Shown: piece after piece, positions 1 through 64,000 of the stretch
Position numbering within the stretch: the first letter of the stretch is position 1
Layout of the letters: each line of letters begins with the position of its first letter
DNA from: the human T2T-CHM13v2.0 reference genome, Homo sapiens
Assembly: GCF_009914755.1 (NCBI RefSeq)
Contig: NC_060925.1
DNA length: 64,000 nt
Strand: one strand, 5' to 3'
Notes under the pieces: generated by a model
What the model was told of the DNA's origin: nothing
Databases searched by the model: none
What the model saw: the letters and a program-made list of their open reading frames with translations, nothing else
Made by a program: the position numbers and the translations under genes

Positions 1-201
<201 letters not shown>

Positions 202-374
202 TAAGAAGCAGAAAGCTGTCCATTAAAAATCAACCAATAATGGTGCCACTAGAAATAACCTCTGTTAAGTTTTGATCAGACATTTTGCTTCCAGTATTAT
301 ATGAATCTCTTCACACAGCTGTTAACAGCCTAAATATACAATTTTGCATCTTTTTTATAAGATATAGTGGTATT

Positions 375-880
375 ATTTTACCAAGTCATTAAAAATTTTT
401 CACAGACACAATTTGAATAGACAGCATAGTATTTAATTATACAGATACACATACCCTACTTAACCCTAGCCCTAATTTTAAGATGTTTTTCTTGTTTCCT
501 TTTATTATATAGCACAATAATAAACATTTTTGTTGCTAAATCTTGTCTATATGTGTCATTATTTCCTTAGGCCAGATTCTGTAAGGGGATTTTTGCATCA
601 AAGGATGTGAAAATTAAGGCTTCCAATACAAATTTCAAAATTCCTTTCCACTGCCAGCATGAGTTAATCTCACTTTAAATATTAGCAATTTAGAAATCTT
701 TTAATATTCCAAAGAGTAGTAATAGTCTTATTTTTTCATTTATTACTGAGAGTCAATGAGAATATTATATTTACAGTTTATATTTCTTCTTTTAGAAAAT
801 ATGTTTATGTATCCTTGGCCTGTTTTTCTATTGGACGTTGTTCATTTTCTTAAAGATTTATGTAAGCCCCTTGTATAGCT
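375..880 (-). mobile_element. Ancient L1 (L1M/L1ME-type) 3' remnant
   Basis: Degenerate antisense L1 3' motifs (gcatagtattt..., atttccttagg...gattct..., ggcctgtttttctattgg). Confidence 0.5.
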
Positions 881-1568
881 AGAACATATATAGCTTCATA
901 AGACTAAGGTCTATGAGTAGCTGTGTTTCCTGAAAACAATAGAGTTTGACAATTCAGTTGGCTCTAATTCATCTAATTTACTATTAACATTTTAGAAGAT
1001 GGCCAACGAGATTAAAGAGATAATCAAGACTAATCAAGCAACTTTAACATTTTGTCTATGATAAGTGATCTTTCTGTAACCAGGGCTCAGATAAAACAAG
1101 CATATTTTTAGGAGGAAAGAGGAGTTCCAAAGACCCTCAGGGTCTGAAGGGAATTCGTGTTTGCATTCAAGGTAAGAATTCCACTTCCATTTGACTTCCT
1201 ATCTAGGTGGTGACCAACTACGTGTGTTTAAAATGCAAACTGATCAGCGAGTTAGAAAATTAAGATGAAAAGGCTTGAGCAGTTCCTTCTATGTTGCTTT
1301 ATATTGCTAGAATGACGTGTTCCCAGACAAGGTAAAATAAGTTATACAAAAGTCAAACAATAAAAAATAAAGGTGCAGAAAAAAATGTAAATCAAATTAT
1401 TAAGAATGGCCTGGAAGATGAGAATCGGGGAGTTTTTTATTTCCATCATTATGCTTTTTTGCATTTGTTTTAGTAAGTATGTATACTACAAACATATTGT
1501 CAGAGAAAACAATAAAGCTATCAAAAAGTGGCCTGAATTTTTGGCAAATTCAACAAATTTAATGGTTA

Positions 1569-3100
1569 TTCCTCAAAGATCTAGAAGCAGAAATACCATT
1601 TGACCCAGCAATCGCATTTCTGTGTGTATACCCAAAGGAATATAAATCATTCTATTATAAAGATACATGCACACATATGTTCATTGCAGCACAATTCACA
1701 ACAGCAAAGAATAGGAAATCAACCCAAATGCCCATCAATGATAGACTGATAAAGAAACTACCATCAGAGTGAACAGGCAACCTACAAAATGGGAGAAAGT
1801 TTTCACAACCTACTCATCTGACAAAGGGCTAATATCCAGAATCTACAAAGAACTCAAACAAATTTACAAGAAAAAAACAAACAACCCCATCAAAATGTGG
1901 GCAAAGGACATGAACAGACACTTCTCAAAAGAAGACATTTATGCAGCCAAAAAACACATGAAAAAATGCTCACTGGCCATCAGAGAAATGCAAATCAAAA
2001 CCACAATGAGATACCATCTCACACCAGTTAGAATGGCAATCATTAAAAAGTCAGGAAACAACAGGTGCTAGAGAGGATGTGGAGAAATAGGAACACTTTT
2101 ACACTGTTGGTGGGACTGTAAACTAGTTCAACCATTGTGGAAGTCAGTGTGGCGATTCCTCAGGGATCTAGAACTAGAAATACCATTTGACCCAGCCATC
2201 CCATTACTGGGTATATACCCAAAGGACTATAAATCATGCTGCTATAAGGACACATGCACATGTATGTTTATTGCAGCACTATTCACAATAGCAAAGACTT
2301 GGAACCAACCCAAATGTCCAACAATGATAGACTGGATTAAGAAAATGTGGCACATATACAACATGGAATAATATGCAGCCTAAAAAATGATGAGTTCATG
2401 TCCTTTGTAGGGACATGGATGAAGCTGGAAACCATCATTCTCAGCAAACTATCGCAAGGACAAAAAAACCAAACACCTCATGTTCTCACTCATAGGTGGG
2501 AATTGAACAATGAGAACACATGGACACAGGAAGGGGAACATCACACTCTGGGGACTGTTGTGGGGTGGGGGGAGGGGGGAGGGATAACATTAGGAGATAT
2601 ACCTAATGCTAAATGACGAGTTAATGGGTGCAGCGCACCAGCATGGCACATGTATACATATGTAACTAACCTACACATTGTGCACATGTACCCTAAAACT
2701 TAAAGTATAATAATAATAAAATAAAGAAAATGTGGCACATATACACAACGGCATACTATGCAGCCATAAAAAGGAATAAGATCGCATCCTTTGCAGGGAC
2801 ATGGATGGAGCTGGAAGTTGTCATCCTCTGCAAACTAACACAAGAACAGAAAACCAAACATCACATGTTCTCACTTATAAGTGGGAGCTGAACGATGAGA
2901 ACACATGGACATATGGGGGGAACAACACACACTAGGGCCTGTTGGGGGTGGAGAACATCAGGAAGAATAGCTAGTGGATGCTGGGCTTAATACCAGGGTG
3001 ATGGGTTCATCCGTGCAGCAAATCACCATGGCACTCATTTACCTGGGTAACAAACCTGAACATCCTGCACTTGTGCAGCGGAACTTAAAATAAAAGTTGA
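1569..3100 (+). mobile_element. Older L1PA (approx. L1PA10-13) 3' end, split by a nested younger L1
   Basis: ORF2 C-terminus and 3'UTR at 1569-1757 resumes collinearly at 2730 (gataaagaaa|atgtggcacat) and ends aacttaaaataaaagttga. Confidence 0.85.
1758..2720 (+). mobile_element. Young 5'-truncated L1PA (approx. L1PA3-5) with ORF2 C-terminus, 3'UTR and tail
   Basis: ORFs 1769-2071 and 2135-2371 are L1 ORF2p C-terminal ([24 protein letters not shown]); G-rich 3'UTR; TSD ataaagaaa at 1749-1757 and 2721-2729. Confidence 0.95.
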
Positions 3101-3265
3101 CTTTTAAAAGACTAAAACAAAGAGAAAATGATACTACCAGAGCTGTAACATGTGATTATTAGTGGAGGGAAAATTTGGAAGCAGCATTTCTACTAACACC
3201 AAAGAAGGGGCATGTATTCAGTGATAAGATAAATTTCCTTGCAGTTACCAGAAGGGAAAACTAGA

Positions 3266-3478
3266 GAGCGTGATTTGGAGTCAGACAGACCTAGACCTAG
3301 ACCACTACTCATTAACTGACTAATCTTAGAAAAGCCCTTTACTCTCTGATCCTCATCTTCCTTATCTGTAAAACAGGGGCTAAGAATACCCACTTGTAGG
3401 ATAACTGTGAAAATTAGCGCCAAGATATGCAACACATTTAGCATAGGCGGACACAAAGTAGGTACTGAGTAAATGGAT
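3266..3478 (+). mobile_element. MIR
   Basis: ttggagtcagacagacct...ttatctgtaaaacagggg core. Confidence 0.8.
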
Positions 3479-3641
3479 AAATTTTATGTTTATTATAATT
3501 TTCACATGCTGATCACACAATTTGTCCTGACACAGTGAATCAGCAGAATACTCACTGACTTCCTGAAGGGAAATCCAAGATAGGTACCTAGCAACTAGTC
3601 CAGAGCCTAGGATATCTTTTTGTAGGTATTATTTAAAGCCA

Positions 3642-3845
3642 CTACTTACTGAGTATTCACTATGTGCCAAGCATTGGCATAAGTGCTTGTTATGCAGCAC
3701 CTTATTTTAATCCCCAAATAATTATTTGAGGCGCTTTCTTTCCCCACTTTACAGATAAAGACACTGCTCAGAGAGGTTAAATAACTTGCCCAGGAGTTGG
3801 CAAGTCATGGAATGGGATTTGACCAACAGATATTTAGCTTCATAG
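3642..3845 (-). mobile_element. MIR
   Basis: ctttacagataaagacactgctcagagaggttaaataacttgccca core (antisense). Confidence 0.8.
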
Positions 3846-4329
3846 CTAGGCTCAGAACCACTAAGGTGCTCAATACATGATATTTGAGTGAATGAATAAA
3901 TATTGAATATGATGATAATATCCCCAAAGCCAGTTCTGCAATCAAGAGAAACCTGCATTCTATCCTGGGTGAGTTTGAAGTTCTAGCTAGGAAACAGAAG
4001 GACTTTGGGACCTGCATGCATTTAACTTTTTTTCCCAACAGACGTTTCTGACTCTGTATGAAAAAGGACTCCTTCTAGTCAAACCTCCATACAGGGTGTT
4101 AGATGAACAAGATTTAGCCATTAGATAAAATTTGTGTCAAGAGATAAAATACACATCACAAAAGCTGGGAAAAATATGTTTGGCAAAAGACACAGTAACC
4201 TGACCAAGAGGGTTTTAAAATGAGATGTGGACAAGAGAAAAGTAAATAAATAAAACCACCAAGGCACATTCAATGGAGGACAGCAGGTATGACAAAGAAA
4301 ATCACCATCATGAGGTTGCACCTAACAAT

Positions 4330-5490
4330 TCTCAAGGAAAGACTGTGAGAAGTGGATCAGTCACAGGCCTTGCAGCACCAGGCATTTTGACATGGCCAAG
4401 GGAGATAGGGAGGTGCTCAGGAAAAACAAACAGTATGTGAAAGCACGCATGGGATGAAGCAGGGGAGACGACATAGCACAGTAAAGGGACTGTAACTGTG
4501 TTAAAATGGTTGTATGGAAGGATGTCCACAGGGAATTATGAGAGGGAATCTAGAAAGACTGGCAGGATTCAAACTAGGAATATCTAGTCTGGCATGCTTT
4601 GAAGTTTGCGTTTTTTCCTGATGAAGAAGAGGAGCCACTGTCAGATTTTAAGAAGAGGAGCCACTGTCAATGATACTTTCAATTTTGTGTGTTTTTAATG
4701 GAAATTGGATGGAGAAAGTAGTGACAGTTGGCCATACTGGTGGTTAGGATGCCTATGAAGTAATTAGGGCAAGAAAGCATGATGATCTAAATGCAACACT
4801 GTGTAGAGAAACTGGAAGGAATAAGGCTGGTTCATGAGCTGTTTAGAAAATAGAAGCCATAGACCTGGTTGTGTGGGATGCAGGAGGAAGAAGCATTGCA
4901 TATGACTCATCAAACATGGAACATCCGCACTTGCTTCCTTTTTCTCCCAATGTCTCAGTTAAAATGTCATTCCATCAGAGGAGTCTCTTACCACATTATT
5001 AAAAATAAATCCCTTTCCCATTTTCTGTCTATCACATCATCCTATTAATGTTTTTCTTAATAGCAATCTCAATTGGCAATTATTCTACCTATTTATTTAC
5101 TAGCTATTGTTTTTCTCTCTCACTAAGTCATAAATTCAATGAGAAGAAAGATACTTTTTGTTGTATTCATCACTACAGAGCCAGACACATACTAGGCAGT
5201 TATGTTCATGATTCTAACCTGGGCAACTGAGAGATAGTAGTGCCAATGACAAAGTTAGAAAATACAGAAAAAATAACAGATTTTGGTGGGGGCAGAGGAT
5301 GAAGTTGAGAAATTCTGCTTTGGAAGTAAATAGTTTTAGGTGTTTGTAGAAATTACAAATGGGGTATCTAGTGGCCAATTGATCAAACGTCTGTGAAACT
5401 CAGGGCACAGACATGGGCTGGAAATGGGGGTTGAAGAGCCAACTGTATTTAACAGCAGCATTGAAACCATTCATATGATGAGGTTCTGTG
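4330..5490. mobile_element. L2 fragments (minus-strand L2 interrupted by a plus-strand L2 3' end at ~4950-5200)
   Basis: Purine-rich antisense L2 text flanking aaatgtca...tcagaggagtct...tattcatcact...gacacatactagg. Confidence 0.6.
4624..4669 (+). repeat. Short direct duplication (20 bp, period 26)
   Basis: aagaagaggagccactgtca at 4624-4643 and 4650-4669. Confidence 0.9.
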
Positions 5491-5874
5491 CACACAGGCA
5501 CTGATCCAAAGAGATAAGTAGGGGCTGAAATCCAAGCCTGGGTCTGGCTTGCCAAGCCTTATGACCTAGAGCAAATCTAAAGCCCCTGGAGAAAAGAATG
5601 TTTTATTCTTCACCAAAATCTCCTGTTGGCTGGACAAGCCACATGACCAAGAAACTGTGACACCTGCCAAAGCGAAGAGGAGCTCCTTTCTCTAATTTGC
5701 ACAAAATTACAGTCTAGGCAGACTGCATGCCAGAATATGAAGAATATTCTGAGTGTAGAATGGACAACAAAGGACTTACCACAAGTATCATTCTGTTTGG
5801 CTAAATTTTGATGCATGGGTGATTTCAGCTGAGAATCTATTGGAGGCTGGGTGCGAGCTCCTGGGTGTGAGTGA

Positions 5875-6085
5875 TTCCATTCAAAGCCTAGCTCCTTTAC
5901 TTACTACCTGTCACCCCAGAAAAGTCACTTTATCTTTCCTGGTTTCAATTTTCTTATTTTTAAACTTGGGAAAACAGCAGTCCTCATCCCACAGGCTTCT
6001 AGAGAAGATGAGGTAAAATGATGTCAACAATGCATGTAGCACAGTGCTTGGCACAGACCAAGCCCTGGGAAATGCTGATTATCAT
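5875..6085 (+). mobile_element. MIR
   Basis: MIR core and 3' end (gcacagtgcttggcacag). Confidence 0.75.
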
Positions 6086-6098
6086 AGTTCTGATGAAC

Positions 6099-6519
6099 TA
6101 TGGTGGCCGCCTGATATGCCACCACACAGACTCCTCTTCAGGAATAAAAGATTTTTTCCCCCCAGTGAAGAGTGCTGCTAACAGAAAGCTCTTACAGCTT
6201 CTACAGAGATAGCCATGGTCCCAGAGAACCATTTTACCCTAGGTCACACATCGTCCCCAGAGAAACCAGCATCCAGTGAATAGTCCATGTGTAACATAGA
6301 AGCCAAGCCCCTTTTCAAATTCAGAAAAACTCTGAAGGCTTATCCCAGCTTTGGAACTCCCCTTAGGGTCTCTCAGCCTCTGTGGTGACTGTATTACAGC
6401 TCCAACTTCTCTTTCTGCACCCTTAGTTTTCCTTTCAGAGTTGAAAACATCTCCAAAAAAGATCATGCACATTAATCTCCAACTCAGAACCTGCTTCCCA
6501 GCAAACCAAATCTGAAACA
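6099..6519 (+). mobile_element. ERVL 5' LTR (LTR16-type)
   Basis: Ends ctcagaacctgcttcccagcaaaccaaatctgaaaca, immediately followed by PBS-like gttggtgctgagagtga. Confidence 0.75.
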
Positions 6520-9500
6520 GTTGGTGCTGAGAGTGATTGGTGGAAGAGATGCTGCGACGAGATTTTGGAGCTTGCTTACCCACCATCTGATGGCAACAAA
6601 AACCCAATCACTGGTAGCAGGTGGAACACAGATAGTCCCTGATTCGTGGTGCAATTGTTAAAACTTCTACCAGTTTTAAAAGAGAAGGCACACTAGTGGA
6701 AGATAATGCATCAGCTGGTTGATGTATTAGGCTTTTATGAGATATGGAAGAAATAGTAGCTATAAGTAGAATGCAATTGGGTGGCCATTGCTAAATCAAA
6801 CTGACCTCTGGAAAAAGATAACAAGAAGTCAAGAGTGTTTAATCAATGACAAGCTTACTATGAAAGTCAAAGGGCTTCTTTGGAAGGAAACAAAGATGCT
6901 CTGACCTCCTACAGTGGGAGGGCAGAGAAAGCTAAGGACCAAGCGTAGGACTTCATTGGAAGAGTAGCATAAATCCAAAGAAAGTTAAATTCCTAACCAA
7001 GGAAGGTCAGCTATGCCAAGCTCAGGGCCTTGGCAAGAAAGAATGTGATCCTGACACATGGGACATCTATACATCTATGTTGATGCACCTGCAAAAACTA
7101 ACTCCCAGATCCTCTGAACCCTCTGAGCCTAAGGAAGTAGCCCTTCTTTAAGAACTAGCATTTCTCCTTTGCTTGTTACAGAGGCAAGGGAGGATGACCC
7201 ACAGCCCTCTCTCCAAGATGAAATGTGTTCCTCTCCAGCAATGCCTCACCTTCCCTCCCAGTCACTACGCAAATAATAAGTGTAAAATTACACCACAGCC
7301 TAGCTGGAGACATGCTGGGCTTGATAAACAGGAAAGGGAGTATATCCCAAAGAAGCCACAAGACATAGCTAGCATGTAATGACAGAGTCTGGGATAATAC
7401 ACATGGGACTGGATTCTGGGGATGCTTTATCAAGGAAGTTGAACATAATGTTTGATAAGGAAGAGCTTATCAATTTGGGAGCACTTTCTCGGGATATAAG
7501 ATTTAACACCCTGGAAAGGATTTTGGAAGATGATGTGAGCATGCTACTAGAATAACACCTATAAGCATGGTAAAAATGATGATCCACACAACACGAACTG
7601 GAATAACTATGACATATGGTGAAAGGAAGGAATGAAAGACTCAAAGAAGTGGGCCGTAATAAAGTGGATATATTCTTCAAGGCCAAAACCACAACTAGAG
7701 GACTATGTTCCATGGGAGAGTCCAAATGATACACCATTTACCAAAGTAATAAAGAATACACTAGTGAGATGGGCACCACTGTCACTAAGCAGTTTAGTGG
7801 TGCCTCGCCTCTGCAGGCCAGAGCTGACAGTTGGAGATTCAATTACAGGATTGGGCTCACAAATAATCAGGCGATAATAAGACCTGAAACATTAAAGACC
7901 AGATGCCAGAAGCCATATGGATTCAATTACGTTGAGTGACAAAGTCAGAAGAACTGCCAGGGGGCCTGACCTACAGAGGATATGGAGATGGTTAATTGTG
8001 TATGACATTCCTGAGGGGGAAATAGATGAGTAGTCAAAAATAATACTAGTCAATACACCCAATCAAAAAAATGAAGGACAGATGAAGTGATACTTTGTGA
8101 AGATGAGAAGGAAGAAATAGGGAAGTCACTCCAATAAAACGTTACAATTAAAACTTGCCCAGTTTCCAAGCCTAAGCTAGGTTTCAGACCCAGAATCCAC
8201 TGACTAAGAGATGGTGAGCCACAGGAAGAAGGACCCTATAACCAAACAAGTGTACATAATAATGATTGCCCCTTAGGGACTATTTTAACTGAAAACACTT
8301 TTGAAACAAAACGTGTGGGATTCTTCACCCATGCCAGCCAATTTAAAGACACCAGCTGGGTGTCCTGCAATTTAATTCAATTCTGACACTATGTACCTAG
8401 AGTTAGCATCAAATCCTACAAGTTAAGGACTCAGTTTCACAAGATCGCCCTTACTTCAGATGCTAATCACCAGTCCCATGCCTCCCATCATAAATTGGGG
8501 GTTCCATGACTCCATCCTCAGGTTTAATAATTTGCTATAACCACCCACAGAATTCAGGAAAATAGTTTACTTGCTATTACTGGCTTATTAGAAAGGACAC
8601 AACTCAAGAATTGCCAAATGGAAGTGATGCATAATGCAAGATATGGGGAGGGAGAAAAGTGTGCAGAGCATTCATGCCCTCTCTGGACATGCTCCCTCGA
8701 AGTGGCTTAATATGTTTGCCAACTCAAAATCTCTCCAAGCTCTGTCATTTAAGGGTTCTATGGAGATTCCATTACATAGGCACGATTGATTAAATCATTG
8801 GCCATTGGTTATTGCACTCAATCTCCAACCCCTCTTCCCTCCCTGGAGGCTGGGGGATAGAGCTGAAAGTTCCAAACCTATAATCACATGGTTCGTTCTT
8901 CTAGCCACCAGCCTCTGATCTGAAACTATCCCGGGGCCCACCAAGAGTCAGCTCATTAGCATAAACTCAGATATAGTTGAAAAGGGCTTATTAGTAATAA
9001 CAAAGATTCTCCTTTCACTCCGATCACTCAGGAAACAGTGAGGGTTTTAGGAGCTCTGTGGTGGGAACCAGAGAGGAAGACCAAATATATATATTTTTTA
9101 TAGCACAATATCCCACCCCTAAACTGACCTTCAGCCATTTACTCGAGTGGCAGTACACTGAAGAAAGATTACCCAAACACTGAGAAGGCTCTTGAACCCA
9201 GGGTCTGGGTTGACACTGATACCTGGAGACCCAAGGTCATATTATAGTCCTCTGCTAGCATGAGGATATAGAGGGACAAGGCAATAAATGTAGTCCTAGC
9301 CTAGTTTCAGGTAACAGTGGGTCCATTAAGTTCTTGGACCTACCTAATATTCATTTTCTCAGTCCCCACATGTACAATTAGTATGTACACACCTAGCAGT
9401 TGGCATAGCTGACACAGGGAATGCTCTGCCTATAAGACAAGAGCTATTATGGTGGGGAAGGCCAAGTGAAAGCCTCTGAAATTGTTCCACACTCTAAGGC

Positions 9501-10490
9501 AACATAGAAAATTAAAAATAATATTACATCTCAGGGAGAATGGAAGAAATTCATGTCACTCTTAGACCTAAGAGATGTAGAGATGGTGATCCCTATCATA
9601 AGAGCATTTAATTTATAATTCTGACCTCTATGAAGGAGTAGATGAATCCTGGAGGATGATAGTGTGCTCCTGCAAATTCAAAGAGTAGGAACCCTATTTG
9701 TAACTGCTATACTAGATATGTTATCTATACTAGAGCAGATTAACACAACCTCAGATATATGCTATGCAGCTATTGATCTGGCAAATAAATTCTTTTCCAC
9801 CCCTATCAGAAAAGAGGATCGGAAATAGTTGCGCTCACTCAAACAGACAGCAATATATATTTGCAGACTTGCCCTAGGGCTTTGTGGAAGAGACAGAACA
9901 CAGGACATCAAATGATCATGCAGTCCGAACTGTCCATCATGTCAGACTCACCAACTCATAAAATTGGATAGGCCCAGCAGCAATCCATCTTAAATTGGAA
10001 GTGGTACAGCCAAAATTGAGCATAAGCAATTTTGAGGTGCACAAGCAGGCTATGGGAGGAGGTAGGACAGATCGACATGCCATCCACCCCGGTTTTTGCA
10101 CCAGCAATTCTCCCTCACCCATTCTTCCACACCTATGGCCCCCTGGGCAATCCCTGATGACCCACTAATGGATGAAAAAAAGACCTCCAAATTTGGTTTA
10201 TAGGTGTGTCAGTTTGCCATTGGAGTGAAAGCTGAAAATAAACAGTGGCAGCAATATGATGTCACTTCATGGTGTCCCTGACAGTAATGAGTGGAAATCC
10301 TCTCAATAAGAGTTTTGAACAGTTTACCAGGCCATCCAATCTGTGTCAAAAGTGAAGTGGCTCAATGCAAGAGTATACGTGGACTCGTGGACAGTAGCAA
10401 ATGGTGCCCCTGGTTAGCCAAAGGCCTGAAAAGAGAAAAATAAGAACATCAGAAACAAGGAATTATAGAGAAGAGGGATTTGATAGTGAG
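6520..10490 (+). mobile_element. ERVL internal region (HERV16/ERV3-16A3-like), decayed gag-pro-pol
   Basis: gag-like WESPNDTPFTKVIKNTLVRWAP (7632-7877); protease LLNPGSGLTLIPGDP (9189-9233); RT DESWRMIV and YAAIDLANKFFSTPI (~9641-9810); RNase H RVYVDSWTVANG (10371-10406). Confidence 0.85.
8288..9115 (-). mobile_element. MER21-family LTR nested in the ERVL internal region
   Basis: Reverse complement starts gatattgtg..atatatatttggtcttcctctctggttcccaccacagagctcctaaaaccc; contains gacaccagctgggtgtcct...aattcaattctgacac. Confidence 0.8.
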
Positions 10491-10499
10491 CACTAAGTA

Positions 10500-10649
10500 G
10501 TTGTAATCTATCAAGATTATATTGCCACTTATTCTGTCTCGGCACAGTTCTTCCTTCTGCCCTTCATGCTCCTACATGGTGAACCCAAGAACACAACATA
10601 ATATATCTTCAACTGAGAGTCTGCTACCTAGGGAAACCAACCTACAAAA
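10500..10649 (+). mobile_element. Partial ERVL 3' LTR (LTR16-type)
   Basis: Ends ctgagagtctgctacctagggaaaccaacctac, homologous to the end of the 5' LTR. Confidence 0.65.
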
Positions 10650-10674
10650 AATACCTCAAACATTGAAATCATAA

Positions 10675-10755
10675 CTTTGTTTTCTGCTGTATTGCAAGTG
10701 CCTAGTTCTGTCTGGCACATATTAGGTTCTTAATAAATACTTGTTGAATAAATTA
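10675..10755 (+). mobile_element. L2 3' terminus
   Basis: gtgcctag...tggcacata...taataaatacttgttgaat. Confidence 0.7.
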
Positions 10756-10934
10756 TTAAACCTCAAGGAAGCTGATTTGACAATACCCATGACAGAACTA
10801 TTTCTGAGCTCTGTACCCAAATGTAAATTCTTGCCTCCTTGGTCCTAATGTAGGTTCTAGCAGCCTGAGGAAGACATAAAATGGCAAGGGGAAGAGGATC
10901 ATTCTTACTAAATTTTGTAGGCCCAAATTGTCAT

Positions 10935-10999
10935 AACCACAAACACACATACACATAGGCACACACACACACTCAAACAGACATACCAAAACACACACT
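10935..10999. repeat. Imperfect (CA)n
   Basis: acacatacacataggcacacacacacac. Confidence 0.8.
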
Positions 11000-11403
11000 T
11001 TTGTCTGCATTTTGGACAGCCATATTATATATTAATAACTTATAAAATCATTAATAACACAAAAATATCATTATAAAAGAATAGTTATTGAACTTCTTGA
11101 TAAATTGTATTAGAGAAAAAATAGCATTTTTGTAGATCATTAGATCTTTTAAACCCACAAAAAAGAGTCACTTGGTTGTCATTCAATATTGCTGGCTTAA
11201 CATTTTTTCATGGACACTCAAATGCAATGCATCAGTACAGTTGAAAATGTGCTACTTGTTGTAAAAATAATTTATGTTCATATATTCAAAATAACAGAGA
11301 TATAAATTTTAAAATATATATATGTAGTGTTAGTTGAAGGCCAAACTGGAAGGGAGTTTGAGAAATGTTCTTGGTGATATTTGATGTTATGCATAATAGC
11401 ATC

Positions 11404-14183
<2,780 letters not shown>

Positions 14184-14619
14184 GCATTCCTCCTAAAATG
14201 TGACAAATTAACTACTTGCTTTTTGTCAGGTTCCCTTCCTAACTTGCTCTCATATTCTACTTGCCTGAATAGAGAAAGAACTGAAAGTTCTGCTTGCACT
14301 ATTATTTGTGAGATAATAAAAATTCTAATTTTAATCAAAATAATTTTCTATGTAGATGGGCCAGAATAAGTTGATTGAATATGAAGCTTGGGATCTCATA
14401 TAATTTAATAAAACTGTATTGATCCAGCCTGAGTGTAGGAAAGAGCTTCTACTTATCTGAAGGCTGTGGTGGTGACAGCAGCAGCGGCAGCCTGACATGG
14501 TACTTTAACTTGCAACATAGTTGTCTGGGACATTGAAGTAGCAGCATTTTAATTACCAATTGTAGATGGCAGTTAGAAATTCATGTATCTCAGTATTTTT
14601 TGGGCTGCATGATCACTAA

Positions 14620-15960
14620 AATGTTAGGTTAATCTTTATTGCTAATCCATCTTTCATTTATTTATTTTTAAGTATTTGGTTATGTTTACTATATTTTAAA
14701 GTAATATTTACACACTATAAAAATGCTAAAGCTAAAGTTATGGCCCTCCTCTTCCCTTCCCAATTCAATCCATATTTCATTATTATGAACAGGGAATGTA
14801 TGTGTGGGGGGGTATAAATATTTTATATACATTCATTTTTATATAAATGAATTGCAGATTTGTCCTATTTTTTATATTTTTTCAATCATTTGCTAGATGG
14901 TCTATGATATGGCTTGGCTGTGTCCCCACCCAAATCTCATCTTGAATTGTAGTTCTCATAACCCCCACATGTCATGGGAGGGACCTGCGGAGAGGTAATT
15001 TAATCATGGGGGTGGGTTTTTCCCATGCTGTTCTTGTGATAGTGAATAAGTCTCACAAGATCTGATGATTTTATAAAGGGCAGTTCCCCTGCACATGCTC
15101 TCTCTTGCCTGTGTCCATGTAGGACTTGCCTTTCCTACTCCTTCGACTTCTGCCATGATTGTGAGGCCTCACCAGCCATGTGGAGCTGTGAGTCCATGAA
15201 ACTTCTTTTTCTTTATAAATTACCCTGTCTCGGGTATGTCTTTACTAGCAGCATGAGAACAGACTAATATAGTCTATATTTTGGTTTTATTTTGTTTCAT
15301 AAATTTTCATTTCTGACATGCTTTTAGTTCTTCCAGTGTTAATTTTGTAACCACATAAAATACATAGATGTCTCTGTTTCTTGGTTTAACAATGTTATTT
15401 TGAATCTGTTGTCTCTAATATGAAAGGTGAGAACATTAGCATGTATACCTCTCTCCTTGTTCCTCTCCAAATCTCCACCACCTCACAACCTCAGTTTTGT
15501 CAATGGTATTATTACTTTTTCACCTTGTCAATCATAACAACATTTATAATTTGGTTTGCAACCGTAATTCTAATAGTTTGTTAGCCCCTTCTCTTTTTGT
15601 AATAGCTTTCTAATGCCAGAGTTCTTCATTTCCATTCTCATAATTGGCATAATTTCTTTATTAATTACAGCTCAAATGTTTGAGAATATATTACTCCTGT
15701 ATTTATTCATAAACAAATTGGCTTGATACAAATTCTCGGATTACCCTTTATTATCTCCTCTTAGACCTCTAAAACTATTGTTACATTATCTCAAAAATTT
15801 GAGGCCATTCTGATTTTTCCTTTCCGTATGCACTTACTCTTTCTACATGGATATCAATAGGGCTCTTTTTAATTTTTTCCTGGAGTTCGCTGCCTCAGCA
15901 CACCATGCCTTGGGGTTATTTTTGTATTTTTTCTTTTGTATTGTTCTTTCTGGAACAACC
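14620..15960 (-). mobile_element. Ancient L1M remnant, interrupted by a THE1 LTR
   Basis: T-rich degenerate L1 text (ttggcttgatacaaattctc, gaggccattctgattttt). Confidence 0.45.
14905..15271 (+). mobile_element. THE1-type solo LTR (MaLR)
   Basis: tgatatggcttggctgtgtccccacccaaatctcatcttgaattgtag...gagaacagactaatata; perfect TSD gtcta (14900-14904, 15272-15276). Confidence 0.92.
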
Positions 15961-15979
15961 TGATGTAAGAGAACAACAC

Positions 15980-16130
15980 ACTCTCCTGGAGGTCAGAAGA
16001 CCTGGGTACTAAAACTTGACATAAATGGATGATTTTGAATAAGTTATTGAAGCTCTCTGGGACCCAATTTCTATGTAGTAATATAGGAGGAAACATTACA
16101 TTATCTCCAAGGAAACTTCTAGCTCCCAAA
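15980..16130 (+). mobile_element. MIR3-like remnant
   Basis: ggaggtcagaagacctgggt...ctctctgggacccaatttc. Confidence 0.55.
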
Positions 16131-16439
16131 GCCAATGATACCCATTCAGATGCATGGCTTTATGCAATATTTATTAAGCTACTGCAATTCTTGATAAACT
16201 GATGCTATCATAATAAATTTAAGTTAATTATAACAAAAAAGAGAGAATAGATGTGAATATCTCTTTAGCTCTTCCTTCTTGCTACAGGTTCAGTTGGTTA
16301 ACATTTAACATAAATGAATGTTCATACGTGATGCTATAAAGGATATGGGAGAATAAGTAGGAGAAAGAAACAAAAAACGTTCAAAGCCTCAGGCTTTATT
16401 CTTAGGGTCAAGGTTCAATCTTGCTTGGAGTCATCATAT

Positions 16440-16690
16440 CAGTGGGAAAATCGCTGGGCTATGAGTCCAAAAATCTGGATTCTTGTCCTATTAATGCAAC
16501 CGACTCATTGGTATGAATTTGGGCAACTGAGTTAGATAAACCCAGATTTGAATCCTGGCTTTGCCATTTCTAAGCTGTGTGATGTTGGACAAATTACAAC
16601 ATTTCTCTGAGCCCCAGTTCGCCCATATGTAAATAACAATAATTATTCCAATGTTCAAGTGATGTTGTGAGTATTAAATGAAGCACATTT
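16440..16690 (+). mobile_element. MIR (two adjacent fragments)
   Basis: tttgaatcctggctttgccatttctaagctgtgtgatgttggac...ctctgagccccagtt. Confidence 0.75.
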
Positions 16691-17519
16691 ATTTAAATGG
16701 ATGTTTGGTTCTCCACCTCCAAGCCACTTTCTGTCTGAGTGCTCTTCCCATTTTAACATTCTGTGAGTCTAATTAAAATTGGGACAACATAACATATTGT
16801 TCATTTCCCCCCATTTCTCTGTAATATTTTTATAAAGCACTTGTCATTATAGTTTGGGTTTAACATTTTTCTATTACTTGGAAATCTCATTTTTAATAAA
16901 ATATTTACTGAAGATCCATTTATGGTCCCTAATTAGGCATGACTGATGGGTATCCTTGAGACCACCATTTAGTAATTGCAAAATAGATACCATAAAAATA
17001 CATAAAGAGGAAGAAAACTGCCTCATAGCAGCCAGATTCTCCTCATTCCTCTATTTAACAGTTTCATTAGATCTGGGGAATTCTCTGAGGTCAAAAATAA
17101 ATTAGATTTGTGAACAAGAAACTTGACATTTTGTTTCTAAATAATTCATCTGCAGAATCTGAATTTGACATGAAATCTTGTTCAATTAAAGAAAAGAAGT
17201 TAAATATAGTATTTTGCAAACAGAAAACAGGTGCTGGTTAATATACTATATCCGGTTCTGTTAAAAATGCAAAAGAGAAATAAACTATATGCTTAAGTGC
17301 TTTAACTTTTAATTTTGTTTCCTGAAGCCATACATCATCTGGCTAGGTGGTGGATGGTATCATTTAAACTCAATTCTCAAAAAAAAGAATAGTCCATTAG
17401 GTTGCAAATAAAATTGTCATATTTTCCATTGACAAAAAGAAAAGGTAAGAGATGAATAAATTAGCAATCTAGCATTCCTCCTCAGGGAATCTGGCATTAA
17501 ATATTTTTGAAGTAGTGAG

Positions 17520-17720
17520 CAGTGTGGTGGAATCAACTCTAGGATGAGCTCTATTTACCAGTAAGGTGACCTCAGGAAATGGCTCCATCTCTTTGGGCCT
17601 CATTCTCTTCATCTATAAAGTGGGGGGGAAAAAACTTCCAAAGGTTGTTTTAAAGATGAGACTAAGATAGTAATTTAGAAAAGGCATTGTAAAATAAAAT
17701 GGCATCATTAATAATAGCTA
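17520..17720 (+). mobile_element. MIR
   Basis: gtgacctcagg...gggcctcattctcttcatctataaagtggg. Confidence 0.7.
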
Positions 17721-18099
17721 ATAATTAAAATGAAATCCTGTCATCTTTTCATGCTTTTTATTTCATTTTCCTACAGCCCTAAATCCAGAAAATTTTTATT
17801 TCTTCCTTTTCTCTCAGTTTGTAGGGGAAAGTATAAATTTTAAGAAACTATCACATTCCTCTAGATTTTAGCTCCAAATTTAAAGCCTTAAGACATATCC
17901 ATCTAATCAAATCAACACATCTTTGGGAAAGAAGGAATGCCGAGGCATGTTAATTTATGAGACGTTATAAAACAGAATCACATTAAGCAAAGCCTCTTCA
18001 GTAAAGACGAGGCTGAATATTGGAGTCCTCCTTTGAAAAGGGACTTATTCCAAACTCTTTTTTCCAATCTCTTTTTTCTAACGCCTTGAGCTGGATGTC

Positions 18100-18496
18100 T
18101 TCCTTTTGCTTCGCCTTCTTGTTCTCTGCCTTCAAATGCTGATCTGTCTGCCTGTAGCAGCAGTCTCCCCAGCCCTGGTTGACTTCAGTCAAAGAGGAGC
18201 CTCGCAGGAGACTGGAGGCAGGAAGGAGGCTGAAGGTGATATATTTCCGCAGCCCCTCCCATGGACTGGCCATGGCCTTCAGCTAAAGGTCACAGCTTCT
18301 TCTCTGTTTCTACTCTGGGGATGGCTCCTTCCTCCACCCTTGCTCATTTAGCGGCATTAATGGTGTCTGGGCACTGTACCGCCCTTTATGGTTTTCCTAC
18401 ACTCTGCAACATTGTACACAGGCTTTTTAGTAAACTCTCCTCCAATTGCTCATTTTGGACACAACTCCACTTACTTTCAAGCCCCTAATGACTACA
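18100..18496 (+). mobile_element. LTR33-like ERVL LTR
   Basis: caggagactggaggcaggaaggagg...tagtaaactctcctccaattg...ctaatgactaca. Confidence 0.6.
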
Positions 18497-18558
18497 CCCT
18501 TTTATTCTCAACCTTCCACCCAACTCTACCTAGCACCCATCCACTTCCAATTCTAGGT

Positions 18559-19095
18559 CTTTATAGGAGAGGAAATATTTCACCTTTATTCTGTTAGAAT
18601 CTCTAGCTGGGCTTAAGAATTTAACATAAGACAGAATAACTGGAGAAAAGTATACAAGTTTCCTTTTTTTTTCCTACATGTTCGTGAGAGTTTCACAAGA
18701 AAAATGAAGACCCAAAGAAGCAGTTAGAGTTGAAACCTTATATACTAAGTTGGACAGAGAGTAGTAAATTGAGAAACATGATAAGGCAAAGGGAGCTGGG
18801 CTAGGGTAGTTAATCTTGAAGAAGTAACTAGGAAGACAAAGGTTCCTTTGATAAAGCTTGTTTTGTATAGATTTCTGTCAGCCTCAGCTTTCCATTCTTA
18901 GTGATAAGAATGTTTCATTCTTTCTGATATAGGGAAGGGATACTTCACAAAGTCGTTTCATCTCCTGATTTCAGGAAGAAAAAGAAAATTCCAAGTGTCC
19001 TTCTTGCATCTGCTGTTTTTCAAGCGCTTTCAACTCAAAATCATCAATATGTCAGGGCAGTGTATTTGGGGGTGGTATGTTCTGAACTCGTTCGT
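18559..19095 (-). mobile_element. MER34-family (ERV1/MER4 group) LTR
   Basis: Reverse complement begins gttcagaacataccacccccaaata...gacatattgatgattttgagttgaaagcgcttgaaaaacagcagatgcaagaagg. Confidence 0.7.
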
Positions 19096-19379
19096 GCTGT
19101 TTGGTTTGGTGCCTGAACACCAGCATTTCTCAGACTTAGGGATTTGAAGACCCCTGAGATTACATTTATGACATCTCAGGAGTCTATGGATACCAGTCGG
19201 GAAAGCATTGTTTTGTCTATTATTCCACCCTCACTCCTCAGCATGAGAGCCCCATGGACTAACTCTTTTTCTATTTAAAGGAAAATGAACTTACTAGGAA
19301 GAAATCAAAATAACAATTCTATGTTGCTGTTTCATTTTCATAACATTACATATTACAAAAATCCAATAGTCTACATGAC

Positions 19380-19560
19380 CTTAGATTTTTAGGACTAAGA
19401 CAAAAACATAGAATTTAATGCAATGTTTTTATTTTATAAAATGAATGAATTAAGATTCAAAGAAGTGAAGTGATTTACTCAAGGCCATACAGCTGTCATT
19501 GACCAAAGCTGTAATCTGCTTCCTGAGTCCTAATCCAATGCTATTTTCTGCCCAACACCA
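19380..19560 (-). mobile_element. MIR/MIR3
   Basis: attttataaaatgaatgaattaagattcaaagaagtgaagtgatttactcaaggccatacagc. Confidence 0.7.
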
Positions 19561-20221
19561 TGCCCAGTGTACACTATCTTATACATAAGATAATGAAAAA
19601 CATAATGTGTGCCTGAATAGGAAGATTTTTCTAAGAATCTATTCCTAGGAGTGAAGAAATTATAAATTTGTGAGATATTAGAGCTAAATAAAAGATACTT
19701 TAGGACTCCCTGATTTTCTAGACAGGGAATCTGAGCCCCAGGAATCATCAATATCTTGTGCTCCCTACATTTCTTGGATTATTTCTATAGCATTTTCTCC
19801 ATCACTTTCAGGATCTCTAGGGGAATTCTGAATAATTTTATAACCAGAATGTCTCCATAAATCTGTCATTTTTCTTGATGGTAGGATTTTAAGGCTCAAA
19901 GAGGTAGAAAGCTACAGAATGGAAAAGCAAAATATGCCCTCTGATAGTGAATATTACAAGAGCTGACCTGTAAATTGAAATATGAGTTAGTTAGCAGATC
20001 CCTTTATACCAGCTTGTTGGCAACTGACAAAGGCTCTGTGAAAAGGACGTCCTTGACCAGTGAGCCCACAGAGTCCAGGTATCCTTGGTAGTGCATGTTC
20101 TATTAGTATGTACTCTGGTACTAACAAATACAAGGAATGCTTTCGCCAGTGCAAGATATTCAAGATAAAGTTTTCAATCTCCATCTGAGGAAGGAGCAAC
20201 TACCATTCAATCCATGGGAAC

Positions 20222-20422
20222 ACTTACTCAGCGTCAAAAGATGCTATTAACGCTGAGCCGGCATCATTTTTCATCTTAAAGAGGGCACTAAATAAGCACA
20301 GTAAATTCATACCAGTGAACCTACATGTACTAGCCATAAAATAGCACATTGTTCAGGTTGAATTCCTTTATTAATGCTTATTCTTTGAGTCAATTGGCCA
20401 ATAACTTTGCCAAATTGTTAAT
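20222..20422. promoter_or_regulatory. Candidate conserved cis-regulatory module, copy 1 (paralog of 34684-34877)
   Basis: Block-wise identity to copy 2; AP-1 TGAGTCA 20386-20392, TGGCCAA/TGCCAA NFI half-sites, CATAAA. Confidence 0.55.
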
Positions 20423-21139
20423 ATCTATATTGAGGAAAGCCATGAAATTGAGGTCCAGGACCCCCACTATGTTATAATCAGCTCCAATTTTCCTTTTCTG
20501 CCATAATCAGTGGGCACACTGGAATTTGGAGAGAGACACCTGCGTTTTGTCCTTAGGTGTCCCTTTCAGACAGTGCAGGGCTATTCATCCCTGGTATCTT
20601 GTCATTGCATTTTGCTCACCTTTAGAATAGAAAGACCTTTTGGAACACAGGCATTTTGCTCAGTCAGGTTAGAGCTTCTCTATCAAAAAAAGAGACTGGA
20701 GGGGGGAAAAGGAAGTGAGATGTCTTCATGTCTGAAATCCTATTGAGAAAATTCATAGATTAGGAAGGCGATTTGATTGGATAATCCTCAAGGTCACTTC
20801 CAACTCTCTAATCCTCTGGTTAGGAACTACAGTGTGCATCTCTGCCATGGTCTACAGCTGAATTAATCCACCAAGGTTTGCCACAGAGTAACCTAGACTT
20901 CCATGTGTCTCACTGACAAACCCTCCAGCCCCTTTCTCCACTCCACCCTCTATCCAGAATGCAGTGCTATGACTCTCTGAGACTTACCTGACCAAAAGAA
21001 GGTCTTCTACAGCTGCAGAAGATTTCTCAGGCTCTTCATTCTGTTTGAAATCTTTAAACTGTCTGCAAAACAAGAGAGTCCAGAGGTGCAGCCCACAAAG
21101 ACCACTAGGGTGCTTAACCCAGTCTATTGCAGAGTGGGA

Positions 21140-21290
21140 GCCTCATAATCCTAAGTTTGAATCCTGGTATAACCTTGGTCCAGTTAATCACATTCTCTAA
21201 GGACCCATGCTGTCATCTATAAAACTGAGCACAGATACCTATCTAGTGGGGTGTATGAAAGAGTTAAAAGAGATCATATATGAGGCTTGC
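21140..21290 (+). mobile_element. MIR
   Basis: gtttgaatcctgg...tcatctataaaactgagc. Confidence 0.65.
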
Positions 21291-21549
21291 ACTGAAGTTC
21301 ATCTCCAGGCCTGGGCTTTAGTCAAAATCTGGTACAGAGCTTCAGCTTTAGCCCTGATCTTTAAAAAGCATGATAGACAATTTACCTACTTCATCAGCAT
21401 TTCTTGCATCCCTCACCTTGAAAGTGGTCAATGATTGTGTGCTCTGATCAGTAACACAGGATCAATACAACACACAACAAGATCGGTAATGAGAATAAGG
21501 GGTTCTATTCAGATTCATCATTAATATCTTTATATTCATTTTCTAGTAG

Positions 21550-21787
21550 GCTAACATTCCTGACCCTGCTTTATTTTTCTGTCTAGTCCTTATCACTACT
21601 TGACTCAATAGCACGATGATATTTGTGTTTTCTACACATTTTCTGTCTCCCTATCTAGTACATAAGCTACACCAGGGCAGAAATTTTGTGTCTCATTTAT
21701 CGCAGTTTCCTAAATGCCTAAGCAGTGCCAGCCACTTCACAGGCACTCAATAAATTATTGTCAAATGAGTGAATAAATGAATGAATC
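21550..21787 (+). mobile_element. L2 3' end
   Basis: agggcagaaattttgtgtc...gcctaagcagtgcc...ggcactcaataaa...gaatgaatgaat. Confidence 0.8.
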
Positions 21788-22974
21788 AGCAGCAGGTCCT
21801 AATCTCTATCTTCATACTCAGACCTGCAGGAACAATCTCTTTTTTATTCCCCTGTAACTGAACTGAGCTGCTCTTCACCAGATTGGCAGTGTGGGATTCA
21901 GCCCCTTTTCTAAGGTGGGTCTATTATATATAAGGTCTGGGCTTTACACAGTATAAAGGCGTAGGGTGGCACCAAGACCTCAGAGTAACCTTTCACTTTA
22001 CCATGCTGATACCCACTGTCATTTTTCCATACTGTTACCCACAGATATATTCATTCTAGTAGCTGCCATGTCTTTTCTTCTATTCCACCAGACTTTGAGT
22101 AGCTCTCTTTTACTGCTGTTTCTAGGCCACTCCTGGACACCCAGGAAACACTGTGCAACTCCCATGCCACATTAGAACTGAGGGGAATGCTGCATTTCTG
22201 AAGTCCAGTCTGCCTAGGCATCACACAGTCACTCTTCTTCTAGTGTCTATCACTTAACGAGGGCTCTAGCTAGGAGAGGACTCAGAGACCCTCTGTTTTC
22301 AGATTCAACAAGTCCATCTGAGTTTTCCAGTGGTCCAGAAAGCAGGGCACACACAGCTTCTTCCTTACGGACTCATTGGTGCTGCTTCTCTAGCTCCTAT
22401 CCCTAGTGAGAGAATTCTTAAGCACTCTTTGTTGAGCATTCTGGGAATCTTCTCAGAGTCTCTGCTTTTGAAACTCAAAAACCAGGAGAGCAACTCCCTT
22501 TTCTCTTTTCTGTGTAGGAATTTTCTTCATCTAGTCCAGTGAACACAGACTAGTTTAGTTTGTCAAATGTGGTAGAAGAGACAGGTATAAGAGGAAATAT
22601 AAGAAAGAAAATATGTTAGCATTTCCAAAGTATCATCCCCACCCACCAGCATACACACATACAAAACTGAGCAAATTTAAAAGTATCAGTTCAGCTGTTT
22701 CAGCCTCTCAATGAAAACTCGCATTCTCTCTTATTTGGGAAATAGCAGACCAATTTACGTAAGAGCTCTCAAACCCTCCTTCTAATAAACTTGTCTAGGA
22801 ATTGTCAGCAATATCTATAAATAGATATTATGGTATCAAACTCTCAACATCAAGGAACGCAAAGGAGGCTTATTCTCCCAGACCTGCTTTACTATCACCT
22901 CCTCTGAGAAGCCTTCCCTGTTGTCCCAATTAAAAGGTCACCAGTCCCTCCTTAGTGTCCTTCACTATATCCTA

Positions 22975-23476
22975 TTGCATTAACCAAATTAAGTTAGGCT
23001 GCAAGTTGCAGAAAATGTTAAAGAATAGTAGCTTAAACAAAATGTATGCTTATTTTTCTCTCATGTAAATGAAATGTGAAGGTAAGACACCCAGGCTGGA
23101 GGCTGGCCTCATAGTCACCAAAGGATCTAGATTTGGCAGTAAATCTACTTTGCTGCTGCAATATTCTCTCCCTGCAAGACATCCAGCTCAGAGAGAAGAC
23201 GACTGCTGAAGCCCCAGCTATCACTGACAGCAGCGAAAGAAAAGGAGACTAAAGAAATATCTGTTTACCTTCAGGAAACATTCCAGATGTTGCGCACAAA
23301 TCTTGTGTTTATCTCTCATTGGCTATAACTTACTTGCAAGGCCATACCTAGCTATAAAATGGAGTTGGGGATATAGTATTGTAGCCAAAGGGCAATGTTT
23401 TCAACAAAAGTTTGGAATTCTTGTTTGTAGAAAAGAAGAAAAGATGGACACTAGAAGGCATCTCACACTCTTCCAC
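22975..23476 (-). mobile_element. MLT1 (J/K-like) LTR
   Basis: ttaggctgcaagttgcagaaaa...tagcttaaacaa...tttctctcatgtaa; ctcattggc...gccatacctagcta. Confidence 0.65.
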
Positions 23477-25374
23477 CTCTTATTTTTTTTGTTTGTTTTA
23501 TTGTTGTTGTTTTTTCACCCCTTCTTATAAAATGGTCACCATGCTTTTTACCTATCTTCTGAGCCAGATAGTCAGTCTCTCGAAGAAAAAATAAAAGAAA
23601 ATAGCATCTCATTTATTTTTCTTTCCCAGATTCTAGCACAAGACCTGATTGGAGTAACACTCAGTAAATTCTTATCAGTAAAGGAGAATTTGAAATTCCT
23701 GCAATGTGTCAGGCACCTGATATATGTAATCTCCAGTTCCTAATTAAAATACAATACCAAAACCAATAAAAGTCAGTTTAAAAAGAACCTGCTTCTTTTT
23801 TTGTTTTTTTCTAAAAGAAAAAAAAATACAGGAACACTTTTTTCCTTTTCCTTTTCCTTTTCTAAAAGAATCCCATTTTAGGGGAAATGTAGAAAATAGA
23901 CTCAGAAATATTAAGTCACTTACACAAGATTTCATGTCCTCTAAGTGGCAGAGGTCAGAATTAAAGAAAGCACTGCCTGATTCCAAAGTCACACTCCTCC
24001 TACTTCATGGGTGTCCCTATTCACTGCTTCTGGGATTTTCTTCCCTCCCACTATGGTGACAGTACCAGGGAGGTAACATGGGCTTCTGAACCTTGGTTTA
24101 CTGAGCCCTATGATCAGCCATATCATGACCACTCTGGTGGGAAAAGTGGCTGGTGAGAGCAGTGCACCACCCCAGGCTCTTGAAGGTGAAAACTTTTATT
24201 TACCGTGAAAACCCTTCCCCATTTAATCTCACACTTTACCGTCTATGCCAACCATTCCTTTACTCCATCCCAAGCCCTACTGTAAGGGCTGGATGATATA
24301 AGTCTGTTCTATTCTGCCTTGGTGACTTCATTTGCATGTAATTTTGCTCATCTTAGTGTCTTGAGATAAGGAAAGGCTTTGGACCACCAAGAGTGATGCC
24401 TGCCAGGTCCATGCTTACCCAAGATTTCTGCCCATTTAATGAGATGCTAATTGATGTTCTTGGCTCTCATCATTGCTATGGTCACAAAAACATAGAACCT
24501 CACAGCCTCCTCCTCTCCATCTTAATAGTGCCTTAAAACAGCTAACTATCTAAAATCTATTCCCCCAAACTCACTGATTCATTATATTTTATTTCCATTA
24601 ATATAGCACAAATTATTTCCAAGCATACATAACCACATAATTATATCTTTATAAACCCTCTAACCAAATACATTTTATATGCTTATTAATTAAACTAATC
24701 AAATTTCCAATAAAATTTTATACAGATCTACATTATACATCACACCACACTATGTTGTCTCTCAAACACAGAAATTCTTAACCACTTTTAGCCTATGACT
24801 ATGCAACTGAATTCAGTCGCAGATCAGGATTAGAATGTGAGGTCTTTGGAAAAATTGACTATCTGTACATCTTCAATGCCCCTATTCTCTGGCCCCCTCC
24901 TTGCCGTGCATCATATCAGCTCTCACTTATTTCTCAGACTGATCCATATGGAATAACAAAGGCTTCAGCCAGTGATCAGGCCTGGCTCTAAATGTTCTTT
25001 GTCTTCTTGCCAAACTAGATCTTTCAAGAAACCAGTAACACTCAGGAAAAGAAAATTTTGTTCATGTTTATGTCCTCTATTTTCTGACCAAGCCAGGTGG
25101 TAATAACATCTGAAGAAATGTTTGACTAGAATAGCAAAGTGCCCAACCAAGGGTGGGTATTCCTTATTTTCTTCAGGCAGTGTCTCTAAGGGTACTGCCA
25201 TCATCTCAGTAAGCCTTGATTACAGCCAGTGACAGACAAGTCAAATACCACTGGCATCCTCTAGGCACATATTTGAGACACAAATTTCAGGAGCTTTCAA
25301 GGAACTGGAACCTGGAATAGGTCTAGAAATTCTAATATATATATATATAATCATAAAAACAATCCAACTTTGAC

Positions 25375-25815
25375 TAAATTCAATAAATATGTATTGAGTG
25401 CTTAGTACATACCAAGAACAATACTGGGCACCAGGGAGGGTCAGATAGATGAATAAAACACACTTTCCATCTTCAACAGGATTACAGACTACAGAGGGAG
25501 ATAGAAGTATATATAATTAGCTGATGCATGGCACATTGTAGCATGCATTCTAATAGAGGTATAAGAATATGCATAAGAACAAGAATAATAGTATAAATAT
25601 AGATATAAATGCAAACATAAACATGGCAAATATTTGCTGAGTGCTTACTGTGAACTCTAAATGCATTATCTTGTTTATTCCTCGTGGTAACCTATAAGGT
25701 AGATGTCAGTCATCTCCATATTGCAAACAAAGACATGCCATTGGGATGAACAGAAGGGAGCAGCAAATTCTGCCTTCAGGCATTGGGAAAGACTTCACTG
25801 AGAAAGTAACATTTG
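25375..25815 (-). mobile_element. L2 3' end with nested MIR (~25620-25730)
   Basis: ttcaataaatatgtattgagtgcttagtacatacca...; gaaagacttcactgagaaagtaacattt. Confidence 0.7.
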
Positions 25816-27683
25816 TTGGTATCATCAAATCTGGTTCCTGGTACAGTCCCCAGCAGGCAGCAATGAAACTTCATACTAAAGCCACTAATAGAAATTACAT
25901 ACTGGGGGATTTCCAATGAAATTGCTAATGGGGAAACTGCCTATATTAGATGACCAAATATGCTGTTCTGGGTCATTAAAATTGTATTATGCATACGCTA
26001 AGGTTGGGATTGGCTGCAGCATTATAGAGGGCTGCTAATCTGATCACTAGACCATGTTCAGTAAATTTGTTCAGGGATGAGCTAAAGATAAAAGTATAAA
26101 TCCAGCTGTAAATAAGGAAATAATTGGACTGCCTGAATCAGTTGATGGGAGTCTCTGGCCAGCTGGAAACCTTTAAAAAATGTATTTTTCATAAAATATT
26201 TCATACATTCAAAAAAGGATGTATAATGAATGCCTAAGGTATAAAGAATAATTAAGTGAACATCCTTGTGCCCACAGCCAGCTTAAGAAATAGAAAATTA
26301 CTAATTCTGGTAAAGCCCTTGATATTCTTCTCCATTACTTTTTTATTTCCCTTCCTCTACCAGAATTATGGTTTTAAAAAATAGTAGTAATGATCCACTA
26401 AGTATTATCGCTTTTAAAAATAGCATTATTACATGTGCATATAACCCAAAATTATAAACTACTGATTTTTATACATCTAAACGTTATGTAAGTGAAATCA
26501 TGCTCTGTGTATCTTTTGTGATTTGTTTTCTTCGCTCCACATTATGTTTTTTATTCTTATCCATGTTGAAGCATGTAGTCGTATTCAATCATCTTTACTG
26601 CTGTATAGTATGCAATTTATTGATACATTCTTCTGTCAATGGACATTTGGGTAAACATAGTAGGAATATTGTTATACAATGTGCACATAAGCAAGAACCT
26701 CTTTACAACACATACCTAAGAATGAAATTGCTAGGTAATAGGATATGATTTTCTTCAAATTAAAAAAAAATGCCAAATAATTTTCCAAAGTGATTATACA
26801 TTTACAGTCCCACAACGTCTAAGTGTCTCACATTCTCATCAACACTTACCCAGTTTTACCAGTCTGATAAGTATAAGATGATAATTTACTGTTGTATTAC
26901 TTTGCATTCTTCTGATTACTAATTAGGCTGGATATTTTCTTCAGATATTCACTAGCATCAGGGTTTCTTGTTCTGTGAAATGTTTTTCATGTCTTGTGCT
27001 CATTTTTCTCTTAGGTTTCTTTTTATTTTTCTCTTTTCTGATAAGCACATAATTTTTTGTCAGTATGATCGAATGTATTGCTTTTTAAATTTATGATTTA
27101 TGTTTCATGTGAGTTGTTTAAAAATACATCCCTACTCTGAGGTAAATGAAGATTTTTTTCCTATATTCTCTTTTAAAAGTTTAAAGATTTATTTCGCTTT
27201 TAAACTTTTAATTCACCTGAAATAGATATGTTTAGAATATGAAGTAGAGTTCCAATTTCACTTGTTTCCACACGGATAGTCGGTTGTCCTAGCACCATCA
27301 GTTGTACAGTCCATTTCTTCCCCTTGGTGTGCAATGCGAGCTCCCTGGGTAATAAGCTTCCATAGATGGGTTAGTCTGTTCCTGCTCTGTATTCTGTTTG
27401 GGTGATCTCTTTATGTACCCACATAGGAAGCTAATATAAAGCTTTATCATAAGTCTCCACAGCTGGTAGTTCAAGTTTTCCACATTTTTCTCTTTTTAGG
27501 ATGTTCTTTGCTATTTGTTTGGGCTTCCCTCTTTCATATACATATTAGATGGCATCTACCAAGTTTCATAAAGAATTCAATTTATATTTTAACAGATCAA
27601 TTATGGGAGATCTGATCACTTTATCTAGGAACACTTCATGTCTCCATTTACTTAGGTCTTCTTTTCAGAAAAATTGTGGAGTT

Positions 27684-28990
27684 TTCTGACTGGCATGAAA
27701 TGGTATCTCATTGTGGTTTTGATTTGCATTTCTCTAATGCTCAGCAATATTGAGCTTTTTTTCACATGCTTGTTGAACACATGTATGTTTTCTTTTGAAA
27801 AGTATCTGTTCATGTCGTTTACCCACTTCTTAAGGAGGTTGTTTGGTTTGTTGTTGTTGTTGTTGTTGTTAATTTGCTTAAGTTCCTTAAAGATGCTGAA
27901 TATCAGATCTTTGTCAGATACATAATTTGCAAAAATCTTCCATTCTGTAGGTCGTCTGTCTACTCTGATGATAGTTTCTTTTGCTGTACAGAAGACCTTA
28001 CATTTAATTAGATCTCATTTGTCAATTTTTCTCTTGTTGCGATTGCTTTTGGTGTCTTTTTCACGAAATCCTTGTCCGTTCCTTTGTCCGGGATGGTATT
28101 GCCTAGGTTGTCTTCCAGGATTTTTGTAGTTTTGGGTTTTACATTTAAGTCTTTAATCCATCTTGACTTGATTTTTGTATATGGTGTAAAGAAGGGGTCC
28201 ACCTCCAATCTTCTGCCTCGCCAGTTATCCCAGCACCATTTATTGGATAGGGAGTCTTTTCCCTCACTGCTTGTTTTTGTCAATAGCTATTATTAAAAAG
28301 TCAAAAAATAACAGATGCTGGTGAGGTTACAGAGAAAATGGAACACTTCTACACTGTTGGTGGGAGTGTAAGTTAGTTCAACCATTGTGAAAAACAGTAT
28401 GGCGATTCCTCAAAGAGCTAAAAGCAGAACTACCATTTCACCCAGCAATCTCATTACTGGGTCAGTATATTCCTCTGGTGTATATTCAGAAGGATATAAA
28501 TTATTCTGCCGTAAAGACACATGCATGCAAATGTTCATTGCAGCCCTACTCACAATAGCAAAGACATGGAATCAACCTAAATGCCTATCAATGATAAACT
28601 GGATAAAGAAAATGGGATACATATATACCATGGAATACTATGCAGCCATAAAAAGAATTAGATTATGTCTTTTGCAGGAATATGGATGGAGCTGGAGGCT
28701 GTTATCCTTAACAAACTGACACAGAAACAGAAAACAAAACACCACATGTTCTCACTTGTAAGTGGGAGCTGAATCATGAGAACTCATGAGCACAAAGAAG
28801 GGAACAACAGACCTGGAGTCTACTTGAGGGTGGAGAATAGGAGGAGGGAGAGGAGCAGAAAATATAAATATCAAGTACTAGGCTTAATACCTGGGTGATA
28901 AAATAATCTGTACAACAAACCCCCATGACACAAGTTTACCTATATAACAAACTTACACATGTATATCAAAACCTAAAATATACATTTTTA
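27684..28990 (+). mobile_element. L1PA15/16-like element with 5' inversion (27684-28283 minus, 28284-28990 plus)
   Basis: Minus segment ends at sense ...ccagtcagaa; plus segment resumes at atagctattattaaaaagtc; degenerate TSD aaaaattgtggagttttct / aaaaattatgtacttttct. Confidence 0.88.
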
Positions 28991-29208
28991 AAAAATCTTT
29001 TAAAAAATTATGTACTTTTCTACATAAATGACTTGGACATCTTTTGTTTAAATTTATTCCTTGATCATATGTTTTCTTCTATTTTTAAACATATTCTATT
29101 TAAAATGAACACTTTGTGTCTATTGGCTGTTGTTGTATAGCTATGCAATTGACTTTTTTAAATTGATCGTATATGTAGCAATCTTATTAAACTCGCTTAG
29201 TGTATTTA

Positions 29209-29231
29209 TGTGTGCGTGTGTGTGTGTGTGT
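29209..29231. repeat. (TG)n microsatellite
   Basis: tgtgtgcgtgtgtgtgtgtgtgt. Confidence 0.9.
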
Positions 29232-31139
29232 CTGTGTTATATATCTATAGTATACATTAGATCTTCTATTTGGACGATTGTTATGCTGTCTCTGAATAAT
29301 CAGTTTTCCTACCATGGCAATTTTTATCTCTTTTTCCTGCCTTCCACCAATGGCTGGAGCCTCCAGTACAATGTTGAATAAAAATAATAATACTTGGCTT
29401 GAAAAAATTAGAATGTTTCAATAACGTTCTTACACAGGAGTCATGCTAATATTCTTGGACTTACTCCATTGTTAGTACATGTGCTGCCAAAGGGAGATAC
29501 AGACAAACTCTGCTCTCCTAGGTAGCAATTGACCACTCCCCGGTGGACCTGCAAGGACCTGAGGAAAAGACTGTGCAGGTGGGGTCTGTTTTCTGAAAAG
29601 AGAGAGACTGCCTCCAGGACAAGAAGTTCTAGCCCTTGGACTGGAATCATCCTTTTCACAATTGACTCCCTCTGGCCCATCCCCTTGAATATACTCTGCA
29701 TCTCATAAGTAACCATGAGATTTGTCTTGTGTTCCCTTACTTTAACCACCTTGAAGAGTGAGCAACATTTCTGCCACACAATGAGCAGAGATCCCAGGAG
29801 AATAGATTCTCAATCCTCCAGAGGACCACATTTGCAGTAGGTACTAACACACCTGATTATTTTGCCAGCCCCAGGTGTGTCATCTTTATTACCTAAGTAA
29901 CCAAGTGAATGTACTTGGGCTTTTCAGCATGCAGTGTTTTGCCTTTCTTTCTAAATCCCTATTACACAACTTGGAATTTCAGCAGCCAAAGGCAGGTTTT
30001 GGTCCATGCTCATTTTTCTGGTTTCTAAGATTGAAATTGAGCACATCAGTGTTAACTCTGCTGGCTATATAATTTAATGCATAAACCTGGACACTTTTGA
30101 GAGTGGAAAGAGGTGCTAAATACATAAGGTGGCTGAGCATAGGTATAAACCGGGCCTCCCCTGAGCAAACTAGGGTATGCAACCACTCCAGATATAATAC
30201 TTTCCTAAGTCCTTTTTCTTTCTGTAGCTCCTCTCCCACGTAGCATTTCTGCCTGTTATATTTCATCCCTATTTCAAACATTCCTCAGTTCTATTTTGGG
30301 AGGGATTCACCCAACCACTGTCCAACCTGTTAGTCCTCTTGAAAACAGTGAAGCCACAAATGAGGTATAGCTCAAGTACCTCAAGTAAAATGATTTCAAA
30401 GAACCTCTGACTGACCTCTAATGCTGTTCCACATCCTTTGTAGTACTACAAAAGATAAGCCTCTAATCTTCTCATCTGCACTCTTCTTTCTAAATTGTAC
30501 TATCCAAATGTCCTGTTACAGCAAACAGCATACATTACTTAAACACACATACATACACATAAAATAAAACAAAAATGATGCCTTTATCCCTGATCAGGGA
30601 AATTTGCTATAAGTGGCACCACATCAAAATGTTCTTGGGTCATGTTTTTTGTGCTTTATTGGTGACACTCAAAGTAAAGCATTTCAGTTCTTTTCAAAGA
30701 TCATTTAGTTGAGTTTCTAGCTTATTCCACCAAAGTGGCAGGCATGCTGGGCTGCTTGTCTCAGAATGCCTCTGCCACAAGCCAACATCATTCTACACCA
30801 CAGTTATTATTTATTAATTGCATTTTAATTGGTCTAGCTATTGCCAGCTAATGAGGAGATGACTATCAAATGTGACAGATATGAACTTAAAAGAGTGGAG
30901 TAGGGACTACATAGAAATGGCCAATTTGAGAACGGGCTTCTCTGAAAAAGGCAATATAACTTTCAGAAGCCACATTTCCTGATACTCCAAAATGGTCTCC
31001 TGATGGTCTCCAGTTTTATATTTGCACAGGAAATTATGTTTATCTGCCAGAAGGATGGCTCCAAAGAGTCAGATTCAAGACTTGCACTGAGTCTAGTGTT
31101 CTATAGGTACATGGAGAATGACACACTCACAAAATAGCA

Positions 31140-31335
31140 AATGATAATAACAGTTAACATTTATTGAATTCTTGCTATGTTCCCAATACTTATCATGTCA
31201 AGAGCTTAATATTTATTATGACGTTTAATCCTCAGGTGACTATGTTGTAGGAACCATTGTTAATCTTCAGTTTACAGGTGAAAAACCTGAATAACTTGCT
31301 ATGGTCATATGGTAGAGTGGGAGAGATGGAGTTTG
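31140..31335 (-). mobile_element. MIR
   Basis: aacatttattgaattcttgctatg...tttacaggtgaaaaacctga. Confidence 0.7.
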
Positions 31336-31534
31336 ATGACAAAGCTGATGCCTCAGTATACAGTATGGCTTGCACTATGTTTGCATTAAGTGCCACGCTA
31401 TTGATGTTTGTCTTTGGAGCCTCTTGCTATCATATTCTGCAGACTCATCCAGCATGCTGAAGAATACTTTTTACCCATGGCCCCATGAATATGGCAATAT
31501 AAAACTTATTTACTTATTCACACATCCATTGATT

Positions 31535-31576
31535 CGCCAAAAATATACATTGCTACGCCAAAAATATACATTGCTA
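31535..31576 (+). repeat. Perfect 21 bp tandem duplication
   Basis: cgccaaaaatatacattgcta x2. Confidence 0.95.
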
Positions 31577-31614
31577 CAGCTTTACAAAGAAGGACAGTTT
31601 ACTTTCAGACTGCA

Positions 31615-31850
31615 ATAATAAAGCAAGATTTCACAGGTGAGGTTAGAGTTAATCAATTTCTTTTAAAAGTTAGGATGGGAATCTTTCCAAGCAGAGGAAA
31701 TAGAATGTACAAGACACAGAGTTAGGAAAGCACAAGAACTGCTTAAGAAACATGGTGGTTCAATGTGAACACAGCATAATATAATGTGATGGAAAATCCA
31801 TTTGGAAAGGTGGGTTGAGCCAGATGACAGAATTTATTAGACTAAGCCAG
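31615..31850 (-). mobile_element. L2 fragment
   Basis: ttccaagcagaggaaatagaatgtacaagacacagag. Confidence 0.6.
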
Positions 31851-33599
31851 GCATCCCCAGAATGACTCAGATTTCCTTGGGGTTAGAGACTATGATTATT
31901 CATCTTAGTGACTCCCTCTTCCCAGCAGGACATTGCATGATGTCTGGCTCATTACGGGCATTTAAAGATACATATAACATATAAAGGAATGAAGTGTCAA
32001 TCTTACCAAGACATTATGTTTTTTAAAAACATGGATCTAAATCATAAAGGAAATATGTTCAAGTGGTGTAGTTGGAGTATCATAAGAAGATAGAGAAAAA
32101 TTTAGGAAGTTTTCAGTATCTCACTAGAATTCCTAAAATTGGACGAGCTAATAATAACTAACATTTTCTGTGCTTGTGCTGTGTGCTAGCCAATGTCCTT
32201 GGTGTTTCATTTAGCATCACACTTAATCTTCACAAATCCTAAGAGTACATACCATTATTATGACTAGTGTCCATTTAGGGATACGAGGGAACCATTAGTA
32301 ATCTTTGTCACATTAAACTAAAATTATGTGTTATCAGCATTTACAGAGGCCTTTAATTTAGTATTCTATTAAGTCTGACCACCCTTCAAGGCTTGGCAAC
32401 ACTGGGAACATTCTACTGCATGGACGTATAGTAGTTACAATTCCCACTATTTGTGAGATGAAAACATGTCATTAGAATGTTACTAATGTTGTCTTGAATG
32501 ACCAGGATTTTCCAAGGCTGCTATCCTTGCTTTTAAATTAGCATTAGTTTAATTTCATTGTTTTTACTTCAAAGTTTTTATCAGTTAATTAACTCTAAAT
32601 TTGATCATGGCATTTTTGGCTTATAATTTTTCAGTAACTAACATGGAAGAGTTTGACTGTGGTTTTTATTATTTTGTTCTTCTCCAATTTTTTGTCACCG
32701 TGGAGTATTTTTTACACTAGAAATTGGAAATGGATAAGGTATATGAATCAAGGAATCTTTTGATCCACCTAAGCAGGCTTCAGTCAAAGATTAAAAAAAA
32801 GAAAAAAATGACCTAGAAGAAGGCTGCTAAACGAATACCATCCATAACCACCTCCTGCTCTCACAGCTGGCATTGCTAATTAGTCATGGCACTCTTCTCA
32901 CTGAGCTAAAGTGCAGCTTCAGAATCCTTCTTAACTCAGCATTCTAGATAGCATGTGAGTAGAGAGTCAAACCCTATTTTCAATCTCTATCTTATAGCTA
33001 TTACTCTAATCTTTGATTGGAAAAAATCTGCAACATAATTATTGCTTGTAAGTTATTGTTTTGCCTGCCACACTTAGGACTATCCAGCATAATCAACATC
33101 ATCATTACCATAGCCATGTTTAGGCATCATGCTAAGGGCTTCATATGTTATCTCCTTTAGTTCTCACAGTAGCCATATGAGGCAAGTACAACCAACAACC
33201 ACTTTGTGATAGTTTCGTATTTTAATTCTCAGAAGTGAATCTTATTTCCAAGCTATTGACTTCACTGTAGTCTCCAGATCCTAACAACTAATGGTATCTC
33301 AGTCTTTGGGCAAAGGATGAAGACCCTAGAAGAATATTCTGGAAAAGCTTCAAATAGCAAATGTCTAAGCAGTCCTGAAAAAATATGAATACAAGATCAA
33401 TGAACAAAGCATATTTGTAAAAGATAAGAAGGCTATATAGTGGAAATGTTTTAAGGCAGGCAAAGTTAGAGCTGAAATTAAGCCTCTAGTTATAATATAG
33501 ATAAAAAACAGAAATATTCGCACAAGTGTGCATTATATCAGGGAATATGACAAGTTGTTTCATCACAGCTTATCTCCACAACTATCTAGAAGGTAAGTA

Positions 33600-33942
33600 C
33601 AATTTGAGCATCACTTATCCAAAACACTTGGGACCAGCATTGGATTTCAGATTTTTTCAGATTTTGGAATATTTGTGTATAAGCTATTTTGGGGATGAGA
33701 GCCAACTCTAACTGTGAAACTTATTTATGTTTCATATAAACCTAATACACATAGACTGAAGGTAATTTGTTCAGTATTTTTAATAGTTTTGTGCCTGAAA
33801 CAAAGTTTTGACTACATTTTGACAGCTACTCATGAGGTCAGATGTAGAATGTTTTACTTGCATTGTCATGTTGGTGCTCAAAAAGTTCCAGATTTTGAAA
33901 CATTTTGGATTTTGGATTTTCTGATTAGGGATACTCAGCTTG
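33600..33942 (+). mobile_element. Tigger4b-like (TcMar-Tigger) non-autonomous DNA transposon inserted in a MIR
   Basis: TIRs caatttgagcatcacttatccaaaa / ttttctgattagggatactcagcttg; preceded by TA. Confidence 0.8.
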
Positions 33943-34084
33943 CATTATTAGCTCCTTCTACAAAGAAGAAAAACAGAATTCAGTGAGATTAAGTCACCTT
34001 TCAAAGTCTTACGATCAGGAACCAGGATTCAAACCAATTTACCTTTCCCCACTCTGATGAGTAACTAACGTGGAAGAGCTTCAG

Positions 34085-34136
34085 TAAAGTATAATAATAA
34101 TAAAATAAAAAAAATAAAAAAAATTTAAAAAAAAAA
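34085..34136 (+). mobile_element. Orphan L1PA 3' terminus plus poly(A) tail
   Basis: taaagtataataataataaaataaa identical to the L1 end at 2701-2725, followed by an A-run. Confidence 0.6.
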
Positions 34137-34683
34137 GAATATCTCGAGATAAAATGGGCTGTTGGAGGCGCAGAGTTCTCACAGTGAAAATGTTTTTCAA
34201 GCTAGAAAACTCCTTGGTATTGGTTTCAAGACTGAGATTCTGTGAGTCCATAAATGTAAGCAGTAAAGCCACCATCCATGCCCCCAAAAAAAAAAAATTC
34301 ATTATTTTGTTGCTTGATGAGGCAACCTGAGGGGAAAAAAAAACTAACGTCAGCCCCATGTAATTTTTTGCTGGGTTCAAAATGCACTGACATTACAATT
34401 CAGATCCACTAGGTCCTACAGTTTGGGAGTGACAGACTTAAGAACAAGATCTAAGCAAATTTTTTAAGTGTTAAGTGTAGGGTTAAGTGTTGAAGAGGAA
34501 AAAAGAGATCCATTCTTTGAGCACTTTTGTCCAATACTTCTTTAATCAAATATTTCTCCTCTCTAATAGAAAAAACTCTTATCCTTTCTCACCCAAAGTA
34601 CAGGTGCCAAGGGCCATCATCATTCATTTTACCCCATTGTATTGTCATCAGACAAATAATGCTAGTGATTATTTCTGCTCAAG

Positions 34684-34877
34684 ACTTGCCAGTGAAAAAT
34701 GCATCAGGAAATGTCAGCCTTCCATTTTTCATCTTAAAGACGACAACACTAAATAAGAACAGAAATTCACACAGGTAAACCCATCTGTGCTGAGCATAAA
34801 GCCACACAGTCTTCAAGATGAATTATTTCAGTGTGTGAGCCTTTGAGTCAGATGGCCAACTTTGCCAAATTATTAAT
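34684..34877. promoter_or_regulatory. Candidate conserved cis-regulatory module, copy 2 (paralog of 20222-20422)
   Basis: Block-wise identity to copy 1; AP-1 TGAGTCA 34844-34850, TGGCCAA/TGCCAA. Confidence 0.55.
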
Positions 34878-36430
34878 GCGTTGGGTGTTTTTATCTTCTC
34901 TCAGAAAGAGACTGAATTCAGAAGGAAGTTCTCACTTATACTCCCTTAGAATCTGAAATTTAAATCTTGGGTTTCAATGGCTAGATTTTTCTGACAATTT
35001 GAAAGCAATCCGGGTTTAGAGAGTCTGTATCCTTTTTCTTGTTGTGCTACATTCAAAAAATGTGTCTCCTGTCAATCTCCTAACCAGTGGGCAGCTCCAG
35101 CATAATATGCTTCTTCATTTTCCCCCACCCTCTGCAATAATAACATTGGTCAAACTTCATTGAACTCTCTCACTTACTTGGCATTACAGACATTGCAGGG
35201 AAGTATAAGATCACTATGAGGGTCAGGATTAGGAATCTGTTCATTTTTCCTATGCTGCACTTGGTCTTAATTTTTTTTAATTGAGGACAAATATCCTTCC
35301 CTTCATAAAATACTTCTCTAAATGAAGTGCAACTTATAAAAAAATAAAATGTTTTAAGTTCCTCCCCCAGCAAGCAAATTTAAAAAAATAATTACTTTTA
35401 TACTTATTTAACAAGTAGATTGCTCAATTTTAGTATTATAGCCATTTTAAAAAGCAATCTTTTCAGAATTATTTGTCAAGTCTTCCATTTTATGCCATAT
35501 ATAATAAGACTTAAAATTAGGAGCTTACGCATAAAAATTAGTCTTAAACATAATTACCCAATTCTTTATCCCCTAAATACTCTCTTTAATTATTTTCTTA
35601 TCACAAGAGCAATATATGCTTCTTGGAAAAGTTTTGCTTAAAAATAAAATTCACCCATAGTCCATCATGTAGAGTTAAGCTCTGCTGATATTTAAGTGTA
35701 GATGTCACTTTCACTTTTCCCTAGGAATTAACATATAGATAATGCATTCACTGGATGTGGGCAGAAGAAACCTAATTGAAGTAATTAAAGCAAAAGGGAG
35801 ATTTATGATAAGAATAGCAGAATGTCTCCCTGACCTCACAGTAAAAAATGCACCAGGCCTTAGAATCAGACTTAAACACTGCTGGGAATTGGGAAAATAT
35901 CTGTTCTCTGCATTCTTCACCTCTCTTTCCTCTCACCCTGTGGCAAAAATAAAAATAATAATAATAATAAAAATAATAATGGTTAGTAACAACATCTTGT
36001 TATTTTAAATCTCCCTCTGCTTAAGATAACTGCCAGACTGAGACCGTACATTCTTCGTCACAATCCCAAAACCCTCTGGGTAGGAAATGAGGATTGGTCA
36101 GAGAACCCATCACTGATTTAGTCAGCTGTGGACAGGGCCGTGCACATATTCTATAAATATGACTGCCTCCATTGAAAGTGTCTGTCTGGGCTGAAGGGGG
36201 ACAGGAAACAGAAAGGAGACATTACTCTGAGCTAGGGAGATAACCACAGATATTCACCGGTGATAGATTTGACATCTTTATTTTGCGAAAGTGAAAATAA
36301 CCACATGTATTGTTTTGTAACTTTCTCCCCTCACTTAATACAAAATGGCTAATGTTCAAATGAGCTTCCTTCATTTCCCCTTTATTTTTGTTATTAATGA
36401 AACTTTCTCTGTATATTTGTTTCCCTAATG

Positions 36431-37540
36431 CAGTGCTTCCAAACTTCTTTTACATTATGACACACACACACACAGAAAACAATACTTGTGTTGCATACTC
36501 AGTAAACTGGAGGAAATATGAGGGCATATATACGGCTTAGTGCAAAATATATTTTCTTTATATTATAAAAGAAGTAAAATATATTTTCTTTATATTATAA
36601 AAGAAGTAAAATATATTTTCTTTATATTATAAAAAGTAAAATAGTACAAACAGTAAAATTGAGGAACACATTAAATATTAAATTACATAAAGCCTCTAAT
36701 TAAAGTATTCTCAAGATGTTTGATGAAAAATTTGAGCTTGCTTCCACAACTCTTTTATTCATGTCAGATTTTATGCTTGAAATAACTACACAAAATTCCT
36801 GATGAAGAATTTTCCATGATGATATTTTCAAATTCTTTATAAGCACCATCGTGAGAAACTTTGCACATGTAGGTGATAAAAGAGAGTAAAGTATTTTTAC
36901 AATTATTCCAAAATGGACACATTTAAATTATACTTAAAGAAACTAACAGCTCTTCCTTTTATCTATTAATGTAATATTGAAATTTCTTGTGATAATGTGA
37001 ATGGATTTTGAATCCATCGAATTTTTTTCATATTAAGTATCTCAAAATAATGGTAATTCTCTCATTTTCAGAATGAGCATATGCTCTTAGAAAGGCCATT
37101 CTGAAGCTAGCTAAGTCGCCACTAAAAAGGCACTCTGCCAGAAATGGACAGAAATATCGGATACATGTGAAGGCAGAGATTGGGGTTATCACAGGGAGCT
37201 GTACCCACATGGGCCCAACCCCACCTGGAGCTAGTGCTATACTCTCCCAACAACATCATGTTAACATTGGCTGCTGAAGGAGATCCAGGTGATAGCAGTA
37301 CCTCCTTGTCAGTGCTATGCACATCATGGTGGGGCAGAGTGAAAATGAGTGAAGACACATCGTCAGCCTGTGGGGACTGAGAGCATACTATCAGACCACT
37401 GCACTCTGGATGAGGCAGCTCCAAGTCAAAGGCTATGGGACTCCAGCAGCCCCAGGCCTGCCCAGCTACCCCATGGTCAGAGATCAATATCTCATGGCAA
37501 GCTGTAATCCATTCATAGCAGATTGGCAAAAGTTGTAGTC
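36431..37540. mobile_element. hAT-Charlie (Charlie4-like) DNA transposon with transposase C-terminal remnant on the minus strand
   Basis: TIR cagtgcttccaaactt; minus-strand TLLSFITYMCKVS (cf. hAT dimerisation LLPFxxTYLCE) and KQAQ near 36730-36890; right end degenerate. Confidence 0.65.
36544..36643 (+). repeat. 32 bp AT-rich minisatellite, ~3 copies
   Basis: aaaatatattttctttatattataaaagaagt x2 plus a 30 bp variant. Confidence 0.95.
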
Positions 37541-37579
37541 TAACAAAATGGAAGTTTTATTGATTTTATCCTACTAGTG

Positions 37580-37812
37580 CAGTGGTTTTCAAATTTTGGT
37601 CCATGAAGCAAAATCTATGCAGGATCTTGCTACAGGGCTCTGAAGCAAAATACAGGTGAAGAGAAAGCCCAGGGGTTAAAGTCCTGGGTTTGCTGCTCTG
37701 TCTCAACCAGCACAGTCTTCACTGTTTGTTACCTTTTCTATATTCAGGTGTGTGGGTGCGTGTATAGGGAGGGGGGATTTTAACCACTAAAAACAAAAAG
37801 CTTTAAACCTGC
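37580..37812 (+). mobile_element. hAT-Charlie MITE (MER112/MER117-like)
   Basis: TIR cagtggttttcaaa; internal cagcacag...ttttctatatt; degenerate right end aaaagctttaaacc. Confidence 0.5.
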
Positions 37813-37919
37813 CATACTGATGTCCATCCTTAAAACTTTTTTAAAAAATAAATGATTATATATATACATATATATATATATTTCTATAAATATCAAACAC
37901 GACACAGCAGTACTCCTTC

Positions 37920-39030
37920 ATGTAAAATGTGAAATTTCACATACACATCTCAACACTCAGTTTTTGTTGAAATGATCTAGGATTTTAGATCTCGATTCTT
38001 TTAATACATTTTGACATTAGGTATCTCCTGTTTCCCTTTATTTTTGACATTTGCAGTAAGTTTCATAACTACATTAGCATTAGTAATCTAAATGTAATAC
38101 TATTTCACTAGCTCCATCTTTCATTACATTTCCTTTGATAAATCTTCCTGATTTCTAAATTCTTTATTATGACTAATTTCTTGGTTCATTGGAGCACTTA
38201 TTCAAGTAATTTTTTCAGGAAGAATACACTGACAGTATGCTTTCTGAAGCTGTGCACATTGGAACTTGTTTTTCCTCTACCCTGCCATTTGAAGACAAAT
38301 GTGGGTAGGACTAGAATTCTGGGAACATATTTTGCCCCTGGAAATTATGTGGACAATGTGTCATTGTTCTCTGACAGTGTTCATTTTAAACAGAAAAGTT
38401 CTGATGTCAACTAGATTATTTTCCTTTATAATGAATCCATTTGTTTTCCTCAAAATTGCATTCAGGAATGCTTTGAAGGATTGAGAAATCATTGAGATTT
38501 TAAAACTTTGGGATAGAGTCATTTTAATTATTTTAACTCTAAGATTCATGTTTTTCCTCCATTTAAAGATATTTTCTTTGACTAGTTCTTTGGTTACTTC
38601 CCTCCACCTATCTTCTCCTAAAGACATTTCAATTACCTGATGTCAAATCACCAGGATAATGTCCCACGTCTCTTTTTTGTCATGATTTCCATTACTTTAT
38701 CCTTTTCCTTCATGTCTTGTGACAAGTTATAAAGCTTATTTTTTATTCATTAATTGAGTTTTCTACTATGTTTAACTTATTGCCTGCTTCCTCCACTGTA
38801 TGCATTCAGAGTTCATGTTTTTCTTCTCCAAGAAATGTTTTTTACTTTCAAGACTGTTTTAAGGACTGCCTGCTTCTGTATTATGAATGAAATACTCTCT
38901 TATTGAAAATACAAATGAGTCATTATCTGGGAGTTCCCTTCTTCTTGTGACTTGTAGGGTAACAGTTGCCCCAGGTGTGTTAGCATATCTGCTGTCTTTT
39001 GAGCCAATGCCTCTTCTAAAATACCCAGTG
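37920..39030 (-). mobile_element. Ancient L1M remnant
   Basis: ctagaattctggga..., agaaaagttctgatgtcaa, T-rich antisense L1 text. Confidence 0.5.
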
Positions 39031-39379
39031 AGTTTTCCATTTTCCTGCTCTGCGGAGAGATGGCTGTTTGCCCAGCATGAGGAATTCAGGCAGATTCTGC
39101 CCCAGAGGACATGGGTCCCTGATGAAATATTTCAGACTCAAGACAAATAAAAAAGGAAAGGATTTAGATTGACTGTAGTGTCACTTTGTGAGATGAGAAG
39201 TCTAGCTGCCCAGGGAAATTGGGAAGAAGCTACAGCCCCAGGGCTATCACTTTGGGAGCCTCATCTCTGTGCCCATGGTTCTGATTCTTTTCCACGTGTG
39301 ATGTGGTAGCTAGAATGTGAGCTGGGGCTCTTGCTTTCCTTCTCCTCTAATAGGCACAACCACCTTTGTTAAGAGTCTG

Positions 39380-39572
39380 CACAATTTAACTGATCATCTG
39401 AGTCAATTACAAGCCCTTAAGTGAGTACCAGGAGGGAGTTAGTTTTCTCATCTACACATGGGGATGGTAGTACTTACCTCATGATGGTGTTGTGATGATG
39501 GAAGGAGTTACTGCATATAAAGTCCATAGAACACTGCCTAGTGTGTAGTAAGCACCACGTTATAGTCTGCTA
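39380..39572 (+). mobile_element. MIR
   Basis: agtttttctcatctacacatggggatggtagtacttacctcatga...agaacactgcctag. Confidence 0.75.
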
Positions 39573-39642
39573 TTTTCATACTGGCCTGCACTCCGGGAAT
39601 TCCAATAACAGCTGCCTTTCTCAGAGGTACAAGTGAATGAAG

Positions 39643-39688
39643 ATCTCTCTCTCTCACACACACACACACATACACACACTCACACACC
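39643..39688. repeat. (CT)n(CA)n compound microsatellite
   Basis: tctctctctctcacacacacacacacatacacacactcacacac. Confidence 0.9.
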
Positions 39689-40819
39689 TGTCACATCATG
39701 TGTCCTGCTGTGTAAGCTGGTGGTGTTGTGGACTTTCACTGTGTCTCTTCTTCTCCACCCACACATTGGGCTCTTCCTTCACATATAGCAATTTCAAAGC
39801 TGGGCAATGCTTCCCTCAACCTGGCCACACCATCTTTTCCAATAACATGAATTTGCTCCTTTCAATGAAAATTTGGAGAAGTGAGTAAGATTTTGCCCCA
39901 TTCTGACAGTACCTGGCACATAGTCAGTTCTTAATTTAGTTCTGTTAAAGGAAAGGCTATCCATAGCATCAATTCCCTTTGTGAATCTAAAACTTTCCTG
40001 TTTATAAGTGTGAGAAGTGACCTAATGTCATCTCTAGAATGTCAAGGCTTACTGAAAACAGTTTTATCACAGCTGGCAGCAGCTGACACCAATCAAAGTA
40101 CAATTAGTCAATGAGAATGTCAGAGAAATGATTTTAGACTCCTTTAGGGTTGGAAGTTGGAGCAGCCATCGGTCAGTTGTGATAGACAAGAGGCTTGGAA
40201 AATTACTGAAGAGTTTTTAAAAGAGTTGGAACACCTAAGCGAACATTCCTGATCAAAGACAGACTGAGCTGCTAAAATCTGTTCAAAGGCTTTTAGAGCT
40301 TCAGCACTGAGCTAATTTTAATTACCATCTTTAGATAAGGGAGAAGTAAACAGATCGCTTTGGTACATTTAGAAATGCTATGTGAGTTTTGAGCATTTTG
40401 AGCAAAGAGGTAGAATCTTGAGTCTAAACCTTCCCCCATCACACCAGGATTGCAGAGGCCCAGATAGCACTCTACATCTTGAGACCAATACTTCAGTGCA
40501 GTTCCTGGAATAAGTTCAAAAGAATATTGAATTTGGAAAGCAGTATAAAATTCATTTTGGACCAACCAAACTAATCCTTCTTTAATGATTAAAAACATAG
40601 TACATCCAAAATCAAAACAAATCTCAAAATGGCAAGAGTCAAACTATGTAAACAAGCTAAGAGGATCTGAAATACAAGAAAATAAAATAATAATTCAGAC
40701 CTTCATGAGGTCCCATCTCAGTGGATTTGGTTATACATGATCCAAATAGAAGCTGGTCAGGTAAGTTCAAAGCCGTAGTTGTTCATGACAATTAATTTAG
40801 CAATGCCTAAAAGAAGACT

Positions 40820-41912
40820 GTATCCTGGAGAAAATGGAGCCCCCTCTAGCCTTCCCTAAATGAGAACATTAAACTCTTTTATGCCAAGCCACTGAGATTT
40901 TGAGATTTATTTATTACTGCAGTGTAGTCTCACAGTGTCAGCTTTCACTAAGTTATGCTGGGAAAACAACCACAAAATACCAGTGGCTTATAACACTATT
41001 AGATGTTCTCCCATCAGATGTGGCTGTGGATTGGCTGTTTCTCTGCCATATGAGTCATCTTCATTCACAGGTTCAGAGGTAAGAAGCAGCCCTTTTCTTG
41101 AATACCATTGTTCAAGACATAGAAGAGGCAAGAGAACTGGTGGAACTACATGAAGGCTTTTACACCTTCTGTTCAGAAATGGTACATAATGCTTCTGCCT
41201 TCATTTCATTGTTCAAAAAAAGCCACATGACCAAGCCTTATTACAATGGGGCAGAGAACTGTGTGATCTTTTCACAGGGAGGGGTAACAAATAATTGGGA
41301 ATAATAATACAATCTATCACATCGTCTTACCTTGATGAATACAAATATTGGAAAGAGAAGTGGTGAGCCACCACCAAATAACAAAGCAAAAACAAAAACT
41401 TAAAGCTAAAATATGTGGCACTGGCCTAGCCATGAGTGTTGAGAAACCTGCTGTCTGAAGTTGGAGAGATGGAGATCTATGTAATGTATTTGGTGGAACC
41501 ATCTTCAGAGGTAGCACAGGAAGCAGGTCATGTGTCTGCTGAGCAGGCATCTTAAGAAGAGAGGTTGGAAAACTAAAATTTAATAGTTGTTGTTATTGGC
41601 CATTTGGCAATATTACAAAATAAATAATATCTCAGGAAAGAATTGGGCAATTTCAGGCAGAAATGAAGTAAATGGAAAGTCCAAAAATGTGGGGTCTTGC
41701 AAGACCAGTAAAACTGATTGCTTTCAGACTCCAAACAGTAGAGATGGAAAAAATGACCTTAAATGGCAGACTAAAATGGAATTTTGGTCTTTGGAACAGA
41801 ACTGTCTACTCATCTTGGTCCTGTTACATGAAGAATAAGCTTCTATCTATGGTGAGCTACCGAGTTTCGGGGTCTCCTTGTTACAGAAGCTTAGCTTGCA
41901 CCTTGACTAACA
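40820..41912. mobile_element. MLT1 cluster: plus-strand MLT1 LTR/internal remnants interrupted by a minus-strand MLT1 LTR (~40933-41320)
   Basis: aagccactgagattttgag...ttactgcag; cagtggcttataacac...cacatgaccaagcct; ttgttacagaagcttagc...gactaaca. Confidence 0.6.
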
Positions 41913-42194
41913 GATAAGTGTAAAGTCACTCTGAATACCAAGATTGCTTTCAAGATTGGTCTCTTGGAGTCCAGGACAATTGGCTGGGCTTCTTTGGCAT
42001 CTAACCTAACCTTAACTAACTTCTTGTTCATTTAGACTTTGTAACTCCCCAAAGACAGGATCCTACCCAATATGAGTGCCATTCTTAGGGAAATATCAAG
42101 GAATTCAAAGCAAGCTCATTGCTCTGCAGAAAATTATTATCTAGTATATAATTTGCATTTAATTTAAAGAAAGCAGGAGATGCAACACCAAATG

Positions 42195-42564
42195 TAGGTG
42201 TAATCAGGCATCACTGACCAGGATACATTCTAAGAAATGCATCTTTAGGTGATTTCATCATTGAGTGAACATCACAGAGTATACTTACACAAAACTAGAT
42301 GGTGTAGCCTACTACACACCTAAGCTATATGGTATAGTCTGTTGTTCCTAGGCTACAAACCTGTCCAGCATACTAAATACCATATGCCTACTGAATAATT
42401 GCCTACTCTACTGAATACTGTAGGCAATTGTAACTCAATGGTAACTGTTTGTGTATCTAAACATAGAAAAGGTAATGTAAATATATGGTATGAAAATCTT
42501 ATAGGACCACTGTCATATGTGCAGTCCGTTGTTGATTTAAATGTCATAATTTGACATATAACTA
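42195..42564 (+). mobile_element. Tigger3a/MER7A
   Basis: gagtatacttacacaaaactagatggtgtagcctactacacacctaagctatatggtatag...ggaccactgtcatatgtgcagtccgttgttga. Confidence 0.85.
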
Positions 42565-42589
42565 TACTGACATTCTTGCCAATCTAGTT

Positions 42590-42925
42590 CAGTTCTTCAT
42601 TTATTGAAAAACAGACAGACAGAGAGATATGCAGTTTTTACCCTCAAGAAGGTGTCAATAGATTCAGGGAAACTTATCTTACACATATAATGATATAGTG
42701 TGATAAACTGTATTGCAGAGAAAAGTAAAAGGAATGTCTTGGAAACGCAGCTATAGATGCCTATCTCAGTTGGAGGCAAGGGCTCAGGGCAGGTTTTGCA
42801 AAGAAGGCAGTGCCTCAACAGAGTCTTACAGAAAAAAATGAAGAAATTATTCTGGTAAAGAGGGAGATAATCGTGTTCCTGGCAGAGGGAGCCATGGGAG
42901 CTAAGTCAAGTATGCAACAGAAACA
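42590..42925 (-). mobile_element. L2 fragment
   Basis: gttcctggcagagggagccatggga; accctcaagaag. Confidence 0.55.
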
Positions 42926-43328
42926 TCCTTACTGCTACTCCAAGGTCTGCATTGAATACTGAATCCAGATCTGTCACTCTTTGAATACCAGGTCTCTGAG
43001 ACTCTGAAAGCTGCCTGATATGCTTGCCTTTCTTTCTTAAGGAAGCATTCTTAGACAGCCAGTCTTAAAGAGTGTCCTTAGGTACACTTGGTCATGTGTG
43101 TAAAGTTGATAAAGGCTTAATATTCTTTCTCTTAGATGTCAGTTGACAATTCTCCATGGTGTTTCTGCATGTCACCTATCAGCTTTTGTTCCAGGCTACC
43201 TTGTCAAGGATGTTTGTTAAACAAGCAGCCTTCGAAGATAGAGATAGTGTCTTCCTCGAAAACAGAAAACATGTATGTTTCCTGACCTAGCATAATAAAG
43301 ATAATGTCTCCAAAGTTGAGCAGGTTTA

Positions 43329-45392
<2,064 letters not shown>

Positions 45393-46029
45393 AGATATGG
45401 GTTTTTTCATTTGCAGTGTGTACCCACCATGTGCACATCATCACCTAGGTGTGCCACCAAATCTCCCCACTGGGATTTGACAGGTGAAGAGAACCAATGT
45501 AAATATGAAGTTCATGCTGCTTGTTGGCTTGTTGTGCTTTCAATAATAAATAAAGTCCTTTGTCTCTGACCCAGGAGTCTCATATCTCCTGCCAGTATCC
45601 ATGAAATTGTGGCAGGGTAATTTGTTTGGTTCTGAGTGGGTAAAATCTCAGATTTCTCACCACTCTTGATATTCCAGAGATATTTTCATTTTGGAACAGA
45701 AAACGTTCCCCTAAAACAAGGTGATGAATTTCCAATTTGTGTTTTAGAAGGATGAATTTTCTTTATTAAGAATTTCAGACACTAATGAATGATTTTTAAG
45801 CAATAGACCTTTCCATTGTGTCCCTTAACCAGCTTATATGACAGCCTGGGTGGAGTGCTTTGGCACTAGCTCACCTCCTGAAAGTAAAGGACTAAGAATG
45901 TCAGGGTGAGCAAAGCCTTTAGAAGACAACGGATGCATCTCAATATATTGTAAATAAAATGTTCTAGAAGCCTGGCAATATATTGCTAATATATTTTCTA
46001 TTGTTGAACGCATTGTGTCTGGCTCCAGA

Positions 46030-46441
46030 GTATGATCTGTGGTTCAGTTAACTTTATGAGAAACCATACATGTCAAACTCCCTGGCTTCTGAGTAATAAG
46101 GGCTCTGTCATCTCCTAGGGAGTAGTCCTAGTCACATCATCAAAGCTATCTCAGAAGCACAGTGTTCATTTCCAGCCAGTGGGAAAACAGAAAGTGAGTA
46201 CCTGGAAGGCAACCAAATTTCTTTAAGGAAAGTAATGGAAGTTGCATACTTCCCTTCCATTCATACTCTTTTGGGAAATGTGATCATACCTAGTTGCCAG
46301 GAGAACTAGGAAATGTTGCCTTTAACTGAATGCCTCTAGCTGTGTGCCCTGCTAAAATATGGTGGAGTTGAGTGAAGGCTCTACAACCACAGAAAGAAGG
46401 AGAGAAAGAATATTAGGAGACAGTTAGCTGTCTCTTTCACG
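46030..46441 (-). mobile_element. MLT1 (J/K-like) LTR
   Basis: gatcatacctagttgccaggagaactaggaaatg...gaatattaggagacagttagctgtctctttcac. Confidence 0.6.
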
Positions 46442-47489
46442 GACTGAAAATATATTAATAATAATCCACTCTACAGTGAATCTTTGCAATAAACCCAATT
46501 ATCAAAGGTATCCTGGATGAGTCAGTTCCTTAAAACGTCCAACCAGTACATGTGTAGGACCTCAACAAGTGCTTTTTAGTTAACCTGAAGGGTTGAAGAG
46601 GTCCTTTACCTTTATACTATAAGCAGAGCAACTACAACAGCAATTGTGAGTATTCATGATAGGCCCAAGGAAAGATCCAGAGCTGATGCCCACATAGAAA
46701 TGAAAATCCCTTGTGTGCCCTGGCCAGCTAGACTTACTCAGCAGTGAGTACCCTTCACTCACGCTGAAGGGTAGCAGACTCTTCTCTCTCAGCATCACCT
46801 TATTAAAAGCCACTGTTGGAAGGGGTGGTGGGGAGGATGGGGTTAATCCTCCCTTCTGATCTGAGTGAGGCTGATTGGGGGAAGACATTATGATGACAGG
46901 AAAGCATGGGGGGAAACTTTCTTTCTTGGATGCAGGTTGTTCTAGAATAAAAAAGAGAAGTGATGTCCAGTTAAAACTGGTCTGTTTTCTTTCTCAGTAA
47001 TTTATCTAAATAATTCAGCAATATGTTTTCTTGCTTGATGCAGAGGATGCAGTTCAAAAGGTGCCAAGCAGAATTTTACATGATATTTGTAAGAATTTGA
47101 AATGAGTTACTAAATTGGTTTGGATCCCAAGAGTGATTTGAATCTAAGTTTAAAAACAAAACAAAACTAAAAAGACCAACAAGCCCTCCATCAGTATTTA
47201 TATGTATTAAGTGAAAACGTACTCCACGAAATGAAGACTAAGTTGGGAGCCTAGTGTCATCAGCATAGTCCCCATTAACAGCTTATAGCTTGAGGGAAAG
47301 ACACCTCTAACAGCTTAACCCTTCCACAGGCAGCACAATTGCTATCAGCATCTGAAATAAGCCCCTTTCATAGTGTAATTTTATTATGCTGCTTTAGGTT
47401 GTTGGCTGGTTTTGCTCTGTGCTGCCAGTTCTAAAATGACTCTCTCCTCATCTCAGGCATCCTCTAGCTGTATGTTTCTCCTTCCTCTG

Positions 47490-48200
47490 AATTCTCTACA
47501 TGGTGGCTGGAATAATACTTCTAAAACACAAGTCTCATCATGCCACTGCTCTACTTAATTTTCTTCAGTGGCTTCTCCTGGCCAAGGACAGTGCCTGTCA
47601 GTGTTTTTCCCCTGCAATACACAAAATAAATGTCATTTAGAAACAAGAATCCACCTATTGCTGGCCAAAGCCTACTCCTCTCACTTTGTGCCAAGCAAAG
47701 CAAATACTATCACGAATAATTATCAGAAGAGCCTCATGGACATGTAATCAGCTGAACATCTCATTTAATGAGAAAAATATTGCTAAATACTGCCAATTTT
47801 TATTTTTAAAGAGGGACTGGGCTTCCCCTCTTCCCTTCCCCAGGACCATGAGGTTCTTCTCAGTTTCAGGGCCTTTGCAGCCTCTCAGATCTTCACACAG
47901 TTTGCCACACACACTGGCAAAGGCAGATCTCCCCTCCTTCCAGTTTCTACTCTGTTGCCACTTCTTCAGGGACACCTACCCCGACTGTTCCAGTCAACAC
48001 CATCTGTTCCCTTAGGTACTTTAATTTTCTTCCGTGCATTTGTCACTCCCTGCAATTTTATCATGCATTTATTCATTTGCTTATGTGTATTCTCCTTCTG
48101 CTAACAGAATATAAGCTCTTTAAGGGCAAGATTTTTCTTTTATGGCTATATCCCCAGTAACTACAAGAGTAGGTGAAAAATTATATTTGTTGAATAAATA
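47490..48200 (+). mobile_element. L2 3' region (interrupted ~47600-47820)
   Basis: tcagtggcttctc..., cagggcctttgca..., ataagctctttaagggcaag...tatttgttgaataaat. Confidence 0.7.
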
Positions 48201-48516
48201 CATGTTGATACACTATTCACTGTCTCCCAAGCTAGCATTATTTTTATGCCCAAACTTTTAATTGAAGTTTAATATACGTACATAAAAATACATTTACAGG
48301 TCCTAAACTTACAATGTAATGAGTTTCACAAGTTGAACACATCTGTGTAACCAGCACCCAGATCAGAAAACGCATTATCAGCAACCCCAAAGCCCTCTCC
48401 GTACTTCCTTTCAATCACCTACCCCCATCAAAGATAATTATTATCTGAACTTCTAGAGCATAAATTAATTTATTCTGTTTTTGAATTTTATCTAAATAGG
48501 ATTATATTAATAAGTA

Positions 48517-48859
48517 CAGTCATCCCTCAGTATCCATGAGGGATTGGTTTCAAGACCTCCCTCAGATATCAAAATTCACAGATGCTTAAGTTTTTTTATG
48601 TAAAAAGGCATAGTACTTGCATATAGCCTGCCACCTGCACACATCCTCCTACATATTTTAAGTCATCTCTAGATTATTTATAATACCTAATACAATGTAA
48701 GTGCTGAGTAAATAGTTGTTATGCTGTATTGTTTAGGGAATAATAACAAGAAAAAAATCTGTACATGTTCAGTACAGGCACAATTTTTTTCAAATATTTT
48801 TCCATCTGCCGTTGGTTGCATCCATGGATGCAGAACCCATGGATATTGGGGGCTGACCA
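48517..48859 (+). mobile_element. MER2 (Tigger-derived MITE)
   Basis: cagtcatccctcagtatccatgagggattgg...cccatggatattgggggctgac. Confidence 0.85.
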
Positions 48860-49152
48860 CATACACTGTTTTGCATCTGACTTCTTTCATGAATTATATT
48901 TGTGAAATTCTTATATATTGTTATATGTAGTTGTAGTTCGTTCTTTCTCTTTGCTGCATAGCTTTCCACTATATGAATGTGACATTATGTGTCTATCATT
49001 ACCCTGTGTTGATGGCAATGTGGTAGTTTCCAGTTACAGGCTACTACACTCCGTGCTGCTCTGAACTATTCAAGGTCATGGTTTTGGTGCATATAACCAA
49101 TGTGTAACTTAGGAGTGAAATCCTAAGTCATAAAGTTTGCTATACATTCAGG

Positions 49153-50030
<878 letters not shown>

Positions 50031-50184
50031 TTACCATCAGTGTATAAGAGTTCTAGATGCTTTTAGCAGTTCATAATTTCAATGATTATATATTTTTTCC
50101 CTAAATATATCTGATTGTTTTTGATAGTCTCTTGTTCTTTGCTTTCTTTTCTTTTCATTTCTTTGACATTTCATACATAATTAT

Positions 50185-50602
50185 TGTACTGGTTTTCCAG
50201 GACTGCCGTAACAAAGTACCATAGGCTGGGTGGCTTAAACATCAGAAATTTATTGTCTAACAGTTCTGGAGGTTAGACGTCCGAGATCAAAGTGTCTGTG
50301 GGGTTGATTCCCTCTGAGGGCTGTGAGTGGGATCTATTACAGGCCTCTCTCATTGCCTTGTAGATGGCTGTCTTCTGCCTGTGTCTTCACATCATCTCCC
50401 CTCTGTGCAAGACTGTGTTCAAATTTTCTCTTCTTATAAGGACACTAGTCATATTGGATTACAGTTCACTCTAATGACCTCCTTCCCACTTAATTACCTC
50501 TTTAAAGACCCTGTCTCCAAATGTAGACACATACTGAGATATCAGGGCTCAGGATTTCAACATATGAATTTGGGGGAGAGACACATAATTCAGCCTGTAA
50601 TA
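50185..50602 (-). mobile_element. MLT1A/B-type LTR
   Basis: gccgtaacaaagtaccataggctgggtggcttaaac...tcaacatatgaatttggggg. Confidence 0.85.
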
Positions 50603-51679
50603 GGTGTATTATATTATGTCTCTGATAACCCAAATATCTGAAGCTCATAGGGCTCAAATCTTTGATTGGTTATTTCTGTTGATTTTCAAACATATGTTTG
50701 CTAAGATTGAGTTGCTTAAAACCACGAGCTCATGTAAGGTCTGGTTTTCTCCAAAGAAGATCTGAAAAAGTTCCGGATGCCAGAACCTGTTGAATTTCAT
50801 CTGTTAGCTATTTCACTGGCCACAGAGGTCATATAAATTTGAATTCCAAATACCACATGAGAGTAGGTCAATGGTAGCAAATTCCCAGAAGATACCTCTG
50901 TTTTTCCACCTGGCAGAGATAGGCCAGTTTCAGTGTCAATTTCTAGCCTACTCTTTCAGTGAGAGTGTGCACACTTATAGTGTCCCCAGTGAATGTGGGA
51001 GTGACCCATTCAGCTGCCTGCATTGCAGAGGTCTCAGTTTAGTATTCCTCATCCCTGTATGTGTCATTAATCTCCAAAGTTCTATTTTAAGGGTAACTGC
51101 ATTTCTTTCCCCTCCCCCACGCAGGACATCCCCAGGTTGCTGTGCCCCTGGATCCCTCTGGTTTCAGCTCCTGACGATTTAATTTGTAATATTCCTTTAT
51201 TTATTATGTTGTTGGGGTTTACTGGTCTTGGGACAATCCCCTTACTTTTTGCACATTTAGTAATGTATTTATAACTTTTTTGTTTGTTTGATTTTAATTT
51301 ACCCATCATCGAGATGTTTGTCAGCGAGAGATCTTTTCAAAAATATGCAATCTATCATTTTCCCCAAAGCCCGAGTCTATGCTTGACCTCTTAACTTTTA
51401 AGAAAGAAGCGCTTCCTCTTTCTTTCCTTTCTCCTTCCTCTCCTTTCCCTTTTCCTTGGAAATGATGGCCTAGCTGGCACCAGGAAAGGGGTGGAGCTGA
51501 AAGGCTGCAGGACCAAGGAGGGCTGGCTACAGGGTGGGAGGCCCAAGGAGGCAGTGGTGCTGTGGAGGGGGGCAGTGAGACCAGGAAGTGCAACAAGGCT
51601 AGAGAGGCAGCAACAAGGCTGAGGACCAAAGAGACAGCTGCATGACCTAAACGTTGGTGCAGAAGGATTGAACAAATAA

Positions 51680-51860
51680 ATAAGTGTATTGCAAATAATG
51701 GAAATAAGTTTCCCACTGTCAAAGAAAGGATTACAAATATAGAAAGGGGGAAGACTAGAAAGAGCTCTAAGGTGTTAGAGTGGAATGGGAGATATCAGTG
51801 TGAACTCATGGTTTTTAATGGATATATAGATAAATATTGATGTATGTGTGTATAAATATA
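51680..51860 (+). mobile_element. L1MC/MD-type 3'UTR fragment
   Basis: tttcccactgtcaaagaaagga...gatatcagtgtgaactcatggttttt. Confidence 0.55.
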
Positions 51861-51938
51861 TGTATATATATGCATACATGAATGATACCTTTTTAAAGGC
51901 TAAATATATATATGTATATATATGTATATATATATATG
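51838..51938. repeat. (TA)n/(TATG)n microsatellite
   Basis: tatatgtatatatatgcatacatg...atatatatatgtatatatatgtatatatatat. Confidence 0.9.
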
Positions 51939-54900
51939 CACCACTCTTTTTATTCATTCGTCTCTCTATAGATACTAATATTGTTTCCATATGTCAACTA
52001 TTGTGAATAATGCTGTAATAAACATGGAAGTGCAGACATCTCCATTTCCACTCAGTATCTTTGAGATAATGATTTCATTTACTTTGGCTATACACCCAGA
52101 AGTGGAATTTCTAGATCATATGGTAGTTCTATTTTTAATTTTTGGAGGAACCACCATACAGTTTTCCATAATGGCTAAACCAATTTACACTCCTATCAAC
52201 AGCAAATAAGGGTTCCCTTTTCTCCACATTCCTGCCAACACTTATCTTTTGCCATTTCAGCAAACGTGAGGTGATATCTCATTGTGGTTTTGATGATGAT
52301 CAGAGATGTTGAGTACTTTTTCATATACCTGTTGGCCATTTACATGCCTTTGAGAAATTATCTATTCAGGTCCTTAGCCCATTTTGTAATCTGTTTTTTG
52401 TTTTGTTTTGTGTTTTTTTGCTATTGAGTTTTTTAATTCCTTATATACTTTGGATTTTAACCCCTTATCAGGTGTATGGTTTATAAATATTTTCTGCCCT
52501 TCCCATATTGCCTTTTCATTCTGCTGATAGTTTTCTTTGCTGACCATAATAAGCTTTTTAGTTTGGTGTAATCTCATTTGTCTATATTTGCTTTTGTTGC
52601 CTGTACTTTTGCTGTCATATCCAAAAAAATCATTGCCCAGTCCATTGTCAAGAAGCTTTTTCCCTATGTTTTCTTCTAGTCGTTTATAGTTTCAGGCCTT
52701 ATGTTTGAGCCTTTAATCCATTTTGAGTTCATTTTTGTATATGGTATGATAAGGGTCCAATTTCATTCTGCATGTGGATATCCAGTTTTCCCAATATCAT
52801 TTATCGAAGAGACTAGTGTGTGCTCTTCCCTTCCCTAGTGTGTGTTCTTGGCACTTCTGTAAAGATCAAGTGACTTTAAAGGCATAGATTTATTTTGGGA
52901 TCCGTATTCTGTTCCATTTAGTTCATATGTCTTTTTTTATAATGCCAGTATCATGCCATTTTGATTAATGTAGCTTTGTAATATGTTTTAAAATCAGGGA
53001 GAGTGATGCTTTCAGCTTTATTCTTCTTGTTCAATATTACTTTGTCTATTCATGGTCATTTTGGGATCTATATGAATTTTAGAATTTTCTTCTATGTATT
53101 TAAAGATAGCCATTGGGATTTTGATAGGAATTATATAGAATCTGTAGATCACTTTGGGTAGTATGAACATTTTAACAATATTCTTTCTTAATCCATGAAC
53201 TTGGATGTCTTTCCATTTATCCGTGTCTTCTTTAATTTCCTTCACTAATGTTTTACACTTTCAGTATACAAATCATTCAACTCTCAGGTTAAATTTATTC
53301 CTAAGTATTTTAATTTTTATTGCTATTGTGAACAGGATTTATTTCTTAATTTTCTTTTCAAATATTTCATTGTTAGTGTATAAAACTAAACTAATTTCAC
53401 ATTTTGATTTTTGTATCCTGCAACTTTATGGAATTTATTATCTAACAGTTTTATGTTGAGTCTTTAATATTTTCTTCATATACAATCATGTCATCTGCAA
53501 ACAGAATTTTTCTTGTTCCTTTCTTTCAGCTTGAAATAAACTATTATACAATGTCACTTCTTCCTTTCTGGTTCAGATTTTTTTTCCATTTTTCTATTTT
53601 CAGATGTTTATTTCTATTTATTTGGTCTAATTGCACTGGCTAGAACATCCAGTACTTTGTTGAATGTAAGTGGTGAGAGTGGGAATCCCTGCCTTGTACT
53701 GGATCTTAGAGGGAAAGCTTTCAATTTTCATTGATAATGTTAGCCATGGGCTTTTCATATATGGCCTTTCTTGTGTTGAGATAAGTTATTTCTATTTTGT
53801 TGAGAGTTTTAATTATTAATAGATGCCACACTTTGTCAAATACTTTTTCTGTGTCTATTGAGATAATCGTTGTTTTTTTTCTTTCATTTTGTTAATGTGG
53901 TGTATCACATTGATTTATTCATGCATATTGAACCATCCCTGCATCCCAGGGATGAATCCTCCTTGGCCATGATGTATAATCCTTTTAATGTGCTATTTAA
54001 TTTGGTTTGCTAGTGTTTTACTGAGGATATTTGCATCTATGTTCATCAGTAAGTTTTCTTCTGGTGTCTTTGTCTGCGTTTAGTATCAGTGATGCTAGTC
54101 TCATAAAATGAGTTTGAAAGTATTCCCTCTTCTATTTTTATAAAAAGTTGAAGAAAAATCACCATTAATTCTTTAATGTTTAGGAGAATTCACTCATGAA
54201 GCCATCTGGTCCTATGCTTTTTTTTGTTGTTGGGAGGTTTTTGTTTCCCATTTCAGTCTCCTTATTTGTCGTTGGTCTGTTCAGACTTTCTATTTCTTCT
54301 TGATTGAGTTTTGTTAGAATGTATGTTTCTAGAAATTTATCCTTTTCTTCTAGGTTATCCAATTTGTTGGCATATAATTCTTCATAATAGTCCCTTATGT
54401 TCCTTTTTTATTTCTGAGGCATCTATTGTAAAGTCTCCTCTATCATCTCTGGTTCTATTTATCAGTCTTCTCTTTCTTAGTCTAGCTAAAAGATTGTTGA
54501 TTTTGTTTATTTCTGCAAAAAAAAAATCTTGGTTTGTAGATTTTGTATTTTTTTCCATTTTCTATTTTATTTATTTCTGCACTAATCTTTATTATTTTCT
54601 TTCTTCTACTAATTTAGGGCTCAGTTTGTTCTTTCTTTTCTATGTCATTGAGGTATAAAGTTAAGTTATTTATTTGTAATCTTTCTTCTGTTTTAATGTA
54701 AGCATTTAATGTTATAAATTTCCATCTTAGTACTACTTATGCTGCACTGCATAACTTTTGGTATATTGCGTTTCATTTTTGTTCCTCTTAAGATATTTTA
54801 AATAGTCTTTTTTGATTTTCTCTTTGATTCAGTGATTGCTCAAGAGTGTGTTATTTAGTTGCCACATATTTATGAATGCTTTTATTTTCCTACTGTTGTA

Positions 54901-55055
54901 GATTTCTGGTTTCATTTCATTGTGGTTAAAAATAATACTTGGAATGATTTCAATCTTCCTGAATTTGTTAAGACTTCTTTTGTGACCTTACAGGTGGTTT
55001 ATCTTGGAGAATATTTCTTCTGTGCTTTAGAAGAATGTATATTCCCCTGCTGTTG
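51939..55055 (-). mobile_element. L1MA-type ORF2 fragment (~3.1 kb), decayed
   Basis: Minus ORFs [28 protein letters not shown]...[21 protein letters not shown] are L1 ORF2p. Confidence 0.9.
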
Positions 55056-55113
55056 GGAATTCTATTGGAATTCTACTGGAAAATTCCACTGGAATTCTAC
55101 TGGAAAATTCTAC
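55056..55113 (+). repeat. 11/13 bp tandem repeat with 24 bp higher-order unit
   Basis: ggaattctatt ggaattctact ggaaaattccact ggaattctact ggaaaattctac. Confidence 0.9.
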
Positions 55114-55918
55114 ATATATATATGGTATATTTCTGTGTGTATGTATATATACAACATATATACACATATATTTATATATACACACCATACATATACATAT
55201 ATACCATATATACCATATGTGTATATATGTGTATGTATATCTGTATATGTTCTATATATGCCATATATATACCATATATATGGACCATATATATACCATC
55301 CTTATATACCATATATATGGTGCATATATATACCATCTATATATACAGTATACATGTATACACCATATATACCATATATATGTATATATGGTACACATAT
55401 ATGGCATATATATCTGGTATATAAACTATATACATATATACATACATATATGTCTATATGTCATATATGTTTATACATATGGTATATATATGGTATATAT
55501 ATGGTGTATATGTATATATGTTGTATGTGTGTATATATAGTATATATAAATATATGGTATACATATATATGGTGTGCGTATATATATGGTGCATATACTC
55601 ATATATTTTGTACGTATATGGTGTGTATATATGGTGTCTGTGTATATATATGTACATATAGTCTATATGTATATATATACACACATCATATATTTATCTA
55701 TATGTTATGGTGTATATGGTATATATGTATATATGGCATATATGGTATCTCATGTATATACACACACATATGATGCCATATATATGTATAGATGATGTTT
55801 CATATATGTGTGTATATACATGAGATGTCATATACACCATATATACATGTATACCATATACACTATATATACACAACATGTATCTATATGGTGTGTGTGT
55901 GTATATATGTATATATCA
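55114..55918. repeat. Complex ~800 bp TA-rich, quasi-palindromic simple repeat
   Basis: CCATATA-rich blocks alternate with TATATGG-rich blocks; 64 bp inverted repeat 55710-55773 / 55800-55863. Confidence 0.92.
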
Positions 55919-55919
55919 C

Positions 55920-56060
55920 TTATGAGAAAAGAAGGGCAAATGTGGTAAAGCATAAAATGTTAACAATTGGGAAATCTGAATAAAGGGATTTTGAAAATTT
56001 TTTTTAGTGTTCTGTTAGCTTTTGTATGTTTGAATTTTTTAATAATTTAAAAATGTACCC
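55920..56060 (+). mobile_element. L1M 3' terminal fragment
   Basis: gcaaatgtggtaaa...atgttaacaattgggaaatctgaataaaggg. Confidence 0.55.
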
Positions 56061-56869
56061 ATGGATAAAATGAAAAAAAAACATGAAGTGACAATGAAAC
56101 TGCAACTCACAAACACCATGACAATGCATTATCACTACAATCATCAATGTCACAGCAGTACCGGTGGCTCATCATGCTCTGTGACTGAGATAGGATAGAT
56201 GGTGATTTGTGTGCAATTATTGGAGCCACAGTTAAAATTCTACTCCATTGTCTTCCATTCAAGGAAACAAATCAGAATGCAAATAGTCAAGATAGATTAA
56301 AGAAAAGTCAGCCTAGAATATGCTCTAATTCATAAAAGAAACAATGAACCTATAAACCTTGGCATTTCAACTAATATTAGTATCAAATTGTGCCATGATA
56401 GACAAGCATGTTAACCATTTTACAGTTGAGAACAGCTGAGTTAGATTAAATGGTTCCGTACCACTTGAATGGTAAGACTTCCTGTACTTCAAATTTTTTC
56501 ACAGAATAGTACATGAAAGTAATTCCATGGATTTTTCATTCAGTCTATAGATGATGTTTGACCACATATGGATTCTTAGAAACTTTGTTTTTTAGACTGT
56601 CCAATACCCTTTGGATTCATATCTCACCTACTGGGAATTACCACACAAGGATAAAAACTCCTTTAGGATTAATTTTGCACTGACTCCTTGGTCTGATCTA
56701 CTTGGAATTATCCAGACGCATCATACTGCTTGAGAAAGTCATCAGTTTACTCATGTCTTCCCTATGTCAGGAGAACTTATCTCTCCTCTTCCTGCTTGCT
56801 TTAAAAGCTTTTCCATTCTGATGTACTTAGGATTGTTAGATGCCAAATCTCTGATAAACACAAGACAAA

Positions 56870-57235
56870 ATAAATTTTTTTTGGAAGGCTATAGGATAGT
56901 TCCCAAGATTGAATGAATATCAGAAGAACCAGGCTCAGAAAGGGCAGGAACCAGGTCAGCTCCAGAAATCCTATTGGAAAAAAGTGAAACATGAGTACTG
57001 CCACCATGGGGATGAGTCCACTTCTACCAGTCTTTGTTTCCATCTGTGCATCACTCTGCTCAAGCTCTTAAATCCTGGGGAGGGAAAGTGTGATTGGCCT
57101 AGGACATGTCGGCCCACTCATTGGCTAGAGGAGGGCAGGGCCCTTTGATTAAGAATGCCATCTAGCTGACACGAATGTGAAAGAACTAATGCCCCAAAAG
57201 AAAACCAAGAGAATAGATTCTGGGCAGCAAGAAAA
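56870..57235 (-). mobile_element. MLT1 (K/L-like) LTR remnant
   Basis: gtgattggcctaggacatgtcggcccac...gattctgggcagcaa. Confidence 0.5.
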
Positions 57236-57610
57236 CTAACAAAACTTACCTCCAAAATGTTTAAGACTTAGTTCAGGTAGTATCTTTATCAGGTAAAATA
57301 AAAGCATATCAAACCAAAAGTGTACTCACTCTCTCACCCCAAAATGAAGAATACACCAATGTAATATAATATGATTTTTTATTGACTTCTGTCCTCCACC
57401 CAGCTCCTATTCTAAAATCGGGCCAAACAAAAATTCTTATCTTCTTGAGAGGGGCGAGGGGAAAGGTCAAGTTAGAGAATGACTGCCTTATAATCATTTG
57501 GGACTTTCTTAGTTCAGCTTATAGGACATATTGTGTTAGTAATTATTGGTGTATTTCCCATACAACTAATTATTTAGGATATTTTATTTCATAATGACTG
57601 AAAGACCAAC

Positions 57611-57950
57611 TGTTTTAGTTCATTTTTGCTACTGTAATGAAATAACCAAGACCAGATAACTTCTGATCAGAAATATATTGGCTCAGTTCTGAAGGCAGTA
57701 AATTCCAAGATCTAGGAGTTGGCATATGGTAAGGGCCTTCTTGCAGCATCATCCTATGGCAGGAAGCAGAAGGGCAAGAGAGAACAAGAGGAGGATGAAC
57801 TCATCCTGTCATAGTAGCTCCATGCCCATCTATCAGGGTGGAAGCCTCATAAACTAATCGCCCCTTAAAGGTTCTACATCTTAATACTACTACAATAGCA
57901 AGTATATTTCAATATGTGTTTGGGAGGGGACAAACATTCAAACCAGAGCA
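57611..57950 (-). mobile_element. MST/MLT1A-type solo LTR
   Basis: tgttttagttcatttttgctactgtaatgaaataacc...ggggacaaacattcaaaccagagca; TSD ccaac/ccaag. Confidence 0.8.
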
Positions 57951-58041
57951 CCAAGTAATAAATACTATTTTTTCACCAATCTCAAAATAACATAACTTTT
58001 TTTAAGTTTCGGGATCCACTTTTCATGTTATGGTGCTTTAA

Positions 58042-58290
58042 TGTGTGTGTGTGTGTGTATCTATATGTATATAAAGACACATGCATACATACACATATAT
58101 ATATACACATATGCATACATATATAGAAATATATAGACATGCGTACTTGTGCACATTTGTATGTGTACAGATATATACATATATCTGTGTATATATGCAT
58201 ATGTCTATATATATAGTCAGATATATATAGAGAGAGACACACGCGTATCTATCTATCTATATATGTCTATCTACCTATCTATCATCTCTA
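58042..58290. repeat. Compound (TG)n/(TA)n/(TCTA)n microsatellite
   Basis: tgtgtgtgtgtgtgtg...atatatatacac...tctatctatctat. Confidence 0.9.
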
Positions 58291-59149
58291 CAGAATAGCA
58301 AGGAAGGGAATACTAAGGAAGGTCAAAGCTACACATTCTATGTTCTCTTACTTTGAATCATCAATTCAGTCATTGGGGTTCTCTGTCCAGTTAATTAATG
58401 CAGACTTTCATTATTTAGGGATTTGAACCCTTGGTGGATCTGCCTATGAGGGGTTGTAACAGTCTTCTGTTAAGATTCCATGCAGAGTCTACCATTTCCA
58501 TACTTTCTTCTCTCTATTCTCACTATATAACAGCAACTCTATTTTGCCTTGCTACTCAAGTTCAACCAGCCCAGCTGAAATACAACTTCTTTTTGTGTGA
58601 TCGCCTCGTGGCATAAAGAACAAGAAAGGCAAAGGGGGCACTGGCAGACTCCAATTTAAGGGAATAATTATTATGTCTCCTGGTAGAAATAGAACCCAGA
58701 GTCAAAAGGACAAGCAGCACAAATATTGCTAGGAGGTCATTAGATGCAATAATGCAAAACACCACTCCCTTCTAGCTGTCGGTTCCCAAAAGTTCACATC
58801 TTACTCATGAAGAGTAGTAGTAGGAAAACAATATTTATCAATCTCTGATTTATAGCAACATCTAGAAGAGCAAACCAGCTTTACAGGGTGTTGGCATCAA
58901 CCAACAACAATAGTCTTCAATATTGCATTCCTCCACTGTGGAAGAGTAGCTGCTCGTGGGTGTTGAGGCATACAATGGTACCAGTGATTCCCAGGAGCAT
59001 CAGCCCATTGCCCTTTATTCTGCTATGATTTGCATTCTTTAGCCCAACATTGCATAGACCACCATAATACTACATATGGCATTGGTGTGCCCACAGTTGG
59101 TGCCAGCATAGGCATGATGGGTGGGGAAAACAAATCCAAATCTTCTTAT

Positions 59150-59305
59150 CAATACTATAATATAGGTATTCTTATTATTTCCACTTTACATATGAGGCAA
59201 TTAAGACATAAGTTAAATAAAACTTGCCCAAGGTCACATAGTCAGTGGTAGAGACAGGATTCACATCACTGTCTGGGTCCGGTGGAAGATCTTAACCACT
59301 GGGCC
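59150..59305 (-). mobile_element. MIR
   Basis: ccactttacatatgagg...aacttgcccaaggtcacatagtcagtggtagagacaggattc. Confidence 0.8.
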
Positions 59306-59594
59306 TCTTTGGAGAAATTAGGTGACTCAACCAATGCAATAACCAAGACACTGGTCCTCTAATTACTGCTTTATCACTGTGTACTCTCTGCTATACTACC
59401 TGCTTGCTTTGTGGGTGCAGGAAAAACACTAAGGATTTATAACCCTAGAAGAGAAAGAGTAAACATTTTTTACATAACCATTGGTAGTGCTAAACATATC
59501 ATGTTGTTTATCTTACAAATATGAAATGTGAAACCTCATTAATTTTTAAGTAGCTTAGATTTAGTAACATAGGTTTTCACCAAACAGAAGTAAA

Positions 59595-59860
59595 CTGAAA
59601 TCATTGTCACCCTCCTATGTAAAACCCTTAAGCAATTCCCCACTCACTTTAAAATAGTGTCCAAATTCCTTAGCCAGGTGAATTTCATGAATTGATCCCT
59701 GCCTACACCACCACCCCTACACCATCACTCCAGTCTTACTGCTCCTGTTGTATCCTCACTACGGGTTCCAAATATATGGAAACACAAACAAATTCTTCCA
59801 TGTACCTGGGCATTTGTGTAAGATAAACCCTCTGCCCAGAAAGTTCTTCTATTTCTGGTT
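59595..59860 (+). mobile_element. L2 fragment (resumes ~60430-60630)
   Basis: tcattgtcaccctcctatgtaaaaccctt...gtccaaattccttagcc. Confidence 0.6.
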
Positions 59861-59898
59861 TAGGCCTCTGCTCTGGCCCCATATAGTCGTATTAACCA

Positions 59899-60419
59899 TG
59901 TTTTTTTTATTTTGTTTATTTTGACATTTTGACATTTTAGGCCTTGCTGTCTCCCTGGAGGGACTGCCCCTTCAAGGGTTAGCTAATTCCTAGTGAGAGC
60001 AAACAACTAGCCTGGGAGCATGCCTTTGATATGCAAACTACCAATCCAGAGGCTGTACCCCCAACTGCCTTCTTTATCAGCTCTCATCTACCTGCCGGAA
60101 TCACCCCAGGGCCAGGTACCAGACAACTAGAAACAGCCCTTACGCCAGAGACTGCTGAAATTATTCAAACTAGCCAATCCTAAATCTGCTCACTCTGCTT
60201 TGTCTAATCACAAGAAAGGCTGTTGCCCACATTGCCCCTTCCATCCTCCTCCACCCCCACCTCCTGATCGACCCTAGTGCTTCCCCACATGGCCTCTCAT
60301 AGCACATTGTACCCTCTCCTCTTGAAGTTTCTGAGTGCAACTATTTTTTCTATCTATTCATCTCCTGATCTGTTGGCCTCATCATACCTAAATAATAACA
60401 AAAACTTTATTTTAAGATA
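59899..60419 (+). mobile_element. MER39/LTR48-like (MER4 group) solo LTR
   Basis: gccttgctg..ccctggagggactgcccc...gctaattcctag...atatgcaaactaccaatccagag...ccaggtaccagacaactag. Confidence 0.65.
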
Positions 60420-61890
60420 TGATGAGTTGATTGCTCCTGCTTTTTTGCTACCACAGTACCATAAAGATACTGCTGTTGTACTTTCCACACGCCACACAGC
60501 ATTTCTTTATGGAACTGTCTCTGCTGATGGCCTATGAACTTTCTGAGAAACACTTCCATGTTTGTACTATCAGCACCTAGCCTACTGCCGGTCACAGCAC
60601 AGGCTCTCAGTACATGCTTAATAGATTAATTAATTAAGTAATTATTCCTAAAAACCATGGCATGTCAAGTCGCTTCTATTCAAATCTCACTTTTCAGCTG
60701 CCCTGTCCATGTAACAATGCTTATAAATCCAGGCACCAAATTTATGCATGAAAAATTAGAACTCAACTCATTGGTACATATAACCAGTTAATATAAGTAT
60801 GAAACAACTCCAACCATGGTAGCAAATGTCCAAGTCAAAAATAGGCTTTACAACTGGAAAATATTATTATTAGCTGCAAAAATGTGTGTAAAAGAAGTTC
60901 AGAGCAAAAGTACAGACTGTGGCTTTATTGCTTTAATTTTAAACTCTTCATCCCAACCCCATGAATCTGAGGGTTCATAAATTCTATTTGATGATAACTT
61001 ACAAAAGGAAGAAATGGCTTCCATATATTTAAGCCCTAGATGTATAACAATACATAAATGGTAAATGATCTCACAGTATTTCATTTCAGCTACCATGTTG
61101 CTAAAGAGGGGAAATGACATGTAACTGAGGGCCTACTATGTGCCAGGGCCTGTGCTAGGTGTTAAATGAGTTATTGAGGTTAAGCCTCATGATAATCTAG
61201 CAAATTCAGTGCTGTGGCAGCCCTCTCCCTTCAAAGACACCACGTTAAATGAGCTCCTATCCTTCTACCTGATGTGGAAAGAGAAATAAATTTACATGTT
61301 AAGTTAGTCCTGGTTGGAAGGCAGTGGGAGGGCGGGACTGAAAATAGAGAATGAAACGATGCATATGCTTTACTGGAAGAGAAAATAGAAGCACCACCGA
61401 ACATATAAGTATACGTAGGAAAAGATGCCAGTATCTGGGTTGAGAGGGTGCAACAAAGTAGTCATCCAAACTGCACACAGAAGGAAATAAGTAGGCAGGG
61501 TGGGTGGTGCGGGGACTTGCAAGTGCCAAGGTGACATAGAGGGAGGAGGTGTAAGGGTCTATAGCTGGGTTTCTGCTTCGATATCTTCAGCCCACACTAG
61601 AATTGTGTCTGATTCATTATTTGTACTCTCAATATTTGTTGAATGAATGAATGGATGAAACAATGAATTAACATTTTTCAAACAGTTTAAATTGTCATTT
61701 AGGCACAACCTTTAATGCAAAACCATCTGGTTGTGCCACTGACATACTTATGTGTGGATCTTATAAAAATGGGTCCCCCAGAAAACTGCTGTCATGGCTC
61801 TTGTCTGTCACCTTAAGAGATAACAGCTGTCTGTTTGTGGAACAAAAGGAGACGTAGTTACTTCTGAAGTGTCCATAAGACAGTACAAAC

Positions 61891-61905
61891 AGAACATAAT
61901 GTACA
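61891..61905. promoter_or_regulatory. Steroid (GR/AR/PR/MR) response element
   Basis: AGAACAtaaTGTACA (reverse complement TGTACAttaTGTTCT). Confidence 0.45.
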
Positions 61906-62159
61906 GGGATCCATCAGCCTGTTTTCACTTCTTTTTATTAATGTTTGCATTTCTCTCCCAGCATTAGGAAGTCTTGTTGTTTCCAAGGTACGCTTGTTTT
62001 CCAAGGAAGTGCCTCGGTGGCCGTCTCATGGGGCAGAAAAAGATCTGGGCTTCCTAATCCGATGTCAACCACAGCAGCTTCAATTTAAATTCATGTCATC
62101 AGCCTCCAGGTCAGAGTTTTACAATAATACTTAATATGATTTGTTTTAAGTTAATTATG

Positions 62160-62335
62160 TGCCAAGGTCCAAATTCTGACACTACCACTTAGTAACTGTG
62201 TGACCCTGGGCTTTAGTGTGACCTTAGGCAAGATGCTGATCTGTGACTCAGTTTTCTTATCTGTAAATGGGAGATAATAACAATACCTACCTGAAAGAAC
62301 TGTTATGAGGATTAAGTATATGGAAATGCTATACC
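62160..62335 (+). mobile_element. MIR
   Basis: ccacttagtaactgtgtgacc...ctcagttttcttatctgtaaatgggagataataac. Confidence 0.8.
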
Positions 62336-62344
62336 GTATACATT

Positions 62345-62545
62345 TTAGAAACTCTTCTCATTGTCTCATTTAATCCTTAAAATGGTCCCTCTGAGGAACT
62401 ATTGCCACCTCCCTAGCATAGATGAGACAACTGGCATTTAGAGAGATTTAGTATCTTTTTCAAGGTCACAATCTATAAGTGGCAGGGCTAGGATTGAAAC
62501 ACAGACCTAGTCAACAGTGAAGCCTGTACCCATAATCTTACACAG
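62345..62545 (-). mobile_element. MIR
   Basis: tctcatttaatcc...agatgagacaactgg...caaggtcaca...ggattgaaacacag. Confidence 0.75.
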
Positions 62546-63449
62546 AGGTAAAATGGAGGTAACACAGATAAAAAGACATTTGAAAATCACAAATTTAGAT
62601 CTTTTGATGAGGAGGCAAGGTTCAAATTGACTCTTTAAATGAATGTTGACTTTTTAAAGTTTAACATTTCAATGCTGCTTAAATAAAATCCGCTATTTTA
62701 AATGGCATATGCAACATTTCCAAACAAAAGTAAGAAGACACCAGGATGATATAAATTAACGTGTGAAAAGAGGCAGAAAAACACATGTAGATCAATCATG
62801 CCTTTTACATTAGCAGAAATATTGCAAGGCCACTCAAGAATGCTTGTTTAAATTCATTTTGAAAACTCGAACTAATTTTCCTTCCTGCAGCTGCTACCCC
62901 TTATGTTGCACGCTCTACTAAAAGCACAAAAGAGCCTGCCTTCCTCAATGTGTGCCGTCATCACCCTTGACTCCCTGGTTTAGCCAGGAGCGCAGGGAGT
63001 TTACAGCACAGCTTCTCATTCAGCTTCAGATTGTTATATTGGGTCCTGCAGGGATGGTCCCTTGTCTTTAATATTTGGAAGAAATATCTGTTTTCTTTTA
63101 GAGGGAGTCACAGCATTTGCCCCTATTTATCTTTCCTCATTTTACTTTGAGACACTATAAATAATAAAATACAATATCTATTCCCAATGTGAAAAGCAGC
63201 TCCCCTTTCTGAAGTGTCCTGGTCTTCCTTCATAGTTGTTGGCCTATCCTCAAATACGCCACATTTAATATGCCGGTGGGGTTTATGAATCCCCAACAGA
63301 GATTAGGCATGCTTTCGAGAAGAAGGTGGAAGGGCTGAGTTCAAGCCCTGATGCCACTAATCGGATGGGTAACTTTAGATACGTTGCTTAGCTCTCTCAG
63401 TCCTAAGCTTAAAAAAAAAAAAAAAGTTAAAATGGTGACGATGATAATA

Positions 63450-63700
63450 ATCATTCAGTTGTTCATTCACAGTCACATTTTCTAAGCACCTACTTTTCGC
63501 GAGGCACTGGAAAACAAAGGTGAGTAATAAAAAAATTTCTAAATGCAACTGCTCACAATCTAGATCAGGAGACAGGAATCTAAACAAATCAGTAATGAGA
63601 AAAAGGAGAAAGGCTGTGACAAGAGACATCTCTATTTGGAACATCAGCTGTGGAAGGAGGAGGAGGAACTGACCATTCCTAAGAGATACAGCCTTAGTTG
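63450..63700 (-). mobile_element. L2 3' end
   Basis: ttcattcacagtcacattttctaagcacctact...ctcacaatctag. Confidence 0.6.
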
Positions 63701-63794
63701 GAAACCACACATATTTCTACTTCACAAGGTTATTGGGAGGTTCCAGTGACATAATGAATTTGATTCCTTTGAGAACTTTACAGAGTAATTTCCA

Positions 63795-64000
63795 TGTGCA
63801 GCAGATGTTGTTGATGCCCCGCCCTCATCCCTGTGCCTTTACCACTTCAGTGCAAACTGGGGACTTTAAACTTCCAGCACCTGCATGTCTGCCTGAGGGA
63901 TTTTTCCAGCCTCCAGGGCCCACCTGCTTTTCCACCTGTTCTGCCAAGGAATCAACGCCCACCGCCACATGCCCAGAGCAGTCCTCAACCAAATAAATAC
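63795..64000 (+). mobile_element. LTR16C-like ERVL LTR (runs off window)
   Basis: gatgccccgccctcatccc...cttccagcacctgcatgtctgcctgagggattttt. Confidence 0.6.

What the first reader, a model, noticed from the sequence alone, without database searches (positions are those of the whole stretch)
20222..20422. Paralogous block-conserved element pair ~14.5 kb apart (copy 1): candidate anciently duplicated enhancer module
Non-repeat sequence 20265-20422 aligns collinearly, same strand, with 34723-34877 at roughly 70% identity by hand count, with weaker similarity ~40 nt further upstream. The identity is block-like: CATTTTTCATCTTAAAGA (18/18), CACTAAATAAG, AAATTCA, CATAAA, TGAATT, CTTTGAGTCA, TGGCCAA and CTTTGCCAAATT.TTAAT are invariant, while spacers are scrambled but keep nearly the same length. 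The flanks show no convincing similarity. Neutral decay would scatter mismatches evenly, so this pattern suggests an old local duplication whose motif grammar was kept by selection. Invariant blocks include an AP-1 site (TGAGTCA), two NFI half-sites, a CDX/posterior-HOX-like CATAAA and a homeodomain TTAAT. It matches no transposon I recognise and has no shared ORF. This is the best candidate for an undescribed system here: twin (shadow) enhancers, or a small uncharacterised conserved element or ncRNA family.
Basis: partly seen in the sequence, partly recalled or inferred. Interest (0 to 1): 0.8.

Follow-up and report, generated by a model that had tools for sequence, protein, structure and literature searches.

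The report
Two-copy non-coding element upstream of ST6GALNAC5
Two short stretches of non-coding human DNA 14.5 kb apart are real old copies of one another, found nowhere else in the genome, with both ends kept nearly identical and the middle drifted, which fits a duplicated pair of regulatory elements but has not been tested across species or for activity.

Summary
Window 20265-20422 and 34723-34877 (same strand) align at 74% identity, with 117 of 161 columns identical. The local score is 67 against 11.6±1.4 for shuffles.

- **Boundaries:** the flanks are not homologous, and the claimed upstream extension to 20222 is not above chance.
- **Copy number:** whole-genome searches find only these two copies. 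A dispersed repeat in the same window with a similar pairwise identity gave 2281 candidates.
- **Other readings:** there are no transposon hallmarks, no shared ORF, no Rfam match and no stable fold.
- **Uneven identity:** the 5' arm has 3 substitutions in 44 sites, the 3' arm 3 in 37, and the middle 29 in 71. A scan test gives permutation P=0.005, and 0 of 400 uniform-rate simulations reach the observed value. Simple run-length tests were only marginal.

My best reading (about 0.5) is an old local duplication of a discrete ~160-nt unit whose arms are under purifying selection, most likely paired distal regulatory modules. Cross-species conservation, chromatin state and Dfam membership could not be tested here. 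Duplicated conserved elements and enhancers are a known kind, so interest is moderate.

The parts
20265..20422 (+). Copy 1 of the paralogous element (158 nt), about 52.7 kb upstream of the annotated ST6GALNAC5 start at window 73077
   Evidence: Local alignment, self-BLAST and whole-genome BLAST. Model R1 scores it 145 bits.
20265..20309 (+). Copy 1, 5' arm (45 nt), holding the shared 18-mer and the 11-nt and 7-nt shared blocks
   Evidence: 3 substitutions in 44 ungapped sites against copy 2, K 0.07. The arm pattern is found only twice in the genome at up to 3 mismatches.
20310..20382 (+). Copy 1, diverged middle (73 nt)
   Evidence: 29 substitutions in 71 sites, K 0.59. It is still homologous: global score 11 against -17.2±4.3 for shuffles. 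The scan window holds 30 of the 39 differences.
20383..20422 (+). Copy 1, 3' arm (40 nt), holding CTTTGAGTCA, TGGCC and AACTTTGCCAAATT
   Evidence: 3 substitutions in 37 sites, K 0.09. The arm pattern is found only twice in the genome, with 0 control matches.
34723..34877 (+). Copy 2 of the paralogous element (155 nt), about 38.2 kb upstream of the annotated ST6GALNAC5 start
   Evidence: Model R1 scores it 140.5 bits.
34723..34769 (+). Copy 2, 5' arm (47 nt)
   Evidence: Alignment A2.
34770..34840 (+). Copy 2, diverged middle (71 nt)
34841..34877 (+). Copy 2, 3' arm (37 nt)

Best explanation
The two stretches descend from one discrete unit of about 160 nt that was copied locally, on the same strand and 14.5 kb away, long ago. 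If the middle evolves neutrally, the copying happened before the radiation of placental mammals. Since then the two arms of about 40 nt have changed at roughly one eighth the rate of the 71-73-nt middle, whose length has been kept. The most likely cause is purifying selection on protein-binding sites in the arms. On that reading the copies are a pair of related distal cis-regulatory modules: two composite transcription-factor platforms held a fixed distance apart. They would most plausibly act on the nearest gene, ST6GALNAC5, 38 and 53 kb downstream.

Shown: the homology, the sharp boundaries, a copy number of two, the uneven divergence, and the lack of coding or RNA-structure signal. Inferred: the selection, the regulatory function, the target gene and the date.
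For: - **Homology:** score 67 against 11.6±1.4 for shuffles; E 2.9e-20.
- **Two copies only:** BLAST of either copy against the 3.1-Gb genome gave 2 candidates and 2 matches. Both arm patterns at up to 3 mismatches gave 2 matches and 0 control matches. A profile search of the window with filters off found no third copy; the next best hit is 8.3 bits.
- **The search does detect old repeats:** a 206-nt piece of another intra-window pair (about 71-74% identical) gave 2281 candidates, and a 94-nt repeat gave 125.
- **Discrete unit:** the flanks are at shuffle level, while the middle is clearly homologous at z about +6.6.
- **Uneven divergence:** K is 0.07, 0.59 and 0.09 for the 5' arm, middle and 3' arm. 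The scan log-likelihood ratio is 10.2, with permutation P=0.005. Three neutral repeat pairs in the same window reach at most 6.0 over 32 windows. Under uniform-rate simulation through the same alignment pipeline, 0 of 400 runs reach the observed 9.24; the maximum is 8.9.
- **No transposon hallmarks:** no target-site duplication of 8 nt or more, and terminal inverted-repeat identity of 5/30 and 8/30.
- **Not coding, not structured RNA:**
Against: - No cross-species alignment, chromatin, reporter or population-variation data could be reached, so selection rests on one pairwise comparison of 35 substitutions.
- Simpler run-length tests are only marginal: P 0.03-0.14 by permutation and 0.07-0.16 by simulation.
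- Overall divergence (K 0.275) matches a neutral repeat pair in the same window (K 0.298). The indel load is if anything a little higher: 4 gap events per 35 substitutions against 10 per 97.
- A 3-nt indel lies between the two GCCAA-type half-sites inside the 3' arm, which is not what a rigid motif grammar predicts.
- RefSeq annotates enhancers and a silencer elsewhere in this window but none at either copy (hub annotation).
- The transition:transversion count of 19:16 does not discriminate between readings.
- Dfam and Repbase were not available, so a rare, very old repeat family is not excluded.
Confidence: 0.5

Rival explanations
1. Neutral relic. A small segment of about 160 nt was copied once to a nearby site, for example by a templated insertion during break repair, roughly at the age of eutherian-wide repeats. 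Both copies have since decayed without function, and the well-kept arms are chance or local variation in mutation rate.
For: - Overall K of 0.275 is close to a neutral repeat pair in the same window (0.298), and indels are no scarcer: 4 gap events per 35 substitutions against 10 per 97.
- Run-length tests are marginal.
- No annotated functional element sits at either copy (hub annotation).
- Both copies are AT-rich with almost no CpG: 0 and 1.
Against: - The scan test rejects a uniform rate: P=0.005 by permutation and 0 of 400 simulations.
- Matched neutral pairs in the window never come close, with a maximum of 6.0 against 10.2.
- An eight-fold difference in rate over 40-70 nt, with no CpG to explain it, is not a known neutral pattern. 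That last point rests on established knowledge, not on a test run here.
Confidence: 0.3
2. Both copies are remnants of a rare or very old mobile element, or of a low-frequency conserved repeat family already in Dfam or Repbase. Its other copies would be too diverged for the searches available here.
For: - The unit has the size of a SINE or MITE and has sharp ends.
- Conserved ends with a variable middle is the pattern of elements whose termini are needed for mobility.
- NCBI's mask is clearly incomplete for old repeats, so being unmasked means little.
- No repeat library could be searched.
Against: - Only two copies exist in 3.1 Gb by BLAST and by both arm patterns. Arms only 7-8% apart would imply a young family whose other members those patterns would have found.
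- The only two copies lying 14.5 kb apart on the same strand points to local copying rather than dispersal.
- No target-site duplication, terminal inverted repeat or poly-A (and direct reading).
- Two further block patterns gave counts at or near control: 154 against 159, and 75 against 41 with only our two copies at 1 mismatch or fewer.
Confidence: 0.12
3. The pair encodes a small structured RNA family, or duplicated exons of an unannotated non-coding transcript.
For: - A 7-bp pairing between the two arms (CTTAAAG with CTTTGAG) is possible in both copies.
- Low-copy conserved non-coding pairs are sometimes RNA genes.
Against: - No Rfam family reaches its threshold. The only overlapping hit is SNORD97 at 18.5 bits against a gathering score of 45, E 4.
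- Fold z-scores run from -0.39 to -1.36 on both strands of both copies, and the minimum-energy structures differ between copies.
- The consensus fold is only -7.95 kcal/mol. Of 21 predicted pairs, 18 are identical in both copies, one differs on one side, and the 2 with changes on both sides lie in minor helices of 2 and 4 pairs.
- There are no AG/GT splice signals at the boundaries on either strand (direct reading).
- No gene is annotated in the window.
Confidence: 0.04

Closest known systems
Paralogous or duplicated conserved non-coding elements (UCNE paralogues in UCNEbase, PMC3531063, passages read; the 'dCNE' concept of McEwen et al. 2006 is recalled, not read)
   Same: - Two unique, non-coding, non-repeat stretches in one genome share significant similarity of about 70-80%.
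- The edges are sharp and the flanks cannot be aligned.
[quoted passage not shown]
   Different: - UCNEbase says most such paralogues come from the vertebrate whole-genome duplications and lie beside paralogous genes. Here both copies sit in one intergenic region 14.5 kb apart, so they are a local duplicate.
- The defining cross-species conservation was not testable here.
[quoted passage not shown]
   Same: Two sequence-related non-coding elements lie near each other in the same gene's upstream region. That is the expected trace of an enhancer duplication.
   Different: No evidence of enhancer activity or of a shared target exists for either copy. The published sets were defined by activity first, whereas this pair is defined by sequence only.
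Non-coding element families from old, diverged segmental duplications (Weaver and Lowe, Mol Biol Evol 2026, PMC13333887, passages read)
   Same: That paper hypothesises that some clusters of similar non-coding elements outside annotated segmental duplications and repeats come from ancient duplications now below the 90% identity or 1 kb thresholds. This pair, at 74% and 158 nt, is of that sort.
   Different: [quoted passage not shown] Their supplementary tables could not be read here, so I do not know whether this pair is listed.
Conserved non-coding families derived from ancient transposons (Xie, Kamal and Lander 2006, seen only as an entry in the reference list of PMC13333887; the family name MER121 is recalled)
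   Same: Short non-coding units with well-kept sequence and no coding or RNA signal.
   Different: From recall, those families have hundreds of dispersed copies. This one has two adjacent copies.

Membership tests
Duplicated / paralogous conserved non-coding elements | Significant similarity between two non-coding regions of one genome | tested here: met
   Score 67 against 11.6±1.4 for shuffles; E 2.9e-20; E 2.5e-15 against the whole genome.
Duplicated / paralogous conserved non-coding elements | Not a dispersed repeat (low copy number) | tested here: met
   2 candidates and 2 matches per BLAST search. Arm patterns gave 2 matches against 0 control. Control repeats gave 125 and 2281 candidates. 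Dfam was not searched.
Duplicated / paralogous conserved non-coding elements | Each copy conserved between distant vertebrates | not testable with these tools
   No vertebrate genome other than the window's own is held. Pattern scans of genome contigs and viral contigs gave no hits or chance hits only.
Duplicated / paralogous conserved non-coding elements | Copies flank paralogous genes from whole-genome duplication (the usual case) | tested here: not met
   Both copies lie in the same intergenic stretch 14,458 nt apart, so this is a local duplicate.
Duplicated / paralogous conserved non-coding elements | Slower change than neutral DNA | tested here: inconclusive
   The arms have K 0.07-0.09 against 0.59 in the middle. 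The scan test gives P=0.005 and 0 of 400 simulations. There is no independent neutral yardstick for the age of the duplication.
Shadow / redundant enhancer pair | Both elements show enhancer activity (chromatin marks or reporter) | not testable with these tools
   No chromatin or reporter data are available. RefSeq functional elements in the window lie at 49594-49794 and 59785-60322, not at either copy (hub annotation).
Shadow / redundant enhancer pair | Same target gene and overlapping expression pattern | not testable with these tools
   The only evidence is position: 38 and 53 kb upstream of ST6GALNAC5.
Transposable element / dispersed repeat family | Many dispersed copies | tested here: not met
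   Searches find only the two copies above background.
Transposable element / dispersed repeat family | Insertion hallmarks (target-site duplication, terminal inverted repeats, poly-A tail) | tested here: not met
   No direct repeat of 8 nt or more with at most 1 mismatch within 45 nt of the ends. Terminal inverted-repeat identity is 5/30 and 8/30. No A-run at either end.
Transposable element / dispersed repeat family | Match to a curated repeat consensus (Dfam / Repbase) | not testable with these tools
   No repeat library is on hand.
Structured non-coding RNA family | Match to a curated RNA family, or a stable conserved fold with covariation | tested here: not met
   No Rfam hit reaches a gathering score. 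Fold z-scores run from -0.39 to -1.36. The consensus fold is -7.95 kcal/mol. Two sequences give little power for covariation.
Segmental duplication (at least 1 kb, at least 90% identity) | Length and identity thresholds | tested here: not met
   The unit is 158 nt at 74% identity and the flanks are non-homologous. No other collinear match lies near the same offset.
Protein-coding exon / pseudogene fragment | Shared open frame | tested here: not met
   Every one of the 6 frames has 1-6 stops in both copies, and the 1-nt and 2-nt gaps shift the frame.

The most novel reading that the evidence does not exclude
The pair is a pre-eutherian twin of a two-part regulatory module. Two composite binding platforms of about 40 nt are held a fixed ~72 nt apart by a freely evolving spacer, and both copies are kept by selection upstream of ST6GALNAC5. 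That would make it a clean natural example of a shadow-enhancer pair born by a small local duplication, in which one can read directly which parts of the grammar are constrained.
Probability: 0.4. Interest if true: 0.45.

Novelty: new member of a known kind. Interest (0 to 1): 0.35.

Why it matters
If the arms are constrained in both copies, the pair works as a natural mutagenesis experiment. Two old copies of one regulatory module would show which 40-nt blocks and which spacing matter and which sequence is free. It would also give a concrete case for the duplication origin of redundant enhancers, at a brain-expressed sialyltransferase gene (the expression pattern is recalled, not checked here). 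If the arms are not constrained, the pair is an ordinary decaying small duplicate and of no further interest. In both cases it shows that NCBI's repeat mask cannot be used to call a sequence non-repeat, and that a regional scan test sees unevenness that run-length tests miss.

Tried and rejected
- **Chance similarity:** rejected.
- **Larger segmental duplication:** rejected. No other collinear match appeared among the 106 HSPs at E≤50 between 10-30 kb and 25-45 kb. The only other significant hits with offsets between 12.5 and 16.5 kb are repeat fragments at 27-28 kb against 43-45 kb, none of them at the pair's own offset of 14,458. The flanks are at shuffle level.
- **Upstream extension to 20222:** rejected.
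- **A third copy:**
  - The only other exact 18-mer in the genome (chr3, L038) scores 14 bits with the profile after being picked by that 18-mer, so it is a chance hit.
  - 28 loci picked by another block pattern scored at most 14.2 bits.
  - The 18-mer with 1 mismatch gave 61 matches against 30 control. The other two block patterns gave 154 against 159, and 75 against 41.
- **Profile search of the whole genome:** the tool does not take a model for this genome, so I used patterns instead.
- **Orthologues as host contamination in public collections:** 0 hits in genome contigs and 0 in viral contigs. Three chance 18-mer hits in viral contigs did not match the profile.
- **LTR pair of an old retroelement:** rejected by direct reading (no TG...CA ends), by length (158 nt is too short) and by the absence of solo copies.
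- **Coding exon, small RNA, snoRNA or miRNA:** rejected.
- **Canonical palindromic NFI site:** the two half-sites are 10 and 7 nt apart by direct reading. My window search used a 6-nt spacer through a miscount and found 0 matches, so it tests nothing useful.
- **AP-1 motif as independent evidence:** rejected. There are 11 in the window against 12.55 expected.
- **Literature on this locus:** three searches listed no paper that treats this pair or conserved elements upstream of ST6GALNAC5.
  - PMC3595034 held none of my search terms.
  - The supplement of PMC13333887, which uses the same assembly, could not be read.
- **NUMT origin:** not tested, because the genome held has no mitochondrial contig. 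I judge it unlikely, since both copies have the same boundaries.

Full report
**Where it is.** The window is human chr1 (T2T-CHM13), in a stretch with no annotated gene upstream of ST6GALNAC5 (hub annotation). I read both claimed copies.

**Is the similarity real?** Yes.
- A local alignment of 500-nt pieces around the two sites picks out 20265-20422 against 34723-34877 on the same strand. Its score is 67, against 200 shuffles of mean 11.64, sd 1.42 and maximum 20.
- A sensitive self-BLAST of the whole window reports the same pair at 73.9% identity over 161 columns, E 2.9e-20.
- MAFFT gives 117 identical columns of 161, 35 substitutions (19 transitions, 16 transversions) and 4 gap events of 3, 1, 2 and 3 nt.
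The four longest identical runs are 18, 14, 11 and 10 columns.

**How far does it reach?**
- The unit is discrete. Local alignments of the 60, 150, 400 and 1000 nt on each side score no better than shuffles.
- Global alignments of the adjoining 36, 72 and 144 nt give z of +0.9 to +1.3 on the left and -1.9 to -2.8 on the right.
The feature starts at 20265, not 20222.
- No other collinear match exists. Among 106 HSPs at E≤50 between 10-30 kb and 25-45 kb, the only other significant ones with offsets between 12.5 and 16.5 kb are repeat fragments at 27-28 kb against 43-45 kb, and none lies at the pair's own offset of 14,458.
- So this is not the visible core of a still-alignable segmental duplication.

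**Is it a dispersed repeat?** Not at the sensitivity I had.
- BLAST of copy 1 (219 nt) and of copy 2 (361 nt) against the whole 3.1-Gb assembly each gave 2 first-look candidates and 2 matches, the query itself and the other copy.
- Patterns for the 3' arm and for the 5' arm, each allowing 3 mismatches over about 30 specified bases, each gave 2 matches and 0 control matches.
- Three further block patterns gave counts like or near their controls: 61 against 30, 154 against 159, and 75 against 41. Only our two copies matched the latter two patterns at 0-1 mismatch. The 18-mer has one further exact match, on chr3.
- That third exact 18-mer (L038) and 45 other pattern-picked loci scored at most 14.2 bits with a two-copy sequence profile, against 145 and 140.5 bits for the real copies.
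- With filters off, the profile finds nothing in the window above 8.3 bits.
- The tool does see old repeats. A 206-nt piece of another intra-window pair (about 71-74% identical) gave 2281 candidates. The first 94 nt of a 3-kb query gave most of 125 candidates at 76-84% identity.
- Neither control repeat is in NCBI's list of masked stretches, so being unmasked says little. Copy number is the evidence here.
- Dfam and Repbase could not be searched, and the genome cannot be searched with a profile. A very old family whose other members are below about 70% identity is therefore not excluded.

**Other simple readings.**
- No target-site duplication of 8 nt or more lies within 45 nt of the ends. There are no terminal inverted repeats (5/30 and 8/30 identity) and no A-run at either end.
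- All six frames carry stops in both copies.
- Rfam gives nothing near a gathering score. The only hit overlapping the element is SNORD97 at 18.5 bits against 45, E 4.
- Single-strand folds have z-scores of -0.39 to -1.36 and differ between the copies.
- The consensus fold is weak at -7.95 kcal/mol. Of its 21 pairs, 18 are identical in both copies and one differs on one side. The only 2 with changes on both sides lie in minor helices of 2 and 4 pairs.

- Run-length statistics, with each gap counted once, are marginal.
  - By permutation, P is 0.045 for the sum of squared runs, 0.14 for the longest run and 0.033 for the top four runs.
  - By uniform-rate simulation with realignment, P is 0.10, 0.16 and 0.07.
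- The differences are, however, strongly regional.
  - The 5' arm has 3 substitutions in 44 sites (Jukes-Cantor K 0.07).
  - The middle has 29 in 71 (K 0.59).
  - The 3' arm has 3 in 37 (K 0.09).
- Those borders were chosen after looking, so I used a scan statistic over all possible windows. The best window holds 30 of the 39 differences in 72 of 156 columns, with a log-likelihood ratio of 10.2. In 1000 permutations, 0.5% reach that value.
- Three neutral repeat pairs from the same window, cut into 32 windows of equal length, reach at most 6.0.
- I also simulated a 158-nt unit in random flanks, evolved it at a uniform rate with indels and recovered it by the same local alignment. Of 400 runs, 0 reach the observed 9.24; the maximum is 8.9.
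- The middle is still clearly homologous, with a global score of 11 against -17.2±4.3 for shuffles, whereas the flanks are not.
- The picture is therefore two arms about 92% identical, a middle at 59% identity of nearly kept length (73 and 71 nt), and abrupt ends.

**What this means.** A uniform neutral decay is unlikely. The other explanations I considered were these.
- **A young duplication with a hypermutated middle.** This has no known mechanism at 41% difference.
- **Two separate short gene conversions that homogenised the arms.** This is implausible between 158-nt copies this diverged (inference).
- **A mobile family with conserved termini.** Such a family would leave other copies matching the arm patterns, and none exist.
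- **Purifying selection on the arms.** This is the simplest reading.

If the middle is neutral, 0.3 substitutions per site per lineage puts the duplication before the placental radiation. That uses recalled values for the human-lineage neutral rate, and it is an inference, not a measurement. Unique, constrained, non-coding, non-RNA DNA is most often cis-regulatory, so I read the pair as two related distal regulatory modules. ST6GALNAC5 is the nearest candidate target, 38 and 53 kb away.

**Evidence against that reading.**
- The case for selection rests on 35 substitutions in a single pairwise comparison.
- Overall K (0.275) is close to a neutral repeat pair nearby (0.298), and the indel load is no lower: 4 gap events per 35 substitutions against 10 per 97.
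- One indel sits inside the 3' arm and changes the distance between two GCCAA-type half-sites from 10 to 7 nt (direct reading).
- RefSeq lists experimentally based elements elsewhere in the window but not here.
- The transcription-factor names are recalled, and no motif library was available. TGAGTCA is at background frequency in the window, 11 against 12.55 expected.

**What is known.**
- Paralogous conserved non-coding elements are catalogued. UCNEbase reports that 464 UCNEs have a human paralogue, out of the 4351 it covers, and that most paralogous UCNEs come from whole-genome duplication (PMC3531063, passages).
- Duplication is a documented origin of redundant enhancers: signatures appear in 33.9% of 9,051 mouse sets (PMC13345019, abstract; PMC7093719, passages).
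- Old diverged duplications are proposed as a source of non-coding element families in this same assembly (PMC13333887, passages). Its supplement could not be read.
- Three searches listed no paper on this pair or on conserved elements upstream of ST6GALNAC5.
- If confirmed, this would be a new member of a known kind: a local rather than genome-duplication paralogue pair. It would not be a new system.

**Verdict.**
- Probabilities: constrained regulatory pair about 0.5, neutral small duplicate about 0.3, rare old repeat about 0.12, RNA about 0.04.
- Interest: 0.35.

Noticed in passing
window 11404-11805, 13777-14184 (direct) and 57610-57782 (inverted): These are copies of an old dispersed repeat, about 71-74% identical to each other within the window. 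A 206-nt piece gave 2281 first-look candidates genome-wide at 75-85% identity. None of these stretches is in NCBI's list of masked stretches, so that mask misses old repeats.
   Followed up: partly
window 19000-19094: This is a fragment of another dispersed repeat. Most of the 125 candidates from a 3-kb query map to these first 94 nt, and the 38 scored hits are 76-84% identical. It is also absent from the mask list.
   Followed up: partly
window 1563-3103, 27684-28801, 43355-45329, 52249-52811: Several fragments of one long interspersed repeat family are shared in both orientations at 62-97% identity. They look like LINE-1 pieces, but that name is recalled and was not tested.
   Followed up: no
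window 45309-45416, 51814-51961, 55100-55910, 58029-58282: These are clusters of TA-rich and TATA/ATAC-type simple repeats with many overlapping direct and palindromic matches.
   Followed up: no
L038 (G000 chr3:35353421-35353438): This is the only other exact copy of the 18-mer CATTTTTCATCTTAAAGA in the genome. The surrounding sequence scores only 14 bits with the two-copy profile, so it is a chance match.
   Followed up: yes

What the first reader, a model, noticed from the sequence alone, without database searches (positions are those of the whole stretch)
34684..34877. Paralogous block-conserved element pair (copy 2)
This is the second copy of the 20222-20422 element. Relative to copy 1 it has +3 nt after the 18-mer block, lacks 1 nt and about 2 nt in the spacers, and lacks TAA between TGGCCAA and CTTTGCCAA. 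The last change alters the spacing of the two NFI half-sites, a natural experiment in motif spacing. It lies in ~1.5 kb of apparently repeat-free sequence (34140-35700), consistent with constraint.
Basis: partly seen in the sequence, partly recalled or inferred. Interest (0 to 1): 0.7.

Follow-up and report, generated by a model that had tools for sequence, protein, structure and literature searches.

The report
Old short local DNA duplication
A 160-200-base stretch of non-coding human DNA has one matching copy 14.5 kb away and no other copy was found in the genome; it is likely an old, small copy-and-insert accident, and nothing here shows that either copy does anything.

Summary
The first 39 bases of its interval align only weakly (P 0.02-0.04). 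It is not a common repeat: genome-wide BLAST returns only these two places, whereas two control pairs nearby return 404 and 2690 candidates; 0 of 33 other pattern hits show flanking homology. The functional reading is weaker. The 'blocks' are borderline against simulated neutral decay (P 0.013-0.16) and ordinary against real repeat pairs of equal identity (42-77 of 214 are as blocky). Neither copy has an NFI dimer site: spacers are 10 and 7 bases, the factor needs 5. No conserved RNA fold, reading frame or flank homology. Best reading: a short local duplication of the 'doublet' / repair-mediated type, about 40-80 million years old if neutral (0.5). Twin enhancers kept by selection remain possible (0.25); no vertebrate alignment or chromatin data could be consulted. 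New member of a known kind; modest interest.

The parts
34723..34877 (+). Copy 2, core of the duplicated segment
   Evidence: 119/161 identical to 20265-20422; genome-wide BLAST finds only the partner
34684..34722 (+). Copy 2, weakly similar 5' extension (probably part of the same copy)
   Evidence: global score P 0.02 and 0.04 against random pairs
20265..20422 (+). Copy 1, core
20222..20264 (+). Copy 1, weak 5' extension; holds 3 CpGs and an 8-bp inverted repeat (20227-20257) that copy 2 lacks
   Evidence: such an inverted repeat occurs in 16% of 200-base windows
34723..34740 (+). 18-base identical block, longest run
   Evidence: 77 of 214 control tiles reach 18 or more
34844..34850 (.). AP-1 consensus match TGAGTCA in copy 2 (motif recalled; binding untested)
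20386..20392 (.). AP-1 consensus match in copy 1
34853..34868 (.). Two GCCAA (NFI half-site-like) words in copy 2; inverted-pair spacer 7, no full NFI site; overlaps a C/EBP-like match
   Evidence: n5 requirement from PMC12630593
20394..20413 (.). TTGGC and two GCCAA words in copy 1; inverted-pair spacer 10, no full NFI site

Best explanation
The two stretches are the only two copies found of one 160-200-base sequence, likely made when a short piece of nearby DNA was copied into a chromosome break during repair and then likely left to drift apart by ordinary mutation. Shown: homology, same orientation, 14.5-kb offset, no homology in the flanks, no third copy at the sensitivity reached, K2P distance 0.26 +/- 0.05. 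Inferred: the repair-capture (SDSA-like) mechanism, from size and closeness alone; an age of about 59 My (37-81) if both copies were neutral at 2.2e-9 per year; and that the shared AP-1 and GCCAA words are simply inherited. One copy may still sit in a regulatory element; which copy is the donor is not known.
For: Unit length matches repair-mediated duplications (mean 162 bp, median 147; PMC2671141). Genome BLAST gives 2 candidates against 404 and 2690 for control pairs. Profile search of 200 kb upstream: 0 hits, against 4-23 for 5 of 6 control pairs. 0 of 33 non-self pattern hits keep flank homology (scores 22-39; null 99th percentile 39; true partner 98-100). Right edge drops from 0.80 to 0.33 identity; flanks score as random. 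Transition share 0.58 against 0.61 simulated. Blockiness matched by 42-77 of 214 real repeat-pair tiles. Distance is like that of the LTR-like pair in the same window (K2P 0.30). No RefSeq functional element at either copy (hub annotation).
Against: The 14.3-kb gap is long for this class: 824 of 882 same-chromosome cases lie within 5 kb, and the authors do not call distant ones repair-mediated with confidence; only about 1.1-2.8 kb of the gap is recognisable repeat that could have been added later. The 22% divergence exceeds the highest value (about 17%) in the 2 of 15 parts of Table S1 that I read. No junction hallmark is recoverable (shared 6-7-mers at the ends are at chance level), and neither copy visibly interrupts a repeat. 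Simulated neutral decay gave P 0.038 and 0.013 for the sum of the four longest runs. The left edge fades instead of ending sharply.
Confidence: 0.5

Rival explanations
1. Twin enhancers: an older duplication (short, or a large tandem one whose flanks have decayed beyond recognition) in which both cores are kept by selection as AP-1 plus NFI-half-site or C/EBP modules, most plausibly acting on ST6GALNAC5, whose annotated start lies 38 and 53 kb downstream.
For: Both copies keep TGAGTCA and two GCCAA words; that combination is in 0.17% of local 160-base windows (chosen after the fact). Borderline blockiness in simulations (P 0.013-0.16). Fading left edge. Spacing and divergence are atypical for catalogued repair duplications.
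Against: Blockiness is ordinary against real pairs. No full NFI site in either copy. No RefSeq enhancer here although others are annotated in the window (hub annotation). No collinear trace of a larger duplication. Listings of searches showed no paper describing an element at this place.
Confidence: 0.25
2. Two relics of a very low-copy ancient transposon or unclassified repeat family (of the UCON/Eulor sort; names recalled), brought close by local hopping.
For: Copy 1 can fold into a long imperfect hairpin (z -1.79), a hint of a palindromic ancestor. Pattern searches are insensitive: 7 of 110 trials per copy and pattern on control families, so up to about 11-46 copies could be missed. No repeat library was available.
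Against: Copy 2 does not fold better than shuffles (z -0.38); consensus fold is weak (-8.6 kcal/mol, 2 of 28 pairs with double changes); self-reverse-complement scores are ordinary. No terminal inverted repeats, target duplication or poly(A) tail seen. With 50 randomly placed copies the expected number of pairs within 14.5 kb is 0.011.
Confidence: 0.12
3. Two fragments of a common interspersed repeat missed by the masking.
For: Most other two-copy pairs in the window are of this kind.
Against: No further copy by BLAST, by six block patterns or in 264 kb by profile, where controls give tens to thousands.
Confidence: 0.02
4. Paralogous exons or structured RNAs of a lost gene.
For: None specific.
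Against: Stops in all frames, frame-breaking indels; substitutions not tied to one codon position (12/11/10 in copy 1; 14/13/6 in copy 2); 0 of 12 frames reach a Pfam cut-off; no Rfam match at either copy.
Confidence: 0.03

Closest known systems
Repair-mediated duplications (Pace et al. 2009, PMC2671141)
   Same: Two-copy, same-chromosome, closely linked, non-tandem, about 160 bp, no poly(A) tail seen
   Different: 14.3 kb apart (catalogued class under 5 kb), 22% diverged (rows read reach about 17%), no junction hallmarks left, acceptor not seen inside a transposon
'Doublets', short paired duplications (Thomas et al. 2004; seen only as cited in PMC2671141, the paper itself was not held)
   Same: Unique short local pair
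   Different: Those surveys covered near-identical duplicons under 100 bp (as summarised); this pair is longer and far more diverged
Duplicated conserved non-coding elements and regulatory-element families (PMC3595034, listing only; PMC13333887, abstract and one section)
   Same: Paralogous non-coding pair near a gene, with shared transcription-factor-like words
   Different: Those rest on cross-species conservation or open chromatin, neither testable here; they come mostly from whole-genome (recalled) or segmental duplications, while this pair has no duplicated flanks
NFI dimer site TTGGC(n5)GCCAA (PMC12630593)
   Same: Half-site words present in both copies
   Different: Spacers 10 and 7; at most monomer half-sites, reported as about 100-fold weaker

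Membership tests
Repair-mediated duplication | Exactly two copies in the genome | tested here: met
   within a sensitivity that could miss up to a few tens of more diverged copies
Repair-mediated duplication | Length about 50-620 bp, not tandem | tested here: met
   155-200 bp
Repair-mediated duplication | Donor within 5 kb (the authors' confident class) | tested here: not met
   14.3 kb; later insertions explain at most about 2.8 kb that I can recognise
Repair-mediated duplication | Microhomology, filler or deletion at junctions; empty site in an outgroup | not testable with these tools
   needs orthologous genomes; end words at chance level
Interspersed repeat family | Many dispersed copies | tested here: not met
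   controls 31, 44, 45
Interspersed repeat family | Terminal inverted repeats, target-site duplication or poly(A) tail | tested here: not met
   age could have erased them
Interspersed repeat family | Match to a Dfam/Repbase consensus | not testable with these tools
Duplicated conserved non-coding element / enhancer pair | Cross-species constraint at both copies | not testable with these tools
   the genome has no relatives in the tool
Duplicated conserved non-coding element / enhancer pair | Uneven, motif-centred conservation between copies | tested here: inconclusive
   P 0.013-0.16 in simulation; ordinary against 214 real tiles
Duplicated conserved non-coding element / enhancer pair | Open chromatin or reporter activity | not testable with these tools
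   none in the hub's RefSeq table; supplement of PMC13333887 unreadable
NFI dimer site | TTGGC-n5-GCCAA | tested here: not met
Segmental duplication | At least 1 kb at 90% identity or more (definition recalled) | tested here: not met
Structured RNA gene | Conserved fold or Rfam match | tested here: not met

The most novel reading that the evidence does not exclude
An undescribed pair of homologous enhancers upstream of ST6GALNAC5, born by a small local duplication before the mammalian radiation and both kept by selection, giving a clean two-copy comparison of how an AP-1 plus half-site module tolerates spacing changes (including the 3-base change between the two GCCAA words).
Probability: 0.2. 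Interest if true: 0.5.

Novelty: new member of a known kind. Interest (0 to 1): 0.25.

Why it matters
If neutral, it is one more old short duplication, somewhat older and wider-spaced than those catalogued, and of little consequence. If both copies are constrained and active, it would be a true sequence-homologous enhancer pair made by small-scale copying rather than by a transposon or a segmental duplication, near a sialyltransferase gene, and the two copies could be compared directly in reporter and deletion tests.

Tried and rejected
Shared hairpin/MITE reading: copy 1 z -1.79, copy 2 z -0.38, weak consensus fold, ordinary self-complement scores; rejected. Coding relic: stops, frameshifts, no Pfam hit at cut-off (one DUF5069 at E 0.18, far under its cut-off); rejected. 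Larger duplication including the MIR-like pieces (name recalled) 700-800 bases upstream of both copies: P 0.09, not each other's best match, intervening DNA random; rejected. Third copy: six block patterns gave non-self/control counts of 0/0, 3/7, 12/0, 11/10, 3/1 and 4/6; the pattern missed copy 2 because its gap range was too short; the 12/0 excess has a reversed control that holds CpGs and an independent-base expectation of 5.2; no places coincide between patterns and none of the 33 shows flank homology (the highest, L055, equals the null 99th percentile). Target-site duplication: chance level. Search of the supplements of PMC2671141 for coordinate prefixes gave no hit, but the older-assembly offset was recalled, so this is weak.

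Full report
Observation. BLAST of the neighbourhoods shows one non-trivial match: 34723-34877 to 20265-20422, direct, 119/161 identical with 9 gap columns. The identity profile in 30-column bins runs 0.60, 0.60, 0.80, 0.70, 0.63, 0.67, 0.80 and then 0.33, against a null of 0.48 +/- 0.08: a sharp right edge and a fading left edge. The unit is therefore 155 to about 200 bases.

Copy number. Genome-wide BLAST with either copy returns 2 candidates, the two copies. The same route returns 404 and 2690 candidates for the two other close two-member pairs in the 264 kb examined, one of them at a like identity of 76%; the five remaining, more distant pairs of the 8 found were not checked. Six patterns from shared blocks gave 33 non-self hits in all, near control or expected levels except 12 against 0, where the reversed control holds CpGs and 5.2 were expected. 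All 33 were fetched; none shows homology outside the matched word (22-39 against a null 99th percentile of 39, true partner 98-100). A control 26-mer from a SINE-like piece gave 179 non-self hits. A two-copy profile finds nothing in 200 kb upstream, where 5 of 6 control pairs find 4-23 hits and a 50-base pair finds none. Sensitivity is limited: such patterns caught 7 of 110 copy-pattern trials in control families, which bounds a hidden family at about 11-46 copies. The tool also warns that counts are lower bounds. The stretch downstream of the window was not scanned by profile.

Is it 'block-conserved'? Runs of 18, 14, 11 and 10 identical bases look striking. Against simulated neutral decay the four measures give P 0.06-0.16 with global alignment (three measures; 468 of 1500 runs kept) and P 0.038-0.134 or 0.013-0.147 with local alignment (687 and 75 of 2500 runs kept). 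Against real repeat-derived pairs at 71.5-76.5% identity over 161 columns, 77, 52, 42 and 66 of 214 tiles reach the observed values (24, 21, 15 and 30 of 83 for lower-copy families). These tiles are not independent and may carry subfamily structure, but they show the pattern is ordinary. Transitions make up 19 of 33 substitutions, as in the simulation. K2P distance is 0.26 +/- 0.05, close to the 0.30 of an LTR-like pair in the window; at the neutral rate quoted in PMC2671141 this is about 59 My (37-81).

Motifs. Both copies carry TGAGTCA followed by two GCCAA words (consensus motifs recalled). NFI binds as a dimer to TTGGC(n5)GCCAA; shorter or longer spacers lose dimer binding and half-sites bind about 100-fold more weakly (PMC12630593, passages). 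The spacer is 10 in copy 1 and 7 in copy 2, and no full site exists in either. The 3-base indel is thus a change between two non-canonical states. The second GCCAA also fits a C/EBP-like word. AP-1 with two half-sites occurs in 0.17% of local 160-base windows, but this was picked after seeing the sequence.

Other readings tested. No Rfam match at either copy; no shared fold; no open frame, codon bias or Pfam family; no inverted termini or target duplication; no collinear trace of a larger duplication. About half of 1.56-kb windows look as repeat-free by my self-comparison, which covers only 23% of the DNA.

Mechanism. A unique two-copy segment of about 160 bases on one chromosome fits the repair-mediated duplications of Pace et al. 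(PMC2671141; I read parts 1-2 of 8 of the text, further passages, and parts 1 and 11 of 15 of Table S1): a broken end copies a nearby template and re-anneals. The fit is by size and copy number only. The distance (14.3 kb) falls in the 58 of 882 same-chromosome cases beyond 5 kb that the authors do not class with confidence, divergence is above the rows read, and junction marks cannot be recovered. So it works like, but fails one membership feature of, that class. I give 0.5 to a short local copy whose likeness is explained by age alone, 0.25 to twin enhancers held by selection, 0.12 to a very low-copy repeat family, and little to the rest.

Literature. Searches (ST6GALNAC5 or LINC02567 with regulatory terms; duplicated non-coding elements) were seen as listings; none named this element. 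PMC9338946 (passages) reports suggestive association signals assigned to LINC02567, not to this place. PMC13333887 (abstract and section 5) clusters open-chromatin elements by similarity on the same assembly; its supplement could not be read and might list these copies. Thomas et al. 2004 was not held.

Verdict. Observation confirmed; functional interpretation unproven and its NFI-spacing part wrong. New member of a known kind, interest 0.25. A multi-species alignment would settle it.

Noticed in passing
window 29402-29500 (-): Degenerate U6 snRNA-like match (35.5 bits, E 3.5e-5, under the gathering score of 44), not in the hub's gene table; probably an old U6 retrocopy.
   Followed up: partly
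window 33558-33949: Repeat shared with a locus 181 kb upstream; includes a mir-1290-like hairpin match at 33861-33936 under its gathering score; probably a DNA-transposon piece (recalled).
   Followed up: partly
window 11404-11805 and 13777-14184: Two LTR-like copies, 71% identical, 2.4 kb apart, of a common family (23 hits in 200 kb upstream); MST/MaLR type by recall; not in the hub's masked list.
   Followed up: partly
window 20227-20257: 8-bp perfect inverted repeat with two CpGs in copy 1 only; such repeats occur in 16% of 200-base windows.
   Followed up: yes
window 8288-9112: Old repeat-like stretch, 65% identical over 885 columns to a locus 195 kb upstream, not in the hub's masked list.
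   Followed up: no
window 27476-27525 and 53582-53628: 50-base pair at 80% identity with no hit in 200 kb upstream; lies among L1-like pieces; not checked genome-wide.
   Followed up: no
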